In this document: positions 1 through 64,000 of the stretch, in pieces | How positions within the stretch are numbered: the first letter of the stretch is position 1 | Layout: every line of letters starts with the position of its first letter | Origin: an uncultured Acidobacteriota bacterium | GTDB taxonomy: Bacteria > Acidobacteriota > UBA6911 | Reading direction: 5' to 3' | Length of the DNA: 64,000 nucleotides | NCBI GenBank assembly: GCA_963843575.1 | Contig: CAWJKZ010000013.1 | Coordinates: forward strand, 192,001-256,000 | Position numbers and translations under genes: made by a program | The notes under the pieces: model-generated | Told to the model about the DNA's origin: nothing | Seen by the model: the letters and a program-made list of their open reading frames with translations, nothing else | Databases searched by the model: none

Positions 1-2
1 CC

Positions 3-440
3 CACAACCGCAACTACAGTTTGGAACTCAACTACGACCCGACCGAACGCTACCATCTCAGCCTGGACTACTCCCGCTCCAGCATTCTCTCCGATATCTC
101 GATCCTGCTCCCGCAGACGCTTCGGCTCGACCGGTCCCTCTTCGACGAAAAGAGCCACGGCCTGGGCGGCAGCATGGGGGTCGGCTTGTACCGCGGGACG
201 CGCGTCGATTTCGGCTACCGGGGGATTTTCAACAGCGGCACCGCGCCGCTGGCGTACCACCAGCCTTTCGCGGAGCTGACGGTGCCCCTGCAGCACCGGC
301 TGGCGTTCAAGACTTACTGGCAGTACTTCGGATACAACGAGAAGTCACCCTTCGGCGGGACCACGATCGACCGGGGTCCGCGTGGGTTCCAGGATTTTCA
401 CACGCACCTGGTGACATTCTCGATCGCCTACCTGTATTAG
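3..440 (+). CDS. Outer-membrane beta-barrel protein, C-terminal part (5' truncated by window edge)
   Basis: Frame open from base 3 (HNRNYSLELNYDP...). Alternating amphipathic beta-strand pattern ending ...HLVTFSIAYLY with a terminal aromatic residue typical of BAM substrates. Confidence 0.6.
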   Translation, partial: HNRNYSLELNYDPTERYHLSLDYSRSSILSDISILLPQTLRLDRSLFDEKSHGLGGSMGVGLYRGTRVDFGYRGIFNSGTAPLAYHQPFAELTVPLQHRLAFKTYWQYFGYNEKSPFGGTTIDRGPRGFQDFHTHLVTFSIAYLY

Positions 441-501
441 GGCCAATTAGAGCACAAAGCATCACGAAAACGTTACGGCGCCGCGATTCCCCACCACAAT
501 A

Positions 502-680
502 CATGTGGGTCCGGGCTTCAGCCCGGACGTCTCTTGATCTGACCTAATGTGGCGACGGGCCACGTTATAGCGACCGCAAACAGCGTCCGGGCTGAAGCCC
601 GGACCCACATGAATTGTGTTTGGGTCGGGCGCCAACCCTTGGACAGCCTCTTCAAGCCCGGACGCAGTTTGCAGTCGCTA
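502..680. repeat. REP/REPIN-like cluster, copy 1
   Basis: GTGG-GTCCGGGC-TTCA-GCCCGGAC at 505-528, inverted copy at 585-608, third degenerate unit near 640-664. The same unit and spacers recur near 15761, 38755 and 57651. Confidence 0.85.
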
Positions 681-734
681 TGCTGGGGAGCTGGAGCTCA
701 ATGAGCTCTTGCTCCTGAATCGGACGCCCCCCCC

Positions 735-866
735 AAAAAAATCAGCGCCCTTCCTCCGGGAAGAAGAAGGGCGCCGCTCGGGTGTAGGTGGGTATTAAGG
801 GTGGAAAGGAGGTTGTATGTCGGAACGATTCTCCTTCTTTGGGTTGTACTTTGCTCTATCCGACAT
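735..866 (-). ncRNA. Putative sigma54-dependent small RNA, copy A
   Basis: Paralog of 1060-1162. Shares 5' TCGGATAGAGCAAAG, core AACCTCCTTTCCACCC and terminator GGCGCCCTTCTTC-TTCCCG-GAGGAAGGGCGCT followed by a U-run. -24/-12 motif immediately upstream. Confidence 0.65.
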
Positions 867-873
867 TAGTGGA

Positions 874-889
874 AGCACACTTTGCGCCA
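874..889 (-). promoter_or_regulatory. sigma54 (-24/-12) promoter for sRNA copy A
   Basis: TGGCGCAAAGTGTGCT on the - strand with GG-N10-GC spacing. Predicted start (~863-866) coincides with the start of homology to copy B. Confidence 0.55.
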
Positions 890-1059
890 TCGGCTTCGCC
901 TGCTGCCGAATTGTGCCATAATCGTTTTCTGCTAAATCACTTACGAAAGAACACGTCGGTTGGGATGCAGCGGAAGTACAGCAGAATTTGGGTTTACTCA
1001 CCCGATGAGCGGGTTATTTGGCACAAATTTGGCCTGATGCCGCGCCTGCATGTCCCGAC

Positions 1060-1162
1060 AAAAAATCAGCGCCCCTCCTCCGGGAAGAGGAGGGGCGCCG
1101 CTCGGGTGTAGGTGGGTATAAGGGTGGAAAGGAGGTTTATAACTCCTTTGCTCTATCCGAGA
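1060..1162 (-). ncRNA. Putative sigma54-dependent small RNA, copy B
   Basis: CTCGGATAGAGC-AAAGGAG-TTATAAAC-CTCCTTT-CCACCC...CCCGAGC then terminator GGCGCCCCTCCTC-TTCCCG-GAGGAGGGGCGCT followed by a U-run. Compensatory change in the terminator stem relative to copy A. Confidence 0.65.
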
Positions 1163-1171
1163 TTATCTATT

Positions 1172-1188
1172 AGCAAGCCCTCATGCCA
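1172..1188 (-). promoter_or_regulatory. sigma54-like promoter for sRNA copy B
   Basis: TGGCATGAGGGCTTGCT on the - strand. Both boxes are near-consensus but spacing is GG-N11-GC, one base too long; the GGG run could be an indel error. Confidence 0.45.
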
Positions 1189-1448
1189 GTTTGAATGGGC
1201 TGGTTGGTATTCCTGTAAAGTTGGCAACAGCAAATCTTACCGCTGTATTTCGCCGCAGCCTCAAATCGGCGCTCGGTCTTTTTCGGGTGATCTGAGCCAA
1301 CAACGGTGGTAAAACACCCACTCACACGTTCTAAGTGCGCGGTTCCGCTTGAATGCCATTCTCGTGCCTGGCAGCGGGGTCGTGTAAACCTTTCGGTTGC
1401 TTCAATGTATCGGGGCGGCATGATAACCTATTACGGTGGCCGACATAT

Positions 1449-2330
1449 ATGAAGCGTGACACGGAGCAGTACAGTAGTGGTGTGCGGAGGGTTCTCGTCA
1501 TTACCCTTGCGCTGAACCTCGCTGTCGTGGCAGGGAAGCTGTTCGCCGGCATCCTGGCCGGTTCCCTGAGCGTGGTCAGCGACGCGCTGCACTCCTCGGC
1601 GGATTCGCTGAACAACATCGTCGGGATCTTTATAATCCGGGTCGCGAGCACGGCCCCCGACAAGGAGCATCCTTACGGCCACCACAAGTACGAGACGCTG
1701 GGAGCCTTCGGAATCGCGTGGTTCCTCCTTGTGACCGCCTTCCAGGTGGGTCAAGGCGCGGTCAAGCGGCTGCTGGGTTGGACACAGTCGGACGTCGAGG
1801 TCACCTCGCTGACGCTCGGAATTATGGTGGCAACACTTCTTGTGAACTTTTTCGTGTGGTTTTACGAGCGCCGGCGTGCGCGTGAGCTCGACAGCGCATT
1901 CCTGATGGCCGACTCGCAGCACACCCTGAGCGATATCGGGGTAAGCACGTCGATCCTGATCGGTCTGCTGCTGCTGCGCTTCGGGATCATCGACTTGGAC
2001 GCCGTGCTGGCCCTTGCGGTCGCCGGCATCATCACGTTCGCAGCCTACCAGATATTCGCGAGCACCATCCCCGTCCTGGTGGATCGGGCGCCGGTGGCGC
2101 CGGAGTTCGTCGCCGAAATCGTCCGCTCGACCCCGGGGGTGGAGTCCGTGCACGGTATCATGTCGCGCGGGGTGCCCGGCATGACCTTCATTTCCATGCA
2201 CCTGGTGGTGACTCCGCTGAGCACGCCCGAAGCCCACGCCATCACCGAGGATGTGGAGCGCAGGCTGGCGGAAAAGGTCGGTCCTTGCGAGGTGACGATC
2301 CACATCGAACCCGATGACAGGAGTTCCTAA
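1449..2330 (+). CDS. Cation diffusion facilitator (CDF) family transporter, FieF-like
   Basis: SDALHSSAD, APDKEHPYGHHKYETL and DSQHTLSD motifs; six TM helices; C-terminal HIEP dimerisation domain. Confidence 0.92.
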   Translation: MKRDTEQYSSGVRRVLVITLALNLAVVAGKLFAGILAGSLSVVSDALHSSADSLNNIVGIFIIRVASTAPDKEHPYGHHKYETLGAFGIAWFLLVTAFQVGQGAVKRLLGWTQSDVEVTSLTLGIMVATLLVNFFVWFYERRRARELDSAFLMADSQHTLSDIGVSTSILIGLLLLRFGIIDLDAVLALAVAGIITFAAYQIFASTIPVLVDRAPVAPEFVAEIVRSTPGVESVHGIMSRGVPGMTFISMHLVVTPLSTPEAHAITEDVERRLAEKVGPCEVTIHIEPDDRSS

Positions 2331-2382
2331 CGGGGCCGGCGGCGGGGCAGATCCCATCGTTGACGGCCGGCGTGAACCTTCC

Positions 2383-4484
2383 ATGATGAACCCGGGCAAG
2401 CCGAAACCAGACCTCCTGCGTGCGGACTCGATCGAGTTTGCGGACGTGTTCAATGCCGATCCCGTATCGGGCCGCATCACGCTCGGGAACGACCGCTACG
2501 TGATGTTCGATGCGGAGGCTGTCGGCAAGATGCGCCGGGAGCTGATCGACAATCTCGGGTGGGAGGTTGCGCGCGGCATCCTCGAGCGTGTGGGTTACCA
2601 GTCCGGACGAAACGACGCCCGTCAACTGGGGGCGCGCTACAGTTGGCCGTCCGATGAGGAGTGGCTCCGGGCCGGGCCTCGCCTGCATTTCCTGGAAGGG
2701 ATGGTCAAGGTTCGGGTGCGCGAACTGGACTTCGCACGCGGGGAACGCCGGTTTCGCATGAAGGGCGACTGGATCGAGTCCTACGAAGCCGAGCAGCACC
2801 TGAAGCAATACGGCGTCGGGTCCAGACCGGTCTGCTGGTCGCTCGAGGGCTACGCCACAGGGTATGCGAGCGAGTTTTTCGGCGAGGACATCGTCTGCTT
2901 CGAGGTCAGCTGCCGGGGCAAGGGCGACCCGGTTTGCAGCTTCGAGCTGCGGCCCTCCCGGGAGTGGGGCGGGGCCGCGCTCCCGATGCAGGAGATGCTG
3001 GCGGCGGTGCGCTTCACCGAGAGGTTCGATCGCTGTCTGCGCTCCATCAGTGAAATGGGGTGCGAGCTCGAACAGAGCTCCCTCGACGCGATTGTCACCA
3101 CCGACGCCAGGGGGATGATCACCTCGTGCAGCCAGGGAGGAAGCGAGCTCCTCGGCCTGCTGCCGGGAGAGGCGGTCGGGAGGCCGGTAAGCGCATTCTA
3201 CGCCAGGGGGCGCGCGGAGGCGGCGCGCCTCATGGAGCGCCTCCGACGCGAGGGCCGCATCCGCTACTATCTCACCGATATCATCACGGCCGGCGGCCGC
3301 AAAACCCCGATCGCCCTGGCGGCGTCGGCGATCAAGAACGCGCTCGGCCACGTCGTCGGTACTATCGGGGTGGCCCACAACCTCACCGAGATCCGGCGGC
3401 TCGAGGATGAGCTCGCCGCCAAGAACAGGTTCATGGCCAATATCCTGCAGGATTCGGCCGACGCGATCATCACGATGGACCCGGACGGCACCATCACGTC
3501 CTGGAACCGCGGCGCGGAATCCATCTTCGGCTATCCCGCCGACGAGGTGCTGGGCCGGTCCATCGAGGTCATCGTTCCCGCCGATCTACTGCGCGGCCAA
3601 CGAACTGGAACGGATCGCGCAGCGCGTCAGGAGCTCACGGGCGCGGTCCGCAACTACCAGACCGAGCGCATGACGAAGGACGGCCGGCGGCTCCAGGTGA
3701 TTTTCACCCGCACGGCGATCCGCGACGAAACCGGGCGCGTCGTCGGCAGTTCCGCGGTCCTGAAGGACGTCACCACGTTCCGGAACCTGGAACGGCAGCT
3801 TGCCGACGCCGAGCACCTGGCGACCCTGGGAGAGCTCTCGGCCGGGCTGGCGCACGAGATCAAGAACCCGCTCGCCGGCATCAAGGGCGCGATCGATGTC
3901 ATCCGCGACTCGCTCCCTGTCAACCGACCTGCACCGGGACGTGCTCGGGGACGTGTTGCACGAGGTGAACCGGATCGACAGGATCGTGCGGGACCTGCTG
4001 AACTATGCCAAGCCGAAGCCCCCCTCGCTCAACGCCATCGCGCTCCCGGAGGTGGCGCAGAGGCTGGTCGCCATGGCGCGCAAGTCCCCGAAGACCGAAG
4101 GCGTCTCGATCCGAGCTCGAGCAGTCCGGGGACATCCCCGGTTTCACGGGGGACGAAACGCAGCTCGAACAGGTGCTGCTGAACCTTCTGCTGAACGCCC
4201 AGAGCGCCGTCTCCCCCGGGGGCCACATCCTCGTCCGGCTGGCGTTCGAACCCGAGGAGCTGACGATCCGGATGGAGGTGGCGGACGACGGGCCGGGCAT
4301 ACCGGACGAGATCCGGAAACGCATCTTCCAGCCGTTTTTTACGACCCGGACGGAGGGGACCGGGTTGGGGCTGGCAACTTGCCTCAAAAACGTGCAGTAT
4401 CATGGCGGGACCATCAACGTGTTCAGTGCGCAGGGTCAGGGGACGCGGTTTGTCGTCACCTTGCCGCTGCTTTGTCGCTTTTAG
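2383..4484 (+). CDS. Sensor histidine kinase with XylR-N/V4R, two PAS, HisKA and HATPase domains (frameshifted near 3590-3630, 3920, 4110)
   Basis: V4R-like PVCWSLEGYATGY...EVSCRGKGDPVCSF; PAS repeats DAIITMDPDGTITSWNRGAE; H-box LAHEIKNPL; N, G1, F and G2 boxes (QVLLNLLLNA, DDGPGI, FQPFFTT, GTGLGL) spread over three frames. Confidence 0.85.
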
Positions 4485-4496
4485 GCGATCTGACGC

Positions 4497-5884
4497 ATGC
4501 CCAAGGAAACGATACTCGTAGTCGACGATGAACGCCTCGTGCGCTGGTCGCTCCAGCAGAAGCTCGAGCAGTGGGGCTATCACGTCAGCCTCGCCGAGGA
4601 TGGCGCCACGGCGCTGGGCCGCGTCCAGCTCGACAATCCGGACCTGATCACCCTCGACGTGAAGCTTCCCGGATATGACCGGGATCGAGGTCCTGTCGGA
4701 GCTGCGCAACCGCAACGTGCACGTGCCCGTGATCGTGATCACGGCCTTCGGCGTGGTCGACGACGCCGTGCGCAGCCTCAAGCTCGGCGCCTACGATTTC
4801 ATCGAGAAGCCGATCAACTTCGAGAAGCTGGAGAATTCCGTCCGCAACGCCCTGGAAACGCGCCGGCTGCGCACCGAGGTCGCGCGCACGCACGAAATCC
4901 AGCGCAGCGAGTTCAGCGTCGACCGGATCATCGGCGTCTCCGACCACATCCGGGAGGTCCGCGAACTGATCAAGAAGATCGCCGGCAGCGAGGCTTCGAC
5001 CATCCTGATCCAGGGGGAGAGCGGGACCGGCAAGGACCTCGTCGCCCACGCCATCCACTACGAGTCGACGCGCCGCGACCGCCCCTTTTTCGCCATCAAC
5101 TGCGCCGCCATCCCCGAAAACCTGATGGAGTCCGAGCTGTTCGGCCACGAAAAGGGAGCCTTCACCGACGCCCGCTCCCAGAAAAAGGGGATGTTCGAAA
5201 TGGCCGACGGCGGCACCCTGTTCCTGGACGAGGTCAGCGAAATGACCCTCGGGATGCAGGCGAAGCTGCTGCGGGTCCTCGAAGGGCAGTCCTTCCGGCG
5301 CGTCGGCGGCGTCAAGAACATCAACGTCGATGTGCGCGTGATCGTCGCCTCCAACCGCAATCTCGAGGATGCCGTGCGGACCTCGAGGTTCCGGCAGGAC
5401 CTCTATTTCCGGCTCGCCATCATCCCCGCTGACCCTGCACCCGCTGCGGGAACACAAGGACGACATCCCGGCGCTGCTCGAGCACTTCATCCAATACTAC
5501 AACCAGAAATTCCGGAAGAGCATCCAGGGGCTCACGAAAGACGCCGAGGAACTGCTCCTGAACTACGACTGGCCCGGCAACATCCGCGAGCTCAAGAACG
5601 CCATCGAGAGGGTCATGATCCTGGCGGACGGAAACCGGGTGGCTTCGAAATACCTGCCGATCCGGATCTCCGAGGGGGGAGTGCTCCCCGTGCCGATGGG
5701 AGACGGGCAGGGCAACGGCGGCATCCAGCTGCCGGCCGGCGGCACTTCGCTCTACGACGTCGAACGCGAACTCATCCGCCAGGCGCTGGAACAATCCCGG
5801 GGCAACAAGACCACCGCAGCCCGTCTCCTCCGCATCACCCGCGACACCTTGCGCTACAAGGTGAAAAAGTACAACCTGGACTGA
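4497..5884 (+). CDS. sigma54-dependent response regulator, NtrC/AtoC family (frameshifted near 4670 and 5425)
   Basis: REC domain (ILVVDDE...LDVKLP), Walker [39 protein letters not shown], Fis-type HTH at the C-terminus. Confidence 0.9.
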
Positions 5885-5898
5885 ATCCGGCAACGACT

Positions 5899-8800
5899 AT
5901 GAAAAACCACCGCCCGCCTCTGCGCGTCGCCGTCGCAATCCTGCTGTCCGCCGCGGCTGTCCTGTCCACGCTCTACCTGGGCCGCGTCGGCGCTTCCCCG
6001 GCGCCTCAAGCGGCCCCGGACAAGACCGCAGCCGAAGCGGCCCGCAGGCGGGCCGTCGGAGACGGTCCTGCGTCTCAACAATCTCGGCATCGCCGAGTTG
6101 GAGCAGTTTCACTTCACGCAGGCAGCCTCCTATTTCGAGAAGGCGCGGGCCCAGGCGCCGCACCTGGTGCCCCTCGCCGTAAACCTGGCCATCGCTCTCT
6201 TCTACGACCGGAAGAACGACGAGGCCGAAGCGCATCCTGAAAGGCGTCGTGGCGACAGACCCGAAGCAGCGGGAAGCTCACTACGTGCTCGGGTTGTTGC
6301 ACCGCTCAACGGGAAGCAACGAGGAAGCGCTGGCTGACATGAAGGCGGCGCTCGCGCTCGATCCGCAGGATCCGGCCACACTTTACTTCGCCGGGGCTCT
6401 GAACTCGGCCCAGCACAACTGGGAGCCTGCCGTCCGCTACCTGCGTGACGCCTTGGCGCGCGAACCATTCAACGTATCCATCTACTATGCGCTGGCGACC
6501 GCGCTCGTGCAAAAGGGGGATACTCCGCAGGCCGAGAAGGTGATGGCCCAGTTTCAGGAGCTCAAGTCGCGCGGCACCGGGACGAGTTATGGCAACCAGT
6601 ACCTGGAGCAGGGGCGCTATGCGCAGGCCATTCAAATCCCGGGCCCGGGCGGGCCGTTCGGCCTGCCCGGCGCCCGCCCCCGCTTTACCGACCTATCCGC
6701 CGCCGGCGGGTTGACCTTTGTCCATGCGGGTCCCCGCGAGGCACCGCTCTTCGACGGCGCAGGCCGTCCGGACACCGCGGTGCCCGCCGCATTTGGTTCC
6801 GGTCTCGCCTTCCTGGACTACGACGGCGACGGTCGGCCGGACCTCTTCCTCGCCAATGTTTCGGGCCCCGGGGTCCTCTATCGAAACAAGGAGGGTGGCA
6901 CGTTCGAAGCCGTGGCCGCGTCGGGCATCGGCTTCGAGGGGACTGCCATGGGGGTCGCGGCGGGCGACTACGACAACGACGGGTTTCCTGATCTATTCAT
7001 CGCCGGAGTCGATGGGAGCGCGCTCTACCACAACGAGGGGAAGGGGACTTTCAGCGACAAGACGTCGCTCCTTTCCCAGGCCCTCAACGGGTCCTGGGCG
7101 ACGAGCCCGGCGTTCATCGACCTCGATCACGATGGCGACCTCGACCTGTTCATCACTTGTGCCGCCAAACCGGGGCGACCCGCCGCCCGCAACCTGTTGT
7201 ACAGGAACAACGGGGACGGCACGTTTGCCGAATCGGGCGAAGCCGCCGGCACGGCCGCTTCGGGTTTTGCGGCCTCGGCGGTCTACATGGACTACAACGG
7301 TTCCCGCGACATCGACGTGATCGTGCTCGGTGCGCCTCGGTGGAACCTGTACTCGAACAAGCGGGACGGCAGCTTCGCCGACTCGACCGTGGCCGCCGGC
7401 GTTCCGCCTTCCGATGGGTCGCTCGGGGCAGCCGCCGGCGACCTGGACGGCGACGGCCGGATCGATCTGTGCAGCGTGGGGGCCGGCCGTCCGGGAGTCG
7501 CCCGGATCCTATGGAATCAAGGGTCGGCCTACAAGATCCAGGAAGTGCCGCTCCCCTCGAAGGCGCAGCTGTGGAACGTGCGGGCACTGGATTACGACAA
7601 CGACGGCGACCTCGACCTCCTGCTGGCGGGCGACGAACTCCGCCTCCTCGAGAACGACGGCCGCAGGAGCTTTCAGGACGTGACCTCCGCGGTCGGGCTC
7701 GACCGGATCCAGGCTTCAGGGGCGCGCGCCCTCGCCGTGGCCGACTACGACCGGGACGGCGACCCCGATGTCGTCGTCAGCCGGTGCGGCCGGCCGGCCG
7801 TCCTGCTGCGAAACGACGGCGGCAACCGCAACCGCTTTTTCCGGCTCTCCCTGCGGGGCAAGGCGGACAACTACTTCGGCGTGGGAGCGAAAGTCGAGTG
7901 GGCCGCCGGCGGCCTGTGGCAGCACAGGGAACCGGACGGGGACGCGGGTTACATGAGCCAGAGCTCGGGCGAGATGCTGCTCGGACTGGGCAGGTTCGCC
8001 GCACCCGACTACGTCCGGGTTTTGTGGCCTACGGGGGTGCTGCAGTCGGAGATACCCGCCAAGGATGCCGGCAAACTGGTGCTGACCGAACTCGACCGCA
8101 AAGGCACCTCGTGCCCGATTCTATATGCCTGGAACGGAAGCGCCTACGAGTTCGTGACCGATTTCCTCGGCGGCAGCGGCATGGGTTACCTGCAGTCGCC
8201 CGGCAATTACGGCATTCCGGATACGGACGAATACGTCAAGATAACGGGAGCACAACTCCGTCCGCAGGGGGACCGGCTTTCCCTCAAAATGGCAAATCAG
8301 CTCGAAGAAGTCATGCTCTTCGACTCGGTGCGCCTGCTGGCGGTCGATCACGCCGCCCACACCGAAATATTCCCGAACGAACGCCTCATGGCCGCGCCGC
8401 CGTTTCCCGGCCACCGTATCTACACGGCGACTTCGCCCCGGCCCGTCGCGTCGGCCCTGGACGGCAGCGGTGCATCCTGGCAGCACGCGCTGGCAGCCGT
8501 CGACCGGGATTATGTCCGTGGCTTCCGGTTGCTCCCGTTCAAAGGGTATGCCGAGGAGCACACGCTCGAGCTCGGGCTCGGGGACCTTCGCGGGAGCAGC
8601 CGCACCGTGTTGCTCATGGACGGCTGGATCGATTACGCAAACTCCAGCTCCAACTTCTCCGCCGCGCAGGCCGGCGTCAAACTGGTCCCCCCCTATCTGC
8701 AGGTGTGGGATTCCGGTGGCTGGCGCACCGTTATGCACGACATGGGGTTTCCGGCGGGATTGCCCAAAACAATGATCGTCGACCTGTCGGGGAAACTCCC

Positions 8801-9359
8801 GGCCGCCGCACCCGACACGAGGATCCGGGTCGTGACGAGCATGCGGATCTACTGGGACCGTATCCGGATCGAGACGGCTCCGCAGGATGCGCGGCTCACC
8901 GCGACGACCCTGATGCCGCAGGGTGCGCACACTGCGTGGATCGGGTACCCCAGGGAGTGGAGCCCGGACGGGAAGGCGCCGTTCTACTACGACTACTCCC
9001 GGCGCGAGGCCATGGCGCCCTGGAAGCTCCACGCGGGTAACTACACCCCGCTCGGCGGCGTGCGGGAGCTTCTTGACAGCGTGGATGACCGTTACGTCAT
9101 CCTGGCTCACGGGGAGCAGATCACCGCCGAATTCCCGACTGCGCCGCTCCCTGCGCTCCCAGAAGGCTGGGTGCGCGACTGGCTGCTCTATGTCGACGGC
9201 TTTGGCAAGGACATGGACCTGCACTCCCAGTATCCCGATACGGTCGGCCCGCTGCCCAGGCACCGCGATCTCCCGTACCGGGATCCCTCATGGCGCCTCC
9301 CGTCCGATCCCGCTTGGGAGGCTTTCCGGCGCACCTTTCTGACGAGGGCGGGCTGGTGA
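5899..9359 (+). CDS. Exported TPR + FG-GAP/VCBS repeat + ASPIC/UnbV (CRTAC1-like) protein (frameshifted near 6050 and 6235)
   Basis: Signal-like N-terminus [16 protein letters not shown]; TPR repeats; repeated [10 protein letters not shown] and [10 protein letters not shown] Ca-binding loops; LGLG...VLWPTG ASPIC motif; [11 protein letters not shown]-terminal extension. Confidence 0.85.
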
Positions 9360-9360
9360 A

Positions 9361-9472
9361 TCTGGAGTGCGGAGCCTGGGCGCCGCTTTCGTTTTGCGTC
9401 CAACGGCCGAAACGTGCGGCGCCTTGGCGCCGGGATACCGCATTTGGCGGCGTCGAGCGGCCACACTCCAGA
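9361..9472. repeat. Degenerate palindromic intergenic element (TGGAGTGCGG...CACTCCA REP-like type)
   Basis: Terminal arms TCTGGAGTGCGG (9361-9372) and CCACACTCCAGA (9461-9472), directly after a stop codon. Confidence 0.5.
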
Positions 9473-9589
9473 ATCCCAGGCAACGGTGAGGCGTGCGCTG
9501 TATAGCGACCGCGGTAAACGTCGGGGCTTGAAGGCACTCCGGTCTCCGCCGGGATTGCTCTCGGGAACCCAAGGTGCGAGAATGCCGGG

Positions 9590-11194
9590 GTGACGCCACC
9601 CTATTCCAACGCACCGCGAGCCCTGATCGCCGACGACCAGCCGGAGGTCCTCGAAGCGCTGCGCCTGCTGCTGAAGGGCGAGGGGTTCCAGCCGTTTACC
9701 GTGACCTCCCCCGACGCGGTCGTGCAGCAGCTCATGTCGCAGCACTTCGATGTGCTCCTGATGGATCTGAACTATGCGCGCGACACGACCTCGGGGCAGG
9801 AGGGTCTCGACCTGCTCAGCCGGGTCCAGGAGATCGACGGCACGCTCCCGGTGATCGTGATGACCGGCTGGGGCAGCGTAGACGTCGCCGTCGAAGCGAT
9901 GCGCCGCGGTGTGCGCGATTTCGTGCAGAAACCCTGGGAGAACTCCCGGCTGATCGCGCTGCTGCGCACCCACACGGAACAGGGCCAGGTGCTCCGTAAG
10001 GGGCGACGGCTGGCCGCGGCCCGCAAGGCGTTGAACCGCGAGCTGATGTCCTGCGATGACGCCCACGCGCTGGTGCGGGCCGTGGCGCTGCGCCTGCGGG
10101 AGATCTTCGGCAGCCGCGCCGTGACGGTCTTCACACGCGCGCCCATGGATCAGGCGTTCTGGGCGACTGCGCAGGTCGGCCTGTCCGACGAAATCCTCGG
10201 CAAGCTCAAGTTCGAGCAGGAGTGCCGGCTGGTGCAGCACCTGGTCTCGCCCGTAAAGCCCTTCAGCATGAATCTGCCCGAAGCGGAGCTCGCCAGGCTG
10301 CGACGGGTGCAGGCGCACATTGTCTCGCCCGTCAGAATAAAAGGGGAACTGGCCGCCTTCATCGGCTTGGGCGACCGGCAGTCCGATGAACAGTACGATG
10401 CCGAGGACTTCAAGTTCCTCGCGGGGGTGGGCGATGACACCGGTGCGGGAATCGAGAGCCTGCGGCTGAAGGGCAAGGAGCGGGAATACGAAGAGGCGCG
10501 CGAGATCCAGCACGGTCTCTTGCCCAAGTCGATCCCCCAGATTGCCGGCCACGAGATTTCCGGGGCCTGGCAGCCGGCCAGCATGGTGGGGGGGGATTAT
10601 TTCGATGCGCTGAGATTCCCGTCCAGCAAGGTCGCGCTCTGCATCGCGGACGTGGTTGGGAAAGGAATGCCCGCGGCGCTACTCATGTCGAACCTGCAGG
10701 CTGCCGTGAAGGCCTTCGCGTCCGAAACGACCCCCCCGAGAGAGCTGTGTGCGAAGGTCAACCGGGTCATCAGCAGCAACATCGCCGCCAACAAGTTCAT
10801 CACCTTCTTCTACTGCGTCTACGACGCGACCGAGGAACGGCTGTCCTTCACCAACGCCGGGCACAACGCTCCGGTCCTGCTGCACGCCGACGGTTCATAC
10901 GTCCGGCTGCAGGAAGGAGGCTCCGTGCTGGGGGTGTTCCGCGACTGGAACTACGAGCAGGCCGAAGCGCGTTTCGCCGCGGGGGACCGGATCATCCTGT
11001 TCACGGACGGGGTCACGGAGGTTGCCAACGCCGACGGCGAGGAATTCGGCGAGGACCGCCTGATCGACCTGCTGCGCGGCGGCGTTCGCCTCGGCGCCGG
11101 GGAGCTCCAGCGCAAAGTCATGGAGTCGATCGCGGATTACAGCGGCGGCGAATTTCAGGACGACGCCACGCTCCTGGTGATGTCGCGCGGCTGA
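9590..11194 (+). CDS. REC + GAF-like + PP2C/SpoIIE (RsbU-like) serine phosphatase
   Basis: LIADD...LMDLNY receiver; AREIQHGLLP, VGGDYFD, IADVVGKGMPAALLM, NAGH, LFTDG and DDATL PP2C motifs. Confidence 0.92.
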   Translation: MTPPYSNAPRALIADDQPEVLEALRLLLKGEGFQPFTVTSPDAVVQQLMSQHFDVLLMDLNYARDTTSGQEGLDLLSRVQEIDGTLPVIVMTGWGSVDVAVEAMRRGVRDFVQKPWENSRLIALLRTHTEQGQVLRKGRRLAAARKALNRELMSCDDAHALVRAVALRLREIFGSRAVTVFTRAPMDQAFWATAQVGLSDEILGKLKFEQECRLVQHLVSPVKPFSMNLPEAELARLRRVQAHIVSPVRIKGELAAFIGLGDRQSDEQYDAEDFKFLAGVGDDTGAGIESLRLKGKEREYEEAREIQHGLLPKSIPQIAGHEISGAWQPASMVGGDYFDALRFPSSKVALCIADVVGKGMPAALLMSNLQAAVKAFASETTPPRELCAKVNRVISSNIAANKFITFFYCVYDATEERLSFTNAGHNAPVLLHADGSYVRLQEGGSVLGVFRDWNYEQAEARFAAGDRIILFTDGVTEVANADGEEFGEDRLIDLLRGGVRLGAGELQRKVMESIADYSGGEFQDDATLLVMSRG

Positions 11195-11221
11195 AGCACG
11201 AGTCCTGCGGGCACCCTGCGG

Positions 11222-12661
11222 CTACTTGGCCGGGACGAGCTTCATCCGCTTGCCCTCGCGGTCGTACCAGTCTGCGATGTTCTTCAACGCCGCCGAGTTT
11301 TCGGCGACGCTGCGCTCGGCGTTGTACCCCCACTTGTGGTCGGACATGCTGTCGAGCAATTCGCTCGCCTGCTGCCTCGCAAAGCCGGCCTCGTCGTCCT
11401 TGAGCACCTTTATCAGGGTCGAGAATCCTTCGGTATCCCCCAGCATGAGTTGCGCCCTGGCGATGGCGAGTTTGAGGAATGAGTCGTAGACGTTCACCCC
11501 CGCAGTGCGCAACGCCGGGATCGCCTTTGGATCCTTCTGTTGCGTCAGCGCGGCCACCGCGGCCTCCACCACCTGGTCGGACTTCGAACTGTTCACGACG
11601 CTGCCCAGTGAGGGGACAACCCGCGGGTCCTTCACCACGGCCAGGTGGCGGATCGCATCCAGCTGGTGTGCCTCGTCGTCGCCTTTGAGCTCCCCCAGGA
11701 GCATGTCGACCGGGCTTTGACTGATCGACGCCGTCACCGGCGCCGATTTCCTGAAATAGGCGAGGCCCGAAAGGAACGCCACGGCGAAAACGGCCATGGC
11801 CGCGACGTTCGCCAGCGCCCTGAGCCGTGCCGGGGCGTGCTGGACGTAGTACGCCACGCTCGAACCGATCAGGAATATCGCCAGCATGACGACAATGGCC
11901 GGACCGGTCGGGTAGTCCGCGTAGAACGACCAGACGATCCCGCCTGTGCTGGCGAGAATGGCCACGGCCCACCCGAAGAGCAGACGGCCGCGGATCGTGT
12001 CAGACCACATTTGCGCTATGACGGCGGGCACCACCAGGTACGAGAAGACGAGCAGCACCCCCACTATCGCCACCGACTTGGTGATGACCACCCCGAAGGA
12101 CATGTAGAACAGGACGTCCCAGAACCGGATGCGCATACCGGACGCCTCGGCTCGCTCCGGGTCGAGCGATATGGCCAGGAATTTCTTACGGAAGATCACG
12201 TGGAAGAGCCCGATCGCCCCGTAGCCGATGGCCATCTCGACCACCTCCGACATCGGCACCAGCAAAACGTCGCCGACCAGCATGTGTTTGAGCTCCTCGC
12301 CCCCGGTCGCCGATTTCGACAGAATGAGGATCGCCGCCGCAGAAGCGGCGGCGTAGATGATCCCGATGAACGCCTCCTGGGGAACCCGCTCCCGCCGCAT
12401 GCGCGCGACCGCAAACGCCCCCGCACCGACGAAGGTGAAAGCCAGCGAAAAGAGGGAGATCCTGAACGAATCGCCGTTGGGGTCATACCCGAGGGTCAGG
12501 GCGTAGGTGGCGCCGAGCGCGGCGATCTGCGCCAGCGCGAGGTCCACGAAAATCACCTTCCGGGCGATCACGTGGATCCCGAGATAGACGTGGTTGATCG
12601 ACAGGACGAGGCAGGCGAGGAACGGTATCAGCATCCAGCGCAGTTCGAGCAGTTGTGGCAT
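11222..12661 (-). CDS. Zn/Mn-type ABC-3 permease (ZnuB/MntB-like) fused to C-terminal HEAT/PBS-lyase repeats
   Basis: GIHVIARKVIFVDLALAQIAALG, AEASGMR and VGVLLVFSYLVVPA; C-terminal helical repeats (AVAALTQQKDPKAIPAL). Confidence 0.85.
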   Translation of the reverse strand: MPQLLELRWMLIPFLACLVLSINHVYLGIHVIARKVIFVDLALAQIAALGATYALTLGYDPNGDSFRISLFSLAFTFVGAGAFAVARMRRERVPQEAFIGIIYAAASAAAILILSKSATGGEELKHMLVGDVLLVPMSEVVEMAIGYGAIGLFHVIFRKKFLAISLDPERAEASGMRIRFWDVLFYMSFGVVITKSVAIVGVLLVFSYLVVPAVIAQMWSDTIRGRLLFGWAVAILASTGGIVWSFYADYPTGPAIVVMLAIFLIGSSVAYYVQHAPARLRALANVAAMAVFAVAFLSGLAYFRKSAPVTASISQSPVDMLLGELKGDDEAHQLDAIRHLAVVKDPRVVPSLGSVVNSSKSDQVVEAAVAALTQQKDPKAIPALRTAGVNVYDSFLKLAIARAQLMLGDTEGFSTLIKVLKDDEAGFARQQASELLDSMSDHKWGYNAERSVAENSAALKNIADWYDREGKRMKLVPAK

Positions 12662-12697
12662 GGCGTTCTCCAGCAGCCGTGCGGGTGTGCCGGCCCG

Positions 12698-13762
12698 TCA
12701 GGGATTCTTTTTCACTGCGGCCGTCAGCTCGCGGATCAGGTGGTCGATCAGGTCGAAGTAAGTCTTGACCGCAGGATCCCCCCCGACCTGGTTGGGGAGT
12801 ATCACAACGGTGGAGCCGGTCTGACGCGCGATGTTGTTGGGCATGGCCGGGTCGTAGAAATTGTCCACCAGGATGAGGGGAACCTGCTCCGCCTTGATCT
12901 TCTCGGTAACCTGCCGCAGGTGTTGCGGGCCCGGCGGAATGCCGGGGCGCTCCTCGATGGTTCCCATCAGCTGGATGCCGAAAACGCGGGCGAAGTAGAC
13001 CCAGACCTTGTGAAACTCGAACGCCTTCGCACCCCGGAGCGGCTCCGCGGCCTTCAGCCACCCGCCGGCTCTGGAAGCGAGCGTCCGTCCTCCGAAACTG
13101 TTACCGTCGAGGAACTGGAAGAGCTGCCCGCTCCAGGTGAGCCGCGTGAGTTTCTGGATCCCGATCAGCTTCAGGAGTTCCGGGCCAAACAGCGCCTCGT
13201 CGATCCGCCGGGAGAAGTCCTTTCTGCGCTCCTCGTAATAGTCCGTCCCCGCGGGATCCGCAGCCTTCAGGGCGTCGCAGATATTGTCCGCCTCGACCTT
13301 CGCCAGCAGCGGGTCCAGCCAGACATGGGGATTTCCCTGCGGGTGGATGTCGCCGAGTTCGCGCGTGAGGACGGCGGGGATCTCAAGGGCCGCGACCCCC
13401 TTGCTGGCAACCACTCGACCGGGGTTGCCGCGGAAGATCCGGTTGTTTCCCGATCCGTTGGCCACCTCGTCGGCCCACAGTTCCAGGGAGAGGCCGTTCT
13501 CGATGAACAGGTCTGCCTCGCGGGTCCTTCTCATCAGCACGGGTGTCGGGGTGACGAAGTGCGGGTCCTGATCACCCTTGGCGAGCGCGGTCGCTGTGAC
13601 CCTGTCCCCACCGATTTCCTCGGCAAGCGACTTCAGGGTCGGGAGCGTGCAGATCACATTGAGTTTCTTGGACTGCGCGGCTGCGAACTCCGGGAGGGGC
13701 AGGAGAGCAGCTACGCCGGCGACCAGCAATGCCGCCATTTTCCGGGTCAGGTTCGGATTCAT
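12698..13762 (-). CDS. Metal ABC substrate-binding protein, ZnuA/TroA cluster A-I
   Basis: Signal peptide; GDQDPHF, NGLSLE, GDIHPQGNPHVWLDP, FHKVWVYF and ERPGIPP motifs. Confidence 0.92.
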   Translation of the reverse strand: MNPNLTRKMAALLVAGVAALLPLPEFAAAQSKKLNVICTLPTLKSLAEEIGGDRVTATALAKGDQDPHFVTPTPVLMRRTREADLFIENGLSLELWADEVANGSGNNRIFRGNPGRVVASKGVAALEIPAVLTRELGDIHPQGNPHVWLDPLLAKVEADNICDALKAADPAGTDYYEERRKDFSRRIDEALFGPELLKLIGIQKLTRLTWSGQLFQFLDGNSFGGRTLASRAGGWLKAAEPLRGAKAFEFHKVWVYFARVFGIQLMGTIEERPGIPPGPQHLRQVTEKIKAEQVPLILVDNFYDPAMPNNIARQTGSTVVILPNQVGGDPAVKTYFDLIDHLIRELTAAVKKNP

Positions 13763-13843
13763 TCGTGGTTCCTCTCTGGCGTGATGCCGGGCTGGGGCGG
13801 GACCGCGGCCCGGGGATGGAATCGGGCGCTCGTCTCAACGCCG

Positions 13844-15190
13844 TCACCTGTTTACCCAGTAGGGTTCAGGCGGGTGGGCCCCGAATATCCAGTTCAGCTC
13901 CGCATAGAAGGAGTTGCGCTTGTTTTCCGTAAAGAGGTCGCTCCAGCGATGTTCGTAGTTTAACCGGAACCGGAGGAATTCGCTGAAATAGTACGAAAGA
14001 TACGGGGTGATGCCGCGGCGCTGCAGCCCGGGGTTGTACAGCACGTCGGTCCGGTCCCAGCGCAGACCGGCATAGGTGCGTCGGTCAAATTGCCACTGCC
14101 CGTAAACCGTGTAGCCGAGCGGCCGCCCTGACCCCGGAGCGATCCCGTCGAGGGCGCGCGCCACGTCCGGGGTTTCCGCGGCCTCGGGGTACGCCCGCCG
14201 GGTGAACATGAACTCCGTGCCCAACAGGAATGAATGCCACTCCCCCCGGCGCAACGGCTTCCAGCGGTAGGTCATGTCGAACCCGTGCAGGTCCCCCTGC
14301 CGGGACGCGCCGGAACCGGGATGGTAGTACGACGACCATCCCAGCTCCAGGTTGTGCGAGTCCCTGAAGGTGCGAAACCACCGCAGATGACCGAGGTAGG
14401 AGTTCCGGGCGGCGATATCGGGCGACAGTGCGATCTCGCCGCCGCCGAGGATTTCGAACGTGAGATCGACGCTCGCCTTTTCGTCCCAAGGTGTCGGGAT
14501 GTAGAAGTTCGCCGAGGCGCCGTTCTGCGCAAAGCCCTCCGGGCCGAGGAATTCCTGGACAGGCAGAGGGCGCAACGTCTGGGGCAGGTCGTGAGTGTGC
14601 AGGATGTTGATTTTCCCGAACGCCGGGCGAAACCTGCCGACCTTCAGGCGGAGGCCCAGCGGGGTGCGGTCGACAAACGGGAACTTCTTGATGTTTACGT
14701 AACCTTCCTCGATGCCCACGTTGAACTTTCCGCTGGCTTCCTGCTCCAGGGCCGTTATCAGCACGGCGTCCGCGTATGGGTCGACCGGCACCCGCATGTC
14801 GATCTCCGCCTCGCGGAGCGTGAACCTGTTGTCCGCCCGGCCCCCCTCCTCGTTGAACACTTTCTGGTCGTCGACTCGGGCGACGAAATTACCCACCGCC
14901 GCAATCGCAGGATTGAGCGCGCCGGGACTGGTCTGAACCACGGCGGGAGCGGTCTGGGTCGTCACGCCCGACGGCTCCGGCTCGGCCGAGGCCCTGAGCA
15001 TCTGGACCTGGAGCTGCTCAACCTGCGCCTCGAGCTCCTTGATCCGCTTCTCGTAGTCGGCCCGCAACGCGTCGATCTGGGCCCGGATGGCCTGCAGCGC
15101 CGCCGCATCGCTGCCCGAAGGATTCTGCGCTGCCGCCGTGACAGGCAAAAGCAGAAGTGCGACTAAAACCGTGATTCTCGTGGGACGCAT
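13844..15190 (-). CDS. Outer-membrane porin-like protein of the metal uptake operon, with an N-terminal coiled coil
   Basis: GGAGG RBS, signal peptide and coiled coil; NPAIAAVGNF, REAEID, GKINILHTHD, SEFLRFRLNY and GAHPPEPY beta-barrel features. Confidence 0.7.
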   Translation of the reverse strand: MRPTRITVLVALLLLPVTAAAQNPSGSDAAALQAIRAQIDALRADYEKRIKELEAQVEQLQVQMLRASAEPEPSGVTTQTAPAVVQTSPGALNPAIAAVGNFVARVDDQKVFNEEGGRADNRFTLREAEIDMRVPVDPYADAVLITALEQEASGKFNVGIEEGYVNIKKFPFVDRTPLGLRLKVGRFRPAFGKINILHTHDLPQTLRPLPVQEFLGPEGFAQNGASANFYIPTPWDEKASVDLTFEILGGGEIALSPDIAARNSYLGHLRWFRTFRDSHNLELGWSSYYHPGSGASRQGDLHGFDMTYRWKPLRRGEWHSFLLGTEFMFTRRAYPEAAETPDVARALDGIAPGSGRPLGYTVYGQWQFDRRTYAGLRWDRTDVLYNPGLQRRGITPYLSYYFSEFLRFRLNYEHRWSDLFTENKRNSFYAELNWIFGAHPPEPYWVNR

Positions 15191-15337
15191 CGGGAGCCTC
15201 CACGCATCAACTGATGTCAACTGGACTTTGGGCAAGTGCACCATTGCAGGGCAGCGCGCTTAGTTAAGAACACTGTGCTTCGACGGGGAGAACGTGAGGC
15301 GACCGCCCGGCGTTCCGGATAACTCGGAAACGACCGT

Positions 15338-15715
15338 TTAGAAGGAGAATGCGGGAGGTCCGCGGTTCACCGCGGCTGCGGGCTCGATGCTGAGGAGAAG
15401 TTTGACTCGCCGAAGCTGGAGCGGAACCGAGTCGCTGCGGTCGCACCAGAAACGCTGCACGGGAACTATGGTCTGGCCCAGCAGCTTGTTAAAGAAGCAG
15501 GCGTTGCAAGGGGGGTACTCCGTGCCGCCGCAGCGCTCGACGTGCGGCCGGCACGGCCCGTCCGGATCCTCCCGACGGACGAACTGCCGCTGCGCGGAAA
15601 ACGTCAGGTGATTCTGAATCAGATCGACCGACGATCCGACCAGACCCGTTATCAGTGCCACGAAAACCAATGCCGTGCGGAACCACCCGATGTTCCGCGA
15701 ATGCCTCAGCAGCAT
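15338..15715 (-). CDS. DUF2946-like small membrane protein / putative metal-sensing leader peptide (TM helix, CxxC, C-terminal RGPP)
   Basis: N-terminal hydrophobic helix, PPCNACFF and ...NRGPPAFSF*. First gene of the metal uptake operon. Confidence 0.7.
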   Translation of the reverse strand: MLLRHSRNIGWFRTALVFVALITGLVGSSVDLIQNHLTFSAQRQFVRREDPDGPCRPHVERCGGTEYPPCNACFFNKLLGQTIVPVQRFWCDRSDSVPLQLRRVKLLLSIEPAAAVNRGPPAFSF

Positions 15716-15721
15716 GTGGAA

Positions 15722-15750
15722 AAGTTATCCCGATCCCAGCCGACTGTCAA
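15722..15750 (-). promoter_or_regulatory. sigma70-type promoter giving a probable leaderless transcript
   Basis: TTGACA (15750-15745), 17-bp spacer, TAACTT (15727-15722). The ATG at 15715 follows a 6-nt gap and has no SD. Confidence 0.6.
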
Positions 15751-15760
15751 CGTGGTGGGC

Positions 15761-15913
15761 CAAGTGGGTCCAGTCTTCAGCCCGGACGCCTCTTGATCTG
15801 ATCTATGTGGCGACGGGCGCACGTTATAGCGACGTCCGGGCTGAAGCCCGGACCCACTTGTATCTTGTTTGGATCGGGCAGATCAACCGTTGGACAGCCT
15901 CTTCAGCCCGGAC
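15761..15913. repeat. REP/REPIN-like cluster, copy 2
   Basis: REP units at 15764-15787 and 15834-15857 (inverted), plus tail and a third degenerate unit shared with copies 1 and 4. Confidence 0.85.
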
Positions 15914-16027
15914 GGCGAGGCTTCCCAACCGGGAGGGCCCGCCCACTTGCATTGAAGAACCGCTCCGGTCTAAGCTGTGCGTCGGAATCTACGGCGTCAA
16001 CCTGCAGTACCACCTGGGGAACGGTCG

Positions 16028-17116
16028 ATGAAAAAGATACTGCTGCTGGGCGCCGGGACGATCGGCTCCCTCATCTCCACGTTGATGGCGCAATCGGGCG
16101 ATTACTCCGTCTGTCTCGCCGACAGCAATCCCGAAGCCGTCGCACGCTGGGGCCGGGAACCCCGCTACCCGGCACTTCAGGTTTTCGAGATGGATGCGAC
16201 CGACCGCGCAGCCCTGAGGCGCTTCGTCACCGACCAGGGGATCGACGCAATCATTTCCGCACTCCCTTATTTCTGCAACCCTGCGGTGGCGGAAGTGGCG
16301 CGCGAGACAGGCAGGCACTACTTCGATCTCACGGAAGATGTCGAAGTCACCCGCTCGATCCTCCGGATCAGCCAAGGTTCGCCGAAGGCCTTCGTCCCGC
16401 AGTGCGGGCTGGCCCCTGGATTCATCAGCATCGTGGCCCACGAGTACATGACGCACTTCGAGACACTCGACACGGTGAAGCTGCGGGTCGGTGCCCTTCC
16501 CGTTCACCCGAGCAACGCCCTGAAGTACTCGCTCACCTGGTCCACCAACGGTCTCATCAACGAGTACGGGAACGTGTGTTACGGCGTGGAGAACGGCGAA
16601 GAAGTCGCCCTGATGCCTCTCGAGGGCTATGAGACCATCGAGGTCGACGGGCTGCTGTACGAGGCCTTCAACACCTCGGGCGGGCTCGGAACGCTGGCCG
16701 ATACGTACAACGGCCGCGTCCGCACGCTGAACTACAAAACCATGCGCTATCCCGGGCACTGCGAGAAGATCCAGTTTCTCATGCAGGACCTCAAACTCAA
16801 CCAGGACCGCGAGACGTTGCGCCGGATCCTCGAAAATGCGATACCCAAGACCCTGCAGGATGTGGTCGTGATTTTTGTCTCCGTCACCGGGAAGCAGAAA
16901 GGCACCCTTTTCGAGGAGAACTACCTGAAGAAGGCGTACCCGCAGGAGATTGCCGGAAGGCCCTGGTCGGCCATACAGGTCACGACGGCGGCGGGTGTGT
17001 GCGCGGTCGCGGACTTGGTGCTGCAGAATGAATCGGCCTATCAAGGTTTCGTCACCCAGGAGTCTTTCGGTTTCCCCGCATTCCTGGAGAATCGGTTCGG
17101 CGGATACTACCGATAG
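16028..17116 (+). CDS. Saccharopine dehydrogenase / lysine 6-dehydrogenase family
   Basis: GAGTIG Rossmann motif, [44 protein letters not shown]. Confidence 0.9.
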
Positions 17117-17153
17117 TTGCGGTCGGGCGGTTCTTCCCCGTGCGCGAGGGGTC

Positions 17154-18507
17154 ATGGAAAGTAACGGCTTGAGCAGGAGAGAGTTCGTGAGGGCGACGGC
17201 CGCGGCCGGCATGTCGACCGCGTTGTCTGCACGCAGGGTCTCGGGGGCGAACGACCGGATACGCGTCGGGTTCGTGGGGCTGGGCAACCGGGGCGATCAG
17301 GTGCTGGACGCGTTCCTGGTCCACAAGGACTGCCAGGTGGTGGCCGTCTGCGACATCTGTCCCCCTTACCTGGACTTCGCCGCGACGAAGATCGGCGGCA
17401 GTCCCGCGCGGTTCTCCGACTACCGCAAATTGCTCGACGCCAAGGACGTCGATGCGGTCGCCATCTGCACGCCGGACCACTGGCACGCGCTGCAGATGAT
17501 TCAGGCCTGCCAGGCCGGAAAGGACGTGTACGTCGAAAAGCCGCTCTCCCTCTGCGTGGAAGAAGGACGCCAGATGGTGGGTGCCGCGCGGAAGTACAAC
17601 CGGGTCACACAGGTCGGAATCCACCGGAGGTCGGCGCCGTTCTGCCAGGAGGCCGCCGCGGTCGTGCGCTCCGGCGCCCTCGGGCGCATCACGGTCGCGC
17701 GCTGTTTCCACATCCAGAACGAGTGGCCGAAGGGAATCGGGAATCCGCCCGACGGCCGGCCGCCCGAAGGTTTCGATTGGGACGCGTGGCTCGGCCCCGC
17801 GCCGATGCGTCCATACAACAAGAACCGCACCTTTTACCGGTTCCGCTGGTTTTACGATTACTCCGGCGGGCAGGTCACCAACTTCGGCGTGCACTATATC
17901 GACATGATCCACTCCGCCCTGGGAGTCGATGCGCCGCTCGCGGTCACCGCGATGGGCGCCAAACTGGCGCTGGACGACAATCGCGACATACCCGACACCC
18001 TGGAAGTCCTCTGGACGTACCCCGGAGGTACCCTTGTCACCTTCTCGCAGTTCAACGCCAGCGCTCCCCCGGCGGGTCTGCGGGACGGTGAGATCGAGTT
18101 CCGCGGCACCAAAGGCACCCTCTACCTGCGGGGCGACGGCTACGAAGTCGTGCCCGACAGCCTCACACCCAATGAATTTCCCGCGCGCATGCCGACAGAC
18201 CGCGCCCTCGAGCGCGGTTACCGCACCGGGTCACGCGCCGGTGATCGAGCCGCGCGCATCCCAGGGCAAGGCCGATACTGCCTACCATGCGCGGGATTTT
18301 CTGGACTGCGTGCGAAGCCGGGGGCTGTGCAACTGCGACATTGAGACGGGTCACCGATCGACGTCCGCCACCCTGATCGCCAATATCGCCCACAAAACCA
18401 GGTCGTATCTCGAATGGGACCGGGAGCAGGAGCTGTTCAAGAACAATCCGGGGGCCAACAAACACCTCCGCTATGAGTACCGCCGGCCGTACGAGTTCCC
18501 GGCCTGA
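17154..18507 (+). CDS. Tat-exported Gfo/Idh/MocA oxidoreductase (frameshift near 18235)
   Basis: SRREF Tat motif, [25 protein letters not shown]; C-terminus continues in another frame ([12 protein letters not shown]...YEYRRPY). Confidence 0.88.
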
Positions 18508-18527
18508 TCGCAGCCTGACCCTGCTGC

Positions 18528-19457
18528 ATGAGGTCTGAAATGTCCATCACCCGCAGAGGATTCCTTGCGGGGGCTTGCGCGCTCCCCGCCGCCGTCACCG
18601 CTACCGTCCCTCTATCCGCCCGCGCCGCCAAACCGCGGCCGATATGTCTTTTTTCCAAACACCTGCCGGACTTGAACTGGGCGGACCTGGCGCGGTATAC
18701 GCGGGAGGCTGGTTTTGACGGGATCGACCTGACGGTACGCAAGGCGGGGCATGTACTGCCGGAACGCGCCGCGGAAGACCTGCCCAAGGCGGTCACAACC
18801 ATCCGGGACGGGGGAATGGACATCCCCATGATCACCACGGATGCCCTGTCCGAGACGCCGGTCGCCCGCGTGCTCTTCTTGACGGCCGGGAACCTTGCCA
18901 TCCCATTTCTCAAACCCGGATACTACTTCTACAAGTTCGTCGACATCCGCCGCGAGCTCGACGAGGTCGCGGTCCAGTTCGGCGAACTCGCGCAACTCGG
19001 GGCGCGGCACGGGATCCAGGTGGGATTTCACAATCACGCCGGCTATGTGGGCGCCCCCGTCTGGGACGTGGCGCAGTTCATGGACAAGCTCGACGCGCGT
19101 TGGGCCGGCTACTACTTCGATCCGTGCCACGCCGTCGCCGAGGGCGGGGAAGCGGGCTGGAAAATCGCCACGACCCTGGCAGCGCCGCGCATCAAGATGA
19201 TCGCCATCAAGGACTTCTACTGGGAAAAGAGCGCGACCAAGGGGTGGCAGGCGCGCATGTGCCCGCTGGGCCAGGGAATGGTTCCTTGGGTCGAGTTCTT
19301 CAAAATCGTGGCCAAGGCGGGATTCCGTGGACCCGTTTCGCTCCACCTCGAATACGACATCCCGGGGGCGACCGCCGCGGCGCGCCGGGACAACACTCTT
19401 GCGGCCGCCCGGCGCGATCTCGAGTTCCTGCGGGCGCGTCTCAACGAGGCCGGTTAG
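18528..19457 (+). CDS. Tat-exported sugar phosphate isomerase/epimerase (AP-endonuclease-2 TIM barrel)
   Basis: [40 protein letters not shown]. Confidence 0.88.
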
Positions 19458-19531
19458 ACGTTGGGAAGCTCCGGGGTGAGTTTGGGATTGATCTGGTCCC
19501 ACCGGATTTGAATTCAGGAGGATCCGCCGAA

Positions 19532-20998
19532 ATGCGCCGTGCCGTCGAAACCCCATCTCCCTCGCGTCGCGCATTCCTGCGCGCCACTGCCGCCGCCCCG
19601 CTGACGGCACTGACGGGTTGCGCGGTGCTCACCAGGAAATACCGTCCGACCGACATCCGGGTCGAGGACGTCACCACGAGTTACGAAGAATTCCTGTACC
19701 GGGCCCCGTACCGCTTTGGCGGGCGCGCCGTCGACCGCGCTACCATCCTGAACGTCGTGTGCAGCGTGCGCACGCTCGACGGCCGGGTAGCCACGGGTTT
19801 CGGGTCGATGCCGCTCGGCAACGTGTGGTCCTTCCCGTCCAAGGTGATGTCCTACGACACCACCCTGGACGCGATGAAAGCGCTAGCCGACCGCATCGGC
19901 CGGATCGTGAAGGACTACCAATCGCCCGGACACCCGCTGGAGCTGAACGCCCACCTCGAACCTCTGTTCCTCAAGGCGGCCACGGAAGTCTCCGCCGAAC
20001 GGAAACTGGCCTCTCCCATTCCTGTCCTGTGCACGATGGTCACCGCCAGCCCGTTCGACGCGGCGATTCATGACGCGTTCGGCAAGGCGCACGGCTTGAG
20101 CTGTTACGCGACCTACGGTGCTGATTTCGTAAAGAGGGACCTCTCCGCTTTCCTCGGCCCCGATTTCAGGGGTGAGTATCCCGACCGATACGTCCTGCGG
20201 AATCCCGAGCCGCGCATTCCAATTTTCCACTCCGTCGGGGCGGGCGACCCGATCACGCCCGCAGACGTCTCCAAGCCCCTGGCCGACGGGTATCCCGAAA
20301 CGCTCGGGGAGTGGATCGAGTTCAACGGAGTGCGCCGGATCAAAATCAAGCTCGACGGCGAAGATCTTCGCGGGGACCTCGACCGGGTAGTCCGGATCGA
20401 CAGGACCGCCGAGGAGGTTCAGGGCCGGCGCGCCGTGCGGGAGTGGTTTTACTCGCTCGACTTCAACGAGAATTGCCCCAACGTCGAGTTCCTGCTGGAA
20501 TTCCTGAGGCGCCTCAAGGAGCAGGCGCCCGCCGGGTTTGAGCGGATCCTCTACATCGAGCAACCGACCGCCCGCGACCTGAAGGCGCATCGCTCCAACA
20601 CCATGCACCAGGCTGCCCGTCTGCGACCCGTGGTCATCGACGAGTCGCTGACCGACATGGAGTCGTTGCTGCTGGCCCGGGAGATGGGCTATACCGGGAT
20701 CGCCCTGAAGGCGTGCAAGGGGCAGAGCCAGGCGGTGCTGATGGCCGCCGCCGGCCGCAAGTACGGCATGTTCCTTTGCGTGCAAGACCTGACCTGCCCG
20801 GGCGCCGCTTTCATCCACTCCGCCGGGATCGCCGCTCACGTCCGCGGAGTCAGCGGGATCGAGGCCAATGCGCGCCAGTACGTTCCGGCCGCCAACCGGC
20901 TCTGGGAGCTGAAATTTCCCGGGATATTCGTCATCAAGGATGGCACCATCGAAACCGGCACCCTTACTGGTGCCGGATTGGGCGCCGTGGACGTCTGA
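19532..20998 (+). CDS. Enolase-superfamily (mandelate racemase/MLE-like) enzyme with a Tat (possibly lipoprotein) signal
   Basis: AGGAGG RBS; SRRAFL...LTGC; KIKL, LDFNE, YIEQP and VIDES metal-ligand pattern. Confidence 0.8.
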
Positions 20999-21165
20999 CC
21001 CGAAGCCTACAAATTCCGCCGGGCGGCGGCAGGCGCGCACACCCGCACAACGCTCGCCGCGTGCGGTGCCTCGACCTGAACCATGTGCGAGGCGCAACCG
21101 GAGTTGACGACTCTCAGCGGTTCGAGTCTTGGAGGTGAACCGTAGAGTTCACCCCGGAGGGAACG

Positions 21166-22908
21166 ATGTCTGCAAACCACCTCATCCCGGCCCTGCTCAT
21201 CTGCGGAGCGCTCTCCATCGGCTCGCCCGGGTCCGCCGGCCCGCCCGCCGCCGACCTTGTGCTGCGCAACGGGACCATCGCGACCGTCGACGAGAAGCGC
21301 CCGGTCGCCCAGGCTATTGCAGTGCGGGGGGGGGTGATCGCCGTCGTCGGCAGCGACCGCGAGATCATGCCTTACATTGGGGGCGCCACCCGTGTCATCG
21401 ACCTGCACGGCAGTTTCGCCATCCCCGGCTTCATCGAAAGCCACGCCCACCTCGCAGGCATCGGCCAGTCGAAGATGCAGCTGGATCTGATGGCCGCACG
21501 GTCCTGGGACGAAATCGTCGCCCTGGTGCGCGCCGAGGTGCGGAAAACCTCACCGGGCCAATGGATACTCGGCCGGGGATGGCACCAGGAAAAGTGGACG
21601 ACTCGTCCATCGCCCAACATCGAAGGTTTTCCCTTGCACGAAACCCTGTCCGGGGTGTCGCCGAACAACCCCGTGCTCCTCACTCACGCCAGTGGACACG
21701 CCACGTATGCGAACGCAAAGGCGATGGAACTGGCCGGGATCACGACGGCCACACCGGATCCTCCGGGAGGAGACATCGTGCGCGATCGCGCCGGCAACGC
21801 GATAGGAGTCTTCCGGGAAACCGCCTCCAGCCTGCTGCACCGGGCCTACAGCGCCGCGCTGGCCCGGAGGACACCCGGACAGATCCGGGCAGACGAGCGC
21901 CGGCAGATCGAACTCGCGATCCGCGAATGTCTGTCCAAGGGGATAACCACCTTTCACGACGCCGGCGCCTCGTTCAAAACAGTCGATCTCTACAGGGAGC
22001 TTGCCGACGAAGGGAAGCTCGGGCTGCGCCTGTACGTGATGCTGAGCGAGGACAACGCCGCGCTGGCGCGCGGGCTCGATCGTTACCGCACGATCGGATA
22101 CGGAGGCGGCCACCTGACCGTGCGCGCCATCAAACGGCTGATGGACGGGGCCCTGGGCTCGCGTGGAGCCTGGCTGCTCGAGCCCTACAGCGATCTGCCC
22201 GGGAGCAGCGGATTGAACACGACGCCCGTGCAGCAGATCGCGGAGACGGCGGATCTGGCCGTCCGGCACGGGTACCAGCTCTGCGTCCACGCCATCGGTG
22301 ACCGGGCTAACCGGGAGACGCTCGGGATATTCGAAAATGTCGTGCGAAGCCACCCCGGGAGCGACCTGCGCTGGCGGATTGAGCACGCGCAGCACCTGAG
22401 CGCCGCGGATGCCCTGCGCTTTGGCGCGCTCGGCGTGATAGCCGCGATGCAGGGCGTGCATTGCACCTCCGACGCGCCGTACGTGCTGGCGCGACTCGGC
22501 GCAGCCAGGGCCGAGGAAGGGGCCTACGTGTGGCAAAAGGTCCTGAGATCCGGCGGGATCGTCTGCAACGGCACCGATGCGCCCGTCGAAGACGTGAGCC
22601 CTGTTGCGTCCTACTACGCGAGCGTGTCCCGAAAACTCAAGGATGGCTCCCTTTTCTACCCGGACCAGAGGATGAGCCGCGCCGAAGCGCTGCGATCCTA
22701 CACCCTGAACGGGGCGTTTGCGGCGTTCGAAGAGGCATCCAAGGGATCGCTCACCCCCGGCAAGCTGGCAGACATCACGGTCCTCTCCCAGGACATGCTG
22801 TCGGTTGCCGAAGAAGAGATCCCGAAGACGCAAGTGATCTGCACCATCGTGGGAGGGGAAGTGCTTTACAGTCAAAACCGGGAGTCGCGAAGCGGAGGCC
22901 GGAAGTGA
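21166..22908 (+). CDS. Amidohydrolase 3 family (YtcJ-like), exported
   Basis: PGFIESHAH, HASGH, DGALGSRGA, HAIGDRA, RIEHAQ, GTDAPVE, GKLADITVL. Confidence 0.92.
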   Translation: MSANHLIPALLICGALSIGSPGSAGPPAADLVLRNGTIATVDEKRPVAQAIAVRGGVIAVVGSDREIMPYIGGATRVIDLHGSFAIPGFIESHAHLAGIGQSKMQLDLMAARSWDEIVALVRAEVRKTSPGQWILGRGWHQEKWTTRPSPNIEGFPLHETLSGVSPNNPVLLTHASGHATYANAKAMELAGITTATPDPPGGDIVRDRAGNAIGVFRETASSLLHRAYSAALARRTPGQIRADERRQIELAIRECLSKGITTFHDAGASFKTVDLYRELADEGKLGLRLYVMLSEDNAALARGLDRYRTIGYGGGHLTVRAIKRLMDGALGSRGAWLLEPYSDLPGSSGLNTTPVQQIAETADLAVRHGYQLCVHAIGDRANRETLGIFENVVRSHPGSDLRWRIEHAQHLSAADALRFGALGVIAAMQGVHCTSDAPYVLARLGAARAEEGAYVWQKVLRSGGIVCNGTDAPVEDVSPVASYYASVSRKLKDGSLFYPDQRMSRAEALRSYTLNGAFAAFEEASKGSLTPGKLADITVLSQDMLSVAEEEIPKTQVICTIVGGEVLYSQNRESRSGGRK

Positions 22909-22984
22909 AATCCCGGGAGACAGAGAAGCCGGATGTGACGGCTTCCTGTTTCTGGCTTCCTGCTTCTGCATCTGGGAGCGCCCC

Positions 22985-24169
22985 ATGCAGGATCTAACGA
23001 GCAAGGAACGGATGGCACGGGCTATGTGGCTCGAAGAGCCCGACCGCGTTCCCGTCATGTGTCAGCTCTCGCTGGGACATTACTTCCTGAACACGTCCAT
23101 GCCAGAGGTGGAAATCTGGCACTCGACCGAGGCGTTCGGCGAAGCGCTCATTGAGCTTCAGCGCCGCTATGCGTTCGACGGCATCCTCGTCAACCTGCCC
23201 GGTCGGGACCCCGACTGGCGTTCGTACGTAGAGAAGATCGAGCAGAGGGGCAGCGCGAAGGTCATCAGCTGGAAGAGTGGCTGGTACACGGTCTGCCCGC
23301 CCGACGACAACCCGCACGCCTATCGTCCGGACGGGCAAGCCAATGTGGTCGCCTTCGACGCCCTGGACCCGGAGAAACTCTTCTATATCGAGCCGCACGA
23401 TCCCAAGGGCCCCGTATACCCGTCCTGCTGGGGGTTTGCCGAGGACCCCGCCCGACTGGACGATTTCTTTCCGCCGTGGCAATTCGACACGATCGACTAT
23501 GTCGTCGACCGAGTCGGGACCCGGGTGTCGGTGCACGGCGAAGTCTTCTCGCCCTTTACCCAGATGTTGGAACTGATCGGCTATTCCCACGCCTTGATGG
23601 CCCTCGTGGAGAACCCGGAAAGGTTCGAGTCCTGCCTGGATGCGCTGACCGCCGGGACCATCGCTCTGGCGCGCGGCCAGGCTGACCACGGCGTGGATGC
23701 AATTCTGATTTCGTCGGCCTTCGCGGGAGCGGGATTCATCTCTCCGGCGCACTATCGACAGTTCGTGCTGCCCTATGAAAAGCGGGTCGTCGAGGGGGTG
23801 AAAGCCTCCCACGAGATTCCCGTCTACACCCACACCTGCGGGAAGATCGGGGACCGGCTCGAACTGATCCAGCGTACGGGGACCAACGGCATCGACACGC
23901 TCGACCCGCCCCCGCTCGGTGATGTCGAGCTGTCCGAGGCCAAAAAGCGCGTCGGGGACAGGCTTTTCTTGAAGGGGAACCTGAATCCCATCGAGACACT
24001 GCTGCACGGGAACCGGGAAGCTGTGGGGCGCGAGGCCGTCCGCTGCATCGACTCAGCCTCGGAGCATGGCGGCTACATCCTCAGTTCCGCCTGCTCCGTC
24101 CCCCCCCACACCCCCCCGTCAAATCTGGAGGTCTTGTCGGAAATTGCGGACCTGTTCGGTCGATATTAG
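22985..24169 (+). CDS. Uroporphyrinogen decarboxylase-like (URO-D/MtaA) family protein
   Basis: PDRVPV, ISPAHYRQFVLPY, HTCG, LKGNLNP, GGYILSSACSVP. Confidence 0.85.
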   Translation: MQDLTSKERMARAMWLEEPDRVPVMCQLSLGHYFLNTSMPEVEIWHSTEAFGEALIELQRRYAFDGILVNLPGRDPDWRSYVEKIEQRGSAKVISWKSGWYTVCPPDDNPHAYRPDGQANVVAFDALDPEKLFYIEPHDPKGPVYPSCWGFAEDPARLDDFFPPWQFDTIDYVVDRVGTRVSVHGEVFSPFTQMLELIGYSHALMALVENPERFESCLDALTAGTIALARGQADHGVDAILISSAFAGAGFISPAHYRQFVLPYEKRVVEGVKASHEIPVYTHTCGKIGDRLELIQRTGTNGIDTLDPPPLGDVELSEAKKRVGDRLFLKGNLNPIETLLHGNREAVGREAVRCIDSASEHGGYILSSACSVPPHTPPSNLEVLSEIADLFGRY

Positions 24170-24390
24170 GGACGGACCAAGGTAAATATATTTATATAAA
24201 TAAGATACGTGGATTTTGGACCGAAAAACAGGGCTTATTCCCATTTTTGGCCCAGTTTTTCAAAACAAGCCGCGCGTGCATTGGCCATGCGCTTGAGCTC
24301 CTTATTTCGAAAAAAAGGGAATAAGGCGGAATTCTGAGGTCAATTTTGGCTCAAATTATACCAAAACAAATACTTATTCTGGTCCGTCCC
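24169..24390. mobile_element. AT-rich 222-bp MITE-like element
   Basis: Terminal inverted repeats GGGACGGACCA (24169-24179) and TGGTCCGTCCC (24380-24390) with imperfect AT-rich extension; internal IR CTTATTCCC/GGGAATAAG; sharp GC drop between convergent stops. Confidence 0.6.
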
Positions 24391-24392
24391 CA

Positions 24393-25259
24393 CTAATACA
24401 GCGGGCGGGTTTTGGGGTCGTAGCCTGCTTTGCCGAGCGACTTGAGCAGCGGGCGGGCTCCGTTTGACATCATCCCGAGTTCGCTGCCGGCCTGAAAGAA
24501 CAGAAACCCCTCCTCGATGAACCGCTGGATTTGCTCGGGGGTGCCGGCGGGGCGTCCCAGCGGGACGTTGTGTTTCCTGGCTGCAGCCACTATCTTCGCG
24601 ATCGCCTGCTGGACGGCGGGCACATCCTGTCTCCCCTCGTAACCGAGCGAGAACGAGAGGTCGTTTGTCCCGATGAACAGGACGTCTATGCCGGGGACGG
24701 CTGCGATCTCATCGATGCGTTCCACGGCCTGCGCCTGCTCGACGATGACGATCACCATGGCGTTGCGGTTGGCGAACTTCGTGTACCCTTCGGGTGCCGG
24801 CCAGCGGAAGCTGGCCAGCCCAGGGGCGGACCCGCGCAGCCCTTCCGGGGGGTACTTGCAGGCGGCAACGGCCTGGCGCGCCAGCTCGGGGGTAGCGGTG
24901 AAGGGGAACATGACCCCCATGCTGCCCTGGTCCAGGACGCGCTTGGCGGTCCAGAGCTCGTTTACGGGCACCCGCGCAAACGGCATCGCCTTCAACCCGC
25001 GCGTTGCCAGCACCATGTTGCGAAGCGTCTCGAGGGTGATGGGACTGTGCTCCATCTCGATCCAGAGGAAATCGAATCCCAGGTTTGCCGCCTGAGCGGC
25101 AATCTCCGGGCTCGCGACCGTGATGGTCATGCCGATGACGGGCTTGCCCTCGCGCAGGAGCTTTTTAACGGGATTCTCCCACTCCGGCTGATCCTGGGCT
25201 ACGGCCAGTCCGAGCGAGACGAGCAAGGCGCAACCGAGCGCGCGCAATGGAGGTTTCAT
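24393..25259 (-). CDS. HpcH/HpaI aldolase family protein with a predicted signal peptide
   Basis: GFDFLWIEMEH, ARVP, KRVLDQG, YPPEGLRG, IGTNDLS. Confidence 0.88.
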   Translation of the reverse strand: MKPPLRALGCALLVSLGLAVAQDQPEWENPVKKLLREGKPVIGMTITVASPEIAAQAANLGFDFLWIEMEHSPITLETLRNMVLATRGLKAMPFARVPVNELWTAKRVLDQGSMGVMFPFTATPELARQAVAACKYPPEGLRGSAPGLASFRWPAPEGYTKFANRNAMVIVIVEQAQAVERIDEIAAVPGIDVLFIGTNDLSFSLGYEGRQDVPAVQQAIAKIVAAARKHNVPLGRPAGTPEQIQRFIEEGFLFFQAGSELGMMSNGARPLLKSLGKAGYDPKTRPLY

Positions 25260-25314
25260 GGGTGATCTCCTCGGGAACGGGCGAAGCATACTCAAAGAAT
25301 GGGAGACGGTGGCC

Positions 25315-25884
25315 TCACTCCTCCTCATCCGGTTCGAGGTCCTCCTCCTCCGCCACGTCTAGCGGCTCCTCCTCCAGTTCGAGTTCCTTGGAGCCGAGAC
25401 CCTCTTCGTCGTACGTGTCCTCGAAGCCGAACACGCGTCCCCGCCGGCGCTCGCGGATAGGCCCTTTCTTCCTCTCGTCGTTCATCGACTGCCGATTCGC
25501 TTGGCGGCGGCTGCGTCCCGGTTTGGCGTCGGGGCCGAACGTCCGGGCCCTGGGTTCAAACGGCGGCGGTCCGCCAAAACTCGGCCGAGCCATCGGGCCG
25601 TGGTGACCGCCCGGGCTCGGGCGCGATCCACCCCCCTCTCTCGGCCGTGCTTCGTTGACGGCAACCGCACGGCCGCGCAGGCTCTGGTTGTTGAGGCGGC
25701 GGACCGCCTCGTCGGCCGCGCTGCGCTCCTCGAATTCGACGAATGCAAACCCGCGCCGCTTGCCGGTTTCGCGGTCCACCGGGATGAATGCGTGAGCGAG
25801 AGGTCCGACCGGTGCAAAGAAAGCCTTCAACTCATCTTCGGTCACATCGTACGGAAGGTTACCGACAAACAAACGAACGGGCAT
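25315..25884 (-). CDS. RRM RNA-binding protein with a disordered basic region and acidic tail
   Basis: RNP2 LFVGNL, RNP1 RGFAFVEF, VNEARPRE. Confidence 0.92.
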   Translation of the reverse strand: MPVRLFVGNLPYDVTEDELKAFFAPVGPLAHAFIPVDRETGKRRGFAFVEFEERSAADEAVRRLNNQSLRGRAVAVNEARPREGGGSRPSPGGHHGPMARPSFGGPPPFEPRARTFGPDAKPGRSRRQANRQSMNDERKKGPIRERRRGRVFGFEDTYDEEGLGSKELELEEEPLDVAEEEDLEPDEEE

Positions 25885-26020
25885 TCTCACCCCTTTGTCA
25901 TTATGGAAAATCACCGGACACCCCGGAGCTAAAACCTCCGGTGAGACCGTTTTATGCGATGTTTTGCCGCCGTTTGTCCACAAGTTTTTATCGGACGCGC
26001 GCGCGCAGCGCCGTGCCCGG

Positions 26021-26446
26021 TTAAAGCAGCCTGGCGTCCAGCACGATGTCGACGCCCGCCAGCGCCCTGGAGACGGGGCAGGTCTTCTTGGCTGCTTCCG
26101 CCTGCTCGTGGAATGCAGCGGGATCGAGCCCCGGGACCTCGGCTTCGGTGTGAAGTTCGATGCGGCTTATCTTGAACCCCTCGGGGGACTTCTCGAGGCG
26201 CACGGCGGCCCTTGTCTGCACGCGCTTGGGGGAGTATCCGGCCTGACCGAGGCCCGCGGTCAAGGCCATCGAAAAACAGCCTGCGTGGGCTGCGCCTATC
26301 AACTCTTCCGGGTTCGTCCCGGTTCCGTCCTCGAAGCGCGACGAGAACGAATACGCCCCTTCGTAGGCGCCGCTCCCCAGACGCATCCGGCCCTTTCCCG
26401 ACTTGAGGTCTCCTTCCCACACCGCACTCGCTGAACGTAGTGGCAT
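26021..26446 (-). CDS. osmC: OsmC family peroxiredoxin
   Basis: AVWEGDLKSGKG, GTNPEELIGAAHAGCFSMAL, AKKTCPVSRAL. Confidence 0.93.
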   Translation of the reverse strand: MPLRSASAVWEGDLKSGKGRMRLGSGAYEGAYSFSSRFEDGTGTNPEELIGAAHAGCFSMALTAGLGQAGYSPKRVQTRAAVRLEKSPEGFKISRIELHTEAEVPGLDPAAFHEQAEAAKKTCPVSRALAGVDIVLDARLL

Positions 26447-26615
26447 TTCCCCACCTCCCGGTTAATGCGATCAGTTGTCGCGCGACCGGGCGCACCTGAC
26501 CCGGCCCCGACAAGCGCAGTTCGCAACACCGAACTCGGTGTCGTGTTGAAGAGCCGGAGATCGATCCCGGCCCCCGAACGTTTACCGCGCGGTGCGAAAC
26601 TGCGGACGTCAGCCG

Positions 26616-27233
26616 CTATTCCTGGTGCTCATCCCCGACATCCCGGGGCTCGATTTCCATGTCGGATTCCGCTTCGATCTCGAGGATACCGTCGTCGTTG
26701 TCCTTAAAATCGAAATCTTCTTCGGAATCCTCGTCGACACGGCCGCGGAGGAACATTTTCTTGCCCCACTCGGACTTGTGGGGTTTGGTCTGGGGACGCC
26801 GCTTGCGGTCGGGTTTCGCAGGGGGGCCGAAGTTGCGGCTGCGGCGTTTCTGCGGTGCGAGCTCGTCGAGGGCCGCAGGAGCGTGCGAGCCTCCTCCCGG
26901 GCGGAACGCGGGCCTCCCCGGGGTGGACGACGACGGCATGGGCCGCGAGTATCCGTTGCCCCGGGGGGGCGCCGGACCCCGACTCTCCCGCTCGCGGGCC
27001 TCTTTGACGGCGATTGGTCGACCCTTGAACGACTGTTGGTTCAAGCGCTGGATCGCGTCGTCGGCCTCGCCTTGACTACCCAACTCTATAAAGGCGAACC
27101 CGCGCTGCTTCCCGGTTTCCCGATCGACGGGAAGGAAGACCCGCGAAAGCCGCCCTACAGGTGCAAAAAACTCCCTTAATTCGTTTTCGGTTACGTCGTA
27201 GGGGAGATTCCCCACGAAGAGACGTACGGACAT
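26616..27233 (-). CDS. RRM RNA-binding protein, paralog of 25315-25884
   Basis: LFVGNL, RGFAFIEL, VKEARERE; acidic tail. Confidence 0.92.
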   Translation of the reverse strand: MSVRLFVGNLPYDVTENELREFFAPVGRLSRVFLPVDRETGKQRGFAFIELGSQGEADDAIQRLNQQSFKGRPIAVKEARERESRGPAPPRGNGYSRPMPSSSTPGRPAFRPGGGSHAPAALDELAPQKRRSRNFGPPAKPDRKRRPQTKPHKSEWGKKMFLRGRVDEDSEEDFDFKDNDDGILEIEAESDMEIEPRDVGDEHQE

Positions 27234-27456
27234 TCGAAGTTTAACCTCGTTTTCGTTGCTGATGCTGGCGTGATGAGAAGAAGCGGGGAGCAGTCCAAAA
27301 CTCAGCGTTCCTGTTGCGGGGAAATGAGATGCGCGTCGACCCGCGCTTCTTCACGAGTCATGGCTAAAATGTTACTCAAAACCCGGAGTTTTTCAATCCC
27401 CATCGCATCCGTCGGATGCCGAGGCCCCGGCGGCGCTCGCCGTGGGACTGGCGTGC

Positions 27457-27699
27457 TCACGCAAGACCCCCGTCGGGCGCCGCGGCGCCTGAAAGCCCCC
27501 TCGGGTGGCCCCATCTGTGACCGCATCTCAGACAATGCCATCGGGGATCGTTCCCGGTCGGTTCGCTGCCGCGGGTGACGGACAATCCAGGGTCAGCGCC
27601 GATCGTGCTCCCGGCCCCGGAAGGGGGACCATCGACGATCCGCGCCACCCGGGGGAAGCCGCATCGGGGGCACCGGTGCGGCCGACCGCCGACGCTCAT
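27457..27699 (-). CDS. Small zinc-ribbon-like protein
   Basis: CPRCG...WHCLRCG double CxxC; ATGA overlap with the upstream gene. Confidence 0.6.
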   Translation of the reverse strand: MSVGGRPHRCPRCGFPRVARIVDGPPSGAGSTIGADPGLSVTRGSEPTGNDPRWHCLRCGHRWGHPRGLSGAAAPDGGLA

Positions 27700-27947
27700 T
27701 GACCCTTCGACTTCAGGGCGCTGTCGTTGTCCCGTATGAATGCCTGGATCTGCTCCGACAATCCGAGGAGCCGCAGCCATTGCTCCTTGTAGAGCGTTAC
27801 AGGGAAGCGCCCCAGCCCGTACACGGAAAGGCCCCCTTTTTCGCTCACCTTCAGGGTAAGCCCGCGCGCGGGCTGCTTACGGGGTGTTGCGGCCTGGTCC
27901 TCGGCCGGCGTGGTTGGTGCGTCGTTGGCGTTCTGTTCCTCTTCCAT
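27696..27947 (-). CDS. Small conserved hypothetical protein
   Basis: LKVSEKGGLSVYGLGRFPVTLYKEQWLRLL, recognised as a widespread small-protein motif of unknown function. Confidence 0.8.
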   Translation of the reverse strand: MEEEQNANDAPTTPAEDQAATPRKQPARGLTLKVSEKGGLSVYGLGRFPVTLYKEQWLRLLGLSEQIQAFIRDNDSALKSKGQ

Positions 27948-28106
27948 TTCTTGGCTCGTTCCCTTCGGCAGAAGAATTCAAGTAGTTGCGGACAACGTTA
28001 TATCAATGTGTGTCGCCAGGTTCCAGTCCGCATATTGCGCATTGTCGGGCTCATGCCCGGGAAAGAGCGCCGAAGTTCGGCGGCAAAGGCAGGCCGCCAG
28101 GGGGAT

Positions 28107-28733
28107 TCAGCCGGACGATTCCGTGCGGCTTCTGCCCGTCGTGCCCCGTGTGCGGGCGACCTGGAATCCGACCCGGACCAGCAGCAGGGCCGTCAGAATG
28201 ACCGCGTAGATCGCAGGTTCCCGGATGTCGGCCTTCTGTTTCCACCAGAAGTGCACGACCGCCGCCGTCCCGCTGAGGTAGACGAGCCGGTGCAGCGTCT
28301 GCCATTTCCTCCCGAGTCTCCGGATCGCGCCCCGGGTTGAGGTGGCGGCGAGCGGAACCATGGACAGGAACGCAAGCGTCCCGACCGTGATGAACGGCCG
28401 CTTCGCGACGTCTTTGAGCATGTCCCCCAAGTCGAAGAACTTGTCGAGCCAGACGTAAGTAACAAGGTGCAGCGAGCCGTAGAAGAAGGCGAACAGGCCG
28501 GACAGGCGCCGGAACTTCGTCGGCCAGGACAGCCCCGTGATCCGGCGCAGCGGGGTGATCGCCAGCGTGACCATCAGCAGGACAAGCGTGGTCTTCCCGG
28601 TGGAGAGGGTGACGTACTCGATCGGGTTCGCCCCGAGTCCGCCATAGAAACCCTTGTAGCCGAGCCGGCCCAAGGGTGCGAGGCAGGCGATCCAGGCCAC
28701 GGTCTTCAGCACCACCAGCTGGGGCCTCTTCAC
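28107..28733 (-). CDS. msrQ: Methionine sulfoxide reductase heme subunit MsrQ
   Basis: LGANPIE, RRLSGLFAFFYGSLH, KRPFITVG, WQTLHRLVY; directly downstream of msrP. Confidence 0.93.
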   Translation of the reverse strand: MKRPQLVVLKTVAWIACLAPLGRLGYKGFYGGLGANPIEYVTLSTGKTTLVLLMVTLAITPLRRITGLSWPTKFRRLSGLFAFFYGSLHLVTYVWLDKFFDLGDMLKDVAKRPFITVGTLAFLSMVPLAATSTRGAIRRLGRKWQTLHRLVYLSGTAAVVHFWWKQKADIREPAIYAVILTALLLVRVGFQVARTRGTTGRSRTESSG

Positions 28734-28734
28734 G

Positions 28735-29700
28735 TCAGAAGTTCTTCCTGAGATCCAGCCCAGAGTACAGCGAAGCCACCTGGTCGGCATAGCCGTTGAA
28801 CATCAGGGTGCTGCGTTTGAAGAATTCCCCGATTCGCCTCTCTTTTGCCTGGCTCCAACGCGGGTGATCGACCTCCGGGTTGACGTTGGAGTAGAAGCCG
28901 TATTCGCTCGGCGCCGAGAGATTCCATGTCGTCGGCGGCTGGTTGCGCACGAAGTGGATCTTCACGATGGATTTGATGCTCTTGAAACCGTATTTCCACG
29001 GAACGACGAGGCGGATCGGCGCCCCGTTCTGGTTGGGGAGGACCTCTCCGTAAAGGCCGACCGAGAGCAGGGTGAGCGGGTGCATCGCCTCGTCCATCCG
29101 AAGACCCTCCACGTAGGGCCACTGAAGCACGGACCGGCGCTGCCCGGGCATCCGGCTCATGTCCAGGAGCGTCTCGAAGGCGACATACCGGGCCTTGGAC
29201 GTCGGTTCGACGCTCCGGATCAGCGAGTTGAGCGGGATCCCGATCCACGGGATGACCATCGACCAGCCCTCGACGCAGCGCATGCGATAGACACGCTCCT
29301 CGAGCGACGGGTGCGTCTTGAGGATGCGATCGACGTCGTACTTGCCGGGCTTTGCCACTTCTCCTTCGATCGACACAGTCCACGGGCTCGGTTTGAGGGT
29401 GCCGGCGTATCGGGCGGGATCTTCCTTTTCGGTGCCGAATTCGTAGAAATTGTTGTAGCCGGTGACGTCCTTGAGCGGAGTGAGTTGCTCACCGCGGGTG
29501 CTGAGAGGGCTCTGCACGTACTGCAACCTCGTCGCCCCGCGCGCGGCCTCTTCGAAACCTGCCAGGGCGCGCACCGAGAACGCCGCCCCGGCGGCGACCG
29601 CCCCGGCCAGGAACTTGCGGCGGTTCAGGTAGACCTCACGCGGAGTGATTTCGGAAGACTTGAACGGATCGCGACTCTTGAAAATCATTTTCCCCCCCAC
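28735..29700 (-). CDS. msrP: Molybdo-methionine sulfoxide reductase MsrP
   Basis: Tat [44 protein letters not shown]. Confidence 0.96.
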
Positions 29701-29774
29701 CCTCTCCTGGAAGTATAGGATTCCAGGCGGGGAGGCTCAAGTGGGCGGCTTCGGCTCGCGATCGGGACGGCGGG

Positions 29775-30569
29775 TCAGAATTGGGACTTGATGACGCTCT
29801 GCAAACCCGTCAGCAGTTCGTCGACCTTGGTGATTTCTTCCTCGGTGGCCAGCTCCCTGGACTTCATCAGCACGGCCACGGCTGTGTCGAGTTCGCCCAT
29901 CATGGCGTCCACCAGCCCGAGGTTGAAAAAGAGGTTCGAGCAGCCGGGTTCGATCTCGGAGGCGATTTCGTAATGCAGGCGCGCCAGCCGCAGGTCGCCC
30001 GATTCGAAATAGAGATTCGCCAGGTTGAAGTGGGCCTCGAAGTGCCTCGGATCGTACTGCAGCGAACGGGTGAAGCAGTTGAAGGCACCCGGTATTTTGC
30101 CGGTCTCGAATTCCAGGATCCCCAGGTTGCAGTATGCGTCGGCGACGGAGTCATCCTCGGCGATCGCCTTGGCGTAGAACTCGACGGCGCGGCGGTCACC
30201 GCGTTCGTGCAGCAGCAGCGCCTCTTCGAACGCGGTCAGCCGCAGGGGCAGCTGGATCAGAAGCCCCGGAGGTTCCGGGAAGAGGTTGAGCTGGCCGCGC
30301 AGTTCCGACTCGATCTGCTTCAACCCGAGACCGCGCCCTCGGAGTTCGCGCACGCGGCGCAGCTGGGTCAGGGAGCGAAAGTCGTAGCGGGTTTCGCCGT
30401 CGCCGGTCGGTGGAGCGGTGGGAATCAGGCCGCTACGTGTCCAGCGTCGTATGTAGTGTTCGCTGAGACCGAACTGCCGGCTAAGATCTCGAACCGTATA
30501 GGCGGACTGGACACGCTGGAATCCGATCCTGGATCCCGGTTCCGACGGGAACCGAATTACGTTGCCCAT
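29775..30569 (-). CDS. MerR-type HTH + TPR protein
   Basis: YTVRDLSRQFGLSEHYIRRWTRSGLI...RYDFRSL HTH followed by TPRs (AYCNLG, AHFNLA, FFNLG). Confidence 0.8.
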   Translation of the reverse strand: MGNVIRFPSEPGSRIGFQRVQSAYTVRDLSRQFGLSEHYIRRWTRSGLIPTAPPTGDGETRYDFRSLTQLRRVRELRGRGLGLKQIESELRGQLNLFPEPPGLLIQLPLRLTAFEEALLLHERGDRRAVEFYAKAIAEDDSVADAYCNLGILEFETGKIPGAFNCFTRSLQYDPRHFEAHFNLANLYFESGDLRLARLHYEIASEIEPGCSNLFFNLGLVDAMMGELDTAVAVLMKSRELATEEEITKVDELLTGLQSVIKSQF

Positions 30570-30600
30570 AGTGCCCTCGAACTTCGGTCAGAGACAGAAC

Positions 30601-31491
30601 TCATCCGCGTTTGCGCACCTTGGCCGGCTTGGCGGAGGGCTTGCGCACCTCCCCATCACCCGCCAGCACTTCCTGCTTCCCGCCCTTCCCGGTCGCCTTC
30701 ACCATCGGCTGCCGCCTTGACCGGGCGCGGTCGAGGCTCTCCTTGAGCGCCGTCATTATGTCGGCGACGGGACGGGTTTCTTCCGCCGGAGTCACGACCT
30801 CGCGTCCCTGGATCTTGGCTTCGATGATCTCCCGCAGGGCCTCGTTGTAGCGATCACGGATGTCGATGCTCCCCAGCGAGATCGACATCGTCTCCACCAG
30901 GTGAAGCGCCAGCTTCAGCTGTTCCGGCTCGGCCGCCGGCAGCTGGTCGAGCTGGGGGACCTCGTTGATGTCGCGCACTTCCCGCGGGTAGCGCAATCTG
31001 TAGAGGACCAGGCCCTTCTCGTAAGGAGCGATGACGACAGCGTCCTCACGCTCACGCAGCACGACCTTGCCGACTCCCACTCTCCCGCTCTGCCGCATGG
31101 CCTCACACAGCAGCGCATACGCCTTGGACGCCACGGCGCTGTCGGGCCCGGCGAAGTAAGGGGCCTCGTAGAGCGTGGGGTGAATCTCGGCGGCGTCGAC
31201 GAATCCCTCGATCTCAATGATCCTGGTGCTCTCCAGCCGAACCTTGTCAAAATCCGCCGGCTCCAGGACGACATACTGATCGGGTTCGTACTGATAGCCT
31301 TTCACGATGTCCTGCGTGGTTACCGGCTGGTTGCATTTCTTGCAGCGCTTGTCGTAGCCGACCGGGCCGTTGCAGTTCCTGTGCAGCTGGTTGAATCGGA
31401 CCGTCTCCGCCTGATCGATCGCACTATAGACTCGGATCGGGATTGTCACCAGCGAAAACCGGATGTGTCCCTTCCAGATGGACCTCATCAT
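30601..31491 (-). CDS. ku: Non-homologous end-joining protein Ku
   Basis: MRSIWKGHIRFSLVTIPI, DIVKGYQY, IEIEGFV, LRYPREVR, DIMTALKESL and a basic tail. Confidence 0.95.
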   Translation of the reverse strand: MMRSIWKGHIRFSLVTIPIRVYSAIDQAETVRFNQLHRNCNGPVGYDKRCKKCNQPVTTQDIVKGYQYEPDQYVVLEPADFDKVRLESTRIIEIEGFVDAAEIHPTLYEAPYFAGPDSAVASKAYALLCEAMRQSGRVGVGKVVLREREDAVVIAPYEKGLVLYRLRYPREVRDINEVPQLDQLPAAEPEQLKLALHLVETMSISLGSIDIRDRYNEALREIIEAKIQGREVVTPAEETRPVADIMTALKESLDRARSRRQPMVKATGKGGKQEVLAGDGEVRKPSAKPAKVRKRG

Positions 31492-31659
31492 TGTCAACAC
31501 CTCATCGGTTGGATAGAACCAGAAAGCGATGAGGAAGTATAGCCAAGTTCCTTGCCGCCCACCAGTACCGGGCAGGCCGTCGGTCGCGGGGGAGCTTGAA
31601 ACGGCCCGATATTTCAGGACGCAGAACAGACACGGGCAATGCAAGACAAAGGCCAAAAC

Positions 31660-31742
31660 AGAACGCAGATTCCGCGGATGCAACGGATCCACGCGGCCTG
31701 TCGCCAAGTCGATCGGTGGGGATCCGCGTGCATCCGCGTCCT
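31660..31742. repeat. Short-period degenerate inverted repeat (AACGCAGAT/CGCGGAT...ATCCGCGT)
   Basis: CGCGGAT-like units followed by complementary ATCCGCGT units; similar units at 54100-54120. Confidence 0.45.
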
Positions 31743-31881
31743 GAGAAAACTACCAGGCTCACCAGAACGACCTCAAGGCCCTGGCCGGATCCTTCCGGCC
31801 CCACTGAGAAAAACCGCTGTTGCCGCGGGGCGGCGGTTGCGACTATCCTCGTAAGCAGCATTCCCATTCAGGAGACCGCAA

Positions 31882-33144
31882 ATGACAAACCGCATTGGAC
31901 GTCGCCGATTTCTCGCATCCGTTACCGCCGGCGCAGCGGCGGCATCGACCTGGTCGGCCCGCAGCTACGCCGCCGTTTACCGCGCCAACGAACGCCTCCG
32001 CCTGGGGGTCATCGGGTGCGGCGGAATGGCCGGGTCGCACATGGACGCGCTCGTGCCGATGAAAGAGACCGACAACGTGGAGATCGGGGCGGTATGCGAC
32101 ATTTTCAGCAAACGGCTGGATGCCGCAGCCCGGAAGACCGGCGGCAAGCCCTTTGCGCACTACAAGGAACTCCTGGCCCAGAAGGACCTGGACTACGTCC
32201 TCATCGCGACCCCGGAGCACTGGCACTACCAGATGATCCTCGACGCTCTCGACGCGGGCAAGCACGTGTACGTGGAAAAGCCGATGACCCACAGCATCGC
32301 CCAGTCGCGGGAAGTGGTGCGCAGGATGCGGGATTCCAAGCTCAAACTGCAGGTGGGGGTGCAGGGGACGTCCGACGAGTCTTACGAGGTTGCGAACCGC
32401 TACGTGCGCGACGGGGTTCTCGGCAAGGTGGTGATGGCCCAGATCGACTACTCACGCAATTACGCGAACGACTTCTGGGCCTACGACATCGATCCCGACG
32501 CCAAACCGGGCATAAACCTGGACTGGCAGGCGTGGCTGGGCCCGGCGCCCAAGAGACCCTGGGACCCGCGCCGGTACTTTCAGTGGCGCCGTTACTGGGA
32601 TTATTCCGGGGGTATCGCCACGGACCTGTTCATCCACCGGGTGACGCGGATCCTCAAAGCCGTCGGATTGACGTTTCCCGACCGAGTCGTGGCCACGGGG
32701 GGCAAGTGGAACTTCGCCGGCAGCGTCGCCGAGATCCCGGACACCTTCAACATGCTGTGCGATTATCCGGGAGGCCCCACCGTCGCCCTCATCTCCTCGA
32801 TGGCGAACGCGACTCCGATAGACCACGTCATCCGCGGGCACTACGCAACCCTGACCTTCACACGTGAGGGGTTTGAAATCCGACCCGAAGGGGACATCGC
32901 CCGGCAGGAGAATTCCCCGAAGGCGGGAGACATCAAAGCGATTTCCTACAAGAAGACCGGGGCCGAGGACGTGACCCTGCACCATCGCAACCTGCACGCG
33001 GCGATACGCGGGGGCGAGGAACTTCACTGTGATCACATGCTCGGGTACTACGGCGTGGTGGTCACGATGATGGGGGTCGAATCCTACCGCACCCGCCGCT
33101 ACCTGCGCTGGGAACCCCGGCAGCAGAAGGCCGTCGTTTCGTAG
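31882..33144 (+). CDS. Tat-exported Gfo/Idh/MocA oxidoreductase
   Basis: [33 protein letters not shown]. Confidence 0.9.
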
Positions 33145-33147
33145 AAT

Positions 33148-34182
33148 TCAGCTCCAGCGGAACCAGCGCATCGCGCACACGAACGAAAGGGCGCCCCAGA
33201 GCGCCACCACGGCCAGCGGAAGGGTCTGCGAGTACAGCGAAGCCCCCTCGAGGATGACGGCCCGAAGCGCGTAGTTCAGCTGGGTCAGGGGCAGGGCCTG
33301 CACGACCGGCTGCAATGCGCCGGGGAACCTGTCGGGCGAAAAAAAGATCCCCGACAGGAGCCACATCGGCAACATCACCAGATTCATCAGACCGGACACG
33401 GTCTCGATCCTCTGCGCGCGGCTGGCGATCAACAAGCCCAGCCCGGCAAACGCGATATCTCCCACCAGGCAGACCAGGAGGATGGTCGCCCAGTTGCCCT
33501 TTACGAGCACGCCGAACAGCAGCGCGCCCGCTCCCAGGACCACCACGATCTCCGGGATCATGAACAGCAGGCGGCCGCCGATCATCGACCACATGAAATG
33601 GGTGCGCTTCATGGGGGTGGCCACGAAGCGCTTCAGGAGCTTGCGCACCCGCATGTCCACGATCACAAAACCGACGCCCCACATGCCGCTGCCCATCAGG
33701 TTCATCCCGAGCAGGCCCGGCACCAGGAAATCGATGTAGCGTGCCCCGGGTTCGGTGACGTGTTTCTCGGTGGTGGGTATGACGTCGGGCCTGCCCGCCG
33801 ATCGCTGCAGGGCGTCGTCGACCTGGATCCGCGCCATCGCGCTCTCTGGGCGCGTGGGGTCGAACAGGTACGTGAACGGCTCGCCCGGGATGACGACGAT
33901 CGACGATTTGCCCAGCCGGAGCCGGTCCTGGCACTCGTCCGCCCGGTGTATTTCCGCCGTGAAGTTGGGCACCGCCGCGAGCGTCTTCTGGATCTGCCGC
34001 GCGTGCGGGCCGTCCTGGATGTCGACGAAAACGCGATCGGGCGGCCGGTTTCGGAAGGCGATGCCCAGCCCCACCGCGAGGAGCAACGGAAAACCGTAGG
34101 TCCAGAACACCGCCTCGGGCTCGCGCAGGAACTCCCGCATCCGCGCCGTCAGCAGCTCTCTAAGAGGGTGGTACCTCGTCAT
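33148..34182 (-). CDS. ABC-2 type transporter permease
   Basis: REPEAVFW, RYIDFLVPGL, LSGIFF, QALPLT. Confidence 0.9.
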   Translation of the reverse strand: MTRYHPLRELLTARMREFLREPEAVFWTYGFPLLLAVGLGIAFRNRPPDRVFVDIQDGPHARQIQKTLAAVPNFTAEIHRADECQDRLRLGKSSIVVIPGEPFTYLFDPTRPESAMARIQVDDALQRSAGRPDVIPTTEKHVTEPGARYIDFLVPGLLGMNLMGSGMWGVGFVIVDMRVRKLLKRFVATPMKRTHFMWSMIGGRLLFMIPEIVVVLGAGALLFGVLVKGNWATILLVCLVGDIAFAGLGLLIASRAQRIETVSGLMNLVMLPMWLLSGIFFSPDRFPGALQPVVQALPLTQLNYALRAVILEGASLYSQTLPLAVVALWGALSFVCAMRWFRWS

Positions 34183-35119
34183 CGCGCAAGTGCCTCCCGG
34201 TGAGGTGGACGAAAACATCCTCGAGGCTGACGTGGCGCGTGGTCAAGCGCGCGAGCTGCTGGCCGCGCGACTGCAGACGCTCGAGCAGGGCGGGAACCGC
34301 GACGTGCGGTTCGCCGACCGTGAGGGCTATGGCGGGGCCGTCCGAACGCACCTCGCGCACCGACGGGAGCGAACCGTACTCGGCCGCCGACGGGCCGGCG
34401 CCGTTGGTCACCGCAAACTCGATGACGTGCTCGCCGCCGAGTCCCGCGATCAGCTCGCTCGGCGATCCCAGCGCGATCACCTTGCCATGGTCCACGACCG
34501 CGACACGGTCGCAGAGCCGTTCCGCCTCGTCCATGTAGTGCGTCGTGATCAGCGTCGTCCGCCCCTCCTCCTTTAGCCCGCGGATAATATCCCACAGCTG
34601 CCGGCGCGACTGGGGATCCAGCCCCGTGGTTGGTTCGTCCAGGAACAGGAGGTCCGGGTTGCCGACCAGCGCGCAGGCAACGGCCAGCCGCTGCCGCTGC
34701 CCCCCCGAGAGTTTGCCCACCCACGCCCCAGCCTTCTCGACGAGGCCGACCGCCTCCATGGTCGCTGCCGGATCCTTGCCCGAGCGATAGAAGCTGCGGA
34801 AAAGGACGAGCGTCTCGCGGACCGAGAGCTTTTCCGGGAACCGGGTCTCCTGAAGGGAGATGCCAATCCTCTGCCGGAGCTCGTCGTCGTGCTCCCCCCA
34901 GCGCCTGCCGAGCACCTCCACGTCGCCCGAGGTCGGCGCGAGCAGCCCCTCGAGGATCTCGATCGTGGTGGTTTTTCCCGCGCCGTTGGGCCCGAGCAGC
35001 CCGAAGCATTCGCCCGAGCGCACCTGCAAATCCAGGCCGTTGACCGCGTCCACGGCGCCGGAGCGGCTCTTGTACCGTTTCGTCAGGTTGCGGCAGTCGA
35101 TCGCCAGGTCCGACGTCAT
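34160..35119 (-). CDS. ABC transporter ATP-binding protein (DrrA-like)
   Basis: GPNGAGKT, LSGGQ, LFLDEPTTGLD, TTHYMDEAE. Confidence 0.95.
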   Translation of the reverse strand: MTSDLAIDCRNLTKRYKSRSGAVDAVNGLDLQVRSGECFGLLGPNGAGKTTTIEILEGLLAPTSGDVEVLGRRWGEHDDELRQRIGISLQETRFPEKLSVRETLVLFRSFYRSGKDPAATMEAVGLVEKAGAWVGKLSGGQRQRLAVACALVGNPDLLFLDEPTTGLDPQSRRQLWDIIRGLKEEGRTTLITTHYMDEAERLCDRVAVVDHGKVIALGSPSELIAGLGGEHVIEFAVTNGAGPSAAEYGSLPSVREVRSDGPAIALTVGEPHVAVPALLERLQSRGQQLARLTTRHVSLEDVFVHLTGRHLRDDEVPPS

Positions 35120-35177
35120 ATGCGAGCTATCCAGGCTTCAATGCCGGTCAAATATACGCGTAATAGGATACCAGAGG

Positions 35178-35204
35178 GGAACGTTCTTCCCCGGCCGCGC
35201 GTAT
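35178..35204 (+). promoter_or_regulatory. ECF-sigma-type promoter
   Basis: GGAAC-N17-CGTAT about 30 nt upstream of the GGAGG-preceded ATG at 35237. Confidence 0.45.
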
Positions 35205-35236
35205 CTCTGGTTGCACCCTTCTCGTGGAGGTTTACA

Positions 35237-35893
35237 ATGGCAACCCCTCACCTGTGCGCCCTGGCCGCCGCCGGCGCGCTCTGCGTCACACTCTCGGGGG
35301 CGCCGGGCGTGGCCCAGGATTCCATCCAGTACCGTCTCCTCAAAGGCTCGGACTATCAGGTGTTCGAGGACGGCGTGACTCCCCGCGCTCGCGTCAGGGC
35401 GAATTACTACAAGCCTTCCCCCGGAGACCAATGGGGCGTCTCGCCCGGACAAGTCTCGATCGAGTACGGGCTGCCGGCGTGGAAGCCGGAGTACGACCAG
35501 CTGTTCGACAAGATGCCGGGCGGAAAAAGGTGGCGCCTCGGCTCGAACTACTGGACGAACCTCTCCAGCTCGTTCCCATTCGAAGCCGGGGGGCATCGGA
35601 TCCCGGCCGGTTACTACTACCTCGTCCTTGAGCGCACCGACCAGAAGCGGTGGAGCCTGATCGTCCTGGAGCCTTCGGACATGACCCACCGCCAGCTGGA
35701 TCCATACCACGTCAACCTGAAAGAGAGCGGCGCCGGAATTCCTATCGCGCTCGAGTCGGAGCGTTCGGAGAAAACCGCGGACCGGCTCGAGATCACGCTC
35801 AAGCTGCAGGACGACGACCCGCAAGAGATGGCCGTGCACATCCGCTTCGGGCCCCACCACTTCCACTCCGCTCCGCTGCGCGTGCAGTTTTGA
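35237..35893 (+). CDS. DUF2911-like exported protein
   Basis: Signal peptide; SIEYGLP, WRLGSN, IPAGYY motifs. Confidence 0.65.
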   Translation: MATPHLCALAAAGALCVTLSGAPGVAQDSIQYRLLKGSDYQVFEDGVTPRARVRANYYKPSPGDQWGVSPGQVSIEYGLPAWKPEYDQLFDKMPGGKRWRLGSNYWTNLSSSFPFEAGGHRIPAGYYYLVLERTDQKRWSLIVLEPSDMTHRQLDPYHVNLKESGAGIPIALESERSEKTADRLEITLKLQDDDPQEMAVHIRFGPHHFHSAPLRVQF

Positions 35894-36017
35894 CGAGGGG
35901 GCCGCGTCGGGCGAAGCCCCGGGCTGCGTCGAGCCACCGCGGCCCACGCCGGGAGCTTGACGGGCCGGGACGCGGACTGCTACAAGGGTCACGGACATTC
36001 AACCGGAGGGGAGTGCG

Positions 36018-36797
36018 ATGATGGATCGGAGAACTTTCGTTGGGACGTTGGGCGGCGCCGGATTGACGGCCGCGGGCGGGTTTGCGGCGACCACGGAGAA
36101 GCGGCGTGTGTTCGTGCTCGAGAACTACTATCTCAAGAACGGAACCCAGAGCGGACGGATTCACGACTTCATCGCGAAGGCGGCGCTCCCCGCGCTGAAA
36201 AGGCTCGTTCCGGGGCCGCAGCTTGTGCTCGACGCCCTCGTTGCCTCCCACATGCCGCAAGTGGCGGTCGTTACGGGGTTCCGCTCGGCGGATGAGTTGT
36301 GGGAAGTCCGGGCCAGGGTGCTGGCGGACGCCGAGCTCGCGAAGGCGGTCGAGCAGTGGGAAAACAATGAGGAGGCCCCTTACGAGCACTTCTCGACGTC
36401 CCTCCTCGAAGCGACACCCTACTGCCCCGAAATTGCGGCCACCTCAGAACCGAGAACGACGCCGAGGGTTTTCGAACTGCGGACCTATCACTCGCCGACC
36501 TGGAAACAGCTGCGAGCGCTGCACGAGCGTTTCGCCGGGCCGGAAATCCAGATCTTCAGCCGCGTCGGCGTGCACCCGATCCTGTACTCGTCCACCGTGA
36601 TCGGCGCGCAGATGCCCAACCTCACCTACCTTATTCCCTTCGAAGACCTCGCCGCCCGGGAAAAAGCCTGGAACGCTTTCTCCGCCGACCCGGAGTGGAT
36701 CAGGGTAAGGAAGGAATCGATCGACCGGCACGGCCAGATCTCGAGTGTCATCCAGATGTCGCTCTGGCGCGCGACCGCTTACTCCCCCATCCGGTGA
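36018..36797 (+). CDS. NIPSNAP family protein with a Tat-like signal
   Basis: DRRTF, FELRTY, PNLTYL, AWNAFSADPEW. Confidence 0.88.
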   Translation: MMDRRTFVGTLGGAGLTAAGGFAATTEKRRVFVLENYYLKNGTQSGRIHDFIAKAALPALKRLVPGPQLVLDALVASHMPQVAVVTGFRSADELWEVRARVLADAELAKAVEQWENNEEAPYEHFSTSLLEATPYCPEIAATSEPRTTPRVFELRTYHSPTWKQLRALHERFAGPEIQIFSRVGVHPILYSSTVIGAQMPNLTYLIPFEDLAAREKAWNAFSADPEWIRVRKESIDRHGQISSVIQMSLWRATAYSPIR

Positions 36798-36976
36798 CCC
36801 GATCGCCGGTGGCGCCCGCGGCAGGGATCACGGAAATTGCTATTCTCGCGATCTGCCGTCCGCGAGGATGAGCCGCGGTGACGGCAGGAGTGGGACGAAG
36901 CTCCCGAGCCAGCACAGATGCGTGCGGCGATCGCAAAGATAGCGCAGATTGCTATTGTCGGAGCCGTTTTACCAGC

Positions 36977-38669
36977 TCATGTTCCGGCAGTTTGGGACGA
37001 GCTGAGCGGGGTCTGTCCGCCGGATTTGCGGATTGCTGCAAGTCGTGCGGCGCCATCCTCGCGCAGGCGGAATTTCTGCACCTTGCCGCTGCTTGTCATC
37101 GGGAAAGTGTCGACGAAGAAAACGTACTTGGGGATCTTGTACCTGGCGATCTTGCCCCGGCAGTAGTCCTCGATGTCGCCCGGTTCCAGAGCGATGTTCT
37201 TGTGCAGCTGGACGTACGCGGCCACTTCTTCGCCGTATTTCTCGTTCGGCACCCCGACGATCTGCACGTCGCGGATCTCGGGCATCCCGTGCAGGAAGTC
37301 CTCTACCTCTTTCGGGTAAATATTTTCGCCCCCGCGGATGATCAGGTCCTTCAACCTCCCGGTGATCTTGTAGTAGCCGTCCTCGGTGCGCAGCGCCGTG
37401 TCACCGGTGCGCAGCCATCCCTCGGCGTCGACCGCAAGCGCCGTTTCCTGGGGCATTTTATAGTAGCCCTTCATCGTGTTGTATCCCCTGGAGCAGAGTT
37501 CCCCGGGGGTGTTCACGGGGAGTTCCGCCCCGGTTTCGGGATCCACGATTCGCACCTCCACCCCCTCGAAGGGCTTCCCGATCGTCGTGACCCGGACGTC
37601 GACCGGGTCGTCCGTCCGCGTCTGGGTGATGCCGGGGGAAGCCTCGGTAAGGCCGTATACGATCGTGATCTCCCGGCAGTGCATCCTCTCCATGACCTCG
37701 AGCATGACCGGCTCGGGACAGGGCGACCCGGCCATGATCCCGGTGCGGAGCGATGTTCAGGTCGAACATGTTGAACATCGGGTGGCTCAACTCGGCGATG
37801 AACATCGTGGGCACGCCGTAGAGGGCCGTGCAGCGCTCCTTCTGGACCACGGCGAGCACCATCAGCGGATCGTAGCTCTCGAGCGGCACCATCGTCGCGT
37901 CGTGTGTGTAGGCAGCGAGGACCCCAAGGGTGATGCCGAAACAGTGAAACAGCGGAACCGGCAGGCAGACGCGATCGTCCGGGGTGAATCTCTGGCGTTC
38001 GCCGATGGCGAAGCCGTTGTTGATGATGCTGTGGTGGGTCAGCATTACGCCCTTCGGGAAGCCGGTTGTCCCCGAAGTGTATTGCATGTTGATCACATCG
38101 TGGGGGTTCAGCTCTGCGGTCGCGCTCTCCAGCTCCGCGTCCGTGACGGCGTCGCCGAGGCGGAAGACCTCGTCGAGTCCGAACATGCCGCGGTGCTGCT
38201 TGGGCCCGATGTACACGACTCTCTGGAGGAAGGGGAACTTGGCGCTGTGCAGCTCGCCCTTTCCGCAGAATTTCAACTCCGGCACCAGGTTGTAGATTTC
38301 ACGGACGTAGTCGACGTCGCGGTAACCGTCGATCGTGAACAGCGCTTTCATGTCCGACTGCTGCAGCACGTACTCGAGCTCGTGGGGACGGTAGTTGGTG
38401 TTGACCGTGACCATGACGGCCCCCACTCGTGCGGTGGCGAACAGGATCACGATCCAATCGGGAACGTTGGTGGCCCAGATTCCGACGTGGTCTCCCCTCC
38501 GGATTCCGAGGGCGAGCAGGCCCTTGGCGAGCCGCGTCACGCGCCCATCAAGCTCTCCATACGAATATCGCAGATCCCGATCCGAGTAGATCAGCGCGGG
38601 ATGATCCGGGCGCCGGCGCGCAGCATCGCGCAGCAGCGCACCCAACGTGCACTCAAACACCTCTGACAC
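36977..38669 (-). CDS. Acyl-CoA synthetase (AMP-forming), frameshift near 37750
   Basis: GGAGG + GTG start; [39 protein letters not shown]. Confidence 0.9.
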
Positions 38670-38754
38670 GGATTCCTCCCTTCCGGAACCGACGATAATG
38701 CCCCCGCGCGGGATTTGCCGCAAGAAGTTTTGCTTAGAAACACGGCAAGGCCGT

Positions 38755-38920
38755 CAAGTGGGTCCGGGCTGAAGCCCGGACGCTGTTTGCGGTCGCTGTG
38801 ACGTGCGCCCGTCGCCACATAGATCAGATCAAAAGACGTCCGGGCTGAAGCCCGGACCCACGTGTTTTTTCGGGCAGTTTCGGAAAACGTCAACCGTTGA
38901 GCTGCCGCTTCAGTGCCGAC
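38755..38920. repeat. REP/REPIN-like cluster, copy 3 (spacer inverted)
   Basis: REP units at 38758-38781 and 38838-38861; spacer is approximately the reverse complement of copies 1 and 4. Confidence 0.85.
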
Positions 38921-39003
38921 CCGCTTGATTGTTCGACTTTGGTTTTTCCCCATTCGGCAGCGATGCAGTAGACTATCAGGGTTTCCGCGGAGAGGAGATC
39001 ACC

Positions 39004-40098
39004 ATGCACGTTTCGGAGCTGGATACACCGGCCCTGGTTGTTGACCTCGACATACTGGAGAAGAACATCGCCGAGATGTCGAGCTACTGTTCCGGGCACG
39101 GGATCGCGTTGCGCCCGCACACCAAGACCCACAAGATCCCGGCCATAGCCCGCATGCAGCTGGCCGCCGGCGCCTGCGGCATCACGGTGGCGAAGGTCGG
39201 CGAAGCGGAACTGATGGCGAGCGAGGGTTTCGATGACATCCTCATCGCCTACCCGGTGGTTGGTGCATCGAAGCTCGAGCGGCTCGCGGCCCTGTGCCAG
39301 ATTGCGCGCGTGACGGTCGCCACCGACGCGCTGGAAGTCGCGGAGAGGATCTCCCGCGCGGTTTCCACGGCTGGCGCCCGGATCGGACTGCTCGCCGAAA
39401 TGGACGCGGGCCTGCGCCGGTGCGGCGTGCAGAGCACGGCCGAACTCGTGGCGCTCGCTCAGGGCATCTCCCGGCTGCCCAATGTCACCTTTGCCGGATT
39501 CCTCTGCTTCCCAGGTCACATCCGGGCGAATCCTGCCGACCAGATCCCGATGCTCGAGGCCATCGACGCGCGGCTGCGCGAGGCACAGGAATGCCTGTTC
39601 CGTTCCGGTCTCGAGGTCCGGGTGGTGAGCGGCGGCTCCACGCCGACCGCTTACCGCAGCCACGTGATGAAGACCGTCACCGAGATCCGACCGGGCACCT
39701 ATGTCTACAACGACATGAACACGGTTACCATCGGTGCGATAGGGCTCGACCGTTGCGCCCTGACGGTGCACACCACCGTCGTCAGCACTGCCGTCAAGGG
39801 ACGGATCGTGATCGACGGGGGCTCGAAGACCTTCTCGAGCGATCGACTGCGGGGCGGCGAGGGGCAGGGTTTCGGTTACCTCGTCGGTCACCCCGAAGTG
39901 CAGCTGGAGTCGATGTCCGAAGAGCACGGCCACGTCAACGTCGAAGGCACGACTCACCGTTTCCGGATCGGCGACCGGCTCTGCTTCATTCCCAACCACG
40001 TCTGCACGGCTGTCAACCTGCACAACGAACTCTGGGGCGTGCGGTATGACAGCGTCGTGGAACGCTGGCCGATCGCGGCGCGCGGTCTCGTGCGCTGA
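39004..40098 (+). CDS. PLP-dependent D-threonine aldolase / D-serine dehydratase-like protein (alanine racemase fold)
   Basis: LDTPALVVD, LRPHTKTHK, GGSTPT, EIRPGTY, SEEHG, IPNHVC. Confidence 0.92.
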   Translation: MHVSELDTPALVVDLDILEKNIAEMSSYCSGHGIALRPHTKTHKIPAIARMQLAAGACGITVAKVGEAELMASEGFDDILIAYPVVGASKLERLAALCQIARVTVATDALEVAERISRAVSTAGARIGLLAEMDAGLRRCGVQSTAELVALAQGISRLPNVTFAGFLCFPGHIRANPADQIPMLEAIDARLREAQECLFRSGLEVRVVSGGSTPTAYRSHVMKTVTEIRPGTYVYNDMNTVTIGAIGLDRCALTVHTTVVSTAVKGRIVIDGGSKTFSSDRLRGGEGQGFGYLVGHPEVQLESMSEEHGHVNVEGTTHRFRIGDRLCFIPNHVCTAVNLHNELWGVRYDSVVERWPIAARGLVR

Positions 40099-40121
40099 CG
40101 GCCCCCACAGGACCGACGTTC

Positions 40122-41021
40122 TCAGCGGGAAGTCGACGCCCTGATCCTCTCCCGGAACTCGGACGACTTGCTGCGGACTTCGCGGATGGACTCGAGCAGG
40201 CTGGGCTCCCTCAAGTCGGCCAATCCGACCGTGTGGAGCTGAGGATTGAGAAAACGCACGATGCGCCGGCCAGTGTTTTGCACGAGCCTGGCCAGCTGCA
40301 AAGCCGTGTCCATAACCGGCGGACCGGCGCCGCGCGGCTCGGCCGCCGCGCTCCCCGCCCGGCTCTTCCCGGGCGCCTTTGGCAGCGCCTGCAGCATGTT
40401 CTCGCCGAGCCGCCGCGCGTACTTGTCCAGTTCCTGGGCATGCTGCGCCGCCGCGGCGGCCGCGCGCGCCTTGAGTTCTGGGCTGATGCCCGGATCCAGG
40501 CCCGCATACGCCAGCGCGGGCAAGTCCGCCCCATAGCGCCCCATCCTTTTCTCGTATTCAAGCGTCTGCTCGGCAAACAGCAGGATGCGCAGCTTCAGGA
40601 AGTACTCGGGATCGCTCTCCCTCCCCACGGGAGCGGGCATTACGGTGTCCTGGGAGCTCTGCATGTGGCCCCGCAACTCCGAGTTGTTCCAGAGGCTGGG
40701 CGGCGGATCCCGGTCGCTCGCGGTCTTCCTGCCCTCCGGAAGCCGCGTCGGGTACACATCGACCTGAAAGGCGGGACGCAGCGGATCGAGCAGGGTCGTG
40801 AGCTTTTCAAACGCCTTTTCGTCCTCGACGACACACCACACCTCGAGACCCTTCTCGTGGAAGACAAACTTGGCGTCCAGATCCTGGCACAATTCCGTCT
40901 CGTGGAACCGGAGCCAGACGCCGACGATCTCCACCGGCACACCCCTCGGGGTGTTCGGAGGAACCGCCGTCGCCGCGGGCCATAGGATGGGGAGGAGCGA
41001 GAAGAGCAATATCCAGGGCAT
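40122..41021 (-). CDS. Exported hypothetical protein
   Basis: Signal peptide MPWILLFSLLPILWPAATA; long protein-like ORF between recognised genes. Confidence 0.65.
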   Translation of the reverse strand: MPWILLFSLLPILWPAATAVPPNTPRGVPVEIVGVWLRFHETELCQDLDAKFVFHEKGLEVWCVVEDEKAFEKLTTLLDPLRPAFQVDVYPTRLPEGRKTASDRDPPPSLWNNSELRGHMQSSQDTVMPAPVGRESDPEYFLKLRILLFAEQTLEYEKRMGRYGADLPALAYAGLDPGISPELKARAAAAAAQHAQELDKYARRLGENMLQALPKAPGKSRAGSAAAEPRGAGPPVMDTALQLARLVQNTGRRIVRFLNPQLHTVGLADLREPSLLESIREVRSKSSEFRERIRASTSR

Positions 41022-41148
41022 ATTCACCCTCGGCGTAATCGTACGTCTTCGGGCCGAAGAAATCCACCGCCCTGGGGTGGGCGGCGCGCCCACTTACTTT
41101 GATATTTCTCCCGTCCTTGTGGTAGAACCGCCGGTGCGAGATCATGCC

Positions 41149-42915
41149 ATGGAGATGCTAAACGAAGGCTCGGCCGCACCTGTCCGCATCAGGCTGGCCA
41201 TGCCCCAGCCCTGGACGCATTATTTCGAAGTCACCCTGGTGATTCCTGATGCCGGCGAGCAGCCCGTCGATCTGGCGATGCCGGTCTGGACTCCCGGCTC
41301 CTACCTTGTCCGCGAGTTCGCCCGCAATGTCCAGGAGTTCGCAGCCTTCGACGATGCCGGGGCGACGCTCCGGTGGGAAAAGATCAGTAAGAACATCTGG
41401 CGGGTTTATCCGGGCAGGCCCGGCAGCGTAACGGCGAAATACAGGGTTTACGCGTTCGAGACGTCGGTCCGGACCAGCTGCCTTGACGACACGCACGGGT
41501 TCGTCAACGGCGCGAGCGTCTTTATGTACGCCGGCGGGCGTCTGGGCTCTCCATGCCTCCTGCACGTCGACGCTCCACCCGGGTGGGACCGCATCTCGAC
41601 CGGGTTGGCGCGGGCGGGCGACGAAACAGGGGCGTTCTACGCACCCGATTTCGACACGCTCCTCGACTGCCCGATCGAGATCGGCCGGCAGCGCGAGTAC
41701 GGCTTTTTTGTCGAGGGCGTGCCTCACCTCGTCTCGCTCTACGGCGAAGGCAACGTCGACCCGGAACGGCTCTGCTCCGACCTGCAGAAGATCGTGGCGG
41801 AAGCCGCCGCCGTCACCGGCGAGATACCCTACCGGGAGTACCTGTTCCTCATCTCCCTGCTGGAGGGCAGCGGCAGCGGCCTGGAACACACGAACTCGAC
41901 CGCGCTGCATGTGAACCGATGGACGTTTCGGCCCGACGCCAGCTACAAGAAGTTTCTGAACCTCGCCGCCCACGAGTTGTTCCACGCCTGGAACATCAAG
42001 AGAATCCGGCCCGACACCCTGGGCCCCTTCGACTATGGCGGCGAGAACTACACGCGCCTGCTTTGGTTTTCCGAGGGTCTGACGGAGTACTACGCCGATC
42101 AGCTGATGCGCCGCGCCGGGCTGGTGACTCCTCAAGAGTATCTCGAGGAACTCTCCAGGGCGATCAAATCGGTCCAGGATACTCCCGGACGCCTGGTCGA
42201 ATCCGTAGCCGACGCGAGCTTCGACGCGTGGATCAAGTTCTATCGCCAGGATCCGCATTCGCAGAACGCCACCGTTTCCTATTACACCAAGGGGGCGCTG
42301 ATCGGGATGGTGTTGGACCTCGAAATCCGACACCGCCAGGCGGGTTCGAGCCTGGACGACGTGATGAGATTCCTCTACGACCGGTATTACAGGAAGTTAA
42401 ACCGCGGATTTGCCGCCGAGGAACTTCGTCACGCGTTCGAACAGGCAGCCGGCGGATCCCTGGCGGAGATCTTCGAGGAGTATGTCTACGGGACCCGCGA
42501 ACTGGATTACGAACGTTACCTGGGGTATGCCGGGCTGAGGTTCGACTCTCCCCCGGCGCCGGAAAGCGGAGGCGCACAAGGTTACCTGGGTATTGCCGCC
42601 CAGATTGCCGACGCGAGGCTCATGGTAGTCGGCGTGCCGGCCGGCTCCCCCGCATACGAGTGCGGTCTCAGCGTGAACGACGAGATCCTGGCGGTCGACG
42701 GGTTCCGGGTCTCGCTCGAAACGCTGCCGGCTCGGATCGAAGAGGCCGGGCCCGGGACGGCCGTGGAGCTGCTCGTGTGCCGCGGCGGGATCGTGCGGTG
42801 CATCAGGGTGATAACCGGGGCGAAGCCGTTACAGGAGTATAAGATAACTCGGTTGAGCCAACCCGACGACGCTCAGAAGGAACTCTACGCGCGCTGGCTG
42901 CGCGCGCCGTTTTAG
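41149..42915 (+). CDS. M61 family glycyl aminopeptidase with a PDZ domain
   Basis: MPVWTPGSYLVREF, GLEH, AHELFHAWN, LWFSEG, YYTKG; C-terminal PDZ. Confidence 0.93.
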   Translation: MEMLNEGSAAPVRIRLAMPQPWTHYFEVTLVIPDAGEQPVDLAMPVWTPGSYLVREFARNVQEFAAFDDAGATLRWEKISKNIWRVYPGRPGSVTAKYRVYAFETSVRTSCLDDTHGFVNGASVFMYAGGRLGSPCLLHVDAPPGWDRISTGLARAGDETGAFYAPDFDTLLDCPIEIGRQREYGFFVEGVPHLVSLYGEGNVDPERLCSDLQKIVAEAAAVTGEIPYREYLFLISLLEGSGSGLEHTNSTALHVNRWTFRPDASYKKFLNLAAHELFHAWNIKRIRPDTLGPFDYGGENYTRLLWFSEGLTEYYADQLMRRAGLVTPQEYLEELSRAIKSVQDTPGRLVESVADASFDAWIKFYRQDPHSQNATVSYYTKGALIGMVLDLEIRHRQAGSSLDDVMRFLYDRYYRKLNRGFAAEELRHAFEQAAGGSLAEIFEEYVYGTRELDYERYLGYAGLRFDSPPAPESGGAQGYLGIAAQIADARLMVVGVPAGSPAYECGLSVNDEILAVDGFRVSLETLPARIEEAGPGTAVELLVCRGGIVRCIRVITGAKPLQEYKITRLSQPDDAQKELYARWLRAPF

Positions 42916-42989
42916 GACGGGACGGGCGAAAGCCCTGGGGCAGCGATCGCCACCGCTGAAAACGGGGAGGGGCGGCGGCACGCGAACCG

Positions 42990-43019
42990 AAATAAAACGG
43001 GCGCTCCCGCGGAGCGCCC
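42990..43019 (-). terminator. Intrinsic terminator (possibly bidirectional)
   Basis: GGGCGCTCC-N3-GGAGCGCCC followed by GTTTTATTT on the - strand and only TTT on the + strand. Confidence 0.7.
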
Positions 43020-43188
43020 TTTCGGCGGAATGTCGCATCTCTCCCAGTAACAAATGCGGCATCCCCGCATAAGTAGCACGAGACCCGGCTGGAGCCTGCC
43101 GGATCTCCTGTCGCCTCTGCTGTATGAATAGATAAATTGAGGCCGGTGGGCCCTCTCGGTCCAGAGGCACACACATCAGGCGACAGCA
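42990..43188 (-). ncRNA. Putative structured sRNA divergent from the LysR gene
   Basis: Consecutive stems 43186-43178/43116-43108, 43107-43098/43089-43080 and 43070-43065/43059-43054, then a terminator; no credible ORF. Confidence 0.5.
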
Positions 43189-43190
43189 TT

Positions 43191-43211
43191 TATAGATTCG
43201 ACAAAACTATA
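43191..43211. promoter_or_regulatory. Dyad TATAG-N11-CTATA, candidate LysR operator
   Basis: Inverted repeat in an AT-rich island upstream of the LysR gene, overlapping a TATAAA on the - strand. Confidence 0.45.
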
Positions 43212-43344
43212 GGCTTCGGTGCAAAATAAGTGAAATGAATTCGTTTGATCGAACGGATCAGGGACCCTTATGCTGGGGGCCCGCCGGGAAGGCTCCGGCG
43301 GCAGGACGGACGGCGCGGGGGTTCGTTTCGACATGCGGGGCAAT

Positions 43345-44265
43345 ATGCAGATAGAGACACTTAAGGTGTTCTGCGACCTGGTGGAGAGCCGGAGTTTCTC
43401 GCAAGCCGCGGTACGCAACTACGTCACGCAGTCTGCCGTGAGCCAGCAGATTAAGGCGCTGGAGGGCCGGTTCGAGACCCCCCTGCTGGTTCGCGACGGG
43501 CGCTCCGTTTCACCCACCGAAGCCGGGCGCATACTGCACGAAGCCGCACGGGAGATCCTCGACCGGTTCAATTCGGCCAAGCTGGAAATGAAGTCCGTCG
43601 GCCAGGAGATGGCGGGGACCGTCAGGGTGGCCACCATCTACAGCGTCGGGCTTTATGAGTTGTCCCGGGTTGTGAAGGCGTTCCTGAAGACCTATCCGAA
43701 GGTGAACCTGCACGTCGAGTACAGCCGGGCCAACCGGGTGTACGAGGATTGCATCCGCGGGGCGGTCGACCTTGGGATCGTCCCCTACCCGAAGCCGCGC
43801 AAGGGGATCGAGGTCGTCCCCCTGCCCGCGGACAGGTTGATTCTGATCTGCTCCCCCGGACACCCGTTTGCGCGCCAACGCCACGTGAACATTCAGAAGC
43901 TGGACGGCCAGGATTTCGTCGCCTTCGAAAAGGACATCCCGAGCCGCCACGCGATCGATCAGATCCTGCAGGATAACGGCGTACACGTGCACGCGGTCAT
44001 GGAATTCGACAACATCGAAACGATCAAGCGCAGCGTCGAAATCGGCGCGGGCATCTCCATTGTGCCCCAGCTCAGTGTCCAGCGCGAAGTCCAGGCCGGG
44101 TCCCTCGTGCAGGTGAACTTCAGCCGGCAGCACTTCCTGCGGCCTCTGGGCGCCATCCTGAAACACCGGAAGTCCCTGACGCCACCCGTCGAAAAATTCA
44201 TCCAACTGCTCAAGAATCCGAACCAGGAGGCCGGCCGACAGGCAGCCGCCTGCCGAGCTGCGTGA
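43345..44265 (+). CDS. LysR family transcriptional regulator (CysL/CbbR-like)
   Basis: SFSQAA...TQSAVSQQIKALE HTH; NIETIKRSVEIGAGISIVP. Confidence 0.95.
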   Translation: MQIETLKVFCDLVESRSFSQAAVRNYVTQSAVSQQIKALEGRFETPLLVRDGRSVSPTEAGRILHEAAREILDRFNSAKLEMKSVGQEMAGTVRVATIYSVGLYELSRVVKAFLKTYPKVNLHVEYSRANRVYEDCIRGAVDLGIVPYPKPRKGIEVVPLPADRLILICSPGHPFARQRHVNIQKLDGQDFVAFEKDIPSRHAIDQILQDNGVHVHAVMEFDNIETIKRSVEIGAGISIVPQLSVQREVQAGSLVQVNFSRQHFLRPLGAILKHRKSLTPPVEKFIQLLKNPNQEAGRQAAACRAA

Positions 44266-44289
44266 ACCCTGAAGGCCCCTCGAGCGTCT
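44263..44289 (+). promoter_or_regulatory. ECF-sigma-type promoter
   Basis: TGAAC-N17-CGTCT just upstream of GGAGG and the ATG at 44310. Confidence 0.5.
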
Positions 44290-44309
44290 CTAGGTCAGGG
44301 GAGGAAACC

Positions 44310-44702
44310 ATGAAACGGACTTCCGCATTGGGTCTGATTTTGGCGGCGACACTCGGCTGCGCCATTCCGGCTCATGCCGGCGCCTCTCGTTTTTCGTTCG
44401 GGTTCACCGTCGGCCGCGGCGGATCATATTACCACCACCCCTACACTCCGTTCCGGCCATACTATGCGTTTCGCCCCTACTCGTCGGCTTACTTCGGATA
44501 CGGCTCCTATCGCTCGCCTTATCCGTTGGGCTACAGTTCCTATTACTACCGGCCTTACTACCTGGTGCCGCCCGGCAGGTACCTGGCGCCGGCCCGGGTA
44601 TACCGCCCCTATAGAACCCACCGGTTCTATACCGTCCCGGGCCCTGCGCGCGATCGGGGTTACGTCGATTACGCACCCCGGCGATATCGAAGGTCGTGGT
44701 GA
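44310..44702 (+). CDS. Secreted Tyr/Arg/Pro-rich low-complexity protein
   Basis: GGAGG RBS, signal peptide ending AHA, then YY/RPY-rich sequence. Confidence 0.75.
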   Translation: MKRTSALGLILAATLGCAIPAHAGASRFSFGFTVGRGGSYYHHPYTPFRPYYAFRPYSSAYFGYGSYRSPYPLGYSSYYYRPYYLVPPGRYLAPARVYRPYRTHRFYTVPGPARDRGYVDYAPRRYRRSW

Positions 44703-44741
44703 TCCGGCTGCGGCGGCATGCGGATTTGCGCGCCATTTCAC

Positions 44742-44769
44742 TTGACAATCCCGATGGTGACGATAAGAT
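44742..44769 (+). promoter_or_regulatory. sigma70 promoter of the DAHP synthase leader
   Basis: TTGACA-N16-TAAGAT. Confidence 0.55.
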
Positions 44770-44794
44770 ACGCCGCGGTGTCGGTGAAGGGCTT

Positions 44795-44905
44795 ATGCGA
44801 AAGTTCGGCTCTCAAAATCGTGATCATGTTCAGGCCGTGAGCCGGCACCTCTCCGTCTTTTTTGGTTTCTTTTATAAGAGCCCATCAGGAGCCGGCGTGG
44901 GCTAG
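44795..44905 (+). CDS. Phe/Tyr-rich attenuator leader peptide ([36 protein letters not shown])
   Basis: FFGFFY cluster followed by alternative 1:2, 2:3 and 3:4 stems upstream of DAHP synthase. Confidence 0.75.
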
Positions 44906-44927
44906 TCCTATTCACATCGCAACAGCG

Positions 44928-44972
44928 AAAGGGGCCCACAGCCGGAAACGGTTGTGGGCTTTTTTCTTTTTT
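44928..44972 (+). terminator. Attenuator terminator
   Basis: GCCCACAGCCG-GAAA-CGGTTGTGGGC followed by TTTTTTCTTTTTT, directly before the RBS of aroF. Confidence 0.85.
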
Positions 44973-44985
44973 GGGGAGGAACCCG

Positions 44986-46002
44986 ATGATTATCTCGATG
45001 AAACCCGGGGCGTCGAAGGCGGAGATCGAACACGTCTGCGACAAGATCAAGGCGTATGGCTACGTCGCCCACCCGATTTTCGGTGAGACCCGCACCGTGA
45101 TCGGGGCGGTGGGGAGCGGTAACAACCGCAGCGCGCTGCAGGCTCTCGAAGGGGCGCCGGGGGTCGAGAGCGTGGTCTCGATCCGTCAGCCTTTCAAGCT
45201 CGTGGGGCGCGAACTCAAACCGGACCGAACCAGGATTCGGGTGGGTGACGTCGAGTTCGGCGGCAGCCAGTTTGTCGTAATCGCCGGACCTTGTTCGGTC
45301 GAGAGCCGGCAGCAGCTTTTCGACACCGCGGCCGCCGTGCGCGAGTCGGGTGCGACGGTCCTGCGCGGCGGCGCCTACAAGCCGCGGACGTCCCCATACG
45401 ATTTTCAGGGGCTCGAGGAGGAAGGCCTGAAGCTGCTGGCGGAGGCGAGGGCGAAAACGGGCCTGAAAATCTGCACCGAAGTGATCACGACCGAGCAGGT
45501 CGAGCTCGTCGCCGCGTACGCGGACATCCTGCAGATCGGCGCGCGTAACATGCAGAATTTTGCGCTGCTTAAACGGGTTGGGAAGCTCGACAAACCCATC
45601 CTGCTCAAGCGGGGCCTCTCGGCGACGATAAAGGAATTTCTGATGTCCGCTGAGTACATTGCATCCCAGGGGAACTCCGACGTGATTCTCTGCGAACGTG
45701 GCATCCGGACGTTTGAAACGATGACGCGCAACACGCTGGACATCTCGGCGGTGCCGCTCATCAACGAGCTGAGCCACCTGCCCGTGATCGTCGATCCGAG
45801 TCACGCCACGGGTAAGCGCTCCCTGGTCGGCCCGATGGCGCGAAGTTCGGTGGCCGCAGGGGCGGACGGACTGCTGGTCGAGGTGCACCCTAACCCGGAA
45901 GAGGCCTGGTCCGACGGCGCGCAATCCCTCACGTTCGGGGAATTCGCCGGGATGATGGACGGGGTGAAGAAGTACCTCGCGGTCGAGCAGAAACACCTGT
46001 GA
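44986..46002 (+). CDS. aroF: 3-deoxy-7-phosphoheptulonate (DAHP) synthase, type I-beta with an N-terminal ACT-like domain
   Basis: [46 protein letters not shown]. Confidence 0.95.
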
Positions 46003-46141
46003 AAGAACGGCCAAACGCGTTCGGTTGAACAGATCAGGCTTCGACGCCACGCCGAGTTGCGGGGCGCGACCATGCAGCCTCGACCCGCGGTGGCGCCGAA
46101 GCGCCACCACCAAAGCGGCGTCGAGCCGCCGCACTCCAGGG

Positions 46142-47839
46142 TTAGAGCCCGGACGTCTTCGCGCCCAGGGCGGCGACGAGGCCGTTGAGATCGACCACTT
46201 CCGTCTTCCGGCCCGCCCGTTCGACCAACTCCGCCTTCCCCTGCTTGAGCTTTTCCGGGCCGATCACGATCCGATAGGGGATCCCGACCAGGTCGGCGTC
46301 CTTGAACTTGACCCCCGGGCGCTCGGTCCGGTCGTCGAGCAGCGTGTCGTAGCCGGCGCGCTCGAGGTCCGCGTAGAGCCGGTCCGCGGCCTCCTTCATC
46401 TCTCCCTTGTAGCCGATTGGCGTGACGACCACGGAAAACGGCGCGATGGACAACGGCCAGACGATCCCGTCGTCATCGTGATAGAGCTCGACCGCCGCGG
46501 CCATAATCCTCTCCAGGCCGATGCCGTAGCTGCCCATGACGACCGGAGTCGGTGCGCCGTCGGCGGTGAGCACCGTCGCCCCCATGGTCTGGGAGTACCT
46601 GGTCCCCAGCTTGAAGATGTGGCCCACCTCCGCCGCTTGGTACACGCGCAACGGCGCGCCACAGAGGACGCACGCCTCGCCGGCTTCGACCATGCGGAGG
46701 TCGACCCAGCGGGGGGCGAAGTGAACCCCGGGCGTCACTCCCCGAAGGTGGTAGTCGGTTCGGTTTGCCCCGCAGGTGAGGTTCTGCCGTCCCTGCAAAG
46801 CCAGGTCCGCATAGACCTCGACGCCGGCGACCCCCACCGGGCCGAGACTCCCCGCGTCCGCGCCCAAGGCGGCCCGGATTTCCTCCGGCTGTGCGGGGCG
46901 CGCCTGCGCCGTTTGGAGCACGGCCAGGGCCTTGGCCTCGTTGAGCTGATGGTCTCCCCGGACGAGGAAGAGGACGGGCTTTTGGCCCGCGACGTACACG
47001 AGGGACTTCATCTGCTGCTCGGGCGGCACGCTCAGGAAGGAAGAGATGTCCGCGATGGTTTTCTTGCCGGGAGTGTGGACCTCGAACGGTTCGGTCGCTC
47101 CCGGTGAGTCGACGACGTCGCGCAGCCGGGACAGCGCGCGCTCCAGGTTGGCCGAGTAGCCGCACGCGCACTCGACGACGGAGTCTTCGCCCGCCTCCAT
47201 CTCGACCATGAACTCCTGCGAGTGGCTGCCGCCCATCGCGCCGGAGCTTGCCTCGACCGCGACGAATCTCAGGCCGCAGCGCTCGTAGATGCGCACGTAG
47301 GCGTCGTAGTGCGCCTGGTAGCTGCGGTCCAGCCCGGCACGGTCGAGGTCGAAGGAATACGAATCCTTCATCGTGAACTGGCGCAGGCGCAGCAAGCCGG
47401 ATTTCGGTCGCGCCTCGTCGCGGAACTTGGTCTGGATCTGGTACCAGATCTGGGGCAGGTCCTTGTACGACCGGATTTCCCTTCGGGCGATTTCCGTGAA
47501 GACCTCCTCGTGTGTCATCCCTAGGCACATGTCCCGGCCGGACCGGTCCCTGAGCCGGAACAGGTTGTCGCCCATGTCCGTCCAGCGGCCCGTTTCCTGC
47601 CACAGGTCGGCGGGATGCAGGGCCGGCAGGAGGAACTCCTGGGCGCCGGCGGCATCCATCTCTTCGCGCACGATCCCGGTTATCTTCAGCATCGTCCGCT
47701 GAGCCAGCGGCAGGTAGGAGTACACTCCGGCGGCGAGTGGCCGGATGAACCCGCCGCGCACCAGCAGCCGGTGCGACGCAAATTCCGCGTCGGCGGGGCT
47801 GTCGCGCAGTGTCGGGATGAAAGTGCGGGACCAGCGCAT
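46142..47839 (-). CDS. proS: Proline--tRNA ligase (bacterial type with INS editing domain)
   Basis: [53 protein letters not shown]. Confidence 0.97.
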
Positions 47840-48020
47840 GTCGCCCTCCTCGGGTTTGCTCCGTCGTCGGGTGGGAATGGGGACAGAGGACCTCATTCTA
47901 GGCCGGCGCCGACCGCAGTCAAGGCCCAAGATCACGACAATTTGCGCCGACAGCTCAAAGGCTGGAGACGGTAGGATTTGCCTTTTGTTGCCCGTAACCG
48001 GTTGAGGTAGACTGGACCGG

Positions 48021-48500
48021 ATGAGAGTGGCGCTGGGCAGTGACCATGCAGGCTTCACCCTGAAAGAACGCGTCAAGACGTACCTGGCCGCGGCGGGATA
48101 CGAAATCAACGACGTGGGCACGACCACCCTCGACCGGGTCGACTACCCGGATTACGCCGTCAAGGTCGCCGACGAGGTGCGCCGGGGAAAGGCGGAACGC
48201 GGCATCCTGATGTGCGGCACCGGTGTGGGGGTCTGCATCGTCGCGAACAAGTTCGACGGGATCAGGGCCGCTGCGGTCTGGGACCGCGACATCGCGCGGC
48301 TCAGCCGTCAGCACAATGACGCCAACGTGCTTTGCCTCCCCGGCCGACACATGGATCCGGAGTTTGCCTTGGAACTCGTCGGCGTGTGGATGAGCACCGA
48401 TTTCGAAGGGGGGCGGCACAAAGTGCGCGTCGACAAGATCACCGCCATTGAAATGTGCCGGAGCGCGGCCGGACCCGCGTGCGGAGAAGAGGCGCCATGA
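48021..48500 (+). CDS. rpiB: Ribose-5-phosphate isomerase B
   Basis: GSDHAG, DYPD, CGTGVG, HNDANVL, FEGGRH. Confidence 0.96.
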
Positions 48501-49759
48501 ACGAGCCGCTTGCCCGGGTGGACCCGGAAATCGCCGACGCGATTGCCTGCGAGACCCGCAGGCAGAACGAGGGCCTCGAGCTTATTGCCTCGGAGAACTT
48601 CGTCAGCGAGGCGGTGCTCGAAGCCACCGGTTCGGTGTTTACCAACAAGTACGCCGAAGGGTACCCCGGGAAGCGCTACTACGGCGGATGCGAGTTCGCC
48701 GACCGGGCGGAAACCCTGGCTCGGGAACGAGCGAAAAAACTTTTCGGGGCCGAGCACGCCAACGTTCAGCCCCACTCGGGCACCCAGGCCAACATCGCGG
48801 TCTACATGGCGGTCTGCAAGCCCGGAGACACCATCCTGGGGATGAGCCTGGCTCACGGAGGCCACCTCACCCACGGGCACCCCCTCAATTTTTCCGGCAA
48901 GACGTACCGGGTCCAGTCCTACGGCGTCACCCGAGACGGCGAACGGATCGATTACGACGAACTCGAACGCCTGGCGCGCGAGCACAAGCCCCGGCTGATC
49001 ATCTGCGGCGCAAGCGCTTACCCGCGCACCATCGACTTCGAAAGGATCGGTGAAGTCGCGCGCTCCGTCGGCGCCGTGTCGATGGCGGACATAGCGCACG
49101 TCGCCGGCATGGTCGCCGCCGGCCTGCACCCGAGCCCCTTCCCGCACATGGACTTCGTGACCACCACCACCCACAAGACGCTGCGCGGCCCGCGCGGCGG
49201 GCTGGTGATGTGCCGGCAGGAATTCGCGAAGGAACTGGACCGGTCCCTCTTCCCCGGCACCCAGGGCGGCCCGCTGGTGCATGTCATCGCCGCCAAGGCC
49301 GTCTGCTTCCAGGAAGCGCTGCAGCCTTCATTCGCCGAATACCAGGCCAGGATCCTGGCGAACGCGCGCGCCCTGGCGGAGGCGCTGCTGCGCGAAGGGT
49401 TCCGCCTGATCTCCGGCGGCACCGATAACCACCTGATGCTCGTCGACGTGTTCAGCCGCGGCGTGAGCGGTCGGGACGCGGAACTGGCGCTCGACAAAGC
49501 GCGCATTACCGTCAACAAGAACGCCATCCCATTCGATGTGAACCCGCCCATGGTCGCCAGCGGCATCCGGATCGGCACTCCGGCCGTCACCACGCGTGGC
49601 ATGAAAGAACGCGAGATGGAGCTGATCGGACGGCTCATCGCCAGGGTGCTCAGCTCCCCTGCCGATGCGCTCGTGCACAGGGAAGTCGGCCAGTCGGTCC
49701 TCGACCTCGCTCAGCGGTTCCCGCTCTATCCAGCCAGGCTCGCCGCCTCAGCGATATGA
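48497..49759 (+). CDS. glyA: Serine hydroxymethyltransferase
   Basis: [43 protein letters not shown]. Confidence 0.98.
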
Positions 49760-49820
49760 CGGAAACGCGCCCGGCGGAGAGACTCGGCGTCTCCGGGACC
49801 TGTTTCTTGGTCGACTTGCA

Positions 49821-51770
49821 ATGATCTCACCCGACACGCTCGACCAAGTCCTGGGCCCGGAAGGCAGCATCGCCCGCAATCACCCGAACTACGAGTATAG
49901 GCCCGGCCAGATCCGCATGGCCCGCGCCGTCGCCCAGGCCATGGGCCAGGGACGCCACCTTTGTGTCGAAGCCGGCACCGGCACGGGCAAGACCCTCGCC
50001 TATCTGCTCCCTGCCCTGTTCAGCAGCAAGCGGGTGATCGTTTCGACCGGGACGAGGAACCTCCAGGAGCAGATTTTTTTCAAGGACATTCCCTTCCTGG
50101 AAAACGCGCTCGGACGCAAGCTCTCCGTCTGCTACATGAAAGGGCGCAGCAATTACCTGTGCCTCAAGAAGCTGTCGGAGATGGAAGGGGCGCAGTACCT
50201 CTTTTCCCCACACGACCCTGATTACCTGGCCGCCATACGGGATTGGTCTCGTTCCACCCAGACAGGCGACCGTTCTGAGCTGACGGACCTTCCCGACGAC
50301 GTCGCGCTCTGGCATCACCTCGACGCGCGACGCGAAACGTGCAGCGGGCAGCTGTGCCCCGATTTCGCGCAGTGTTTCGTGACGAAAGTACGCCAGCGGG
50401 CCCTCCAGTCCGATCTTGTCATCGTCAACCACCACCTCTTCTTTGCGGACCTCTCGCTGCGCCAGGGGGACTTCGGCGCCGTGCTGCCGGACTACTCGGT
50501 CGTCATTTTCGACGAGGCGCACGAGCTCGAGGACGTCGCCACGCAATACTTCGGTGTCGGCGTGAGCAACTACCGGTTCGAGGAGTTTGCCCGCGACGCG
50601 GCCAAGATCCTCCGTGAAACCGAGTCACGCTCGGAGTTCCTCGAACAGCAGCTCGAAAGGCTTGCCGGCCGGTCGATCGAATTCTTCGGGAAGTTCAAGT
50701 CGCGCGAGGGGCGCTTCGCAATGCACGACCTGGGCTCCGGCCTCGACCTGCGCCGCGGACCGACACCCGACGACAGCGTCAGCGCCTCCTACCGCGAGCT
50801 GCTTGCCCAGCTTGCGACGATGGAGGCCGGGCTCGCCAACATACCGACCCGCAGCGATGCTCTCGACGCCCTTGTGCGCCGCGCCGGCGAGATTCGGCGG
50901 GACCTGAGTTTCGTGTTCGAATCGCCGTCGGGCCAAAACGTCTACTGGTACGAGCTGCGCGGCCGGGGCGTGTTCGCCTGGGCCTCCCCCATCCAGATCT
51001 CCTCGGTCCTGGCCGAACGCCTGTTCGCCAGGATCGAGTGCGCCATCCTGACGTCCGCCACCCTGGCGACGGGCGGCGACTTCCGGTTCATCCGCTCCAG
51101 GCTCGGCGTAGAACACGCCGACGAGCTGATCGTCGGTTCGGATTTCGATTTCGGACGGCAGGCAATCCTCTATGTCCCGCGCGACATCCCGGAGCCGCGC
51201 GAGGAAGGCTGGCTGCCCGCAGCGTGCCGCCAGCTCGAGAGAATACTCGCCGCGAGCCAGGGGCGGGCGTTTGTGCTCTTCACGAGCTACGCCCAGATGG
51301 AGCTCGTATACAACGCGCTGCGCGGCAGGCTCGGATACCCCGTGCTGCTGCAGGGAACCAGGAGCAGGTCCGGTCTCCTCGATACCTTTCGCACCACGCC
51401 GCACGCGGTCCTGTTCGGCACCAGCAGCTTCTGGCAAGGCGTCGACGTGCAGGGCGAAGCGCTGAGCTGCGTCGTCATCGACAAACTCCCGTTCTCTGTG
51501 CCGAGTGACCCGGTCGTCGCTGCCAGAATCCGGCACGTCAACGAGACAGGTGGCAACGCCTTCTACGAATACCAGATTCCCGAAGCGATCATCCTCCTCA
51601 AGCAGGGATTTGGGCGGCTCATCCGCAGCCGCAGCGATCGCGGCATCCTGGCCCTGCTCGATAAGAGGGTGCTAACGAAACGGTATGGCCGGACCTTCCT
51701 GGAAAGCCTCCCCCCAGCCCCGCTGACCCACGATCCGGAAGCGTTGAGCAACTTTTTCCGGAAACAATAA
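49821..51770 (+). CDS. ATP-dependent DNA helicase, DinG/YoaA family
   Basis: Q motif YRPGQ, EAGTGTGKT, KGRSNYLC, Fe-S cysteines, DEAH, TSATL, QGFGRLIR. Confidence 0.95.
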   Translation: MISPDTLDQVLGPEGSIARNHPNYEYRPGQIRMARAVAQAMGQGRHLCVEAGTGTGKTLAYLLPALFSSKRVIVSTGTRNLQEQIFFKDIPFLENALGRKLSVCYMKGRSNYLCLKKLSEMEGAQYLFSPHDPDYLAAIRDWSRSTQTGDRSELTDLPDDVALWHHLDARRETCSGQLCPDFAQCFVTKVRQRALQSDLVIVNHHLFFADLSLRQGDFGAVLPDYSVVIFDEAHELEDVATQYFGVGVSNYRFEEFARDAAKILRETESRSEFLEQQLERLAGRSIEFFGKFKSREGRFAMHDLGSGLDLRRGPTPDDSVSASYRELLAQLATMEAGLANIPTRSDALDALVRRAGEIRRDLSFVFESPSGQNVYWYELRGRGVFAWASPIQISSVLAERLFARIECAILTSATLATGGDFRFIRSRLGVEHADELIVGSDFDFGRQAILYVPRDIPEPREEGWLPAACRQLERILAASQGRAFVLFTSYAQMELVYNALRGRLGYPVLLQGTRSRSGLLDTFRTTPHAVLFGTSSFWQGVDVQGEALSCVVIDKLPFSVPSDPVVAARIRHVNETGGNAFYEYQIPEAIILLKQGFGRLIRSRSDRGILALLDKRVLTKRYGRTFLESLPPAPLTHDPEALSNFFRKQ

Positions 51771-51842
51771 TCGTATCCGGATAGAAACGGATGGAAAAAG
51801 TAACGTGGGGAGGCAGCCCGTGAAAAGACCGCAACCGCTTGG

Positions 51843-51872
51843 TTGACAGGTTGTCCAAGGCGGTCATACAAT
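51843..51872 (+). promoter_or_regulatory. sigma70 promoter
   Basis: TTGACA-N18-TACAAT upstream of AGGAGG and the ATG at 51930. Confidence 0.55.
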
Positions 51873-51929
51873 GGGGGCATGCAATTCTAAACCTAGACTT
51901 CTCATATGGATACTTTGCAAGGAGGACAC

Positions 51930-52928
51930 ATGCATAAGTTATTCATGCGGTTCAGTCTTGCCGTAGCCGCACTCGCGATGGTCGCGGTGCCGCTCATGGC
52001 GCAAAACCGCATCATCAAGGGTAAGGTAACCAACGACAAGGACGAGCCCGTGCAGGGCGCCAACATCCTTATCCAGGGGACGGATGTGAAGCGCGAATAC
52101 ACCGTCAAAACCGACAAAAAGGGCGAGTACTTCTACATGGGAATCCCCTTCGGTGAATACCGGGTGATCGCGCGTGCGCAAGGCTATCAGCCCGATTTCG
52201 CTCAGGGCGTGCGGCCGAACATATCGCAGGAAACCGACGTCAACTTCAAGCTGAATCCGGGGACGGACCGCAAACTGCCCTTCGAGATGTCGTCCCAGGA
52301 ACTCGAGAAGCTGAAAGAGGAGGCTGCCAAGGCCCAGAAGCAAAAGCAGGCCTCGGCCGAGGTCAAGGGCTTTTTCGAAGGCGGCCTCGCCCTTGCCTCG
52401 CAGGGCAAGTACGCGGAAGCCATCGCGGAGTACAACAAAGCCCTCGAGAAAGACGCCGAACAGCCGTACATTCACGCCAACCTGGCCGACGCCCTGTCGA
52501 AGATCGACAAGCTCCCCGAAGCTCTCGCGGAGTACCAGAAGGCGATCGCGATAAAGCCTGACGACGCCGCGATGTACACCAACATGGGCGTGCTGCTGGG
52601 CAAGATGGGCAAGACGGCCGAATCGCAGGAGGCCTTCAAGAAGGCAGCGTCGGTGAACCCCGCGGCCGCGGGCCAGAATTTCTATAACCTCGGCGCCACG
52701 CTGGTCAACAGCGGCCGCGCCGCCGAGGCTGCCGATGCGTTCAAGCAGGCGATTGCGGCCGACCCCAATTTTGCCGAGGCATACTACCAGCTGGGGCTGT
52801 GCCTCTCCGGTTCGCCGGCGAGCATGCCGGAGGCCGTCAAAGCACTGCAGAAGTACATCGAGATCGGGAAGAACGCCGAGCAGATCGAGGTGTCAAAACA
52901 GCTGCTGACGGTCTTGCAGAAGAAGTAG
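51930..52928 (+). CDS. Exported carboxypeptidase-regulatory-like domain + TPR protein
   Basis: Signal peptide, IKGKVTNDKDEPVQGA beta-sandwich, multiple TPRs. Confidence 0.88.
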   Translation: MHKLFMRFSLAVAALAMVAVPLMAQNRIIKGKVTNDKDEPVQGANILIQGTDVKREYTVKTDKKGEYFYMGIPFGEYRVIARAQGYQPDFAQGVRPNISQETDVNFKLNPGTDRKLPFEMSSQELEKLKEEAAKAQKQKQASAEVKGFFEGGLALASQGKYAEAIAEYNKALEKDAEQPYIHANLADALSKIDKLPEALAEYQKAIAIKPDDAAMYTNMGVLLGKMGKTAESQEAFKKAASVNPAAAGQNFYNLGATLVNSGRAAEAADAFKQAIAADPNFAEAYYQLGLCLSGSPASMPEAVKALQKYIEIGKNAEQIEVSKQLLTVLQKK

Positions 52929-52940
52929 GAAGGACTTGCC

Positions 52941-52986
52941 CCGGGCGCGGATCGCGGAGCAGCGGCGAACCGCGCCCGGCTTTTTT
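52941..52986 (+). terminator. Intrinsic terminator
   Basis: CCGGGCGCGG / CCGCGCCCGG arms followed by CTTTTTT. Confidence 0.65.
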
Positions 52987-53687
52987 CAGCGTGCGAAGAG
53001 GCGCTCGGCGCGGCGACACCCCACGTCCGCGAGGCTCTGCAGCGCGGAAAGCGCGGATTCGGCCACGACCGGGTTGCGGTCGCCCGTCAGCTCGTACATG
53101 CGCTCGAGGATCGAGTCCTCGATGTCGTTGGGCCTGTGCCAGAACGCCACGGATAGCTCGGAGAGAGACTGCGCCTGCAGTTCGCCTTCCTGATGCCCGG
53201 TCAGCTCAAACAGGGCCTCCAGGGAACGCGTGCCCCCCTGTTGGGCGATGGCGCCAAGCGACTCGATTATCCACTTTCGCATCCGCGCCATCTCGGCCGA
53301 CTGTTCCGGGGATTTGACCACCGGCAGGAAGAAGTCGACGGCGTCGTCGTCGCCGATCGCGCCGATAGCTTCGATGATGGCGATCTGAAATTCCTCGATC
53401 CCGAATCCCTTCACCGCGCGAGACTCCGCGAACGCCTTCTTCAGGGGTTCAAGAAACTCCTTGTCCCCCATGGCACCCATCGCGTAGGCCGCGAACTCTC
53501 TTTTTTTTGCGTCTTTGTCGAGCAGGAGTTTGGTCAGAGGACCGTGGAACCGACTGTCGCGGAGAACACCGATACGGGGGATTATCTCGAAGAGATCCTC
53601 GATGTCTCCGGACTCCATGATGTGGAGACATTCCTGAATCATCTCTTCTGAAAAGCGAGGGGTCTTCTTGGAAGCCGATTTGCTCAA
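52986..53687 (-). CDS. HEAT repeat protein
   Basis: Repeats such as REFAAYAMGAMGD and AIIEAIGAIGD. Confidence 0.8.
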   Translation of the reverse strand: MSKSASKKTPRFSEEMIQECLHIMESGDIEDLFEIIPRIGVLRDSRFHGPLTKLLLDKDAKKREFAAYAMGAMGDKEFLEPLKKAFAESRAVKGFGIEEFQIAIIEAIGAIGDDDAVDFFLPVVKSPEQSAEMARMRKWIIESLGAIAQQGGTRSLEALFELTGHQEGELQAQSLSELSVAFWHRPNDIEDSILERMYELTGDRNPVVAESALSALQSLADVGCRRAERLFAR

Positions 53688-53847
53688 ATCAACAACTCTC
53701 GCCTTGGCAAAGGGCCGAAAAGCCCCTCTGCGCCCAAAAACTCATTATATTCCCGGTTGTCCTGATTTCAATATGATTGATAGGAATCCTCTGCAGTTCA
53801 GACAGTGCGCAGGCGACTCAAAATCCCTCGGACGCGGACCAACGCTG

Positions 53848-54024
53848 GCAAAGCTCGACGGGGCACCCTGGATGCCGCGCGGCGGCCGGCGCAAAGCGCC
53901 GGGTGGTTCTCCGGGGTGGGCTGGCGGCAAGCGGAGCTCGGAGCGCGGGTCCGGCCTGGCACGAGAGCGTTTGCCGCCAGCCCACCCCGGAGAACCACAT
54001 CCAGAGCGCCCCGTCGAGCTTTGC
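53848..54024. repeat. 177-bp branched palindrome
   Basis: Outer arms 53848-53874/53998-54024 (25/27) and inner arms 53903-53933/53968-53998 (30/31). Confidence 0.8.
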
Positions 54025-54044
54025 ACACGGATCAAAGCAAACTT

Positions 54045-54086
54045 AGGGTTCGCGCAAGAATATTTTCACATTTTGGCGCGAGCACT
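54045..54086. mobile_element. Collapsed remnant of the 62653-62893 MITE (ends only)
   Basis: AGGGTTCGCGCAAGAATATTTTCACATTTTG joined directly to GCGCGAGCACT. Confidence 0.65.
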
Positions 54087-54178
54087 AAGCTAGAACGTAA
54101 ATCCGCGAGAATCCGCGTTCCAGGAAGTTTGCAGGATCCGCGCCTTGCAGCGGGGACGCAGGACGAGCATCAGGGCGG

Positions 54179-54460
54179 TCAGACGGCGCGGCTGCGGGGC
54201 TCTGCGAGAAACTTCTGCCTGCACTCGGCGGAGCAGAAATAGAAATGGCCGCCCCCCTGGCTTTGCACCTCGACTGCGAGCCTGGGGTCCATGTACATGC
54301 CACAGACCGGGTCCTTGACCATCTGATTGAGCGCAGCCGTTTTCCTGCCGCGGGGCGGTTGCTGCGACCGGCGCGGTTCCCCGACCAGCATGGCGAGGAA
54401 GCGCCGCAAGAACCATAGGGCCACGATGATGATCAGAAAGCGCAGGAAGAATCCAGTCAT
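54179..54460 (-). CDS. Small membrane-anchored YHS/TRASH domain protein
   Basis: N-terminal TM helix; KDPVCGM...FCSAECRQKF. Confidence 0.85.
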   Translation of the reverse strand: MTGFFLRFLIIIVALWFLRRFLAMLVGEPRRSQQPPRGRKTAALNQMVKDPVCGMYMDPRLAVEVQSQGGGHFYFCSAECRQKFLAEPRSRAV

Positions 54461-54472
54461 GACGCGGTCCGC

Positions 54473-55060
54473 CTACCTCATCCCAGACTTCAATTCGCTG
54501 ATCTTCCGCTCGAGGTCGGCCCGCTGCGGGAAGTTCGGGTTGTCACGCAGCAGTTCTTCCCAAGCGGCGATGGCGCCCGGGAAGTCCTTTTTCCCCAACT
54601 GAAGCACCACGCCCTTGTTGAACAGGGCTTGCGCAAATCCAGGGTGTTTTTTCAGGACGACGTCGAAGATTTCGAGCGCCTGGTCGTGCCGTCCCAGATA
54701 GTGGTAGCTGGTTCCGAGATCGGTCTGGACGGAGGGGTTGTCGGGCTGCAGCTCCAGGCTTCCCCTGTACGCTTCGGCGGCCTTTTCGTACTGCCCCATG
54801 TCGTAGTAGGCGTTCCCGATCTGGGTTTTGTAATCGGGATTCTCCGGGTTCCGGTGGCTGAGTTCCTCGAGCGCAGCGATGCGGGCCGGTCCGTCGATCG
54901 GAGGATGGTTCTCCGGCAGGCTGCCGCTCTCGAACGCCGACACGGGTCCTTCCAGGACCGGCGGCAGGTTGCGTTTCGCATACATCGCAAACAGGGCAAC
55001 TCCGCCGAGAAGAGCCGCAGCCGACCCGAAGATCAGGTTCATGCGCGAACGAATTGCCAT
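54473..55060 (-). CDS. Membrane-anchored TPR protein (LPxxHPP motif)
   Basis: TM helix, LPENHPPI, TPRs (IGNAYYDMGQY, TDLGTSY, LFNKG). Confidence 0.85.
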   Translation of the reverse strand: MAIRSRMNLIFGSAAALLGGVALFAMYAKRNLPPVLEGPVSAFESGSLPENHPPIDGPARIAALEELSHRNPENPDYKTQIGNAYYDMGQYEKAAEAYRGSLELQPDNPSVQTDLGTSYHYLGRHDQALEIFDVVLKKHPGFAQALFNKGVVLQLGKKDFPGAIAAWEELLRDNPNFPQRADLERKISELKSGMR

Positions 55061-55132
55061 AAGGAATGAATCTTACATGACGGCAGTCGCGGGATTCCAC
55101 CCCATTCCGGGGAGTGCAGGCAGTGACCGGGC

Positions 55133-55609
55133 CTACGGTCCAACCGATGCGGGCGGATTACCCTCGCTGGCTTTGCTGTCCAGGATCAGGGTTACGGGGC
55201 CGTCGTTCAGCAGGGAAACCTGCATCATCGCCTGGAATCGGCCGGACTGTACGCCGGGAACAAGGCGGCGGACGGTGTTCAGGAACTCGGCGTACAAACT
55301 TGCGGCCTGCGCAGGGGGGGCCGCGTCGGAGTAGGAGGGGCGCCGGCCCTTGCGGCAGTCTCCGTACAGGGTGAATTGCGACACGAGCAACAGTTCACCC
55401 CCGATGTCGAGCAGGCTCAAGTTCAATTTGCCGTCGGCGTCGTCGAAGATCCGAAGCTCGACGATTTTCCTCGCCATCCACTCGAGGTCACGCGGCGTGT
55501 CGTCGCGCGAAATCCCCACGAGGGCAAGGACCCCGGTCCCGATGCCGGCGACGCGCGTCCCACCGACCGAGACTTCGGCGCGGGAGACGCGCTGCAGCAC
55601 AGCTCTCAT
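55133..55609 (-). CDS. dtd: D-aminoacyl-tRNA deacylase
   Basis: MRAVLQRV, LRIFDD, VSQFTL, KGRRPS, NDGPVT. Confidence 0.96.
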   Translation of the reverse strand: MRAVLQRVSRAEVSVGGTRVAGIGTGVLALVGISRDDTPRDLEWMARKIVELRIFDDADGKLNLSLLDIGGELLLVSQFTLYGDCRKGRRPSYSDAAPPAQAASLYAEFLNTVRRLVPGVQSGRFQAMMQVSLLNDGPVTLILDSKASEGNPPASVGP

Positions 55610-55642
55610 GGCCCCTCCGATATTCCATCCCGGACCGGGCGT

Positions 55643-56413
55643 TCAACGGGTGGGGCCAGCGGAGGAGTCTGCGGAGAACTTCTCCCTGAATTGCGCGAGC
55701 GAACGGCGCACGCAGTCGGCGTCGCCCGGCTTTTTCTCCTTGTCGACCAGCGCGAGCGGCGACGACATGCCGAACACCGGGAAGAAGCCGCGTTTCGAGA
55801 TGATCTCGCGGTATTGCGGACCGGTCTCGTAGTCGACCGCTCCCGTCGGCATGATTATCCTGCCCTTGTGCCGTGTCGCGTACGAACGGGGCGAGCAGGT
55901 CGCCGAGCCCCTTGGGGCCGTGGGACCTGGCCGGGAAGACCTTGACAGCGTCGGGTTCCAGGCCGTCCTCGCGCTCGATGAAGTACTGCAGCTCGGTCGG
56001 GGTGAAAACCGCCGGGGCCGAAAAGACCCCGTGGTCGCGGCAGATGCGGACGAAATCCGACCCTGCGCCATAGCCGCCCATCACGTTGGCGGGGGCGACG
56101 ATCATGTCGAACCCCATGTCCAGTGCCGACCGCAGTTCCTTCGGGTTGATGACCGAACCGACCCCGAGGACGAACGGCCTGTCCGGGGCGGCGGCCGCCC
56201 GCGATGCGCCTGAGCTCGGACATGCCCTCCCGCAGTATGGCTTCGTCGATCCGGAAGGTGACCTCCGCCACCAGCCCGGCGGCGTAGACCTCCTGCATCG
56301 TGACGATCATGTCGTCGGGTTTCTTGATATGGTCCTTGTTCATGACTACAACGATGCCCGAACCGCGCAGCGCCTTGCTCCACCCGCGACCGGTCACGCT
56401 TGTACTCTGCCAA
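55643..56413 (-). CDS. KDPG/KHG aldolase-like protein (multiple frameshifts)
   Basis: GAGGAGG + TTG start; pieces in three frames: AEVTFR, LGVGSV, FTPTE, VKVFPA, MPTGAV. Confidence 0.7.
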
Positions 56414-56443
56414 GCCACACCTCCTCTTTCATGCGGATGCCGT

Positions 56444-57574
56444 TCAACGCAGGGCGACACCCCGCCGCCGGCGGCAGCCCGCTTGACTTCCTTTTCCACG
56501 TCCTTCTGGGTCACCATCGTCGTGTCGCCCGGCGTCTCCTGCACCAGGATGCCGTGCGCCGCCCCCCACTGGACGGCGGTGTTGACGTCGTGTCCCCGCA
56601 GCAGCGCGGCGGCGACCCCGGAAACGAACGAGTCTCCCCCTCCGGTCCTGTCCGCGATCTCGATGTTTTCGCGCGCGGGCGCCGTGAACAGGGCGTCGGC
56701 GCCGCGTGTCGTAGAGCACGGCCCCCCAGTGGATGCGGTCGGCCGTCAGCGCCCCCCTCAGCTGGGTGCCGATCAGCTTCAGGTTCGGGTAGTCGGAGGC
56801 GACGCGCCGCAGCAGCCGGGCATAGGTGTCGAGCCAGATCTCGAACGGCGCATCCTTGGGGACCTTGTCGCTGACGTACCCGAGCGAATCGTCGAAGTCG
56901 CTCTGGTTGCCGACCAGGAAATCGACGTGCGGGATCATCGCCCGGTTGATCTCCCGGGCGCGCTCCTTGTTCGGCTCTACCTTCGAGCGGTAGTTCAGGT
57001 CGTACGACCGGAAGGTGCCGTGTCTGCCCGCGGCCTGAACCGCCTCGAGCGCCAGCCGGCTGCTCGTCGGGGAGATCAGGTTGTAGATCCCGCCCGTGTG
57101 GAACCAGCGCACGCCGACCCCGAAAAGCTCGTCCCAGTCCACGTCCCCGGGGGCGAGTTCGCGGATCGGTGTGTGAGCCCGATAGTACTCCGTCACCGAG
57201 GGGAGGAGCCCTTTGCCCGCCCAGGTGAAGTTGATGCCGTTGTGCAGCGTCCCCTTCTGATCGGTGGCGAACCGCCCTTTCCCGTTAGTGTCGAACCAGA
57301 TGATGCGGGAAACGTCGACCCCGGCCTCGCGCAGCTGATTCTCGATGTTCCGCCCGATGCCGTCGTCGACCAGGGCGGTTACGACCGCAGTCCTCAAGCC
57401 GAAACAGGCGGCTAACCCTTCGGCCACGTTCGTTTCGCCGCCGCCGTGCCAGATCCGGGCGTTGCGCGCCCGGGGCGTGGGAACGTCACCGGGATCTATC
57501 CGCAGCATTACTTCCCCTAACGCGACCCCGTCGTAGCGTGCTGCTTCGGCGGGCTTGAGACCCTGTAGCGCCAT
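56444..57574 (-). CDS. kdgK: 2-keto-3-deoxygluconate kinase-like PfkB sugar kinase (frameshift near 56700)
   Basis: LGEVMLR, GGGETNVA, WFHTGGI, SYDLNYR; DRTGGGDSF and TPGDTTM occur in a shifted frame. Confidence 0.85.
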   Translation of the reverse strand: MALQGLKPAEAARYDGVALGEVMLRIDPGDVPTPRARNARIWHGGGETNVAEGLAACFGLRTAVVTALVDDGIGRNIENQLREAGVDVSRIIWFDTNGKGRFATDQKGTLHNGINFTWAGKGLLPSVTEYYRAHTPIRELAPGDVDWDELFGVGVRWFHTGGIYNLISPTSSRLALEAVQAAGRHGTFRSYDLNYRSKVEPNKERAREINRAMIPHVDFLVGNQSDFDDSLGYVSDKVPKDAPFEIWLDTYARLLRRVASDYPNLKLIGTQLRGALTADRIHWGAVLYDTRRRRPVHGARARKHRDRGQDRRGRLVRFRGRRRAAAGTRRQHRRPVGGGARHPGAGDAGRHDDGDPEGRGKGSQAGCRRRRGVALR

Positions 57575-57650
57575 GGCTGCCTCCGTAGGAGTCCCAATTC
57601 TGTTGCGGATGCCCCGGAGACGTCAACAGAAACCAAAGCGCCCCGCAAAA

Positions 57651-57785
57651 CAAGTGGGTCCGGGCTTCAGCCCGGACGTCTTTTGATCTGATCTGGCGAC
57701 GGGTGCACGTTATAGCGACCGCAAACTGCGTCCCTGCTGAAGCCCGGACCCACTTGTATCTTGTTTGGCTCGGGCAGATCAACCG
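57651..57785. repeat. REP/REPIN-like cluster, copy 4
   Basis: REP units at 57654-57677 and 57730-57753; tail TTGTATCTTGTTTGG.TCGGGCAGATCAACCG shared with copy 2. Confidence 0.85.
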
Positions 57786-57794
57786 CGCTGCGCG

Positions 57795-57824
57795 TTGACA
57801 GGCCGGCGCGGGACAAGGTATATT
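57795..57824 (+). promoter_or_regulatory. sigma70 promoter
   Basis: TTGACA-N18-TATATT. Confidence 0.5.
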
Positions 57825-57944
57825 CTCCGGTCTAACCATGGCTGAGAACTCATCGAACCGGAACGCTATCCCACGCCGATCGCCCGGGCGGCACTGCAGC
57901 GTCCTGCCTCCCTCCAGCCGGAAGATGCGGGGGGGGGCAGCCAG

Positions 57945-58655
57945 GTGAATCCCGATCTTCGAAACCTGATCGCCCTGCAGGACACCGAACAGAAGATCGC
58001 CGGATTACAGAAAGAAATCTCCGAAATTCCCAGCCGGGTGCAAGCCCTCGACGCGGAACTCCAGCAGCTCAACCACGCGCACGAGGTGCGCTTGGCGCGC
58101 GGTGTCGAGCTGGGTAAGCGGCGCCGCGAGCTCGAGGGAGATGTGGACCTCCTGCGCACCAGGCTTGCGAAGCTCAAAGACCAGCTCATGTCGGTGAAGA
58201 CCAACCGGGAATACACCGCGATGCTGCACGAAATCCAGGCGGCCGAATCCCAGATCCGCTCCGAGGAGGACAAGGTCCTGGACATCATGGAGGAAATGGA
58301 GTCGATGGAGGGCCACCTCAAGGGGGCCGAGCAGGACCTGAAACTCCACACCGTGCAGATCCAGGAACAGATCAGGAAATGCCAGGCGTCGATCCCCGGG
58401 CTTGCAGCCGAGCTGAGCCGCCTGCAATCCGAGAAGGCGTCGGCCGAGGCCGTCATCGAGACCGAACTGCTCTCGCGCTATCGCCGCATCGCCGAAGCGC
58501 GGCGCGGGATCGCGCTGGCGGAGGCAAAGGACGAACTCTGCTCCGCCTGCCACGTCCGCATCCGGCCCCAGGTTTACGCTGAGTTGTTCCGGAACGAAGT
58601 CCTTTACGCCTGCGACAGTTGTTCACGAATCCTCTTCCTCCGCGATGCCCTGTAG
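57945..58655 (+). CDS. Coiled-coil + C4 zinc-ribbon protein (DUF164/CT398-like)
   Basis: LIALQDTE, long coiled coil, VKTNREY, CSACHVRIRPQ...CDSCSRIL. Confidence 0.92.
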   Translation: MNPDLRNLIALQDTEQKIAGLQKEISEIPSRVQALDAELQQLNHAHEVRLARGVELGKRRRELEGDVDLLRTRLAKLKDQLMSVKTNREYTAMLHEIQAAESQIRSEEDKVLDIMEEMESMEGHLKGAEQDLKLHTVQIQEQIRKCQASIPGLAAELSRLQSEKASAEAVIETELLSRYRRIAEARRGIALAEAKDELCSACHVRIRPQVYAELFRNEVLYACDSCSRILFLRDAL

Positions 58656-58658
58656 CCC

Positions 58659-59978
58659 ATGCTCGACCTCGTCGCCCTCGGTGATTGTCCCGTGGAGCTG
58701 TGGTGCCGCGACAGGTTCACCGCCGACACGCAGTTCCGTTCCCGCGTGGGCGGCGATGCCTTCCTCCTGGCCCGCTCGGCGGTGCAGCTTGGCCTCAAGG
58801 CGGGACTGGTGAGCAGGCTGGGCGACGACCTGTTCGAGACGTTCATTCGCGACGCGCTGCTGACCGCGGGGATCGACACGAGCCGGTGCCTGACGGTCTC
58901 AGGCATCAACGGTGTCATCTTCAGCCACGGCGACCGGGCCGGCCTGAGGCGCTCCTTCCGCCGCACCGGTTCGGCGGCGGCGGTGTTCGACCTGCTCGAT
59001 CCCGATCTCGGCTACATCGCGGGGAGCCGCTGGCTTTATTCGTGTGGCGAGTTTCAGGCCCTCTCCGTCGCGGCGCAGGACGCCGTGTTCGGCGCCTTCA
59101 AGGCCGCGGCCGCCTCCGGGGTCCGTACGGCCTTCGGCGCTAACCTCGATCCCCGGTTGACGACCCCGACCGCGGCGCGCGCGGCCCTGCTGGAGATCGC
59201 GCCCATGGTCGACCTGATGTTCGTTCACCCGGCTCAAGCCGCCCCCTGGCTCGGCACTGCCGAACCCGCCCGTGTCGCCGGTTGGGTGCTCGAGCAGGGA
59301 ACGCGCCTGGCCGTGGTGCGCGGCGACGGGCGCATCAACGCACTCGCCGCCTCGACCCTCGCCGAGTCTTTCCCCGGCGACGGCCTCCCGAACCCTCGCA
59401 ACCCACTTTCGGACGCAGACCTCGACGCGGGGTTCCTGGCGGACCTGGTCGCCGGGCTCGACCCGGTTTCGGCGGCCCGGCGAGCCGTGCGGAGGGGCTC
59501 AACCGCAGCCGCCGCGCCCGAAGCGCCGCCGGGCGCGGCTAATCCGAATGCCTCGGCCGAATTTCTCGTCTATATCGACGGGGGCTCGCGCGGCAATCCG
59601 GGTGCAGCCGGCGCCGGCGTCTACTTCGAACTCGACGGCAAGCCCTGGCGCGGCCTCTACGAGTACCTGGGGATCCGCACCAACAACTTCGCCGAGTACT
59701 CCGCGCTGCTGCGCGCGCTGCGCTATGCCCTGGAACACGGACTGCGCCGGCTCTCGGTCTGCTCGGATTCCGAACTCCTCGTCAAGCAGCTCAAAGGGAT
59801 TTACCGGGTGAAGAACCCCGCACTCCAGAAACTCCACGCGGAGGCCGAGCAGCTCATCCGGCAGTTAGAGCGCTTCTCCATCCGGCACGTGCCGCGGGAG
59901 CAGAACGAAAGGGCCGACGCCCTGGCCAACAAGGCACAAGACGAGCGGGGCAGCGGCGAAGAGAGCTATGATGGGTGA
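58659..59978 (+). CDS. Degenerate PfkB-family domain fused to ribonuclease HI
   Basis: N-terminal LVALGD, VGGDA, SRLGDDLF; C-terminal YIDGGSRGNPG, TNNFAEY, SDSEL and NERADALAN with the acidic catalytic residues intact. Confidence 0.8.
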   Translation: MLDLVALGDCPVELWCRDRFTADTQFRSRVGGDAFLLARSAVQLGLKAGLVSRLGDDLFETFIRDALLTAGIDTSRCLTVSGINGVIFSHGDRAGLRRSFRRTGSAAAVFDLLDPDLGYIAGSRWLYSCGEFQALSVAAQDAVFGAFKAAAASGVRTAFGANLDPRLTTPTAARAALLEIAPMVDLMFVHPAQAAPWLGTAEPARVAGWVLEQGTRLAVVRGDGRINALAASTLAESFPGDGLPNPRNPLSDADLDAGFLADLVAGLDPVSAARRAVRRGSTAAAAPEAPPGAANPNASAEFLVYIDGGSRGNPGAAGAGVYFELDGKPWRGLYEYLGIRTNNFAEYSALLRALRYALEHGLRRLSVCSDSELLVKQLKGIYRVKNPALQKLHAEAEQLIRQLERFSIRHVPREQNERADALANKAQDERGSGEESYDG

Positions 59979-60024
59979 TAGGTTCCGGGGTGTCGGCAAG
60001 CAGGACCTTCGGCGCCCAGGTTCT

Positions 60025-60049
60025 CCAGCACCCAGCACCCAGCACCCAA
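60025..60049. repeat. Heptamer tandem repeat (CCAGCAC)x3
   Basis: ccagcacccagcacccagcacccaa in intergenic DNA. Confidence 0.5.
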
Positions 60050-60086
60050 CTTGAGGGTCCTGATCAGGATCTGGTACGCTAAGAAC

Positions 60087-60908
60087 ATGCTACGGAATTT
60101 GTCGCTGAGCCTTCTGCTCGCCGGGCTGCTGTGCGCAACGGTCCAAGCCCAGAGCGTCACCGTCGTCTCGATAACCTTTGAAGGGAACAGGGCGATCGAC
60201 GCCGCGCGGCTGAAATCGTATTTGCGGTTCTGCAGGGAGGGAGGGCTCTTCCAGCCCGCTGCGCTCGAGGAAGATATCCGCCGGCTCGGAACCTATTACG
60301 AGGACATGGGATTCCTCCACGCCAAGGTGGGGCCTGCCTCGGTCCGGACGGAAACCATCACCGGCAGGCAGGGTGCCGCGATCCGGATCCCCATTGCGGA
60401 AGGGCCGCAGTTTGTCCTCGGCGAGGTCTCGATCCGAAACGCGAAGATGCTCAAGCCCCCGACGCTGCTCCAGATGTCGCCTCTGCGGGCAGGGCAACCT
60501 TACAGCCGCGGCAAGATGGCCGAGTGGAGGGACAAGATCGTCGAGAGCTACCAGTCGATGGGCTACATCAGGTTCAAGGCCGAGCTGCGCGAGGACGTGC
60601 GCGAAGTCCGTCGGGTGGTCGACTGTGTCCTGGAGTGCACCGAGGGAGGGGCCTACCGGGTGAGGAGCATCGCGGTTGAAGGGGAACCTTCGATCGACCG
60701 GGCCGATTTCAAGCGACACCTCCTCGTGGGCGAGGGGGGCGTGTACAACCCGGAGATGCTGGTCCTGAGCCTGCATTTCATTAACCAGATGGGGGTGTTC
60801 AACCCGATCTCGCAGTCCGACGTCGACGTGCGCATCGACGACGCCGCGCGTGCGGTGGACCTGCTGTTCCGGGTCGTGCCGCTCAAGAAACTGGCTCCGA
60901 GCATGTGA
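60087..60908 (+). CDS. POTRA-domain-only periplasmic protein (BamA N-terminus-like)
   Basis: Signal peptide; ITFEGN, YEDMGF, IAEGPQF, YQSMGY, EGGAYRV; no barrel domain. Confidence 0.8.
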   Translation: MLRNLSLSLLLAGLLCATVQAQSVTVVSITFEGNRAIDAARLKSYLRFCREGGLFQPAALEEDIRRLGTYYEDMGFLHAKVGPASVRTETITGRQGAAIRIPIAEGPQFVLGEVSIRNAKMLKPPTLLQMSPLRAGQPYSRGKMAEWRDKIVESYQSMGYIRFKAELREDVREVRRVVDCVLECTEGGAYRVRSIAVEGEPSIDRADFKRHLLVGEGGVYNPEMLVLSLHFINQMGVFNPISQSDVDVRIDDAARAVDLLFRVVPLKKLAPSM

Positions 60909-60945
60909 CGCGGTAGTCGGGCGCCGCCAGGCGTGCTCCCTGATA

Positions 60946-61890
60946 ATGAAAGGTTGCATGTTCTCGAGGACTTTCGCAGCGGCATGTGGCGTCGGTCTGT
61001 GGCTGATGGCTACAGCCCCGGCCGCAGGTGTCCGGGCGCAGGAACCGGCGACCACGATCCGCACCGAAGTGGCCCTCGTCAATGTCGTTTTTTCCGCCGT
61101 CGACCGCAACAACCGCCGCGTCACCGGCCTGACCAGGGACGATTTCATCGTACTCGAAGACAGGCAACCGCAGCAGGTCGAGTACTTCAGCGACCTGGGC
61201 GAGGGAAGCCCGGTGCCCCTCACGATCGCCCTGCTGCTCGATACGAGCGGCAGCGTCAAAACTAAGCTCGAATACGAGAAAGACACCGCCGCGGAATTCT
61301 TCAGGACGATCCTCCGCAAGAGCAAGGATCTGGCGCTGATCATCCAGTTCGACTCCGATGTCAACCTCGTGCAGGATTTCACGGACGACGCCGACCGCCT
61401 CATTGGCGCCATGGATTTGCTCGAGGCGGGCAACAGCACGTCGCTGTACGACGCGATCTACCTGGCCGTCGACGAAAAACTCAAGACCGAGACCGGCCGC
61501 AAAATCATCATCGTCATCACCGACGGCGAAGACACCTCGAGCAAACTGCGCAAGGAAGAGGCGATTGAAGTTGCCCAGAAGAATGATGTCCTGATCTACG
61601 GGATTGGGGTGCGCGGTGACCTGGGGACCAACTTCGGGGTGCTGAAGAAGTTTTCCGAGGAGACCGGCGGGAGCTTCTTCTCGCCGCGCGCCCGCTTCGC
61701 GGAAATCCAGTCCGCGTTCAAGGCGATCGGGGCGGACATCCAGGGCCAGTACAGCCTGGCTTACCGTTCAACCAACACGAAGCGGGACGGTTCTTTTCGG
61801 GCCATCGAGATCCGATGCAAGCAGGGGGGGGTACGGGTGCGCGCCCGGAAGGGCTACTACGCGCCCAGAGAATCCCCTCGGAGCCACTAG
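60946..61890 (+). CDS. VWA domain protein, Acidobacterial type
   Basis: TIRTEVALVNV, GLTRDDF, MIDAS LLDTSGS, TSLYDAI, ITDGED, QYSLAY, RARKGYYA. Confidence 0.92.
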   Translation: MKGCMFSRTFAAACGVGLWLMATAPAAGVRAQEPATTIRTEVALVNVVFSAVDRNNRRVTGLTRDDFIVLEDRQPQQVEYFSDLGEGSPVPLTIALLLDTSGSVKTKLEYEKDTAAEFFRTILRKSKDLALIIQFDSDVNLVQDFTDDADRLIGAMDLLEAGNSTSLYDAIYLAVDEKLKTETGRKIIIVITDGEDTSSKLRKEEAIEVAQKNDVLIYGIGVRGDLGTNFGVLKKFSEETGGSFFSPRARFAEIQSAFKAIGADIQGQYSLAYRSTNTKRDGSFRAIEIRCKQGGVRVRARKGYYAPRESPRSH

Positions 61891-62084
61891 GCGTTCGACA
61901 TCACCTTGTCTATCCTGTACGGGCGATAGACGAAAAACTCCGCATCACGGTCTCGCGAAATGTGATAGATCGCGTCCTTGCACGTTTCGCACGCGTCGAT
62001 GTGCTCGAGCAACTCCAGTTTTTTGTCCAGATCCAACCGACCATCCAGGTATTGCACCAGGTTCTCAAAACTGCATGCGGTCAT
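61887..62084 (-). CDS. Stand-alone zf-HC2 (ZAS anti-sigma-like) protein
   Basis: LVQYLDGRL...EHIDACETC (HxxxCxxC); no TM helix. Confidence 0.75.
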   Translation of the reverse strand: MTACSFENLVQYLDGRLDLDKKLELLEHIDACETCKDAIYHISRDRDAEFFVYRPYRIDKVMSNA

Positions 62085-62139
62085 TGCGCACCCCCGAGTT
62101 TCTAGTCAGTTAATCGGAACTCCGGGTGGAAATCTTGAG

Positions 62140-62166
62140 AAAACTTTTTCGAACAACCGTGCGTCT
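62140..62166 (+). promoter_or_regulatory. ECF-sigma-type promoter
   Basis: AAAC-N17-CGTCT upstream of the sigma4-only gene. Confidence 0.4.
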
Positions 62167-62216
62167 TAGTCAGTATAAGAAGCCGGAAGGCAACAACGGA
62201 TCGAGGGGAGTCGGAC

Positions 62217-62522
62217 ATGCAAGGCGCGAGTTTCGACATGGAAAGGTCACGCGAATTGTTGCGTGAGACGATCGTGGATGTGCTGAGGTCATGGCCGGAC
62301 GTCGAGCGCCGCGTGTTCGTGCGGTCTCACTACCGGGGCGAATCACCCGAGGCGATCGCCATCTCGCTCGGTTTGAGGCCCGCCGATGTGCGCCCCATCC
62401 TCGAGCATTGCGAAAGGCAGCTCCGGGCCGCCTTGAAAACCTTCCGTGACGGCGGTGCAGAGGGACCGTCCGCTCCTCTACAGCCGCCGCCCAGCTTCGC
62501 TTCCAGCGGCTGTGTCCAGTAG
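62217..62522 (+). CDS. Sigma70 region-4-only protein
   Basis: GAGGGGAG RBS; LRSWPDVERRVFV...GESPEAIAISLGL...V matches the ECF region 4 pattern; no region 2. Confidence 0.65.
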   Translation: MQGASFDMERSRELLRETIVDVLRSWPDVERRVFVRSHYRGESPEAIAISLGLRPADVRPILEHCERQLRAALKTFRDGGAEGPSAPLQPPPSFASSGCVQ

Positions 62523-62652
62523 GGGGTGCGGCGATTCGATCTCCAGGCACCGGGCCGAGTTCGAACCCACCAGGCCGGCGCCATCACAAACCAGCTCACG
62601 GGTTATCGGATTCCGTGTACTTCCGTGGCGAGTCTCAGCTTGTGTGCCCCTA

Positions 62653-62893
62653 AGGGCTCGCGCAAGAATAATTTCACATTTTGCTGACGGCTCCCGAGCC
62701 AACAGATCCTACAGCAAGCAACGATAGGAGATTGCTGTTAACTGAGCCGTCAGCCCTCCGGGGCGCGGCGGCGGGCGGGCATCTGCGGCGTTGCCGCTCC
62801 TCGACGATGTCACCACATCGCCTGCGTCGCGGCGCCTTGCATCTGCCTGCCCGGCGCTCGCGCAAAATGTGAACTTATTCTTGCGCGAACACT
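62653..62893. mobile_element. 241-bp MITE with 32-bp terminal inverted repeats
   Basis: AGGGCTCGCGCAAGAATAATTTCACATTTTGC versus the reverse complement of the right end AGTGTTCGCGCAAGAATAAGTTCACATTTTGC (29/32); no coding capacity. Confidence 0.75.
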
Positions 62894-62915
62894 CAAATAC
62901 AACTGCAACAACATG

Positions 62916-63010
62916 TCACGGAAAGCACCGAAAACACGGCATTTCAAGCGTAGTTTTCCGTGTGCTTCCGTGTTTCTCCGTGGCAATCTTTTCTGTTTTC
63001 TCCGTTCCCT
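62916..63010. repeat. Short-period degenerate inverted repeat (CACGGAAA / TTCCGTG)
   Basis: cacggaaagcaccgaaaacacgg...ttccgtgtgcttccgtgtttctccgtgg; similar units at 62611-62629, on the other side of the MITE. Confidence 0.5.
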
Positions 63011-63149
63011 GCATCGCGATGCGCACAAAGCCCGGGTTCGACCGGCGCACTTCAAACCGTGTCCAATTTGTTTCAGATTTTCCCTGCCTGGTCGATATGT
63101 ACTCGTGGGCCCGGGCGCTTCGCCTTCCCCAGGACCAGGAATGTGAGAC

Positions 63150-63923
63150 ATGAACAACGGCTCTCACCAGGGCGCTGTCGATATCGTCGTGCCCGTTCGC
63201 AACAACTACCACCGCACGCGCACGCTGCTCGAGGGGATCTACCGTTATTCCGATCTGCCGTTCCATCTTTACGTCGTCGACAACGCCTCGACGGACGAAA
63301 CGGCCGATCTGGCGAAGATTTACACTCGCGACATCACGGTCGTCAGGAACCGCGAGAACCGGGGCTGGCAGGACGGCCTGAACCAGGGAATCGGGCTCGG
63401 CCACAACCCGACGGTGGTGTGCCTGAGAAGCGACGTCGAGGTTTCGCAGGGATGGCTTGGCAACCTGGTTGCCTTCCTCCAGAGCCACCCGCGCATCGGG
63501 GCGGTCGGGCCGCTGAGTTCCAACCCCGAACACTGGCAGTGCGTCGACCGGGTTCGGACGGACCTGGTGCCTGAAATCCCGTCGTTCCTCACCGGCGACC
63601 TGCACGAGCGCAACCACATTCTCGCCCACCACTTCCACCGCGCCGGCATCCTCGTGGAAGGGATGCTTGCTTCGTTCTGCATGGCACTGCAGCGTCGTGG
63701 AATCCGGGCAGCCGGTTTCCTTGACGAAAGCTCCGAGGGAAGCGACGATTATTGCAGGCGCCTGCGCAAAGCGGGCTACGTGCTCGGCTTGTCGCTGGAC
63801 ACCTACGTGATTCACCACGGCGCCGACTCCGTCGTCAGGGACGTTCGGACACTGGCGGGAGTCTGCGAGGTGAGGCGACCCGCCCCGCCCCGCGCCAGGG
63901 AAAAGCACACCCAGTACTGCTGA
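63150..63923 (+). CDS. Glycosyltransferase family 2 protein
   Basis: DIVVPVRN, VVDNASTD, NRENRG...NQG, IGAVGP, DDYCRR, YVIHHG. Confidence 0.85.
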   Translation: MNNGSHQGAVDIVVPVRNNYHRTRTLLEGIYRYSDLPFHLYVVDNASTDETADLAKIYTRDITVVRNRENRGWQDGLNQGIGLGHNPTVVCLRSDVEVSQGWLGNLVAFLQSHPRIGAVGPLSSNPEHWQCVDRVRTDLVPEIPSFLTGDLHERNHILAHHFHRAGILVEGMLASFCMALQRRGIRAAGFLDESSEGSDDYCRRLRKAGYVLGLSLDTYVIHHGADSVVRDVRTLAGVCEVRRPAPPRAREKHTQYC

Positions 63924-64000
63924 GGGTGGGTTGCGTCGGATCGACACCGGCCCGGCCTAATCCTTCCCTATAGTTTTACTAATCCTTTACAGAACCGGAT

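Follow-up and report, generated by a model that had tools for sequence, protein, structure and literature searches.

Transcription from a sigma-54 promoter starts only once the promoter has been activated by a bound enhancer-binding protein. Among the small RNAs controlled in this way, the Qrr RNAs of the Vibrionaceae contain a long, absolutely conserved stretch that is used in pairing, and one of the qrr gene copies adjoins the gene for the activator. PMC10162802 describes the sigma-54 promoters of the Qrr RNAs as having two palindromic activator sites, located between about -175 and -60. The gene of the myxobacterial RNA Pxr is described in PMC5684412 as having a sigma-54 promoter, by prediction, with an enhancer-binding region upstream of it, and as adjoining the genes for an NtrC-like response regulator and its histidine kinase; according to PMC5568312, some lineages have paralogous copies of Pxr.

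Here we describe two sibling genes in a stretch of 64,000 nucleotides (hereafter the window) from an uncultured Acidobacteriota bacterium. They share with Pxr a predicted sigma-54 promoter, a putative upstream enhancer site and an adjacent pair of kinase and NtrC-like regulator genes, and with the Qrr/LuxO system a sigma-54-type promoter, two palindromic sites and the occurrence as one to several siblings. We consider it reasonably likely that the genes encode a sigma-54-dependent small RNA of an undescribed family, which a two-component system produces as its output and which pairs with the G-rich regions of ribosome-binding sites.

Two sibling RNA genes and their relatives

Both genes lie on the - strand. 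Copy A (736..863; about 128 nt) has the long, common form and scored 154.7 bits with the covariance model of the family, and copy B (1060..1161; about 102 nt) has the short form and scored 104.2 bits. The RNA of copy A is composed, in this order, of the 5′ sequence UCGGAUAGAGC, hairpin 1, a C-rich single strand and a terminator; its start was placed 12 nt after the C of the -12 element at 875, and its end at the U-run 741-735. Copy B shares the 5′ end and the C-rich strand with copy A and also has a terminator; the loop of its hairpin 1 is short. The relatedness of the two - strand copies, claimed in the first-pass annotation, was confirmed by an ungapped block of 82 nt (736-817 and 1060-1141; 84% identity) and a 5′ block of 20 nt (849-868 and 1146-1165; 95% identity), and a gapped alignment gave 95% identity over 78-79 nt with an E value of 1.7e-28. 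No third copy was found in the 6.68-Mb genome, the remaining matches having E > 0.1.

The difference in length between the copies had been attributed to an insertion of about 30 nt in copy A, an interpretation that did not hold, as the long form proved to be the common one in genomes and metagenomes. The AAUCGUUCC loop is kept in 20 of the 23 genome copies, 17 of which are full length, and 50 of the 59 metagenome copies have the long form; the short form was seen also in a genome of the same genus and at one metagenome locus. Because the long form is commoner, copy B is best regarded as a deletion derivative: as judged from the sequences, it is copy B that lost about 27 nt, with no gain by copy A. 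Copy B would then be a tandem duplicate from which the loop and some of the 5′ domain were deleted. The 5′ stem assigned to copy A earlier (AUGUCGGA/UCCGACAU; 8 bp) likewise had to be abandoned. It is absent from the minimum free energy (MFE) fold of copy A and from the consensus fold, is not conserved (3-5 bp in relatives), and its 5′-most bases coincide with the predicted start or are located ahead of it.

Hairpin 1 of copy A (805..837, - strand) appeared in the RNAalifold consensus and in the MFE folds. In the predicted structure, GAAGGAG (837-831) pairs with CUCCUUU (811-805), and the loop, AAUCGUUCCGACAUACAAC, is nearly invariant among the long forms. The corresponding arms of copy B, AAAGGAG (1149-1143) and CUCCUUU (1134-1128), enclose a short loop. 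The suggestion that an AAAGGAG hairpin can mask the core in copy B agrees with this fold, but such a hairpin is predicted in both copies and is no peculiarity of copy B. Hairpin 1 exhibited no covariation; since six of its seven pairs never vary, this result speaks neither for nor against the pairing, which it leaves unproven.

The 3′ side of the hairpin leads into an invariant module of about 37 nt (777..813, - strand), which was delineated from 23 genome copies and 68 distinct sequences. It consists of ACCUCCUUUC (813-804), followed by the C-rich CCACCCUUAAUACCCACCUACACCCGAG (804-777), which is single-stranded in the consensus fold. ACCUCCUUUC is a 10-nt match to the 3′ tail of the genome's own 16S rRNA (...GGAUCACCUCCUUUCU), as expected from the proposed likeness of the core to the anti-Shine-Dalgarno (anti-SD) tail. 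Among the 68 distinct sequences, little or no variation was seen in AAGGAG, CUCCUU and the C-rich strand, while the 5′ domain and the loop vary, giving at least four forms. The intrinsic terminator of copy A (735..776, - strand) has a stem of 15 bp, a loop and a run of 7 U. The G+C-rich 12-bp stems of the two copies (745-756/763-774 in A and 1069-1080/1087-1098 in B, followed by 7 and 6 U, respectively) differ, as the first-pass annotation had stated, by a U-A in place of a C-G pair, changed on both sides, and by a U-G in place of a C-G pair. Across the family, four terminator pairs have changed on both sides, a number reached in 3 of 500 shuffles.

Using the covariance model, we found the RNA in 20 of the 51 genomes of the family to which the window belongs, representing 7 of its 11 genera and including 9 of 9 genomes in one genus, and in none of 86 genomes from 21 other families of the class Terriglobia. 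An exact 23-mer search over 185,579 species genomes retrieved 17 stretches, each with Acidobacteriota, Acidobacteria or Terriglobia in its title; the same 23-mer retrieved 58 metagenome stretches. Each genome has one or two copies, always at one syntenic site, and the homologues in relatives keep the arrangement of promoter, core and terminator that had been postulated for a genuine family. Rfam 15, including Acido-1, Acido-Lenti-1, Pxr and Qrr, gave no match in the whole window at gathering thresholds, consistent with the earlier view of a sibling RNA family absent from Rfam. When cmscan was applied to positions 400-1500 with E values up to 10, the copies were matched only by Pseudomon-1 (16.4 of 50 bits), ar14 (14.6 of 58.8), CcsR1 (13.7 of 65.3) and UCA1 (11.9 of 80), all below threshold. 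The weak matches to CcsR1 and ar14 are due to the C-rich composition, and their scores are so far below the gathering cut-offs that the RNA is not a member of either family. On the strength of these sequence searches, the RNA family is previously undescribed and restricted to one Acidobacteriota family of the class Terriglobia.

We attach hardly any probability to the view that the conserved stretch is not a functional RNA but a repeat or mobile element, the gene of a small protein, or the leader of a downstream gene; it is largely refuted. Copy A does contain a 23-codon frame beginning with ATG, and its immediate neighbour, at 489-681, is a true REP-like repeat. This repeat, however, yielded 563 BLAST pieces in the genome search, as opposed to the maximum of two copies per genome of the RNA, and two copies at one syntenic site do not make a dispersed repeat or MITE, which the first-pass annotation had named as a possible refutation. 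The conserved part carries 1-nt length changes (CAACC/CAAACC/CAAAACC and CCCU(U)(A)AAUACCC), and therefore the frame of copy A is not kept; most relatives have no ATG for it. Furthermore, the gene after the terminator is convergent, so that no co-oriented gene follows that a leader could serve, and promoter, palindrome and terminator are all conserved.

Contigs from metatranscriptomes of four studies cover positions 730-860; being assembled contigs, they show neither strand nor ends. One run contained short, adapter-flanked fragments with a word depth of up to 334, and one contig of low depth extends into the promoter region. No contig matching copy B at 88% likeness or more was found in the four runs, which is not evidence of its silence.

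Promoters, upstream palindromes and the adjacent two-component operon

Copy A is preceded by a -24/-12 promoter (TGGCGCAAAGTGTGCT; 874..889, - strand) with the canonical GG-N10-GC spacing; it reads TGGCGC-N5-GTGCT at 889-874 and predicts a start near 863. The element of copy B (TGGCATGAGGGCTTGCT; 1172..1188, - strand), reading TGGCAT...TTGCT at 1188-1172, has 11 bases between GG and GC, where 10 would be canonical, and gave no canonical match in the promoter scan. The assignment of sigma-54-type promoters to both genes is thus sustained for copy A and, for copy B, is qualified by one extra base. In relatives, the promoter sequences of the short copies are TGGCACGAGGGTTGCT and TGGCATGAGGGTTGCC, the former being that of the relative of the same genus, with canonical spacing. 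Overall, 19 of the 23 genome copies have a canonical GG-N10-GC at a fixed distance, and 53 of the 59 distinct metagenome copies have a sigma-54-like element (about 5 expected by chance, as a rough estimate), whose position in the majority of the long forms is -78 to -81. RpoN is encoded in the genome (Sigma54_DBD, 199.7 bits; contig C14). In two lineages, the RNA has been retained next to the kinase gene, but no -24/-12 element can be recognised.

Further upstream, copy A has a proximal palindrome (CGGGTGAGTAAACCCA; 989..1004), a putative activator site with the consensus TGGGT-N6-ACCCA, and a weaker second site about 21 nt further upstream (about 1010-1026). The proximal palindrome of copy B (TGGCTCAGATCACCCG; 1284..1299) has two mismatches, and its distal site (TGGGTGTTTTACCACC) is found at 1305-1320. 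With up to two mismatches allowed, TGGGT-N6-ACCCA occurs in 20 of the 23 genome copies, 17 times at -141 to -145 from GGAUAG, and in 41 of the 49 metagenome copies for which the upstream sequence is long enough. The three genome copies that lack the promoter lack the palindrome as well, and one of these three genomes is also devoid of the activator gene. A genome scan for further combinations of a sigma-54 promoter and an upstream palindrome gave only copy A as a convincing case.

The first-pass annotation had overlooked the upstream sites and also the kinase/NtrC-type operon that lies next to the RNA genes. This operon is on the + strand and comprises a sensor histidine kinase gene (2314..4481; Pfam XylR_N, V4R, PAS and HisKA, with HATPase in other frames) and a gene for an NtrC-type, sigma-54-dependent response regulator (4497..5881; Response_reg and Sigma54_activat). 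The kinase gene has two frameshifts in the assembly, near 3918 and 4113-4150, and aligned in three frames with its intact relative in tblastn; the regulator gene also has two, near 4666 and 5424. These frameshifts are 1-nt insertions relative to the genome of the same genus, and the regulator of the intact relative has a REC domain, a sigma-54 AAA+ domain with its lid, and an HTH_8 DNA-binding domain. The four frameshifts and the mis-spaced promoter of copy B may mean that the system is inactive in this organism, or they may be indel errors of the assembly.

Kinase and regulator genes stand divergently beside the RNA at 11 of the 12 relatives' loci examined. The cation diffusion facilitator (CDF) gene between the RNA genes and the kinase gene (1446..2330, + strand; Cation_efflux and ZT_dimer) was found by tblastn at this place in only 2 of the 12, namely in this genus and in one other genome. 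The usual neighbourhood of the RNA is a cluster for multihaem cytochromes and a porin (decahaem-decahaem-beta-barrel), a position that may point to a connection with the physiology of redox reactions or extracellular electron transfer; no strong -24/-12 element was detected before the cytochrome operon.

An ortholog of the regulator (at least 83% identity, the next paralog having 55%) is present in 18 of the 20 RNA-bearing genomes. Of the two genomes without the ortholog, one has a completeness of 99%, and promoter as well as palindrome have been lost from its RNA copy. Conversely, 11 genomes have the ortholog and no detectable RNA, and the regulator must therefore have other targets there. 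In 9 of these 11 loci, reading of the kinase-side flank revealed no divergent RNA beside the kinase gene; the flank of G016 comprised 218 nt only, that of G002 was read from the regulator side (the kinase query had no match), and the two loci left out are that of G013, where the contig stops within the kinase gene, and that of G071.

The upstream sites and the adjacent kinase/regulator operon are the strongest evidence on the control of the RNA genes. Given their co-location and co-loss, the adjacent NtrC-type regulator is most likely the activator. We propose that sigma-54 polymerase would transcribe each gene from its -24/-12 promoter, and that an enhancer-binding protein bound about 115 bp upstream would switch the promoter on. 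This activator would be the NtrC-type response regulator, encoded divergently together with its histidine kinase. This would make the RNA a direct output of the two-component system, comparable to Pxr of PxrK/PxrR in Myxococcus and Qrr of LuxO in Vibrio.

Possible modes of action and target searches

The working part of the RNA would be the invariant 3′ module, in which the 10-nt copy of the 16S anti-SD sequence is followed by the unpaired C-rich strand. This strand could pair with G-rich ribosome-binding regions of mRNAs and thereby block their translation, and the anti-SD copy would be partly masked by the invariant, SD-like AAGGAG arm. A C-rich strand set against G-rich ribosome-binding sites is a common type of small RNA seed. 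The genome of the window, which is 88% complete, gave no match to the Pfam model of Hfq; the same model gave weak Sm-like matches in 48 of the 51 genomes of the family, 34 of them above the cut-off. The U tail of the RNA comprises 6-7 U.

The silencing of GGAGG ribosome-binding sites, as put forward in the first-pass annotation, had been inferred, and our target searches, which were of five kinds, revealed nothing conserved. Scanning of 58,198 start windows with the 39-nt module by duplexfold, a scan carried out without a control distribution, gave thousands of strong, non-specific duplexes with G-rich sequences; with a G+C content of 64%, genome-wide duplex scores are non-specific in this genome. 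Exact complementary words of 11 nt or more gave 130 matches, which is near chance. When the C-rich strand and the loop were each searched for by their complementary 13-mers, matches were confined to the RNA genes, except for 2 and 7 stray sites, respectively, the 7 loop-complementary ones lying in coding-like sequence. Unscored inspection by eye of the starts of kinase or CDF genes in 12 genomes showed no shared site.

Two sets of candidates were rejected. The gene for a DUF6335 protein (contig C25), the most promising candidate among the start sites, can form a 19-bp pairing with one bulge over its SD sequence, and the 5′ regions of 9 homologues, including one from the same genus, have no counterpart. 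For both cytochrome genes and the porin-like gene, pairing of the start regions with the RNA did not surpass that with shuffled sequences (z between -0.05 and +2.61 in 8 tests covering 3 genomes). The targets of Pxr are not yet known either, as stated in PMC11928866.

Failure to find a conserved mRNA target would also be compatible with titration of a protein, CsrA or another binder of single-stranded RNA, in place of mRNA pairing. The protein sites would then be the long invariant single strand and the invariant stretches that contain GGA. About 37 unpaired nucleotides do not vary between genera, more than most seeds require; GGA is present in AAGGAG as well as in the GGAUAG of the invariant 5′ end; and CsrA is encoded in the genome (80 bits). 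Known CsrA sponges have many GGA motifs, placed in loops, whereas this RNA has only two or three, one of them within a stem. In addition, the C-rich strand is retained by the short forms, from which the loop and a portion of the 5′ domain are missing. We regard protein titration as unlikely.

A general action at the level of SD recognition seems quite improbable to us. The RNA would imitate the 16S tail and, as a decoy, compete for the strong SD sequences of many mRNAs, or would engage the 30S subunit through its AAGGAG arm, and translation would shift broadly upon firing of the two-component system. The 10-nt identity with the organism's own 16S 3′ tail, the invariance of both hairpin arms even where the loop has been replaced, and the fact that no single conserved target emerged are in keeping with such an action; however, the predicted fold has the anti-SD copy base-paired, a stoichiometric decoy would have to be very abundant, and the AAGGAG arm is missing from one metagenome variant. 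A regulated version of this idea strikes us as rather improbable. The RNA would be a self-masked copy of the anti-SD tail and the main, perhaps the only, direct output of the sigma-54 two-component system beside the porin-cytochrome cluster; firing of the kinase would open the RNA, which would compete with 16S rRNA for strong SD sites or engage the 30S subunit via AAGGAG, so that translation would be broadly re-weighted instead of being altered at a few targets. Our preferred reading remains the pairing of the C-rich strand with G-rich ribosome-binding regions.

Relation to described small RNAs

C-rich RNAs directed against ribosome-binding sites, such as the CcsR/cuckoo RNAs, RsaE and the alphaproteobacterial ar14, likewise present unpaired C-rich motifs that are able to pair with G-rich ribosome-binding sites. 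In RNAs of this type, the C-rich motif is placed in hairpin loops, and they are not known to be sigma-54 dependent.

The differences from Qrr are that there is no Rfam match, that the palindrome is TGGGT-N6-ACCCA instead of TTGCAWWWTGCAA, and that the fold consists of one hairpin, a single strand and a terminator. Pxr of Myxococcus xanthus and other myxobacteria resembles the RNA in neither sequence nor structure, being absent from the cmscan results for 400-1500 even at E values up to 10. It belongs to another phylum, and its gene is located downstream of the regulator gene, whereas the RNA genes described here are divergent from the operon; unlike Pxr, moreover, the Acidobacteriota RNA has a copy of the 16S anti-SD sequence in its invariant module.

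Acidobacteriota are an abundant phylum of the soil, and our full-text search of the literature found no regulatory RNA of this phylum tied to a regulator. The defined type of promoter, the candidates for activator site, sensor and regulator, and the natural variants (long, short, minimal and promoter-swapped), together with the sharply invariant module, make the case well delimited and directly testable, both in cultivable members of the family and in a heterologous host. Provided that the regulator acts as proposed, this locus would be an independent example, from a third phylum, of a two-component system that controls sibling small RNAs through sigma-54, as is found in Vibrio and Myxococcus.

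Two sibling small RNA genes on the minus strand

The minus strand of the window carries two related elements between positions 735 and 1188, copies A and B, as the first-pass annotation had described. They share a block of 82 nt with 84% ungapped identity and a 5′ block of 20 nt with 95% identity; BLAST aligned copy A with copy B at 95% identity over 78–79 nt (E 1.7e-28) and detected no third copy in the whole 6.68-Mb assembly. Each copy ends with a G+C-rich hairpin of 12–15 bp followed by 6–7 U. The terminator differences, the common 5′ end, the common core and the C-rich strand reported for the two copies were all correct, and the core that had been matched to the anti-Shine-Dalgarno (anti-SD) tail of 16S rRNA, ACCUCCUUUC, is identical to the final bases of the 16S rRNA of the same genome, GGAUCACCUCCUUUCU. 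The proposed sigma-54-type promoter stood for copy A, whose −24/−12 element, TGGCGC-N5-GTGCT (889–874, minus strand), has the canonical GG-to-GC spacing, but not fully for copy B, in which the element TGGCAT...TTGCT (1188–1172, minus strand) has a spacing one base too long. The predicted minus-strand transcripts start near 863 for copy A (~128 nt) and near 1161 for copy B (~102 nt).

RNA-library contigs from four studies, which reveal neither strand nor ends and come from libraries that may contain DNA, covered positions 730–860 and little else within 600–1300; one low-depth contig extended to 992. One RNA run contained short fragments between adapter letters, with a word depth of up to 334. 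These data give a weak hint that soils and sediments contain the core of the small RNA (sRNA) family in RNA form.

Distribution and anatomy of the RNA family

BLAST searches with copy B returned matches of 88–93% over the 3′ 80 nt in genomes of the same family (raw tally, 18/36); 24 genomes from other families yielded no match. The match in one of the 18, genome G015, was a 24-nt chance match, unconfirmed by the covariance model. This model, built from an alignment of 23 copies from 20 genomes, located the sRNA in 20 of the 51 genomes of the window's family, representing 7 of 11 genera (9/9 genomes of one genus and 5/30 of another), and in none of 86 genomes from 21 other families of the class. 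A search of one genome per species (185,579 species) for an exact 23-mer from the invariant part returned 17 stretches, every record being titled Acidobacteriota, Acidobacteria or Terriglobia; in metagenomes the 23-mer matched 58 stretches, 10 of them with a tandem pair of copies. As judged by sequence comparison, the sRNA is thus a conserved gene family. That it could not be assigned to a named family was borne out: no Rfam family matched anywhere in the whole window at gathering scores, the sRNA received only chance-level matches at E up to 10, and a full-text literature search found no description of such an RNA.

The consensus fold consists of two helices, hairpin 1 and the terminator, with an unpaired C-rich strand, CCACCCUUAAUACCCACCUACACCCGAG, between them. 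Hairpin 1 pairs (G/A)AAGGAG with CUCCUUU; six of its seven pairs never vary, and covariation therefore speaks neither for nor against it. Four of the 15 terminator pairs change on both sides, a value reached by 3 of 500 shuffles, with slid controls giving 1–3. Comparison of 68 distinct near-full sequences, taken from both genomes and metagenomes, showed that AAGGAG, CUCCUU, the C-rich strand and the terminator base are invariant or nearly so and that the remainder is modular. Of the 59 distinct metagenome copies, 50 are of a long form having AAUCGUUCCGACAUAC as its loop and GGAUAGAGCAAA at its 5′ end; nine are short forms with a small loop, like copy B, and further variants include forms with a different 5′ end and a single minimal form that lacks the AAGGAG arm. 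Since the long form predominates, copy A is the common form and copy B a deletion derivative, which reverses the earlier reading of a ~30-nt insertion in copy A. The 8-bp 5′ stem assigned to copy A, AUGUCGGA/UCCGACAU, is absent from the minimum-energy and consensus folds and amounts to 3–5 bp in relatives. Copy A contains a 23-codon frame with an ATG that is missing in most relatives, and the conserved part itself contains 1-base length differences, from which the sRNA appears to be non-coding.

Promoter and the divergent kinase/regulator operon

The promoter-core-terminator layout is retained in homologs. Canonical GG-N10-GC lies 26–29 nt upstream of GGAUAG, a conserved motif near the 5′ end, in 19 of the 23 genome copies, and in an independent metagenome set a sigma-54-like element occurs at a constant distance in 53 of 59 distinct copies. 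The palindrome TGGGT-N6-ACCCA (at most two mismatches) was found upstream in 20/23 genome copies, 17 of which have it at −141 to −145, with a weaker second site ~21 nt further upstream; it is also present in 41 of the 49 metagenome copies having enough upstream sequence. The three genome copies without the promoter lack the palindrome too. The window's genome encodes rpoN, and a crude scan of it turned up no further promoter accompanied by the palindrome. In two lineages (loci L032 and L043, from genomes G073 and G061), the sRNA lies beside the kinase gene without a −24/−12 element or palindrome; a sigma-70-like TTGAAA-17-AATAAT lies ~55 nt upstream of the sRNA, and after it come a perfect hairpin and a stretch rich in U. 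The promoter may have been swapped in these lineages, or the sRNA may be processed from a longer precursor.

A PAS histidine kinase and an NtrC-type regulator are encoded by an operon divergent to the sRNA gene, both in the window (2314–4481 and 4497–5881, plus strand) and in 11 of 12 loci (20 kb each) from relatives. The intact regulator of a relative comprises REC, sigma-54 AAA+, lid and HTH_8 domains; it scored below every NCBIfam equivalog cut-off, with AtoC, NtrC and ZraR scoring best. Residues 1–58 of the regulator (receiver domain; window 4497–4670) are 86–100% identical across genera and 100% identical in four relatives' loci. The kinase sensor part is variable, XylR_N and V4R being present in some genomes and missing in others.

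Regulator orthologs (at least 83% identity; best paralog, 55%) occur in 29 of the 51 family genomes. The sRNA and the regulator are both present in 18 and both absent in 20, with the sRNA alone in 2 and the regulator alone in 11; no statistical test was applied to these counts because the genomes are kin. One sRNA-only genome is a fragmented assembly whose sRNA lies on a contig of 2.4 kb. In the other, which is 99% complete, the sRNA copy has lost promoter and palindrome; this genome is a natural control that fits a model in which the regulator activates the sRNA. The 11 genomes with the regulator alone count against a one-to-one link, and the nine loci read among them had no sRNA next to the kinase.

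Compared with an intact relative, the window's kinase and regulator (2314–5881) are each divided into three frames. Four breaks, near 3918, 4113, 4666 and 5424, are single-base insertions relative to a same-genus genome, and the extra base in the copy B promoter is a fifth; the flanking CDF (1446–2330, plus strand), FG-GAP and porin-like genes (~6 kb) are unbroken. The insertions represent either assembly indel errors or (recent) decay of the system in this organism.

Surroundings, proposed function and known systems

Downstream of and convergent to the sRNAs is a 718-aa beta-barrel-like gene, preceded at a distance of 20-odd nt by two decahaem (10 CxxCH) cytochrome genes (681 and 309 aa). This porin-cytochrome-like cluster occupies positions 187279–192440 of contig C13, ending at window position 440; the last 139 aa of the 718-aa product had no Pfam match. 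The trio adjoins the sRNA in 10 of 13 loci. On the opposite strand, close to the cluster, is an octahaem gene. Between the sRNA and the beta-barrel-like gene, at 489–681, is a REP-like palindromic repeat in which inverted repeats with arms of 41 nt and 27 nt are nested; it is built on a 20-nt hairpin, GTCCGGGCT(TC/GA)AGCCCGGAC, with 563 BLAST pieces and 246 exact copies of two hairpin versions genome-wide. It caused spurious miRNA-type cmscan matches and is a dispersed element unrelated to the sRNA.

The C-rich strand, invariant and unpaired, with an anti-SD copy at its start and adjoining the terminator, suggests by anatomy and analogy that the sRNA would pair with G-rich ribosome-binding regions, the AAGGAG arm serving as a built-in mask. 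Every target search was non-specific or negative, and the mechanism is therefore drawn from these two sources; we retain as rivals that the sRNA is a protein sponge, or that it acts on the ribosome or as a decoy. The window's genome encodes CsrA; an Hfq model had no match in this 88% complete genome and weak Sm-like matches in 48 of 51 relatives. A 19-bp pairing, with one bulge and one G-U, between CCUCCUUUCCACCCUUAAU of the sRNA and the 5′ region of a DUF6335 gene (contig C25 of the window's genome, 218347–218790) covers the SD of that gene. The pairing is not conserved in homologues, so that it is probably due to chance or strain-specific, and the gene was rejected as a target.

One qrr gene adjoins luxO, and the Qrr RNAs have a long invariant stretch in common. 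The Qrr promoters carry a pair of palindromic LuxO sites, located between −175 and −60 (PMC10162802). The closest known system is Pxr, which is described as having a predicted sigma-54 promoter and an enhancer region, with pxrR (NtrC-like) and pxrK (kinase) directly adjacent (PMC5684412). The present sRNA is like Pxr and Qrr in architecture but different in sequence and fold, and so it is a new family belonging to a known type.
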